NCBI RefSeq assembly: GCF_000315625.1
Contig: NW_005434619.1
Location: 227,357 to 291,356, forward strand
Direction: 5' to 3'
Source of the DNA: Guillardia theta CCMP2712
Taxonomy: Eukaryota; Protista; Cryptophyta
Length of the DNA stretch: 64,000 bases
In this document: in pieces, positions 1 through 64,000 of the stretch
Numbering within the stretch: the first letter of the stretch is position 1
How the letters are laid out: each line of letters opens with the position of its first letter
Program-made: the position numbers and the translations under genes
The notes under the pieces: generated by a model
The model's input: only the letters and a program-made list of their open reading frames with translations
What the model was told of the DNA's origin: nothing
The model's database searches: none

Positions 1-14469: not shown

Positions 14470-17400
14470 GCGAGACTATCGCGATCTCTTTATGTGCTGC
14501 ACGGGTAGTGAGGGCGAGACACGAGAAGGTGAGGAGGAAGGTGTGGGGAGGGAGAAACAGTGGAAGACGAAGGAGTAGGTGATCAGGAGGGCGGCAGCAG
14601 CAGGATTGGAAGGATCAGGAGGAGGAGGAGGAGGAGGAGGAGGAGGAGGAAGGGAGGGAGGAGGGAGGGAGGGAGGGAGGAGGAGGAGGAGGAGGAGGAA
14701 GGGGTGCAAACCTCTCTGCGGAGCTCCTCTAACTCTGAGATTATCTGCCCTGAAGGTATCACGCAAACAAGATCAACTGAGAGCACAGGCACGCCTCCTC
14801 CTCTACCTGCTCCTTCCTCGCCTGAAGACGTCGGTGCGCAGGGGCGTAGTCCTCCTCTTCCTGTAGCCCCACGATCTCACTAGAAGTTGACCGTGGCAGC
14901 AGCACAGGTAGCAAGGAGGAGCAGGAGCAGGAGCAAGGGCAGGGGCAGGAGCAGGGGCAGGGGCAGGGGCAGGGGCAGGGGCAGGGGCAGGGGCAGGGGC
15001 AGGAGAAGGAGTGCGGAATGGAGCAAACTCACCTCATCCCCTCCCATCAAGAAAGCCCCCAGCCCTCCAGCGTCTGCAAGCCTGCGTCCTCCCATTACCA
15101 TCACGACCTCCCTCCTCCTCCCTCCCTCCCCTCCATTCCCCTCTCTGCCCTCCCCTCCCCTCCCTCTCCGTCTCCTTCCTCTTCCTCTCAACGCCAGCCA
15201 TCTCTCTGCTGTCCTACTTTGATGATCCTCCAGGACCATATCTCGTCCTCACGCTCGTGTGCAGCCCCGACCCTCCATCTCGCCGCTCGTAGTCCTGCGG
15301 CCAGTCAGAGGGGCAGGAGGAGGAGGAGGAGGAGGAGGAGGAGGAGGAGGAGGAGGAGGAGGAGGAGACGAATTGACTCACATCCCACGCGTGAGGCTGA
15401 GCCTCGGCCCACGGCTGCAGCAACGGTGAGGAGAAAGAAACATGATGGGGGAGGAGGAGAGATAAAAGGGCAGACGAGACAGCGAGGGCGGGCTGGGGCG
15501 CAAGAGACTGCAGGGGAGGACGAGGGAAGAGAGGAGGAGAAGAAAGTAAGGAGGAGGAGAGGAGAGGAGAGGAGAGGAGAGGAGAGAGGTGGAGAGGAGA
15601 GGAGAGAGGAGGAGAGGAGAGGAGGAGAGGAGAGAGGAGGAGAGGAGAGAGGAGGAGAGGAGGAGGAGGAGAGTAGAGGAGACAGAGTGGGGGGGGGGAC
15701 GGGGNNNNNNNNNNNNNNNNNNNNNNNNNNNNNNNNNNNNNNNNNNNNNNNNNNNNNNNNNNNNNNNNNNNNNNNNNNNNNNNNNNNNNNNNNNNNNNNN
15801 NNNNNNNNNNNNNNNNNNNNNNNNNNNNNNNNNNNNNNNNNNNNNNNNNNNNNNNNNNNNNNNNNNNNNNNNNNNNNNNNNNNNNNNNNNNNNNNNNNNN
15901 NNNNNNNNNNNNNNNNNNNNNNNNNNNNNNNNNNNNNNNNNNNNNNNNNNNNNNNNNNNNNNNNNNNNNNNNNNNNNNNNNNNNNNNNNNNNNNNNNNNN
16001 NNNNNNNNNNNNNNNNNNNNNNCCTTCCTCTGGGAGTGCCACGTCACCAGGTAGACGAGCAGCACCTGAATCACCTGGCGTACGAGACCCCGCGCATGTT
16101 GCGAGGGATGGATTCCATGATAGTCGGCTCTCTGCCCCACCCGCCCAGCTCAGTACCAGCAGAGGAGACTGTTGTAGAGTGTTCTTCTCACCTCCCCATG
16201 GCAAGCATCAGCTTCCTCACATGACCTTTCTTCATGCCCAAGTCCAACATGTCCGCCTGTAGGAAGAGAAAGTTCTCACGTGCGGCGTTGCCCGCGCCCT
16301 CCTCCCCACCTCCGTCATCGTGTAAACAGAGTCCATCGTGTCCCAGCCCTCTTCCTCAAACGCCTGCAACGTCACGTCATCTGAGTGCACACTGAATTTC
16401 CTGGCATCATCACTTCACTCCATTCCATCATCTCCATCAACCTTGCAATCATCATTATCATCATCATCGTCATCATCACCACCACCACCACAACCATCTT
16501 CATCAACATCACCATCCCCATAGCCATCTACATGTACAACCTTGGCGTATTGAGGAAGACCATGATTTGTGAGCCACTCCTCCACTTCGTTTCGATTCTC
16601 AACCTCCTCCTCCTGCCCAACGATTCAACCAGCACACAAACCAAAATCAGCCATCACCTCCTCCTCAGCCTCCGGCTCGTATTTTCGGCCAGCAGCATTT
16701 CTCTTTCCTTCCTCTTTCAATTCTCGCTCGAACACAATTTCGTCATTGTGTCTCTTTGCCGGCACTTCACTGACTTCTGGGAGCTGGCTCGATTCCACAG
16801 CACACCGTCAGCTCGCCATTGGCTTGTTTGACCTGGCATGCTCACCCTGTGGGTTTTCTCGTTCGGAGCCCTTCCTCGATCTTTCTTGTTTGGTCTTGAA
16901 GACATTTCAGATATGTTGAACGAAGGAAGTGAAGTAGAAGGGAGGCAGGCGGGCAGCAGGAAAGTAGGAAGGTGGGAGTAGGAGGAGGAAGGGAGAGGGT
17001 GAGAAGGTGAGAGGGGAATAGGAAGAGAGGGAGGGAGGAAGGAAGAGAGGTAGGAAGAGAGGGAGGGAGGGAGGGAGGGAGGGAGGGAGATACCTCCCAT
17101 CCTTCTTCCCCTTGTCATCTAAAATTCGTGTTTACACCATAGCAGCAGGCAGAAGCAGGAGAGATACCATCCTTTCCCCATCGCAGCGTGTCTTTCACCT
17201 CCTCAGGATACTCGGCCTTGCCCTCTCCTCTGATTGAGGGGTCAGTCGATGACCAGACTACACATGCAGGTTACTTCTTCCGTCTTTCCATGTATTCCTG
17301 CAGGCAAGTCAGAGCAAGGCAGTGGACAACTTTACTTCGCACCTCGTACTCCTTGCTTCTCGCGGCTGCCTTCTCTTCAGCTCTCTTCATCTCCATTTCA

Positions 17401-17756
17401 GCCTGTAGAAAACATTCACTGACCATGGCGAGGTGCAGAGGAGCTGGATGCCTGTTTGATGTAACTGAACCGCTCATCGTGGTTCTCCTGTCATCGAGAG
17501 GAGGGTGAGAGAGCGAAGGATGACGATCAACGAGCGTCAAGTAGGATGAGACCTCGGGGTCTTCTTGCCCGTTCTCCGGTTGAGCCCCTCCACGAAGCGA
17601 GGCTACCCTGAGCGTGTTCCAACACCGCAGACAGGTCAACCCTCTTGCTTTCCTGGTGCTAGCGATTGGCTGGAAGCATGGTGTCGGTGCAGTACCACAA
17701 GCATGGTAGCACCCCAAGGAGAACACAATGGTGGCAAGGAGTCTTGAAGGTAGCAT
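14470..17756 (-). CDS. Multi-exon protein with signal-like leader, LRGG motif, coiled coil and a SAM domain
   Basis: Spliced EVEEWLTNHGLPQYAK|AFEEEGWDTMDSVYTMTE|ADMLDLGMKKGHVRKLMLAM fits the SAM consensus; the 3' exons beyond the gap are tentative. Confidence 0.7.
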
Positions 17757-18658
17757 CGGAGACCGATCGCCTGGAGGGGAGCCATGTGAGGATAGACAAA
17801 CAGGACGAGCAAGAGCATTCTCATTTCAACTCTCCCTCAATGCATATCTATATCAGAATTTCTTCCAATGCCCTCTGATTAGACCCTTCACCTCACCCTA
17901 TCTCCATTTCCCCCTCTCGTCCTCCCTCCATCTCAAAGCAACGGCCTTTTGCTCTTGCCCTTGATCTCAGGTGAGCTTCATTAGCCAGTGAAGATATAGA
18001 AGTAGTTCCATTCTGCCTGCATTCTCTTGTCGCATCCTTTCATTCCTCTCTGTCCTCCTCCTCCTCCTCCCCCCCCCCCCTCCTTGTCCTCTCCCTAGCC
18101 CTCTGCATTCCCCCGTCTGCCACAGCTTCTAGACACCCCCTCAACTCCTTCACCCCACCCCCCAACTTGATTTGTATTGAAAAATTACCCCTACCTATCT
18201 CTGACAAAACTACGGGTGAACATAACGATTACAAATTGAAAAGGGGTAGTCTGGTCTACTGACACCCCCACCCCCTATCTAGATGCCATGGTTTTGAGAT
18301 TTCAAATTGTCTGCAACCACGAAAGATGGATGACCGTATTCCAGAATCGCATCATTACTCAATGCTCCTCCTGGTACAAAGCAGGACACCTCCTGGGCCC
18401 GCCTCGAGGTATTTAAAGAAAAAAGTCAAGATGAACAAAAAAAAGGTGATGGGGAAAGGGAAATGGAATTAGATCAGCACAGGAACATGCAGGAAGCTGG
18501 CTGACCGTCCCATCCTCCTAGCAGTGACCGAGTAAGCTCCTCCTCTACAGCCGCTGTGACTGTGACCGCGCTGCCCGGCCGGGCTCCCGGTCCCCAACAC
18601 CGGCGAATCTCCAACCCTTCATTCGCTCACTTTCGAACAACAGTCTTGCAACTGAAAG

Positions 18659-20263
18659 ATGGCAGCAAAAGCCGCGAAAGCCGCACAACGAGTGGCAGAG
18701 GAGCTCGCGAAACATGAGAAGGAGTATCTGCCATGGTGACAGTGACTTATCCTTCATGTTTCTTGGGCCATGATAGCTGTTGCATGCAGGCATCAGAAGT
18801 GCGATGAGACCAAAACAACAGGTGGAAACAAGCACATGTTGACATTGCAGGCTGAAGTATCGGCTACAGGGGAGATGAATCTGCTGGTTGCAATAACAGT
18901 TCCAGCGTCGGAGAAACGACATTTGCATGGCTACGACAAGTGACTGGTTAGATGTCGAAAACTCGGTCTTGATAGTGATGTGACAGGACGGATGTCTACG
19001 ACCTCGACCTGCTGCTCAAACCCAACACCAACTTCTACCACAAGCATGTGCGAGAGCATCAGGAAGTCTGTGAGGATGAATGTGCCCCTGAGAGCCTTGA
19101 AGGATGATGTGAATTCAGCTATGAAAGAACTTCAAGAGATGAAGAAAGAAATGCGAGACGAGCTTCAAAACACCTTGTTGTCAAGCTTTCTAGGCTCCTA
19201 CAGTGAGAACTCGAAATGGGAAAATCACGACGATGTAAGGCTCAGCCCATGTCGCCTGTTCTGTGATGAGCGTCTGGGCAGACGTGGAAGGACTTGACGG
19301 GCTGGGAGGAGCAGGCAGTCTTCGACGACATCCTAGAGCTGGTTCGTTAGCTGACAGCCAATGACTCTTTCTAGCTCGTCGACTGACCATCGGCTCCAGA
19401 TCGTCGAGGAGTTCATGAGGACCTGGTCAAGGGTAGACTTCTCGACTTGGAGGAGCACAGATGATACAAGGTCCTGCCCACTCGCCGTGTCCGGTATGTG
19501 ACGTCACCGAGTGCTTCAGCGTCAGGACGGTGGATGGCACCGAGCTGATCCTTCAGTACGGCGAGAAAGGAAGAGAAATGATCAGCTTCTGGGCGGGGGC
19601 ACCGGAGGTCATCCAGGAGGTATGAGCTGCGTTTCTGTTCCTTGTTGCTCCTTCTCCTTTGCCTCACGGTCCTTTGCCTCCTCCTGCTGCAGATAGCGAA
19701 AGGGACGGAGGAGAAGAAGGAGATTTTCAACATCCAACAGGTGGAGATTGGACGTCACTGCTCTTCCCGAGCTGAGATCTAGAGCCGCACAGCTGTTGAC
19801 GAGTGCTAGCCGCATGCTGGCTGGGGAGGAAAGGCCGAACGGAGTGTTTGAGAGCATGGAGGGTCAGTTCCAGCAACACAACAGGAGGAAGGAAGGTGGA
19901 GCTCGAAATAGCTGCCCTTCTTCCTTGTTGACTCATCACGTTGCCCTCGCAGACGGCTCCTGTCCGGACTTTCTTCCCCCCTGGGCAATAGCTGGGCCTT
20001 ACTCTGAGATTCACCGATGGTTCTTCCAAGGTCACTCGAACGAGCCCACTACCTCGTCTCATCCTCGTGACAGGGACTGGGACTACGACGCATGTTGTCT
20101 GCAGCGGAGGTGAAGGATGATCAGCCTGATGATTGTGATGACTCTGCTTCGCAGTCGTTGAGCAGTGGGACCAGGAGGACGTTACAGGAGACTTCTGCTT
20201 GACGGACAGGTTGAAGTTAGCTATGCGCTCTCCTCTTCCTCTCTCCATTCTTGCTCCTGCTCT

Positions 20264-20308
<45 letters not shown>

Positions 20309-22148
20309 TCCTGTTCATTGCCTCATGGTTAAGTAGAGAACGAATGTACCTCAAGCAGGCTCTGCAGCTGACGGTAATAATGGAGGAGAGCATTTCTTGT
20401 CAACGTGGCTGAAATTTGGACTGGTCAGGTCAAAGCATCTCGACGAGATTTGTACAAGTTCCCTCTAGATATTCGAGAAATTCACCTTTTGTCAAAGGTC
20501 CTCGATCATTCTTGCTCATACTGATACTTCGACCTCTTCTCTCCATCATGATCCTACTTCTACTTCTACTCCTCCATCTCTCAGCTCAACATTCATTCTC
20601 TTCCTTAACCTCTCCCACTTCATACTTGTTCGATTCATTTCCATGCTCATCCCCGTACCTTCTGATTGCTCTTCTTTAGATCAAGCAACATGTGGAGGCT
20701 GGTCCGTGGCATAATCCAGCTCTGGGAATCTTTCAGGTCTGCAGAGAGAAAGGCAGAGGACCAAGTGCGGAGGAGGAGGAGGAGGAGGAGCAGCAGCAGC
20801 AGCAGCAGCAGCAGGGTAGGTATGGAGGCAGAAAAAGGATCAAGGAAAGGAAAGGCAACGGGATTGGGTCCTTGACAGCGAGCTGACTCTGTTCTCCCGC
20901 GTGTTCAGTTTCGCGTCAAGTCCTTGAAGAAGAGGATGAGGAATTGCGTCTTTTTCAGCAAGTGCCTGGAGACGCTGCCGCAGGGCTCGGTAGCCGACAA
21001 GGTCCCCGCACGGCCCGAGGCATTCGAGGAGGAGATACCCCTGGACCCCCTCCCTCCCAACCTCGAGAGCCTCCAGAGGGACCAGAATGAAGTCATCGAG
21101 TTCTACAAGTACGGCAAGAAGATCGGTACTGGACGCTCTTTCCTCCCCTTCTCAACCCCCTCTCTCCCTTCCACTCCCCTCTCCTCTCCTCTCCCCTCCC
21201 CCTCCTCTGCTTCCTTCTTTTTCCCTCTCCTCTATCTTCTCCATCCTCACCCTCCCCTCCTCCTTGTAAGGTTCGTCCCTCCCTCGTGCCCCCTCCTTCC
21301 CTTCCTTACATCAAACTTCTCCTGACTCCTCCTCCTCCTCTTTTCCCACTTTTGTTCCAATCCCTCCTCCCCCCATCTTCCTCTTCCTTTCTCACCTCAC
21401 ACCTCCAGGAGCGATCCGAGCCAAGTATGTCCTGGAGGATCGCTTCCGGCTCCTGGACATGATCGAAGAGTTCACCCCCGACTTTCTCTCCTCCTTCAAG
21501 ACCATCGGCCTCGACTCTGACGGGCAGGATCACACCATGAGCTCCAAGACTTTACAGCACATCACCGACATCACAGCGCTGGCTATGGATCTGAGCATGC
21601 CAGACTACAGGTACAGCCTCCCTCTCCCCCTCCATCCATCCTTCCCTTCCCTCTCCCCCTCCCCGTGCTCCCGCGCACCTGTTGGTTCCTTCCTCCCTTG
21701 TTCGTTCCCCTGCCCTTCCTTACTGACCTTCTGCTCTCTCCCTTTCCCCTTCGCTCCTCTGCTCCCCTCCCCATCTCTCCCCCTCCCCTCCTCTTCCCCT
21801 TCAGAGAAGACTTTATTGCTTGCTTCCTCAAGACTCAACTCGAGGAGGTCCTCTGCACTCTTCCTCCTCCTCCTCTCATGTTTCCCAGCTCATCGGCCCC
21901 ACCTGGCACATCATCGTCGGCCGATCCTTCGGCTACAGCATCGCGTGTGAGGCCCGCCACATGTGCGAGTGAGTCCTGCTAGCAGCTCTTGACAGGGTGC
22001 AGACCAGCTGGGGGAGGTGGACGAGAGGGATGAGGGGAGGGGAGAGAGGGATGGGAAGAACGAGTGGGAGCTCAGGTATGTCTGCAGGTTCAGGATGCGA
22101 CATTTGGCGATCCTCGTGTGGAAGTCGGAGCCGGAGGAAGCGTCTTAG
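18659..22148 (+). CDS. Large multi-exon protein with a C-terminal dynein light chain type 1 (LC8) domain
   Basis: Spliced MSSKTLQHITDITALAM...EDFIACFLKTQLEE|LIGPTWHIIVGRSFGYSIACEARHMCE|FRMRHLAILVWKS aligns with LC8 [37 protein letters not shown]; the 5' exon structure is uncertain. Confidence 0.7.
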
Positions 22149-22498
22149 CGCTTCGTGCGAGAGACGTTGAGGATAGGGGTCGGGTCGGCTGGTGGAGGGT
22201 CAACAAAAGCAGCAAAGGACAAGCTGAGGAAAGGAGGAGGAGGAGGAGGACGAAGAGGAAGGGGAAAGGGGGATGGAGACCTTGGGGGAGTGGAGCGGGG
22301 AGAAAGAAGCCAGGAGGCCGAAGCAGAAAGGAAGGAGGGGAGGGGGGGAGGGAGGAAGCAAAGGAGAAGGAAGGATGTGAGGACTGGAAAGAAGAGAGAA
22401 AGGAGGGAGAAAGGAGGGAGAAGAGGAGAGAAAGCTTACTTGGCCAGTTCCGCAATGATTCCTCGACGCCTGAGCAAGTCAATCAGTTCACGAGCTTC

Positions 22499-24563
22499 TC
22501 AGAGTTCGACGTCACCGGGGAAGTAGAGCAGATCCATCATCCTCTCCTGCAGTTGACACCCATCAGTCCCCACCTCCACCCCAGCACAGGCTGCCACCCT
22601 CCCCCCGTCACATGTTTCTCCCCTTGACCAAACATCCTCCTCCTTCTGCGCAATGTCCTTCCCTCCTCCCTCCCTCCCTCCCTCCCTCCCTCCCTCCCTC
22701 CCCGCTTGCCTGCCTGCCTGCCTGCCTGCCTGCCCTTCACTTTCTTTCTTGTGCTATCCTCTTCCATCTCCTCCTTTCTATTAACTCCCTTCTCTGTTCC
22801 CCTTCCTCTACAATCTGCTCGCCGTTTCCTTCTTCCTCGTCTCCTCTTCGACACCATCCTCACCTCATATTTGGGATCGAACTGAGGGTTCTTCTCGAAC
22901 TGAGGGTCGTACTGCAACTGCTCAGGAAGATTCAGCTCTTCCTCCCCCTCCTCCTCGTCCTCCTCCTCCTCCTCCTTCACACGCCTCGTAGAAGTTGGTG
23001 GCGACTCGAAAAGGAGTGTAGCCCAGCTGCCAACATCGTGAGGATCAGCTGTGGTAGAGCAAGGGTTGATCAACAACTCACCGAGTTGGTGACGTTGACA
23101 TGGGCCCCGGCATCCAGGAGCAGCTCGACCTGAGTAGAACCTCAGCTGGAGTTTTCGGGCCCTCGGGCCGTACCATGTCGGGGTCGAGAGTTTCTGCCGC
23201 ATAATGCAATGGAAAACTTCCGGTCTGCCTCGCGACGATCAAAACCTCCTCCTCCTCCTGCTCCTCCTGCTCCTCCTGCTCCTCCTGCTCCTCCTGCTCC
23301 CGCTCCCGCTCCTTCTCCTGCTCCTCCTGTTTCATATGTCCTCTCATCAGGCTATCCTACTAGACTCTTGTCTTCCTTTGCTCCTGGCCCTGCTACTTCT
23401 GTTGGACTGCATTACCTGGTCCATGGCGTTGGGATCCGCTCCTGCCTCCAACAGTATCCTGCGCATCCAAGTTACCTTCTCCTGCCCCCCAACTCTCCTC
23501 CTGCTCATGCTCGTGCTCGTGCTCGTGCTCGTGCTCTCCTTCTCTTCCCCCCCAACTCTCCTCCTCTCCCTCCCCCTCTTCATCCCCGCTGGGCAGCAAG
23601 CACTTCTTACTTGGCTACCCCGAAGCACTCCGAAGAAGCTGACAATCCCAGGTCACTCAGGAAGGGAGGATAGCGGAGTGCGGTTACAGCTCGCGATGTG
23701 CAATCCCGATCGGTTTACCTGCAGGACAAACACGATGAGCGAGAAGCAATGCAGAGGGGAGAAGGAGAGGAGAGGAGAAGGGAAGAGAGGGCAGAGGACA
23801 GGCAAGGTGAGGCGACGAGGAGGGGGGAGGAGAAGGGAGGGGATGGAGGGAAGGGAAGGGGAGAGGAGAGGAGGGAACATTTTGACCTTTCCAGGATGTC
23901 GGATGTTGACGTCGATGCCTGCAGCAATGTACTCTCTGACGATTGTTTCGTTTGCTGCACAACGTAAAGCATTCAGCATCATCCACATCCACACATGTAC
24001 ATGCACACAGATGCATATTGATATCATCATGTACATGTACATCTACATAGATGCACATTCATATCATCTTCAGCTCCTACCCAAATCGCAAGCGTCAAAG
24101 AAGGGCTCATAGCTCGGATCCAAGACTGGCTCCACAATCGGCACATCGTCCTTTACACAAGGGACGCGTCAGGAACCCCCGACCCTCACGCGTTGAGCTA
24201 ACAAAGTCAGGCTCGGGAAAGGGAATCCGTTTCTGACTGTCTATCCAATCCTTGACCTGTCAACATGTGTGAAGACCCACCGGGTGGCAAGGGAAGACCT
24301 ACATTCCTGTCGCTCTGCTTCATGAACGAATGAGCTGCGTCCTCGCTCGCCTCGTCGTCGTCGTCGTCAACCCCTCCTCCTCCTTCCTCCTGACCCTCCT
24401 CGCCTCCCTCCCTCCGCTTTGATCGCCGGGAGATCTTCTCCAGGATCGGTTGGATGAAGCTCTCAAACTAACAGAAACTTCTCAGAAGGAATATCGGCTG
24501 GTACTGTAGGAGCAGGAGCAGTAGGAGCAGTAGGAGCAGTAGGAGCAGCGGGAACGGGAGAAT

Positions 24564-24625
<62 letters not shown>

Positions 24626-24909
24626 CAGACATCATATACCTGCATCTCATCCTCTTCCGTCCAAGCCTGCTGCTCGTCTCCGCCTCCTCTCAGCAACAAC
24701 ACCATACCTCGACCGGAGCGTATGGTGATTCCACCACTAAGGCCGTGGTCATGCACAGGACCCGAGGAGGACGACGGGGAGGAGGAGGAAGAAAGGAGGA
24801 GAGAGATGAGGAGGAGGAGGCATTGGGAGGAGAGCGCAGGTCGGAGCAGGAGCAAGGAGCAGGAGCGCGTCGCTCCCTGCAAGCGGTCCCCGCCGACCCC
24901 ACACGCCAT
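22499..24909 (-). CDS. Ankyrin-repeat protein with hydrophobic leader, LRGG motif and acidic region
   Basis: IVREYIAAGIDVN, RSGLHIAS, RILLEAGADPNAMD, FPLHYAAE, ELLLDAGAHVN in successive exons. Confidence 0.8.
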
Positions 24910-25008
24910 GAAATTCGCACTTTCAAAAAACTCTTTGCCAGGGGTGGGTGAAGGCAGACCAGGAAAAATTTCCCCAGGGAAAGCAGCAGGGAAAGGGGAA
25001 GGGGAGCT

Positions 25009-25009
<1 letters not shown>

Positions 25010-25076
<67 letters not shown>

Positions 25077-25090
25077 AGACAGGGACAGAG
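25010..25090 (+). repeat. (GGGACA)n hexamer repeat in the ~225-bp spacer between divergent genes
   Basis: Seen directly. Confidence 0.9.
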
Positions 25091-25133
25091 CAAGTGATCG
25101 GCAAGTCATCGCCGTAGCGTGCTCTCGTTCTGA

Positions 25134-29773
<4,640 letters not shown>

Positions 29774-29830
29774 TGTACATCGCCTTGTAAATGATAACAG
29801 GAAAGAATAAAACCTATACAGACAACTTTG

Positions 29831-31277
29831 CTACTGTACATGCAAAGGGAAAACAAGAGTGGATAGAAGGATATGCAGCCCAAACCCGGCGAGGAGGATG
29901 ACTCCGACGATCATGACGTTGCAAACTTCGGTGTTGCACATCCTCACCCTTCCAGGCTTGTACAAGTCATGGTCCTCTTTCGCATCAATGAAATTCTTCA
30001 TCCATGCTCGCCGGACAGGTCTCTTGAATCTCTGCAGATGCTCTGTGGTCCCAAACAGCTCCTCCTTGATGTTGGAGTATGCGGTGGAGAAGCTCAGAGG
30101 AAGGCACATCTCCTGCTCCTCCTCTTGCCCCGTCGCCGCCTCTGACTCGCCCTGATCCAACTCTGCAGGCTCAGAATCCCTTGCTTCCTCCGCGGCCTTT
30201 TCGTGAGTGGCTGACGGCTGATCTGCCTTGCTAGCAGACGTCTGGTCATCACTAATCTTCTCTTGCTCGTCCCGTTTCATATAGGCCTCGTCATCAGCTT
30301 TGATGTCCCTCGCGATCTTCGCGACTGGGCTCGCAGTATCCTCCTTCGGCCCTTCGGCCTGCTCCGCCCCTGAATGAACATTCCGATCAGTACATGCACA
30401 CAACACAACAACAGCAGAGCAGTACATCAACCCCTCGATACACATCAAGTAACAAGAGGGAACGAATTTGCATCAGGTCTAGATATCTTCTGCAAGGAAC
30501 GAGCCTTCGGTAGGGTGCAGGTCACACTTATCCATGAGATGCATCCACCACAGAAACAATTTCGCACTTGACTCAAGGCATAGTCACCGCGTCCTCAGAG
30601 GCTAACGCCTTAGACCCGGCCGGCTTAATGTGCGCACTAGAGGGGAGGACGACACAACTTCCTTCGAGGGAACATAGAGGAAGCAGAACAAGGACGCCAG
30701 AGCACATGAAAGACAACATGATGCATGCTTGCGCACAGTCTTACTTCGAACGCTCCATTCCATAGAAGGAAGTGCAGGCATCATGGCTGCAAACCATCCC
30801 CGGTTTCCGTTGACATTCTGCGCCTCCTGGCTTGCTGAAAGCGGCATGTCAACAGCCAATATCACAGACATCGTCAGCATTACCGGATCGGGCCTCCTCC
30901 CTCGACAGGGGTCTGTTCGTAACGTCGCTGGAATGTGAACAGTGAGAAGCATCACCAACACTCTTGCAACTCTACCTGCCCATCCACGAGGCGAGCCATG
31001 AAGAACGATCGATCGAGCTTCGAAGAAGACTCATGAAATCGTGTCTTGAGCTTGGCTGCAAATGTGTAGCATGTTCCAGTTGGCCAGTTTCAACCATGTC
31101 CTGGCGACCTTCAACAATGCCGGAATGTTGTACCGAGACAATGTCCTCATTTTCATCTGCTAAAGCCGACGATCCACCATTATCATCCTGATCTTGGATT
31201 GTTGTTGGAGCCGCACCCTCCTTGACTTCGACATTGACAACCACCTCGTCCGGGTTTGCATCATGGTCTTTGACCAT
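29831..31277 (-). CDS. Hypothetical acidic protein with a C-terminal transmembrane helix (probably one multi-exon gene)
   Basis: Acidic exon-like ORFs at 30972-31277 and 29831-30448; TM segment VMIVGVILLAGFGLHILL. Confidence 0.45.
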
Positions 31278-31318
31278 GATCGAAACTACCTTGATCTTGC
31301 CTCACAATATAGTGTTCT

Positions 31319-31397
31319 TCTTGTCTTGTTGTCTTGTTGTCTTGTTGTCTTGTTGTCTTGTTGTCTTGTTGTCTTGTTGTCTTGTTGTCTTGTTGTC
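31319..31397 (+). repeat. (GTCTTGTT)n 8-bp tandem repeat
   Basis: About 9 units, seen directly. Confidence 0.9.
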
Positions 31398-31998
31398 CCT
31401 TCTTTTCTTCACCTTCTCACCGCAAGAACAGCTCGTGTCCGTACGATGCTTGCAGCGCTACTCCAGCATCTTCTTCGCTTCTCGATTAGGGTGGTGGGTC
31501 ATTAGATACCGTCACAGTACCCCCTGATTGGAAATGAATGATTCGTATCAAGTACCCGTGTGGTGACTACCCCACCCATCTATTTTGATGAGTACCCATG
31601 GCCCCTCAGTCGATGAGTAAAAATGTTTGGAAATGAATGAGCTAATTGCATTTTGTAGTGTTCAGCATCCCGGCCCGTCAGGCCCGGTAAGTTTAGGTTC
31701 AATTTAGTTCTCAATAACCTAAACTAAGCTAATCTTTTTTTTCCTTGCACGCGCAGTTATCAACCACCCTCCAAACGCACCACCCCGACAACGACTACCC
31801 CGAAGTATTGACAAAAAGTCTTGATGACCCGTGTAAATGACTATTAAAAGTACCCCCAAGCAGAACGGTTTTTCACCCCCCACCAGGTTTCAATCATGTA
31901 TCCACCCACCCTCTTTCGCAGACGGCGCAGTACCCCGAGCAATTTGTGGTCAAAGACACCGGTGGTCCACCCAAGCGCCCACCGCACGAGCCGCCGCC

Positions 31999-33039
31999 AT
32001 GGGTGCGTACAAGTACATGGAGGAGCTTTGGAAGAAGAAGCAGAGCGATGTGCTTCGCTTCCTCTCCCGCGTGAGAGTGTGGGAGTACAGGCAGCTCCCT
32101 GCTATCCACAGATGCACTCGCCCAACCCGCCCGGACAAGGCCAGGAGGTGAGATAACAGGACGATGGAGAAATTCCATGTTGTCGCGTATGATCGCATCA
32201 AAAATGGATCTTTCAGTGAATATTTCACGTGTATCATTTCTGTTCAGAGATCGAAACATGTTTCTAGATGTTTTTTATATATGCGGTTTGAATCTCGACG
32301 ATTTTGTTGATGGGGTGCCCCTTGGCGATATCATGCTATTTGTTTACCATGTACCGCTGTGACTCCTGTGTCTCTGATTGCTATGGTTGCACGGAGGAAT
32401 CCTGTCTCCTACCGTACATTGGGGAATGAATTCTCTGTTGTTGCCATGGTGTTAGTTGTGCGTGTACATGTCATCACTTTGACCAACATGCAAGAAGCAC
32501 TATGATTCACACGCTCTTGACAGGTTGGGATACAAGGCCAAGCAGGGCATTGTCATCTACCGTGTTCGCGTTCGCCGTGGAAGCAGGAAGAGGCCTGTTC
32601 ACAAGGGTACCGTGTGGGGTAAGCCCAAGAGCTCTGGTGCCATCAACAAGTTCAAGTGCACCCGCAACCTCCGATCCCTTGCCGAAGAGCGTGTCGGTCG
32701 CAGATGCGGAGACCTCCGTGTCCTCAACTCCTACTGGGTTGCCCAGGATGGCATGTACAAGTTCTACGAAGTTATCCTTGTTGATCCTGCTCACCGCGTC
32801 GTCCGCAACGATCCTCGCCTCAACTGGATCTGCAGTGCCAAGATGAAGCACAGAGAGCTCCGTGGTCTCACAGCTGCTGGAAGGAAGGGACGTGGTGTTG
32901 CCAGAGGACACGGCAATCACAGGTGCTTTCTTCATCTCTCTGTTAGATTTCTGTGCGCTAAACTTGCTTCAGATTTATGCCTTCCCGCCGTGCTGTATGG
33001 AAGAAGCACAACTCCGTCTCCCTCAGACGCTTCAGATAG
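31999..33039 (+). CDS. RPL15: 60S ribosomal protein L15 (eL15); exons 31999-32147, 32524-32922, 32973-33039
   Basis: [21 protein letters not shown]...PTRPDKARR|LGYKAKQG...[10 protein letters not shown]...KHRELRGLT...[19 protein letters not shown]. Confidence 0.98.
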
Positions 33040-33189
33040 ACGAGTTAAGCATCGGCTTGGCTGTGTTAATGAAATTCTTTATAGCCATGCTCTCCACTCT
33101 GTCACTATCATTTGCTTTGGTGCTTCGCACTCTTCTCTACTAGATGATTCGGAAGTTGCACTTGTAAGGTTCAGCAAGTATTGTTTCAG

Positions 33190-35685
33190 GCTTTCAAAAG
33201 CTCGATAGGCCTTGCTCCTAAAGGAGAAAAATCACGTCCGTTGATGATAAAGTTGGAAACAAATACCTGTAACAGAAAGTCGCTTGTTCGTTGGTGATCC
33301 GTCCTGGAGAAGGTTTGCCAAAGCATTCCTGTCTTCTTCAGAGACGGGCGGTTGCGGTATGCTGACATGAATCTGGCATGCAATGTCAGCAATCAACAGC
33401 GTTGGAAGCACGCACAGACCTTCACGATGAGGTCCCCACGCTCACTCGGATTCTCTTGCTTTGGTAGGCCTTCACCGGCAATTCGAAATTTTGTTTCTGG
33501 TTGGATCACTTGTGGTTCACGCAAATGGCTGTTGATCCCAACATGGTCAGATGTTGGAGTATTCTACATCTGAAGCTCACATTGCAAGAGGCTCGTTGGT
33601 AAGACTATTTACAGTACCAAGCTGCATGAAATTATCACAAGATGAATCCTGCAGAAAAGATTGCTTACATTGACACCGAAGATTGCATCGACAAGTGGAA
33701 TCTGCAGCATTCGTCAAGCTTGAACTAGCACTTGGCCTGTCTTGCTTACAGTTATCTCCGTCTCAACATCATCTCCTACGCAATTCAAGTTGTCCGCTTG
33801 TTCCAAAGAAAGGATCACGATGACATCTCCAGGAATGTAGCCTGGTGCATCATCTCCCTCGCACGGAAACGTGAAAGTAGTGCCATTCCGCATTCCTACC
33901 CCTCGGGTCATCGAGACGACAAGCTCAAAGCACCGTACCTGGAACTACGTCGACTTGCAGCTGACACCGCTCCTGCACGGGCTCTCCACCAATATTGTGA
34001 GCCTTCCGCTCGAACTCGAAGACGGCGCTGTGACCGTTCAAAAGGTCCTCCAAGGAAACGCCCAGATTCACCTGATCAAACAGTCTCATCAGCTGTTGGA
34101 CGAAGCATGCTTTGACTGTCACCTTGATGTTCGCATGCTTGGCCTGAGCGAAGAACACTTGATCGAAATAAGTCATTGCCTCTACCTTTGCATATAATAT
34201 CTTGGACTCCGAGGCTTGAGAACCCTGCTTTTGCCATTCAAGATATCCTTCGCAAATTCTTATAGAATCAGTAAGGTGTTGAAGCTTGTCCGGAGAGCCT
34301 TGGACATTAGGGTGCAAAGGTGGTGCCAGTCTCTTATACGTCATCAAAAGATCGTTCTGAGAGCAGTTGTCTGGAGAGAGATTGATTTGATGGAAATGTT
34401 GGATTGCTTCTTGACGCGGAATCGATAGCATGGTAGCCGAATTCGATTTGGAAGGGCTTCTATCCCCATTTTGAGCCTGAGATTCCGCTAGCTGCTGCTG
34501 AATCATTTGCATTTGCGCTGCACTTCCATCGAACCACATGGTGCCCTTCGGAAGCCCGAGTGATTGACACTCATCATCGCTGATCATCGTCTTCTTGAGT
34601 TCCTCATTCATACTGTTGATGCTATCCTCCATCTCGTTCGGCTTTGGCTCCGTCCATGTATTGTTGCTGGAGCCGGCAGGGAAAGTCACGGCAGGCGTGT
34701 TTCCTGTAGCACTTGTCGGGGACAATTCCTCTCTGAATAGGTTTGATGGTTGATGCTGCTCAAGTCTCGGATCTGCATGGTTGACATTCGTTCGTCCGGT
34801 GTAATAATCTTGCAAGGAATCAACGTCCATGAGCTTCTGCTTTCGAAGGCTCTCGCCGATGAGATCTCCTTGTTTCTTCAGCCTGTCCAGTTCTTGCTCT
34901 GTCTGCATCAACCTCTGTGCGATGCGGTCGGCCTCGTACCTGATAGACGATGTTTCTTCCTCCAAAGCGTTGTCACCGTCTCCATATTCGTTCTCTTTCA
35001 GTGTTATGTCTTCATGAGCAGGAGCAAATCCAACACGCTTCTTTGGCTGTCCATTCATTCCTTTGCTGTGCAAATTGTTGGAGTTGCTACTGTAGATTCC
35101 AATCTCAGTGTTTTGTACTGTTGTGCTCGAATATAAACGAGCATTGTCAGCCTCTTGCCAAGAACCTGCGTTATGGTTCTGTTGCTGGAAGCCATTTGGA
35201 TTTGAAACGTACATGTTCGGGAATGAATTTTGCTTTTGATATTCAACCTCAGGCGACACTGTTGCGAAACCACCCCCGATATGAGCAGGGTTCTGCGGAG
35301 CAGGAGCGAAGTTTGTAGTTTGAGGCATTGAATTCATCATAAAATTGGGTTGCTGCCTGTTGAAAGTTGGAACTTCGCTTGTCACAGGAGAAAACCCTGG
35401 ATTGATAGGCTGCTGAGGAGGAATGACAGTCGGAGTATTTGTTGTCGCTCGGTTCACAGAGAGAGGCATGGTCGTCTGATTTTCCATGTACGGAGTGTAC
35501 GATGGCATGAATTGCTGCGGATTCATTGGAACATTCGTTGCTGGCTTCGTCATTTGCATGACACTCTGTGTCACTTGAGGGGGAGGAGGAGGAGGAGGAG
35601 CAGACTGTACGGTCGGACCTGGACCACGACGAGGCGGTGGTCCCAGATGATGGGGGGCAAATCCAGGAGGGAGATTGGGCATCAC
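33190..35685 (-). CDS. DnaJ/Hsp40-like protein: long P/Q/N-rich N-terminus, degenerate J domain (HPN) and DnaJ C-terminal domains
   Basis: [11 protein letters not shown]; VSLEDLLNG; [29 protein letters not shown]; IPLVDAIFG; [23 protein letters not shown]. Confidence 0.85.
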
Positions 35686-36619
35686 TTGAATACAACCTGA
35701 AGATAAATCTCAACAAAGACTGCATCAACATAAACAGATTGAAGCTGGTGATTATCACAGCTGGAATAAAAATTAAGCAGAACACAAGACCTGAAGTCAA
35801 AAAGGACAACTGAGAGATTTTGACTAACGCTTTTTCAATCTCGTTCAACGCTTTTTCGATCTCGTTTCTCCTCACAAATATTCTTCTCAAAATAAATCTC
35901 GGACAAACAGTTCTAGCTTTCGACATCCATCATGCTCAACAAAGCTTGTAACATGTCATCTATACTTTCTAAACCTTTATCTACAACTTGATGCAAACTC
36001 AAAAAACTCACAAACATTTCATCACATCCGGCAACCCCCGTTTCAACAACTCATGTCCTACATTCACGCTCCCTCGTGCGCCAGCTTGGGGTCGATTCTG
36101 CAACCGCATATTCCCTACAAGCTCCCTTTGATCACGCTTGTTCAACTTGACACTTTCTTAAGGCTGTCCTGAGACCTCTGAGACATCACACGCGACTTGG
36201 CTCTCTTCTCTGCCATCTTACACCACTTTGAATCCTTCGTGATGGCTTGCTACGCGTACATCTATCAACTCACTGTAAAGATCTTATTTGCATTTGCGAC
36301 AACGCATTTTGTGATCTTTGTTTGCTTCAATCTTGTGATCATCGTTTCACTTTCTTTCTCGTCTCCCTCGTCTCTTCTTCATCTCCATTTGCCATCCCTC
36401 CAGCCTCCCTCCCATCCGATCTCCCGGCAGTGGTCAAGGAATTTTTCCTGTTCCCCTTGATTGCTACACACCTTTTGGTGCTACGCCCCGAAATATTGAA
36501 TGATTATTTCTCAGCAGTGAAGTTGACATGTGAAATTTCAAGATGCAATTTCAACAAGCCTTCCGACCTGGACCCTCTCTGGTTTCTTTTCTTGGGGCGA
36601 CGGCCCTTTGAATTCTCGA

Positions 36620-36970
36620 ATGAGCATTTCCTAGGGTCGACCACCCCTACCCTGAGCACTTTGAATGACTACCCCAACCTGTTCATCACCACGAAGCGCC
36701 CGCCCCTACCCACCCACTCGCTAACCCACCCACCCACCCACCTAATGAGCTCATTCCTGCTTGCCAGTGGTACAGAGAGGCATCAAACCAGGACTGTGCC
36801 CTCTCACAAATACACCTACCATCATCAACAGCTCCTTGCTTACCCCTACCCCTGGTACATTCAAACTGTACCCCACCCCTTCAGTGTCACTTTTAAGTGC
36901 CGAGGTAGTTTGGCATTGCCACCCACCTCCCCCAAAAAGTGATCTCTGTCGTACAACCATCAGGTACTAC
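36620..36970. promoter_or_regulatory. (T/C)ACCCC-rich non-coding island upstream of a gene (clearest example of a recurrent class)
   Basis: Dense ctacccc/cacccc/gtaccc words; similar tracts near 3295-3460, 9880-10020, 18135-18280, 31490-31935, 53720-53915 and 61580-61670; function inferred from position only. Confidence 0.4.
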
Positions 36971-37310
36971 CGTTAAATAATTACCTGGCTTGTTGGTACT
37001 GCAACCAAACAATTTTCTATAAAAGGCTCAATTACTTTTTATTTCTGGTAGAGCGAGAAATTGATTTCTACAATAAAAATTGGAAATAAACTACACCACT
37101 ATTCTTCCGGGAAGCAAGGCTACAGCTGCGGACTCATCGCCGGGCTCCGACTCTCAGTCATCATGGCAATAGCTCAGTGCTGCCCCCGGCCCCGGGGCCC
37201 GCCCGGCGCCCGGCCCGGCCCACCTTGATGACCGGAGCCGTGGTTACTAGTTAGTGCCACGGTTAAGTGATACTGCCACGGTGACCAACGGTGACCCAAA
37301 CATTAAAATC

Positions 37311-40300
37311 TCAAAAGCACGTCCTAAACTCTACATATCTTACAAGACTCCGACCGGAACTTACTATCGCCTGAAACTCGTCAGGCCAGCTACGAAGGAA
37401 AGTGATGCCAGTCGTTGCTGGACTGACGGCTGATGGCGGTGTGGAGAGTGTCGAGCATGTCTTGAGCACAGCTTCCTTCCGCCATGCGGCCATGCGACAC
37501 CCGTCCGAGGGTGATGAGCGAGCCTTCTGACCGGAAGATGCAGGTGTGAGCCTCCCCGGCCGCCACTGCAATGGCCTTGATCGTGTCATGCGAGATCAGC
37601 GCGAGCTTCCTCGGCAGGACCTGGGAGGAACAGGATCACCCGGCTGAAGGGGGAGGAAGGAAGGAGCCTGGCATACCTCATCAGAGTCTGATCCATGCCC
37701 CAGCCTCCCGAGCTTCCCGCATCCCCACGTGTAGATTTGGCCCTGATCAGTGAGAGCCACTGAGTGAGCGAAGCCTGCTGCGATACTGACGCATCTCTCA
37801 GACTCGAGGGCTGATAGGAAGGTGGGGCTCCATTGGTCGTTATCGTTCCCTGCCGAAACGCCGGTCAGGAGCTGCTGCCAACGGGAGGAGGGGGGATACC
37901 ATGCCCTAGTCGTCCTGAGTCACCAGACCCGAAGGAGAAGACCTGACCTCTCCTGTTTAGCACGAGCGTGTGTGACCCTCCTGCCTGCGCAGCAGCGACC
38001 GGCATGCCCTGCGAGCAGCTCACTGAGATGAGCCCAAGAGCATGGCAGGTTGTACCCATTCTATGAACGCAGCGACCAGCGTCGGGATCAACCTCTGTGC
38101 GTTGTCATTGTGTCCCAGCTTCCCTTCCTTGCCATCTCCCCATGTGAAGAGAGCGCCGTGGTGAGTGACAGCGACTGTATGATAGAAGCTGCGAGAAACT
38201 CGATCATCACCCATGAAGATGCCGATCATGGCAGGACTACCCGGCCGAGACCGACTTTACTTCGCCTTTGATCCTCGGGACGGGCTGCGGGATAATCTTG
38301 TCCACGTCGTCTCCATGACCCAGCTGTCCGTATCTTCCTTGACCCCACGTGTAGACAAGGCCTGTGTCTGTCACTGCAGCGCAATGTCCGGCCCCGAACG
38401 ACAGAGCTGAGAACACGACCCGTCTGAGCAGAGACAAGCCTGCTCGAGTGACCCTGTGCTTCTTTATCTGCAAGGTCACAGCATCGTTAGAGCCCCTTGT
38501 CAGCTCGATCACTGCCTACCGAGTTGAAGGAAGCGCTCTGAAGCACAGTCTTGCCTGCCTCGAGCGTCAAACCGCCAACAAGCACCTGGCAGCTCTTGGT
38601 GATCTGCGGGAATGCCGTCAGCCGATGGCAACGAGGAGGAGTAGGGGTGGGGGCTCACGGTGAGGTGATGAGGGATGAGAGTAATGCGAGTGTGCTCTGA
38701 CAGAAGCTTTCCGTCGGGCGAGGAGATCAGGTTCCTGTCCGACATCCTCGACAACCTGGCGGACGAGCCCAACGATTTTCTCATCTCATTGGAAAGAGAC
38801 TTGTACTGAGCCCGATAATCTGTGTTCCCCACTTGCACCTGAGAAGAAGGTCAGAGGCACGAGCAGCGACCTCTGTCTCACGCTGTCTCACCATGCTCTC
38901 CTGCTTCTGGAGGCTACTGGGATAGGGTGAGGGCAAGGCAGAAGGGGACGAGACCACACTTCTATGAGGGGTCGAGACAAGACTCCTCTGCGTAAGAGGG
39001 GTCGAGACAAGACTCCTCTGCGTCTGAGGGGTCGTCACGTTCCTCTCCCCCTCCTTGGAGTCTTCTCGAGCAATGGAAGACTCCAAGGAGGGGGAGAGGA
39101 TCGACAGTGACTCGAACGACGAGTGCAGCGAGTTGCCCTCCCCTGGGGTCGTAGCAGCGAGGACCTTGAAGCGAGTCAAGTCAAGATGAGCATGCGGGTA
39201 ACGATGAGCATGTCAAGGTTCATCACCCTGGGGTCGAACGGATTCACGACAGCAAATCGAGTGTTAATGCCCAGCACTCGCTTCTCCACGCGTCGAATCT
39301 GGAATGAGGCTCAAGGGAGAGGAGGAGAGGGCAGACGTCGGTTACGGGAGACGCGATGGCGGACACTTGAGGAGCCGAATAGATGCAGGAGCTCTTGGAG
39401 AACGAGACCAGGCGATCGCTCCATGCGTAGTCCGAGTAGATCTTGAAGATTTGCCCGAACAACCCCGGAGAAACCGAGAGGATTTTGAACTGCGACAAGG
39501 TCAAGGGCGTGACGGCTTGTCAAAGCAAGTACAGGTGTCTCCTTCATGTTGGCGTGGTTGCTGAGTTCAAGGCCTGTGATGGAGGATCAAAGAGCTTGAG
39601 GAGAGCAAGTCGCAGGTGAACCTATCTGAAGGAAGGACTCTTGCTTCTCCGACTTGCTGGTTCTCCCGACGAATGAAACATTTCCCTCCAGCACTCCCTT
39701 CAAGAACTCGTGCAAGGTGATACTCCCCGACTTGTCATCATCGATGCACTCGAAGATCTGCAACGAGTTACTTAAATCCTCATTGCCGCAGGCTGCTCAC
39801 TTTCATCTGATCTCCTTCCGAGAAACCGTAGTCTTGCAGCGCTCGTTCGAGCTCGTATCCTGTCGCATCACACTGGTCATTCCCCTCAGCCCCGTCAAGC
39901 TGCTGTGCTCTCACGCGTTAGATTTCCACTCCGATCCTTGTCGATCTTGTTAAAGAATTTCTTGGCGGAAGACTCTTCCTTCTGACGAGATTTTGACTTG
40001 ACAAAGTCGGGGACCTGAGGCGAGCGTATCAGACGTGACGTCAACTCTCAACCAGCTGAAGCTCACCGCCAGGTCGAGCTTCGGAGCTCGCAGCAGCTTC
40101 CTGTACACATCGTACGTCTCCCGCTTCAGCGTGTGCCTCCCCGTCGTTACACCTGTCGCTCTCTCAGCCGCTCATCCTCCTATAGCAGACGAGACTTCAC
40201 CGGCGCCATAGGCGGCAAAGTTACAGGAGGTCACGTCTTTGGCTCGCCCTGCCATGGACTGCAGTTGTCGCCTCATCATGGAGAGTTCTCGCTGCAGGTA

Positions 40301-42615
40301 TCTGACGATGGGGTCAGGCCATGGCTCGCTGCAAGACGTCGGAGACATCTCAGAGGTCTTGGTGATCTTCAAAGCTTCTCTCTTGGTTTCGGATGATGCC
40401 GTCTTGAACCGATCATCCACCAGCTGGTTCAGCTAGAGGCCAGTCAGACTTTGAGCTCGTGTCACGTCGTCTCACCGGAATGTCCATGAATGACTTGACT
40501 TTCAACAGCCTGCAAAGACGATGAACTGCTTGCTTGAAGTTCGGCTGCAGTTTTATCCATGTCATTCCAACGACTCGAGCAACACGCGGGTCACCCAGTC
40601 TAATTCGCCCGAGAACTGAACCATCTCCATCTGCTCATTGAAGCTTTGAGCCAGCAGGTCTTTGGAGACCTTGGACCGCGTCAGCGTAACTCGAGCAGCG
40701 TCAAACTGATCGAGGGCCAACCGAAGTTTCTCTCAGCGGCTTCTCTTCATTGAAGAACTGACTTGAGCCATGAGCTACTCACAGACAGAACTCATCCCCT
40801 CACTGACCGTCAGGTACTCGTTGAAGTCCATGGTGCTGCGACGACTGGTCGACCTTCCTGTCCGAGCTGCCTGAACTCCCAGATCCTGCCGTCGACGTCA
40901 CAAGACAGAAGACGACAAGAGTCCGCACCTTAGTCCCTAGCGTGCAGAAGTGCTTGAAAAGGATCTTCAAGTCGTTCAGCTCTTTCGTTTCCTGCCATCT
41001 GTCACGTCCTGCAGACGTCCAGGAAAACATGACACCTCATCTAAGATTTCTTGCCTCAACCCTTCAGGAAGGCGGTTGTTGATGTAATGTGCGATCTCAA
41101 AGTGTTTGTTCTCGATGGAAAGCGTCTGCTGACCATGGTTACTGTTGCAATTACATGCGTTGGAACTTTGCTGTCACCAGCGCATCTTTATCAGTAGTGT
41201 CCTTGAGAGCAGGGTCGGCACGAAGCTTCAGCAGGACTTTGACGACATTGAACATTCCGAACTCGGCTGCAAACATCAAGATCGTCTTTCCAGTGTAGTA
41301 CTCTAGCATGTTTTCTGTTGGAGAGCTTACTTCCAGCTCTTCGCAGCGAAAGGTCTTTCTTCCGTTCTCGACAATGATCTCAGTCCGCAGCACCTTCTTG
41401 TCCGTCAAGTTCATCTTCCATTCATTCTCCGTGAGGTTCGGCGGGATCCAGTCCATGGAGAGGTATCGGACCAGCGTGTCGGTGACTTGTCGTCTGCAAC
41501 ACTCGAAGGCGTTCTCATAGATCGAGTGCAACGACATCTGCCCTGGTTTGCAACCTTGGTTGTTGACTACCTCTGTGTCCGCGTTGTTGTCCAGCAGGAG
41601 TTGTATCACCTGCAGCAACCGAGTCAGCTCCCTGCCGCCTACCTACGTCTCTGCTCCACCTGATGTCTGTTGAAGAGGACAGCATAATGCAAGGCTGTGC
41701 TCCCATCTCCATCCGCCTGGTTGATGTCGGAGTTCCTTGCCAGCAGATGCTGGACCGCCTGTTCATCTTCACCATGCGGAAGAGGTTAGAAGGCAGTCTC
41801 ACATCTTTCATTCCGCCTTGAGATGCAGAAACAATCAGCGGTGAACCAAATTGGTCGGCACTTGTTGCTTCGATCTTCCCTTGCATGTGTGCTTTGATCA
41901 TCTTGTCGTGCTGAAAGGCAAGTCAGCAACAGCAACAAGGTCGAGATCGTCGAACCGCGTGCGAGACTCCTTTCCTTAACTCATCACAGATCTCATCTAT
42001 GATGAGCTCCCGGTCGCGGTTCACTGAGTTTGCTGTGTCCAGCATGTCCAACGGCTGCGGGTCAAACGAAGTTCGCTAGTCAACGCCTCTTGCTAACTGT
42101 CACTCCTCGCGTATCTGCAGCGACTGTAGTGAGACATGTAAATCAAGAAGAAAGGAGAGGGAAAAGCAGATGTTTGTGCAGGACATGCTAGCTTCTCTTT
42201 AGGGCATCAAGATACTTCAACATGATCATCCTTCAAACTCATCCAGCTGCAGCTGAGCTCCTACAGAGCCTCCTAACGTACTCTCTTCTTTAGCTTCAGA
42301 TGGGTCGTTATTTAATGTGCTCCTGTGCTTTCACATCTGATCGTGACTTGACTCTCATGCTCTTCACATCTACTTGCTTCGACTCTCGTCACTGCTATCG
42401 CGTCTCTTCACCATGTTGTCTCTCATCGCATGCTTCCGGATCGTATGAACATCTTTTTGAGGGTTCAAACACTCACCACAAGTGAATCGTTTGCAGCAGC
42501 AGCACCAGCCGCAGCAGAGCGCAGCACCTCCAAGGCTCCTTGTCGTCCTGCTCCAGGCAGCCTCGTCCCCCACCTCCTCGTCTTCTTCCTCGTCCTCATC
42601 GCCGCCCTCGCTCAT
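37311..42615 (-). CDS. Multi-exon locus: ankyrin repeats, EF-hands, Ser-rich linker and RCC1 repeats (one gene or two)
   Basis: GKTILMFAAEFG and LLLDNNADTEVVN (ankyrin); DKDRSGNL and DDDKSGSITLHEF (EF-hand); GHCAAVTDTGLVYTWGQGRYGQLGHG, HTVAVTHHGALFTWGDGKEGKLGH, GGSHTLVLNRRGQVFSFGSGDSGRLGHG (RCC1). Confidence 0.75.
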
Positions 42616-43160
42616 GCCCTCGCATGACCATCTTTGAGACTCCCGTAGGCCCGCGGCTTTTCCGTTGGGCTCTGGATCCTCAAACTCCGGTTGAGCGGCC
42701 GCGAGTCCAGAACTCAGTGAGGCCGGGCCCGGCACGGGCCGCGGCTGGATGATCCGACAGTCAGGAGTCCGAGCGGCAACCCGGGCCACAATGTTCAGGT
42801 CCCCGTCCCGTACTATGATGAGAGTCTACAGAGTCATGGGCGGCGGCCGTGGGTCATGATCATCGGATCATGCATGACTAGCCTTCCGGGAGCGGCCCGG
42901 CGGCAAACTTCCGATGGCCCGGTGGCAACTCACTGCCGCCTGGGACTCTTCATTCAGTCCGTAACGGCTTTTTTAACTCTAACGACACTGTGACCACCCA
43001 GGTCCTAGCCTTTCCTATGTTTGGGCCCTAGCATCTTAACTATTCGAATTCACCGTGACGGTACGGTACTAAGACCCCATCTATGACCCTTGTTTCTATG
43101 ATGGTGCTAGAGCAATCCGTATCATCCTAAGGATTTCCTACGAGCCTCCTCAGCAGGTTG

Positions 43161-45453
43161 ATGGGTCAGGCGGCGGCCAATGGCTCTAGTACCTTGAGTG
43201 CACAGGAGGACCCAGAGGAGGGGGAGGAGGGGGAGACTCTAGTAGAACATGGGGGAGGCATGGATGAACAAGGAAGCTCGAGATGAGCTTGGATCAGAAC
43301 TTGCAACAGTTTGAATTGAAAGCGATGTGATGCTCTTTCCAGATGCCTAAAGACAAGTTGAGCCTCGTCATCGAATCATGCAGCGAGATGAATGCACAGG
43401 TTTTGTCCAAAGTCCAAGTTCGTCTCCTCCACTGCGAGAAGTATGGCAGATGCTGTTGCTTTCGCCATCGCTCACATCGAGTAGCTCGCAGAAGAGAGTC
43501 GTGGAAGGCTCCGTGTTCCTCACCAAGGCTTCAGAAACTCAGCGCTTTGACGAGAACTTCACGTTTGTCATCCCGGACATCAACTTGGCTCAGTTGGAGA
43601 TCACTGTTTGGTATCCTGACTAAGATGATAAGGGAAAGAGTTGACTGTTTTGTCGGGTTCCAGGGATGTTTCGGAGGACAAGAGCGTTGCGGAGCCAGGG
43701 AACGGCAACTTCTTAGGAGAGGTGACCTGCGTTGTTGGCAGGAGAGGTCAAACTGACACAGTACAACCCATCAGGCCTTGTTGAACCTCTCGAAATTGGG
43801 TAACGCTTCCATGTTGGCGGAACCTTGTGTGACATTAGAAACTCTTATTTAGTTCCCTTGGCTGGCACTGAGATCCGGCAAGTGTTCACACTCAAGAGGG
43901 TATGCAGGTCTTGATGATTTAGCCAGAGATCTGAAAGTGATGAAACAGAGCGCTTCCTACCCATCGAGCAGAGCGCCCGGAGGCAAACTGAGTGCTGTTC
44001 TGACTGTAAGCTGATGTTGCGAAGGGTTTGTTCGCACTCTGACGTGTTTGGCTTCCTCTAGTACTTTGTTGAGGACTCTGTCCCATCGTCAAAGACGACT
44101 CAGGCGAGTCAAAGTGAATGAGAGTGAGGGGCCCCTGACTCGCCGTCGCTCAGCCGGTTGCTGAGGCCACTCAGAGATTCAAGCTGGGATCGAGCAATGT
44201 GAAGGGTAAGGCGAGGAGGAGGATGGAGTGCCGTTGACTGAGCTGCCGTTTTTTAGAGGATTCGGCGGACGCTGTTGTCAGCCCAAAGCAAAATTTCTTG
44301 TTGCCAGAGATCCCCGCGGCTACAAGTGAGTGCGCGATCGACGTAGTCACGGTGACTCATTTCCTACAGAGACTGAAGAGCGTTCGCCTGCTTTCCTCCT
44401 TCCTCCCCCTCCCCAGAAGACAGGTGAGGAGGAGGCGAACGTCACCGTAGAGTTTCTGTGACGCTCGGGTGGTCAGAAGAAGTTCAGGAGCCGCCAGCAC
44501 CAGAGATCACCACGAAAGGATTTCTTCTTCCTACGATCCCCACAGGCGAGCTCCTCCCTCTCCTGCTCCCCTCTCCGCCTGCTGCTAATGCGCTCGCAGA
44601 GCTGCCTACTCCCTACACCGAGACCTTCGCCTCAGGCGTCAACAGCTACCCCCTCAGGTCTCTCTCTCCCTTCCTCGTGGAATCAGCTGGGACTGAGCTG
44701 GGCACTTATCGTCAGGCCTCTCACGCGCTCGGTGTTCGATGACTGGATGGTGAGGCCGCAAACTTCCCGTCTCCGTGCCTGACCTGTCCACCAGGGCCCC
44801 TACTGCTGCAAGTTCCAGTGCGGCTTCTTTGGTGACTACTACCAGGTAAGGGGAGCTGGAGGATGTGCCGGGGGCTGACGAGCTGCGACAGGTCAGCGTC
44901 CATGAGAATTACTGCCAAGGAGTCCAGAGAGGTGAAGATTGTTTCCTCCTCTACTTCTTTTTGGTCCCCTCGGATTCCTCCATCATCGTGTTGCCAGTCT
45001 TCTTGGACTTGTCTCTGCCCTGTCCTGTCCTGCTCTTGCCTTCTCTCCTCCGCTTGCCTTTGACGTCTGCTCTTATCTGTTCCCTTCCTGTCGTTCGTTG
45101 AGCTGAATCGCTCCACAGCTCCGGTCTATTCGCTGGGCAGCAGCTCGCTCTCCTACAAGCTTTCGGCGCAGGGGGTGAGAAGATGGAGGAGAAGAGAAAC
45201 GTGTAGAAAGTGAAGGATTGAGAGGAACTCACAAGGAGGAGGATACGATCAGGAGGAAGTGGGGGGGGGAATGATTTGACTTGCAGGTCTACAACTGCGA
45301 GTATGGATGCGGATTCCGAGGAGGATACACTGAGGTAAGGAGGGAGGGGGGAGGAGGGTGGAGGGAGGAGGGAGGAGGGAGGAGGAGTCTAATTCCTGGC
45401 AGGTTTCCAAGCATGAGCAGGAATGTCCAAGCCGTCAGAGTGTGAGGATGTGA
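43161..45453 (+). CDS. C2-domain protein with two C-terminal Cx3C...HEx2C zinc-finger-like repeats
   Basis: LSLVIESCSEM, RFDENFTFVIPDINLAQLEITVW (C2); YCCKFQCGFFGDYYQ|VSVHENYC and YNCEYGCGFRGGYTE|VSKHEQEC; start uncertain. Confidence 0.65.
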
Positions 45454-45582
45454 AAGAGGACAAGAAGCAAAGGAAAATCCCCTTGCCACTAAGCGAAAAT
45501 GAAGCAAACTGAGATATTTCTCTTCTCTTCGATATAGTAGTAAAACATGGAGCTAGTTACATCATCCTCCCTCCTCATCAAC

Positions 45583-48500
45583 TCACTGTCCCTCCTCCCC
45601 TTGTATCTCTCTGGGCTCGATCTCCTCATCCCTCTCAGACTCCTCCTCCATCTTGTGCGTGAACGGCTTCCCGGTCCTGCATGCCTTGCTGTACTTCTTG
45701 CTGAGCTCGACGATCCTCTCCGCCTTCTTCCGCAGCTCCTCCACCTTGCCCTCCAGCCCTTCCTCCGGTATGTCTGACCACAGGCTGCCGTCGTCGTACT
45801 CGGCCGCCTCGAAGTCTTCGGGGTAGGGGCAGCGCAGTCGGGTGAAGTAGCCCTGGATGAAGGCGAAGGAGATGCCGGCGACGGTGAAGAGGAAGAGGCC
45901 GGACAGCTGGTTAACGGTGAGGACCTCGCCACCTTGAACGACCTCCTCGAAGCAGATCGAGTCGCTGGGGAGGATGCCATAGGTCGAGGAGTAGTTCTGA
46001 ATCTCGTCGCTGCTCCTAACCACGTCGATGGCCTGCGAGAAGGGGATGGAGAAGATCGAGTTCTTAGGGAAGCCCAGCCCAAAGCCCACTGGGAGCAAGT
46101 CAGCCATCATCTCCGGATTCGGGCTCTCCTCGTTCCGTCCTTCCCTCAGCCCCCGCTCCTCCTCCTCCTCCTCCTCCTCTTCTCCTCCTCCTAGTCTACA
46201 CTTCCTTCTTCTTCTCCTGCTTTGAACCCTGCATTCCATAGTGTATCTTCCTCACAAGCTTTGCCCCCCTTTTTTCTCCTCCTCCTCTCCTCCTCTCCTC
46301 TTTGTCCCTTCTTACTCCCCCCTTTCCCCTCCCCCTCCCCCTTTTCCTCCTCACCTGGCTCGAATTGAGGACCGATAGTCACCAGGTCGCACTTTCCTGT
46401 CAGTCTGTGGCGGCGGTTCAGCTCGTAGATCGCAAGGGGCGCATGGTAGATGAGCGCGTCCGGCTGCCCCGAGCCATCGCCAGCTTTGCACAGCAGGTAG
46501 TCCCATGCTCCGAGCACCAGGCCCTTGATAGTGCAAGGGTCGTCCTTTCTGTAGTCCAGCAGGGAGCCGTCAGCTCGGACTGTCTCCATCCTCTTCACGG
46601 TGTAGATGTTGAAGGTGTTGGCGCTGGAAGACCGCATGCTCGCCTGGATGATGTCAAACTGCAGGCTCGACTGGGTCTTGTCGTCTGAGTTCCCCCCTAG
46701 GTACGAGCCGAAATAAGCAGGCCGGGCCGCGGAGCTGTTCCATGACGGCCCGGGGACTACGACACTGAAGGCGCCGGACTGGAGGGAGAAGAAGCCCTCG
46801 ATGACGGGAGAGCCGGCGCTCGCGCTTAGGAATGCTCCGACAGCACCTGAGAGGAGTGAGGAGTGCTGAACGGAAGGGGAGGAGGAGGAGAAATGCCGAG
46901 GGAAATACTTGATGCGGGGGAGGAAGTAGTTTGAGAGATGGCGAGAGGGAGGAGACAAGGAGAACAAGAGGAGAGAGGAAGAGGAGGGGAGGAGGGAGCG
47001 AGACATGAACAGTGCAGGAGACGAAGGAAAAGATTTCACATTATACCAGTGTAGGTTGCCGCAATGATAACCATGAAGAGACAATGACCGATGAAGACAA
47101 TCTGACGGCGGGTCAAAGCCCAACAGCAACCAAGACCTCTCACCTTCCCCCCCCAGGTCTCTGCAGACTTCCCACTTGCACCTAGAGAAAGGAATCAGAT
47201 CAGAGGCGAGGAGGAGAAGGAGGAGGAGGAGGAGGATGGAGAGGATGAGGATGAGGATGAGGATGAGGATGAGGATGAGGATGAGGATGCGGATGAGGAT
47301 GAGGATGATGATGATGATGAAGAGGAGGAGGAGGAGGAGGAGGAGGGGTGGTGGTGGTACTGGAGGAGGGGTAGACGAGGAGGATAAGGAGGGGTAGACG
47401 AGGAGGATAAGGAGGGTGAGGGGTAGACGAGGAGGAGGACGAGGAGGAGGAGGAGGAGGAGAAGGAAGGGTAGAGGAGGGGTGAAGGACGGGTAGAGCAG
47501 GAGGAGGAGGAGGAGGAGGAGGGGTAGAGGAGGAGAAGGATGAATTCAGTCCACCTGGATCAAACGCTGTTGCAAGGGACCAGTAGAAGGCGTCGTAGTA
47601 CCTGACTTCCAAGATTAGCTAATCGAGTTTCCGGCGTCACTCCTCCTACATCGCCCTGCCCTTCAGCATCCCCTCGTTGTTTCGCTCCAGCAGCAGCAGC
47701 AGCAGCCACACGATCTAAGGCGGCAGGGTCTTATCCTCATGGCAGCCGGCAAGCCGCTGCCACTTACCAAGATCTCGATGCAGATCGTAGCCCACAGCAG
47801 CCCGCTGAAGGGCTGAAAGATGCTGAGGTATCCCTGAGGACCCGCCGCAGCATCATCAGAGGTCCGGCGGTCTTCAGGCTGAGTAGAACTACCTCAACGT
47901 TCATGACGAAGGTCGACTTCCTCTTGACGGTGACTTGCTGTTTCATCCATGTTCAGCTCTTGCGGCCAACATGGCAGCGGCACCTGAGAGATGTAATACG
48001 GCATGGAAAAATCCAGCAGGTCGTAACGCTGTCTGGTGATACTACAGATGCCACTAGTTAGTCTTACTCTCCTCCTCCTCCTCCTCCTCCTCCTCCTCCT
48101 CTAACTTGACCTCCTCCTCCTCCTCGTCGTTTTGCTGCTGTCCCTTCTCCTCTTACAGTTAATACCGCTGTTCCTCACAAGCGTTTTCCTTCATCCTGCT
48201 TCCACTCTTTTGCATTCAACCATCACAGCCCCTTCTATCTCTTCCCCTTGCTCCTGCTCCTACTCCTGCTCCTATCACTCGTCACACGAGCGATTCGACC
48301 TGATCGCTCCAGCGATGATGTCCGGCCCCCTGCTTACACACGCCGGATCTCCAACGTGGTCGCAGGTCCCGTTGGGACTTGGCCCATTGTACGAGGAGAG
48401 GGAGGGGCAGAAAGGGTTCGCAGCCGTTACGTTGATGACCGTGTCGTTGGCGAGGAAGCCTCCGTTGCACATCATGCCCAGTACCGCGTCCTCAGACCTG

Positions 48501-48847
48501 GGGTTGCTGCGAATGACGTACCAGTCAAACTCGACCGTTCTCTCCGGCGCTCCGTTGGCTACACAGAAGCCTGTCAGGATGCCTGCGAGGTGTGACGTCA
48601 TCATGTCGTAGGTCAGCCCGCCATCGCCACGGAAGGCCTTGGCCGGGCACTTGAGTGTCGTCGTGTCGCGCGTGAAGGGGCTGGGGGTACAGAGGGTCTG
48701 ATCGACGATGGTAAAGGGTTCTGAGACGTGGAACAAGATCCGGAAGCGCCTGCCGCAGTAGGAAGTGTCGATCTCGGGGATGACGTCAGCTACAGTCCGG
48801 CATGGGTGGAGCTGCAGGAGCAGCAAGCAGAAGACCCAAGATTTCAT
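45583..48847 (-). CDS. Ionotropic glutamate receptor-like (iGluR/GLR) channel
   Basis: Signal peptide; S1 EPFT, DIIAGAI, ITRQRYDLLDFSMPYY; M1 IFQPFSGLLWATI; M2 FYWSLATAF; M3 AATYTGAVGAFL; S2 CDLVTIG, GFGLGFPKNS; M4 LSGLFLFTVAG. Confidence 0.88.
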
Positions 48848-49175
48848 CCTCTGCGGACTCGGACACTTGCGATCAATAGGATGGCCGAAGGCCCTGACGC
48901 AGCTGCTCTGTTCTGCTGCAGTGAGACATCATGGAGAGTTCCTGAGGAGAGAGAAAGCAAGTCAACGAAAGAGAGAGGAAAAAGCATGCTCATATCTTTG
49001 GCTCATCCATCGAGCCCTTCCTCTCTATCTGTCTATCTGTCTATCTGTCTATCTGTCTATCTCTCTCTATCTGTCTATCTGTCTATCTCTCACTATCTGT
49101 CTATCTCTCGATGTCACTGTCACTCTCTGTCTACCATCGTAAAGCTTTCTTCCTCCCCTTGTCCTTTCTTCTTTC

Positions 49176-50165
49176 CTGTCCTGTCCTGCCCTGCCCTGCT
49201 CTGTTTAACTGCCCTGCCCTGCCCTGCCCTGCCCTGCCCTGCCCTGCCCTGCCCTGTCCTGTCCTGTCCTGTCCTGTCCTGTCCTGGCCTGTCCTGTCCT
49301 GGCCTGTCCTGTCCTGTCCTGTCCTGTCCTGTCCTGTCCTGTCCTGTCCTGTCCTGCCCTGTCCTGTCCTGTCCTGNNNNNNNNNNNNNNNNNNNNNNNN
49401 NNNNNNNNNNNNNNNNNNNNNNNNNNNNNNNNNNNNNNNNNNNNNNNNNNNNNNNNNNNNNNNNNNNNNNNNNNNNTGTCCTGTCCTGTCCTGTCCTGTC
49501 CTGTCCTGGCCTGTCCTGTCCTGTCCTGTCCTGTCCTGTCCTGTCCTGTCCTGGCCTGTCCTGTCCTGTCCTGTCCTGCCCTGGCCTGTCCTGTCCTGTC
49601 CTGTCCTGTCCTGTCCTGTCCTGTCCTGTCCTGTCCTGTCCTGTCCTGTCCTGCCCTGTCCTGTCCTGCCCTGCCCTGTCCTGTCCTGTCCTGTCCTGGC
49701 CTGTCCTGGCCTGGCCTGGCCTGGCCTGTCCTGTCCTGTCCTGTCCTGGCCTGTCCTGTCCTGTCCTGTCCTGCCCTGTCCTGTCCTGTCCTGCCCTGAC
49801 CTGACCTGACCTGCCCTGCCCTGTCCTGTCCTGTCCTGTCCTGTCCTGTCCTGTCCTGTCCTGTCCTGTCCTGTCCTGTCCTGTCCTGTCCTGTCCTGTC
49901 CTGTCCTGTCCTGTCCTGTCTTGTCCTGGCCTGCCCTGTCCTGCCCTGTCCTGTCCTGTCCTGTCCTGTCCTGTCCTGTCCTGTCCTGCCCTGCCCTGCC
50001 CTGTCCTGTCCTGTCCTGTCCTGTCCTGTCCTGTCCTGTCCTGTCCTGCCCTGTCCTCGTCCTCGTCCTCGTCCTCGTCCTGTCCTGTCCTGTCCTGTCC
50101 TGTCCTGTCCTGTCCTGCCCTGCCCTGCCCTGTCCTGCCCTGTTTGTCTGCCCTGCCCTGCTCTG
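49176..50165 (+). repeat. ~1 kb (CTGTC)n pentanucleotide satellite with CTGCC/CTGGC variants, containing a gap
   Basis: Seen directly; explains the VLSCP/GQDRT pseudo-ORFs. Confidence 0.97.
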
Positions 50166-50402
50166 TCCTTCTCCGTTCCCATCCCTCTCCTCCCCGTTCT
50201 TCTAACGCTGTTGAGTCCGGTGACGCTTCATTTCGTTTTGACCGCAGGGTCATAGGAGGGATGAGGCCCACCCGATATCCATATAAGCAGGAAGGCAAGG
50301 AGGGAGCGAGGGCAGGAGGGAGCGTTGCAGGCAGTGAACAGGAAGATCAGAGAGCAGACGACAAGAGCAGGAGTGAGGTCTTCGTTCTAGCGCGCGGCAG
50401 CC

Positions 50403-51632
50403 ATGCTTCAGTTGCAGGGACCGGCTCCTAGCCTGTCTCTCATCCCTCAACCTTCCGCGCTCGACAGGCTCACACTCATGCGAGGATGCTCAATCATCGA
50501 CAGGACGAGGCACAGGTGCAGCTCAAGGGGATCAAGGCTCGAATGCAGGATGCAAGGAACAAGTGACCCTGTGAGCAGGAGGCGACTGCTGCAGGTGGTT
50601 CTTGGGGCACTGGTATCGTCCACCGTTCTCTTGAGGCAGGACGCGAACGCTGCAACAACCACAAAGGTCTGGGGAGCAGCAGAGCTTGACTTCTGGGTTT
50701 ACATCTGCTCCGCCACAGGCAAATTCTGTCCAGAGATGACCAAAGTTGAAATCAGCCCAGCAAGGAAGGTCGACAGGGAACTGGCAGAAGCTTTACACTC
50801 CATTCCCCGTCAGGTGTTTGTCGAGATGACGGGCAGGAAGGTGCAGGAGCTAGACGCCTCCGTCGACAGCGATCGAGAGCTGGTCCTGTCACTGTTCCAG
50901 AAGCGGGTCTCCTTCGACCCCTCCGACCTGACAGACCAGTACTCGTTGGACTTCGACTCCTACCTGGTTTGGAAGTCGCTTGCGAGGATCTTGCCATCCA
51001 ACGAGGAGAGGAGAGTGTTCCAGCGACAGGTGGCAAAGCGGATGCTCGAGCAGCTGACCAGACAGGGGGCCTCTGCCGTTTTCTACAACTCGGTGGAGGA
51101 AGGGCCAGAGAAAGCCTTTCAAGGCTGTAGTTCCCTCCTGGCTCTGCTCAAGTCGACTGGTTTCCTCGAAGCCTCTAACGTGGAGGTCGGAGACTTTGAC
51201 GTCAAGTACTGGAAGTCCGACAGCCCTCCCACCACGCTGACGGTAATGGAAGTTTGACAAGCTGGGGAGTGAAGTTGACGCGCGTTCAGGTGACGATCGA
51301 CAAGCCGGTCACGTTGCAGGCGAATCTTCAGCTTGGGGGGGAGGGGACTGGGTTTAAGCCGGATGTGATCGAGAACATGCTGGGTGAGCAAAGAGAAGTA
51401 GAAGCTGGAAGTAGACGGGTGATTGGGAGGGGAAAGTGGGATGGGGAGTGTAGGAGGAACGAGGAGTTCCATGGTTTGCCCACTGAAAGAAGCTGATGCG
51501 GTTTGCCCAGCTGTCTATTTGGAGTCTTGCGGGATGCTGGTGGACTGGGTGAGCTACTTCATCGACCCGACCTACCGGCCGAACCCGGACGACTATCAGG
51601 TCGAAACTTGGCCCTCCGCCTCTGCGATCTGA
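50403..51632 (+). CDS. Probable thylakoid-lumen protein with a Tat-type transfer signal; about 3 exons
   Basis: SRRRLLQVVLGALVSSTVLL..ANA (twin-Arg, hydrophobic stretch, AxA); later exons VTIDKPVTLQANLQL and YFIDPTYRPNPDDY. Confidence 0.6.
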
Positions 51633-51796
51633 CCGGAGATCTTTGTCGCTCCCAGCCATCGCAGGTGCTCTGCCAAATAAACGTCCGACCGCGACCAACG
51701 TGAGGAGGAGGCAGGATGAACGCTCCTACTATCGCCCCTGATCCTTCTGAACCCTTTCTTCATTGAAAACCCGGCACACTGATCCTTGTCTTGGTT

Positions 51797-53141
51797 TCAC
51801 ATCTTCTCCTCCAACGACCTGAGGGCCCCGGCTCGATCGAAGATGACGGAGCGGAAGTTGGGGTCTGTCTTGGAGAGCAGCTTAGACAGCTCTCCAAGCT
51901 CCTCGTTCCTCAGGTATCTCGTTTGTTTCAGCAAGGTCTCTCTGTCCGGGATGTGTTTTCCTTTCCTCTCCAAGGCCTCGTCTGCCGTCCTCTTTCGCTC
52001 GAACTCCTCCTGCGCCTCCTCCACGAGCTGCTCGAACTGTCGAGGGAGCACTCCTTGCGTGCGCTGCTTCTCCCTCTTTCTCAGGAGTTTCGTAGTCTCC
52101 TCGTGGATGTCCTTGAACTTGTTCCTCTTTTTTGTGGCCTCGATGCTCTCGCGGTCTTGAAACTCTGACATCAACATCTCCAACTGAATCGGTTCCCCGT
52201 CGGTATTCTGATATCAGGGAGCCAGGGTCAGAAGGGACTAGAATGCAGGAGGAGGGAGAAGGATGGTATGAACAAGGAAGCGCACAGACGAGGAAAGGAC
52301 GTGAGAGGGGATGGAGAGGGAGGGAGAAGCAGCTACGGGTAGAGACAAGATCTTAGTTGGAGGTGAGGCAGGTTGGAAGGAGAAAAGGAGGCGCTCACCT
52401 TTCGGCCCCTGAAGTTGTAGTATCTCCCTCCTTCATGCCACCCGGGCGTGTCATTCAGGTGTCGGTAAAAGAGATTCTCAGTGTGCCTGAGAGGCCCTTG
52501 CTCCACGATATCCTTGCCGGGGGACACGAAGTGCAGGTGCTCATACTTCTGAATCTGGGCTTCAAGGAAATGGTCTGATGCGGCCGGCAGTATTTTCCCG
52601 TTCCTAAGGCAGTCAGAATCAATGAATGCAATCGAGGAAGATGAGCAAAGTTGAGGATAGATCACTGCTAGAGTACGTACCGGTCCACTAGCCTGGAGAG
52701 CGGAAGGCAAGACCTGATCTTCCCTTCCACCTCAGCCATCTTCAGGTTGTCGGCTTTCCTGTCCCTATAGAGCTCCCTTGCTATCGTGTAAGCCTTCCTT
52801 GCCTCTCCGTAATTCCCTTGGCGGTAGAATTGATCTCCGTTCTCAAGCTCTTTATCCGCCTCATCGCTTGACTTGATCACTTGAGTGTACACTTCGTACG
52901 ACGGCGTCCTACCAAACTCAAAACCCTGCACTTGCTTTCCTCCCAGCCCCCCGAATGCATTCTCGATTCGTTGCCTTTGTGTGACCTGGTCACGAGCTCC
53001 GGCATCGGACGGTTGCTCTCCGTCCTGGTTCTTATTCTTGAGGAAGCTGAAGATGCTGTCGTTGCTCGTTAGGTTTATAGTATTGTTCCATTGGAAAGCC
53101 TCAGGATCTCCCAGTCGGAGGTCTGAATTCGTCTGACCCAT
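51797..53141 (-). CDS. Hypothetical multi-exon protein with a TPR-like motif and coiled coil; 5' exon(s) probably further upstream
   Basis: ADKELENGDQFYRQGNYGEARKAYTIAREL resembles a TPR. Confidence 0.55.
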
Positions 53142-54369
53142 CCCGAGGGCACTAAGGAGACAGTAGCATGATCTTCATAATCCACCTGGATAAACAAATC
53201 ATCAAACAACGAATTGCAGTTGTCACCCGGTGACTAGTTGCGATGAGTCACGATCCATGGCATGGAGGAGCAAGAACATTAAAATCACTCGTACATGCAG
53301 TGACTGCCCATCTCTCCCACTTGGGCCCCTGAACCGTTCGATGGTCTGACTCTATCACCTCCTGGCGTCTCAGGTGCTCCGATCAGTCATATGATCCTAT
53401 GTCTGTGCCTGTCCGATCTGATCTCTATCTCTTCCTCCCTCTCTCTGTCTTACTCACTCACTCTGTCTCTCGGCCCTTCAGGCTTGTCGATCGATTGGGA
53501 ACGGTCGCGATGGCGTCGCACTGTCCTGATTGTCACTAGTCAATCTTTTTCCGGGCCCGGGGGCCGCCAGGCCGCCGCTAGATCACTGGCCTCAACTTTT
53601 ACTCAAAGTTGGACCTAGCCATGAATATATATTTCTGACCTTTCATTGTAAATTTGAAAATGTTTCGGAATATTTACAAATTTTGACAAATTTGATCCTC
53701 TAATGAGGCAGGCTTACTAGACCCAACCACTTCTGTCCCATTTGTTTCCCTGCCCACCCGGTGACCCTATACCCCACCCAATTGATCATATCCCACCCCC
53801 CTGGGCCCTTGAACTTTAAACACCCTCTCATTTGACTTAAAAAGTACCCTGAATATGGATACCTTCAAGACCACCACCCGTAGTCAGCGATATTGTCAAT
53901 ACCCCTACCCCCTCATTTCCTTACATCCTCTGAAATCTTCCCCGACTGTTTCCCCCACTTGCGCTATGTCGCTGCCAGCCTGTGGGGCAGCCATGGAAGA
54001 GCGAGAGAGCGCGAAAGATGCCAGGGAGAGAGAGGAAGGGAGAGATATGAGATGGAGGATTTGACGCACATGATCATCGGAGGGAGAGTGTGTTGTTGAG
54101 ATGGAGATAGTGCATGCAATGCCAGAAGTAAGCTGTTGTTACGAGAAAGCCGGGAGAGGTGGTACCCTCGGAGGTACATTAAGTTCCTTGAAGCATGTGC
54201 TGCATCTTCATGCACTATCTGTACCCTGACTGATGTTGTGCTTCCTCTAGGATGGCGAGAGCAATCTACGAGCTCTATCATGAAACAGAACCCCGGAAAC
54301 TTAATATAACCTATCATTAAGCTGACCTCCGACTTCTGAGGAGGAGGACAAAGAGAAGGAGAATATTCA

Positions 54370-55419
54370 GTGACTGGGGCTGGTTTTCTGAGAATGTTAG
54401 AACGAACACTTTCCACCCCATTGACGTTTGCTACCGACATCGCCCAGCCACAGAAACATTCGACGTACTGGGAAAGCCAGTCCTTTCCTCACTTCCTGGG
54501 TTATGGGACGGTCCTCTACGGTTTCGAACAGATGTGCACATATCCCTCTCAGATCTTGAAGACGAAGTTGCAAGTAGATCTGCAGCCCAACCGGCCATTC
54601 CTCCGCGAGCTCCTGCATCTTTGCCAGGACGTCTATCGAGCCGAGAGGATACGAGGGTTCTACAAGGGAGTCGTCTTCAGCACAGTGTCGACCATCCCTG
54701 CACAGCTCTTCTTCCTGAGCACGTACGGTTGGAGCAAGGATGCTCTGGAGAGACGCGTGGGGCCCGAGCTCAGAGATTCTCCCCTGGTCCCGCTGTGTGC
54801 TGGAGCGTTGGCGGAGACTGTCACCTGCGCCATGTGGGTTCCCATCGACGTGATCGTACAGAAGATCCAGATCGAGCCCCTTGGTCATGCTGCAGGATGG
54901 CGCTGCGGCTTGAGCCCGGTGGCTGGGCTAGCGAGGACGAAGGGGCCGAGCTCGCTGAGCTCCCTGGAGGTTGCAAGGAAGATCTGGTTAGAGGATGGGA
55001 TAACGGGGTTCTGGCGGGGGACGGACGTGCACCTGCTGCTCTTCGTTCCTCAAGGAGCGATCTGGTGGGCAAGCTACGAGCATACCAAGAAGATGCTCAA
55101 CACTCGCATGCAGACAGTCGACGACAAAGCCCTCAACGTTATGGCCGGGATGTCGGCCGGAGTGATCAGCTCGACCCTGACCAACCCGCTGGACATAGTC
55201 AAGGTCCGCATACAGACTAAGGTGGAGCAGTCAACCTCTATAGTGAAGACCCTGGTAGACATGGTCAGAAGAGAAGGGCTCCGATCGCTGGGTAAGGGGC
55301 TGGCCCCTAAGATCTTCATGTCGGTTCCAGTCTCGGCCCTCTCTTCGTTCCTTTACGAGACACTGCTCTCGCTCTCTCGCAAGGAAAACCCTTTCCACAT
55401 TGCCACAATAAACCCTTGA
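54370..55419 (+). CDS. Mitochondrial carrier family protein (SLC25A44-like), intronless
   Basis: Three carrier repeats: YPSQILKTKLQ, VPIDVIVQKIQ, NPLDIVKVRIQ, with RGFYKG, TGFWRG and SLGKG. Confidence 0.93.
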   Translation: MTGAGFLRMLERTLSTPLTFATDIAQPQKHSTYWESQSFPHFLGYGTVLYGFEQMCTYPSQILKTKLQVDLQPNRPFLRELLHLCQDVYRAERIRGFYKGVVFSTVSTIPAQLFFLSTYGWSKDALERRVGPELRDSPLVPLCAGALAETVTCAMWVPIDVIVQKIQIEPLGHAAGWRCGLSPVAGLARTKGPSSLSSLEVARKIWLEDGITGFWRGTDVHLLLFVPQGAIWWASYEHTKKMLNTRMQTVDDKALNVMAGMSAGVISSTLTNPLDIVKVRIQTKVEQSTSIVKTLVDMVRREGLRSLGKGLAPKIFMSVPVSALSSFLYETLLSLSRKENPFHIATINP

Positions 55420-55573
55420 ATGTCTTCCTCTATGGTGCTGCCTTGTCGACACATGGATAAAGTTTCTTTGATTTCATTTTCAAAAATGCCCTTGATTACC
55501 TTCATTCAGTCCACCCGTCACTTTCAACGCCCTGTCCTCGTCACATTTAGACCATCACAGAAGCAAGAAATGG

Positions 55574-57257
55574 TCACTTTACCATTTCTTCCAGTTGATG
55601 CAGCTCCTGGTACTTTTCTTGAGATCTTCTTCGGCTCATCAGGCTAAAGACAGCTCCGACTATCAGAGCGATAAAGATCAACTGCACAAGAGTGTCAGAG
55701 TAACCAAATCGAGAAATTTCAGTTTACGTTGGCGCCAATCAGTGCTGTTCGATTTAGCCCCTGAATTCTCCATGAAAGCTCTTGCGAAATTTGCCCCCAT
55801 GGCGACTCACTATCCTCATAGCTCCCAACTTGCGCATCCAAGATGGGCTTCATCCCCTCCGGCGCAGGATCAGCAAAGACGGCCAACATGAAGGAGCCTG
55901 TATCGAAGATCACTTGCAACGGCTGAGGCGGAGTGCCGATGGACAGCTTGATGTTGTAGGTGACTCTGCTCTGTGACTCCAGCGCCACCTTGTCCACGGC
56001 TTGACCTTGGTACAGCCCCATAGTCAACGCTGACTTGGCGCTCGTGATACGCCTGTGGGCCCGCACCTTGGACAAGGGATTGAACTCTGCAAGCTCCTGG
56101 CTCCGCCCCTTGTTGGCACGATACTGGGAATGTTGAGATAGGGTCGCTGACGAGTCCGTCTCGACTCCCAGCTTGTAGCTGGGGTTGCGGAGCGCCAATC
56201 CCATCTTCTTGTCCTTAAGATCGACAAGGTCGTGCAAGACAATCCACTTTCGGAACCAAGGGTCTCCCAGGATCATCGCAGTCTCGGCGGGCTCTACACA
56301 CTCCTCATATGCGATCTCAAACGTTTCCCCCCCAATGGTGTAGACGAGCGGGAAGGTCCCACCCTTGTTCTGCTCATTCAGCAAGATCTCAAACGGATTT
56401 CGCTTGAAAGTTCCGTTGACAGTCGAGTTGGGAATCAGCAAGCAAGTCGTGCCGGAATCGAACTCGCCCACGTATGCGTGGTGGTTCCCCATGAAATCCA
56501 ACAGCTCGACGTTACCGAACTTGATGGAAGTGACGTTCACTCCATAAGCATACCCAGCCATGGGGAACATCTGCATTGGCTCGGCTACGGAGTCTGGCTC
56601 ATATCCGCCAAGCTGTAGCTCACCAATGCTGTCATCAGCAGTGAACGCAAACTTCCTGGGCATAGGGACGAAGTCCTGACGTTGAACGATGTCCCAATGA
56701 GGTCTTGACTTGGTCGTCAGGGTCTTCAAGATGGCCGCACTTCTGTTCTGATTCGCCCAGCCAAACCCGATGATACCGTCAACGTCGTTGAAGTTGGCGC
56801 TGTTGCAATGTGTAATCATACCCAGACGCGTTTCAACCCGATACTTCCCCAACTGTGCCATGTCCTGCCCATCGTAGCCAAGGAGGTTTGTCTTGTCCAA
56901 GAATGTAACATTCACGTTGCCAAGCTTCACAAGCTTGAAGGTGCTGCTGGTGGTTGGGTGGAAAAACTTCTTGTTGTTGTTGTGATAGCCGATCATCAGC
57001 TGCGCCACTGTGGACGAGCGTTAGAATACTTGATCAAACAGGGAAAAGCATGAGGGTACAACAATGAATTCATACAGGACTTGCACCGATCAGAACATGG
57101 AACAGGTTGAAAGCAAATTTTCAAGAAAGTTTTCATTTTCTCATCATTTGCCACACTGTGAAACCGAAGCATAGAAACCACAAAACGAACCTGTTCCACT
57201 CAGAGCTCCGAGGAGAGCAAGAGACCGAAGAAGTCGGAAGGAGCTCGGCTTGCTCAT
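55574..57257 (-). CDS. Pepsin-like (A1) aspartic protease, circularly permuted, type I membrane protein; exons 57257-57191, 57007-55728, 55681-55574
   Basis: Signal peptide MSKPSSFRLLRSLALLGALSGT|VA; FHPTTSSTF, DGIIGFG, GELQLGG, FDSGTT, ILGDPWFR, then YNIKLSIGTPPQPLQVIFDTGS; TM LIGAN|LIFIALIVGAVF. Confidence 0.9.
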
Positions 57258-57419
57258 TTGCCTCTGAGTGCGCCGCTTCCCTTCCTCCACCATCCCTTCC
57301 CCTCCCCTTCCTCCAGCCATATTGCCGAAAATAGCTTCTCCTATATCGGGAAGTTTTACAACTACCAAACTTGGGCATGCCCCCGAAATGGGAAATACTA
57401 TAAAGTTTCAAAGTTCGAG

Positions 57420-57715
57420 GCGAGCGCGGCCCGCACCGTACTAGCCCGTACTACGACTGTACCGTACGGTTGGACCGACTGAGCGGGCCGGGCCGGCCGC
57501 CCGGCTTGGGCTCGGGCCCGGTTGAACTAGCTGGGTGTGGCCGGGCTCGCCGCCAGTCACACGAGTCTGGGGCCCCGGGCCGCAATCATGAATGGCTGCC
57601 CGGCTCGGATGCGTCTGATTGGCCAGCCAGTGTGCCGGGCGCCGCCGCGGGCCGGGACTCCCGCTGCCGGGACCGTGACTCTGGCAGGGCCCGCTCAGGA
57701 GACTCAGGCCCTCTG
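57420..57715. promoter_or_regulatory. CCGG/GGCC/short-palindrome-rich non-coding island upstream of a gene (recurrent class)
   Basis: Similar tracts at 37130-37300, 42690-43075, 53545-53600, 18565-18605 and 31668-31690; function inferred from position only. Confidence 0.4.
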
Positions 57716-57782
57716 GATGAAGTGTGTTTAATTTGCATTAAAGGAAGAAAGCAATCAATCATCGTGTTTGTGTACATCTTCT

Positions 57783-60969
<3,187 letters not shown>

Positions 60970-61927
60970 CCATGCGCGGTCTGCTCCTCAAGCAACTGTT
61001 CAGGTCCAACAAAATCGTCAGTGAGGTTTGCTTTGCACACAGGAGGTAGATTCCGCAGCCAAATCTTGCAGAGCGTGCAGGAGGGAGGGAGGGATTGCAG
61101 GTCATTGTTGATATCACATCGGAATTCACATCAGGACGAAACGAATTTTCCATCGCAGCGAGCAGAAACGAGTGGGTCGATACAAGGAAAGACGTCAAAT
61201 GATATTGTAAGGTCAAGGATTAAGAGAAAGGCGACGGGCTGAGTGAAAGACAGAGAGGGAAGCATACATGACTGCAAGATAAGAGGAGAAAACGAGAGAA
61301 AGATGGTGAGTGCAAGGGAGTAAGCTGGAGGGGAGGGGAGCAAGCAGAATCGTCAGTACTGAAAGTGAAAGCTGGAAGCGCTCTGGAGGGAGGCATAGAG
61401 ATGGGAGAGCAGAGAAGACAGCTAGCGTCAAGAGGAGGAGAGAATGTCACATATGGTCCAGGAAAGATGACGGAGAAGAGAGAGCTGGCAGGAGCAAGCA
61501 AGCGGGGCAGGGTGAGAGGAAAGAAGACATTTCAGTAGCCATGCCGTTGTTCCCCTTTCCCTTGTCCCCAGGATTGCCTGTACCCATCACTTTGAATCAC
61601 CACCCCTCAATTATAGTACAATATTTTGTTATTTAGTGGGTACTTTACCCCATGAATTCTACACCACCCCTTCCATTCTGATCCGGCTCCTGATTATGCA
61701 AACATTGAGCAGTGGAACAGCTTGATCGAGAAGTAAGAGAGGGGCAGAGCTTCTGAGGTAGGAGGGAAAGGAGGAAGCAGAGAGACGAACACGGGAAAGT
61801 AGAAGCGAGGAGCGAAGAGAAGAGCGAGGGGGGAGAGGAGGGCCAACTGAAAAAAGGGACAACAGGCGATGCCTGGCTGATTCTAAGGAGATTCACCCAA
61901 AACAACCACAGCAAAACTTCTTTGGTT

Positions 61928-63352
61928 ATGATCAAAAGTATGAAGAGCATAATGACGATGCCGAAGACTTCCGTCTCGAACCTCATCTTTGTCATTTCTT
62001 TCACAAACTTAATTTCGGGATTTGGAGGAGCTGCACCAACCAATTCCCTGCTTTTAGCTGGGCAAGGGCTGAGAAGACGACATGTACACGTCAACACACT
62101 TCCAGATGCTCTCCATTGCGATCTCAAGAGGCTAGAAGGATGCATCTTTCTTTCCCTTAGAGGAGGAGGGAAAGGGTAACATCCTTTTTTGTATTTCTCA
62201 TCCTGATACTATCAACGATCTGCAGGAAGGAGAAAGGATCCAAGAAGTCAAAACAAGACTCTAAGGAACCGGATGTGAAAAAATCAAAATCGAAGAAAGA
62301 TGCAGACACGAAAGCAAATAAGCAGAAACCTCAATCAGAGCCTGAAGAGGACTTCGAGCCGCTGATAGATGTAATCGTTTGAGAATCTTGTTTTAGGCGA
62401 GTTATGCGTGCTTTACAGCTCACATGCAAACCCCCGATCATCAGGTTCATCGCCAACGATTCTGACAGCTCACAGGGATCAGAACTCATCGAAGACCTGG
62501 AAGACCTGCCCCCCATGCCGGAACCAGACGGCAATGTCACAGATAGCGCATGGAACACATCAGATTCCTCTGAGTCGACCGAGGGCTCTGTCCAAGGGGT
62601 GAGTGAGAGCCTAAGAGTCTGGGTGATAAGCCGGTGTTGCAAGTTTCTGAGAGGATTCTCTTCTTGCGGAGACTAATCGTGAGCAAAGGAAACCTGGGAG
62701 CGGCTACCAGCTTTCAACGGAACCGATCGGTCTAAAGGCACACTGTCTATCGCGTCGTCTTGACACAAAGATACAGGATCTCGCTGATTGCTTTCCTCAG
62801 AAACAATTCCAGAAACGACACCCCGGCAAGACGGTTTTGGTAGACCGACCGATTTCTTTCTGAAGTTTTCGTGGCAGTTTTATGAGTTTTGCAAGGCGAG
62901 GGAGATCGAGGAGGAGGCGAATGAGGTGATTGGTCACGACTTGAACGCTGCAGGGCTAAGAGAGGGCATCAACAGGTGAAGGTGAAGCAGGAGCTACAAG
63001 TGGAAATGGAGAAACTCGCAGCACAGGCATCAATCTTCATTCTTCTAGTGTGCGCAACGATTCACGGGATGCATTCCTGCAGAGAAGAAGCAGACCGCCA
63101 CCGACCATTGCTCGGCACAATACGAATCCTCCAAAGCCAGCCCAACCCTCTCCAAGCAGGGGAAGCCCTCGCTTTGCCAGCAGGGGATCGCCACGGCCGC
63201 AGAGCAGGGCTCCTCCTGGAAGAGATCGTTTCCAGGAGACAAGTCGCCAGTCATTTCAGGTTGATTCCCTTCTGCTGCATGAAATCCTAACAAAACATGG
63301 TCTCCACCCAGCAGAACAAGAAGCGCAGGTGGTAACATCGATAAATCCATGA
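61928..63352 (+). CDS. Hypothetical multi-exon protein: hydrophobic leader, LSLRGGG, Lys-rich then acidic regions
   Basis: LIFVISFTNLISG leader; LRGG at 62156-62167; short exons separated by ~50-nt introns. Confidence 0.5.
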
Positions 63353-63387
63353 GCAAATGGCAATAAACCACAAAGAATATCCGGAGC

Positions 63388-63867
63388 TTATCTCGAATAT
63401 GATCGATTGAGCCTCCTCCTCTTCTTCCATTTGTGTTTGTTCATCTTCTTCCTCCTTTTCTTGAGAACGCTGGAGGCAAACATGCCTTCCGTGTCCCAGT
63501 TTGGCTCACTCACACCTGCAGCTGTCGGGGAGACCAGATATGTCTGTCCCGCAAGAGAAATAGAAGCGTTCATGTTCTCAGATGGTCTTTCCATGTCTGG
63601 AATGAAGATAAGAGGTTTGGATCCTAGCAGAGTTGGAATGACGGGTGCTTGTTTCAACGCTTCAGACCAGGCCGCATATTTTTCTAGCGGTTGCATGTGC
63701 TTCAAGAGCTCAGGTTGCCCCCAGCGTGCTGCAGGAGGAGGCACGCCAGCAGAAGAGAGGCTCTTGGTGCATGGATTGTGGCTCCACGTACCAAACCCGC
63801 GCAAGTGAAGTTGGCTCGCCCCTCGCTTGGTTGCGCTGCCGGCGCGCAAAAGGGCACGAGACAGCAT
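63388..63867 (-). CDS. Mitochondrial small-subunit protein, mS38/COX24/AURKAIP1-like
   Basis: Mitochondrial presequence MLSRALLRAG..; C-terminal SSVLKKRRKKMNKHKWKKRRR signature. Confidence 0.88.
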   Translation of the reverse strand: MLSRALLRAGSATKRGASQLHLRGFGTWSHNPCTKSLSSAGVPPPAARWGQPELLKHMQPLEKYAAWSEALKQAPVIPTLLGSKPLIFIPDMERPSENMNASISLAGQTYLVSPTAAGVSEPNWDTEGMFASSVLKKRRKKMNKHKWKKRRRLNRSYSR

Positions 63868-64000
63868 TTTGAATTCCAACGCTCACAGCAGAGGTACAAT
63901 GCTCAGGGCTTCGAGGAGAAGAGCAAGGCCCAACAAGGCCAAGCCAGAGGGCAAGGGAAAGAAGGGGCTGTTGGTAACGAGGAGGAGGGAGGGGAGGAGG

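Follow-up and report, generated by a model that had tools for sequence, protein, structure and literature searches.

Gene model and transcription

The protease gene lies on the minus strand of the window (64,000 nucleotides of Guillardia theta DNA, the whole stretch analysed), where it runs from 57257 to 55502 in four exons and encodes a protein of 491 aa (CDS segments 57257-57191, 57007-55728, 55681-55583 and 55531-55502). Its structure was established by mapping sequencing runs to window positions 55000-59500, using transcript contigs of three separate studies (X1, X3 and X6) and raw RNA reads (X19). Coordinates of the gene and protein features are listed in Table 1. A 429-aa open reading frame (ORF) at 55719..57008 (-) contains all of the motifs from which the first-pass annotation, made from the sequence alone, had proposed a circularly permuted, membrane-anchored pepsin-family protease.

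The intron placed by that annotation at 57008-57190 was recovered exactly, with GT..AG borders on the minus strand, in contigs of all three studies, and the proposed exon 1 is joined to exon 2 (57007>57191) in three runs. The Hanusia phi orthologue P0001, a transcript-derived protein of 489 aa, has the identical junction (..GALSGTVAQLM..), is 95% identical overall and shares the exon junction sequences and the C-terminus. The 3' end of the gene required correction: the annotated stop at 55574 (..EEMVK) falls within intron 3 (55532-55582), and the spliced CDS finishes with ..EEMGVESDGWTE and a stop codon at 55502, as in P0001. In the X6 contig (record 9) intron 3 is left in place, which would give the alternative tail ..EEMVK ending at 55574 instead of ..EEMGVESDGWTE.

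At the 5' end, the furthest positions reached by the transcript contigs of the three studies are 57315-57374, 60-117 nt upstream of the ATG, and no reads cover 57416-57566. An upstream exon supplying a DTG motif, a possibility that the first-pass annotation had itself raised against its reading, is thereby excluded.

The protease gene is flanked on its 3' side by a convergent single-exon gene for a 349-aa mitochondrial carrier (54370-55419 (+); Pfam Mito_carr, three repeats, 1.6e-50). One X1 contig (2846 nt) spans both 3' ends, indicating that the carrier and protease transcripts abut or overlap at approximately 55420-55500. The next gene upstream (57713 to beyond 59500 (-)) is represented by a separate contig, is interrupted in the RNA contigs by eight or more short introns of 49-275 nt with GT..AG ends and includes a His/Asp-rich low-complexity coding stretch at approximately 57780-58330.

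Table 1. Features of the protease gene and of its product, in window coordinates and residues of the 491-aa protein
Feature	Residues	Window positions	Strand	Evidence or remarks
5' UTR		57258..57374	(-)	Longest contig end 57374 (X1 record 1); X3 ends at 57324, X6 at 57315
Exon 1, start codon and signal peptide (MSKPSSFRLLRSLALLGALSGT and first base of V)		57191..57257	(-)	Sequence; joint 57007>57191 in 3 runs
Intron 1, 183 nt, GT..AG		57008..57190	(-)	X1, X3, X6
Exon 2, entire permuted protease (body, linker, N-piece, stalk, first 6 TM residues)		55728..57007	(-)	
Intron 2, 46 nt, GT..AG, within TM-coding stretch		55682..55727	(-)	X1, X3, X6 and 4 raw reads of X19
Exon 3, remainder of TM helix (ALIGAN/LIFIALIVGAVFSLM), then SRRRSQEKYQELHQLEEM		55583..55681	(-)	
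Intron 3, 51 nt, GT..AG		55532..55582	(-)	Spliced in X1, X3 and 2 raw reads (X19)
Exon 4, GVESDGWTE and stop codon (55504-55502)		55502..55531	(-)	C-terminus agrees with P0001
Predicted signal peptide	1-24			
Protease body	37-296	56187..56966	(-)	Equivalent to pepsin ~47-326; has flap (VTFLD..GY), DGIIGFG, FDSGTT and MILGDPWFR
Second catalytic motif FDSGTT	DSGT 206-209 (Asp206)	56445..56462	(-)	
Linker	297-359	55998..56186	(-)	Mostly low model confidence
Basic strand SKVRAHRRITS in linker, prosegment-like		56040..56072	(-)	
VDKVALESQ	360-368	55971..55997	(-)	Equivalent of A1 mature N-terminal strand (..VPLxN..)
Relocated N-lobe piece SRVTYNIKLSIGTPPQPLQVIFDTGSFMLAVFAD	369-402	55869..55970	(-)	Pepsin ~10-45; Pfam Asp profile 2-23
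First catalytic motif DTGS	391-394 (Asp391)	55893..55904	(-)	
Stalk	403-443			
TM helix	444-464			Kyte-Doolittle maximum 2.5 at 443-465, then SRRR; same in P0001
Tail SRRR..YQEL..	465-491			
YQEL, YxxPhi-type motif, predicted cytosolic tail		55601..55612	(-)	Sequence

Order of the protease segments

The encoded chain consists, in order, of a signal peptide, a protease body with the DSGT motif, a linker of ~63 aa, the equivalent of pepsin ~1-45 (IGTPPQ..FDTGS), a stalk, a transmembrane (TM) helix and a tail with YQEL. Pfam Asp (1.3e-18) matched ORF residues 11-199 at profile positions 40-219, and the start of the profile was found downstream, with TAXi_N 1-25 and Asp 2-23 matching ORF residues 351-375. 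Because the match to Asp 40-219 precedes that to the profile start and both lie within the ORF at 55719..57008, the swapped order is real and is contained in one exon, as had been claimed in the first pass. A1 profile positions 1-~34 come after ~40-310 in this protein, which departs in this respect from the canonical A1 chain order. Within the single exon the motifs follow one another as FFHPTTSSTF, DGIIGFG, FDSGTT, MILGDPWFR..KKMGLA, the basic linker and YNIKLSIGTPPQPLQVIFDTGSFMLAV; DTGS is at the position first given for it, and FDSGTT was located as in Table 1.

The body begins ~12 residues past the signal peptide, with no N-terminal prosegment between them. Sequence and hydropathy indicate a type-I layout (signal peptide, ectodomain, one C-terminal TM helix and cytosolic tail) that is shared with relatives, and the hydropathy maximum and YQEL fall where the first-pass annotation had a TM helix and cytosolic tail. 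The motif Y[QH]EL is common to P0001, P0002 and P0008, and YQEL may have a sorting function. All six N-x-S/T sequons of the protein are ahead of the TM helix.

Predicted fold and catalytic site

AlphaFold2 was run on the exon 2 protein (426 aa) with a 46-sequence family alignment and returned a pepsin fold (mean pLDDT 81.9, pTM 0.81), in which the relocated DTG piece (model residues 346-378) forms three strands of pLDDT 93-97. Foldseek matched the model to A1 proteases only, with a probability of 1.00 (plasmepsin X, pepsin, chymosin and BACE1). By VIA-align, model residues 6-274 correspond to human pepsin 47-326 (Z 19.9, rmsd 2.2, 236 residues aligned), and the range was the same for cathepsin D, renin (prorenin) and chymosin (Z ~20, rmsd 2.2-2.7 over ~240 residues). 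This correspondence places the new N-terminus in the pepsin 45-50 loop and identifies pepsin 1-46 as the part absent from the front of the chain.

Docking of the relocated piece was modelled with ESMFold2, with residues 1-285 (body) and 305-385 (tail segment) supplied as separate chains, alongside three controls. The two-fragment score was 0.86, as compared to 0.00 for the best of the three controls. In the benchmark, 51 of 78 solved complexes attained 0.86, as did 2 of 108 mismatched pairs. A pass of this kind may reflect solved A1 structures that the model has learnt, and is to be read as likeness to the pepsin fold and not as binding. Contact agreement in the two-fragment runs was at least 83% and partner pLDDT at least 59. 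According to the contact list, the confident interface includes body residues 74-82 (DGIIGFG) and 181-187 (FDSGTT) against 337-345 (VDKVALESQ) and 347-382, the latter containing DTGS. The tightest pairs link the V-I-F strand ahead of Asp368 (model numbering) with G-I-I of DGIIGFG, which is the psi-loop arrangement known from pepsin. Both predictions agree with the earlier proposal that the C-terminal piece completes the N-lobe. On these predictions, the permuted chain regains a normal pepsin fold in which the two catalytic motifs share an interface.

The two aspartates stand in hydrophobic-hydrophobic-D-(T/S)-G-(S/T) motifs, as in A1 enzymes (FDSGTT and FDTGSF). The catalytic D-S-G-T and D-T-G-S are invariant in the 46-sequence alignment, and the hydrophobic-hydrophobic-Gly motifs are also conserved, being invariant or nearly so. 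Two positions depart from pepsin: that of the flap Tyr75 is occupied by Phe (VTFLD), with F in 36 and Y in 8 of the 46 sequences, and that of Trp39 by Ala. Kinetics may differ as a consequence.

These same substitutions in the subfamily could be read as those of a non-protease with a permuted pepsin fold, either a binding protein or a pseudo-enzyme, in the manner of the xylanase inhibitors (TAXI) and pregnancy-associated glycoproteins, and motifs are degenerate in certain paralogues (DFSQ on C19; DINS and DTP at C9:1007k) and in the Andalucia member (DSA). Tyr75Phe variants of canonical A1 enzymes nevertheless stay active, and the near-invariance of both D(T/S)G(S/T) and both hydrophobic-hydrophobic-Gly motifs across the gene and its 46 aligned relatives is the pattern expected from purifying selection on catalysis. 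We consequently consider a non-catalytic role unlikely and the protein a protease by prediction.

The linker as a candidate internal prosegment

Across the family the linker is 26-259 aa long (median ~70). A basic strand of the pattern x-(K/R)-h-x-A-x-R-(K/R) is always present within it and is followed ~15-40 residues later by VDKVA(L/V/I) or, in divergent paralogues, by V/I-P-I-x-N, a type that is the usual mature N-terminus of A1 enzymes. A profile of the linker and N-piece aligned VDKVALESQ to the N-termini of cardosin and phytepsin. The same profile matched zymogens in the PDB and aligned to mouse prorenin residues 10-89, with the basic strand paired with RIPLKKM of the prorenin propeptide at posterior probabilities that are middling in the propeptide part. 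Pfam A1_Propeptide gave no match at E<=10 to the linkers of the protein and three relatives. The structural models disagree on which linker strand is ordered (312-322 or 337-345): AlphaFold2 assigned pLDDT ~94 to SKVRAHRRITS and <50 to 338-344, whereas 337-345 is ordered instead in the ESMFold2 complex.

Conservation of the basic strand and its alignment with the prorenin propeptide suggest that the linker may be a relic internal prosegment, which we regard as probable with moderate support. The first-pass annotation had moved the prosegment to the C-terminal side together with the first catalytic strand; relocation of the strand is upheld, and that of the prosegment is moderately supported by the basic strand and the prorenin alignment.

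The length, the wide variation in length and the mostly low model confidence of the linker would also allow the C-terminal DTG piece to complement the body of a neighbouring molecule, such that a domain-swapped dimer or oligomer on the membrane is the active form, and in the two-fragment model the piece does dock onto a separate body chain. The monomer model is already confident as it stands, however, and even the shortest linkers, of 26 aa, are long enough to join the adjacent termini in cis. Swapping is judged unlikely, and completion of the N-lobe within a single chain is preferred.

Distribution and origin of the permuted family

A Pfam Asp search of the whole G. theta genome gave 33 matches, and wherever a locus has both pieces, positions 1-~34 of the profile are found downstream of ~40-310. 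A body HMM and an N-piece HMM were built and run on 26 fetched G. theta loci, among which ~20 distinct permuted loci and no canonical locus were found. Three loci showed only a body. Two of these combine degenerate motifs with a downstream remnant of the N-piece and for that reason look like pseudo-protease paralogues; the third (C56) had no N-piece within the 10 kb examined. Permuted order with altered catalytic motifs was observed at L020 (G000:C19:204000-213999), where DFSQ replaces DSGT, and at L019 (G000:C9:1001000-1010999), where DINS and DTP replace DSGT and DTG. From their motifs, both paralogues are likely pseudo-proteases.

Among 246 fetched proteins, 153 were classified as permuted, none of them with an upstream DTG, and the same classifier called cathepsin E, pepsins and plant, diatom and yeast A1 proteases canonical. 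The cut point is common to the 153 proteins and the ~20 loci, with the body profile beginning at position 1-2 in most. Recurrence of the motif order in algae, for which the first-pass annotation had suggested a search, was thereby established in five cryptophyte genera (Hanusia, Hemiselmis, Rhodomonas, Baffinella and Guillardia), and the order extends to Ancoracysta twista (P0101) and the jakobid Andalucia godoyi (P0136, ANDGO_05950). The layout of P0101 and P0136 is likewise signal peptide, body, linker, IGxP..DTGS and then TM. The second motif of P0136 is DSA, not DSG, and a homologue search from the Andalucia protein gave one distant relative only. P0133, a EukProt transcript from outside the cryptophytes, is also a permuted A1 protein. 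Searches of the ESM Atlas by features and by shape returned canonical A1 clusters only (TM 0.5-0.6, sequential alignment) and no permuted cluster.

An artefact, whether an assembly error or a partial duplication with the true first DTG in an upstream exon that was missed, is rejected as having next to no chance of being correct, and no evidence in its favour was found: the same order occurs at ~20 G. theta loci and in 153 proteins without an upstream DTG, read depth is zero beyond the ends of the spliced contigs of three studies, and body and N-piece lie in a single exon.

Phylogeny of the body region was computed with FastTree only. A single branch (97 SH-like) divides the 117 permuted rows from the 12 canonical ones, and the tree fits a single origin of the permuted order, with canonical rows that are few and mostly animal. 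Proteins with a tandem N-body-N-body arrangement, which the duplication model set out below needs as an intermediate, were considered as candidates for it and rejected: P0167 (704 aa, metagenome), P0186 (Entomortierella, a fungus) and P0203 (a sheep hybrid) are probably the result of fusion between canonical genes or of gene-model merging, with no relation to the permuted clade.

Proposed architecture, origin and activation

We conclude that this transcribed nuclear G. theta gene very probably encodes a type-I membrane-anchored, circularly permuted A1 aspartic protease with predicted catalysis. Past the signal peptide, the new N-terminus is equivalent to pepsin ~47, in the Cys45-Cys50 surface loop, from which the chain covers the flap, the rest of the N-lobe, the entire C-lobe with DSGT, the ~63-residue linker and the pepsin ~1-45 segment. 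The termini of pepsin adjoin each other in the inter-lobe sheet; given this adjacency, the relocated piece could, as modelled, slot into the N-lobe and restore the two-aspartate active site. The six sequons on the ectodomain and the YxxPhi-type tail suggest that the enzyme is lumenal or extracellular and belongs to the endomembrane, endolysosomal or surface system.

The order may have a single origin: a zymogen gene would have been duplicated in tandem and fused, and the first pro and N piece and the second body would then have been lost, to give body - prosegment - N-piece. A relic prosegment in the linker is what would be left by such a duplication and the loss of both outer parts. The conserved basic strand, as that relic, may hold the enzyme latent until displaced or cut, and a cut in the linker would yield a two-chain enzyme that is membrane-tethered via its DTG fragment.

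A more extended proposal is offered tentatively, as possible rather than probable: an old permuted clade of single origin, present also in Ancoracysta and jakobids, would have replaced the whole A1 repertoire of cryptophytes, the linker would be a working internal prosegment, and latent single chains would activate themselves by a linker cut to become two-chain proteases tethered via the DTG fragment. To our knowledge, self-activation into two chains tethered through the DTG fragment is known in no aspartic protease.

Comparison with known aspartic proteases

The pepsin family is among the best-studied enzyme folds, and its order of prosegment, DTG lobe and DTG lobe is treated as invariant. 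The G. theta protein has in common with canonical A1 enzymes (pepsin, cathepsin D, renin and plasmepsins) the bilobal fold, the two D(T/S)G(S/T) motifs, the hydrophobic-hydrophobic-Gly motifs and a secretory signal peptide. Unlike these enzymes, its chain begins at pepsin ~47 and finishes with ~1-45, a prosegment-like strand stands inside the linker in place of an N-terminal prosegment, and Phe replaces the flap Tyr. The disulfide loop Cys45-Cys50 of pepsin is the cut point and is lost. The attributes of a natural circular permutant, namely the same fold and cyclically shifted residues across a whole family, are present.

BACE1 (memapsin 2) and plasmepsin V, both of which were among the Foldseek and VIA matches, similarly combine a lumenal or extracellular A1 domain with one C-terminal TM helix and a short tail with sorting-type motifs. 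In those enzymes the TM helix comes after the C-lobe, whereas here, in a chain of different order, it comes after the relocated N-lobe DTG strand, so that the first catalytic segment is the one that carries the membrane tether.

Two-chain A1 enzymes (mature cathepsin D, cardosin A and phytepsin) are active when cut, with the DTG-bearing N-terminal fragment held non-covalently, and the cathepsin D light chain and a cardosin A chain matched the N-piece profile. Their genes have the canonical order and the cut is post-translational, while here the gene itself encodes the altered order, and the linker is where any cut would fall.

A literature search for a permuted A1 protease fold returned swaposin and unrelated permutants only, in keeping with the statement in the first pass that none was known to have been described. 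Swaposin, the plant-specific insert of phytepsin-type A1 proteases, was the sole circular permutation tied to A1 proteases by the search, and it permutes the inserted saposin-like domain, not the protease fold. The CIRPIN survey mentions aspartic proteases only via the saposin-like insert. The permuted A1 family is large and conserved and is apparently undescribed.

Its existence is of clear interest for protein evolution and protease biology. The pepsin fold is seen to tolerate new termini at the 45-50 loop, and the family offers a case in nature on which the duplication-deletion route to permutation can be tested, the linker perhaps still keeping a relic of the prosegment; an internal prosegment in turn raises the question of how zymogen latency would work. 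Protein engineers who design split or permuted aspartic proteases have in the family a natural template. Annotation based on domain order misdescribes the whole A1 complement of cryptophytes, for which Pfam gives a truncated Asp and a stray TAXi_N, and the permuted proteins are labelled in public records as hypothetical or 'Peptidase A1 domain-containing'.
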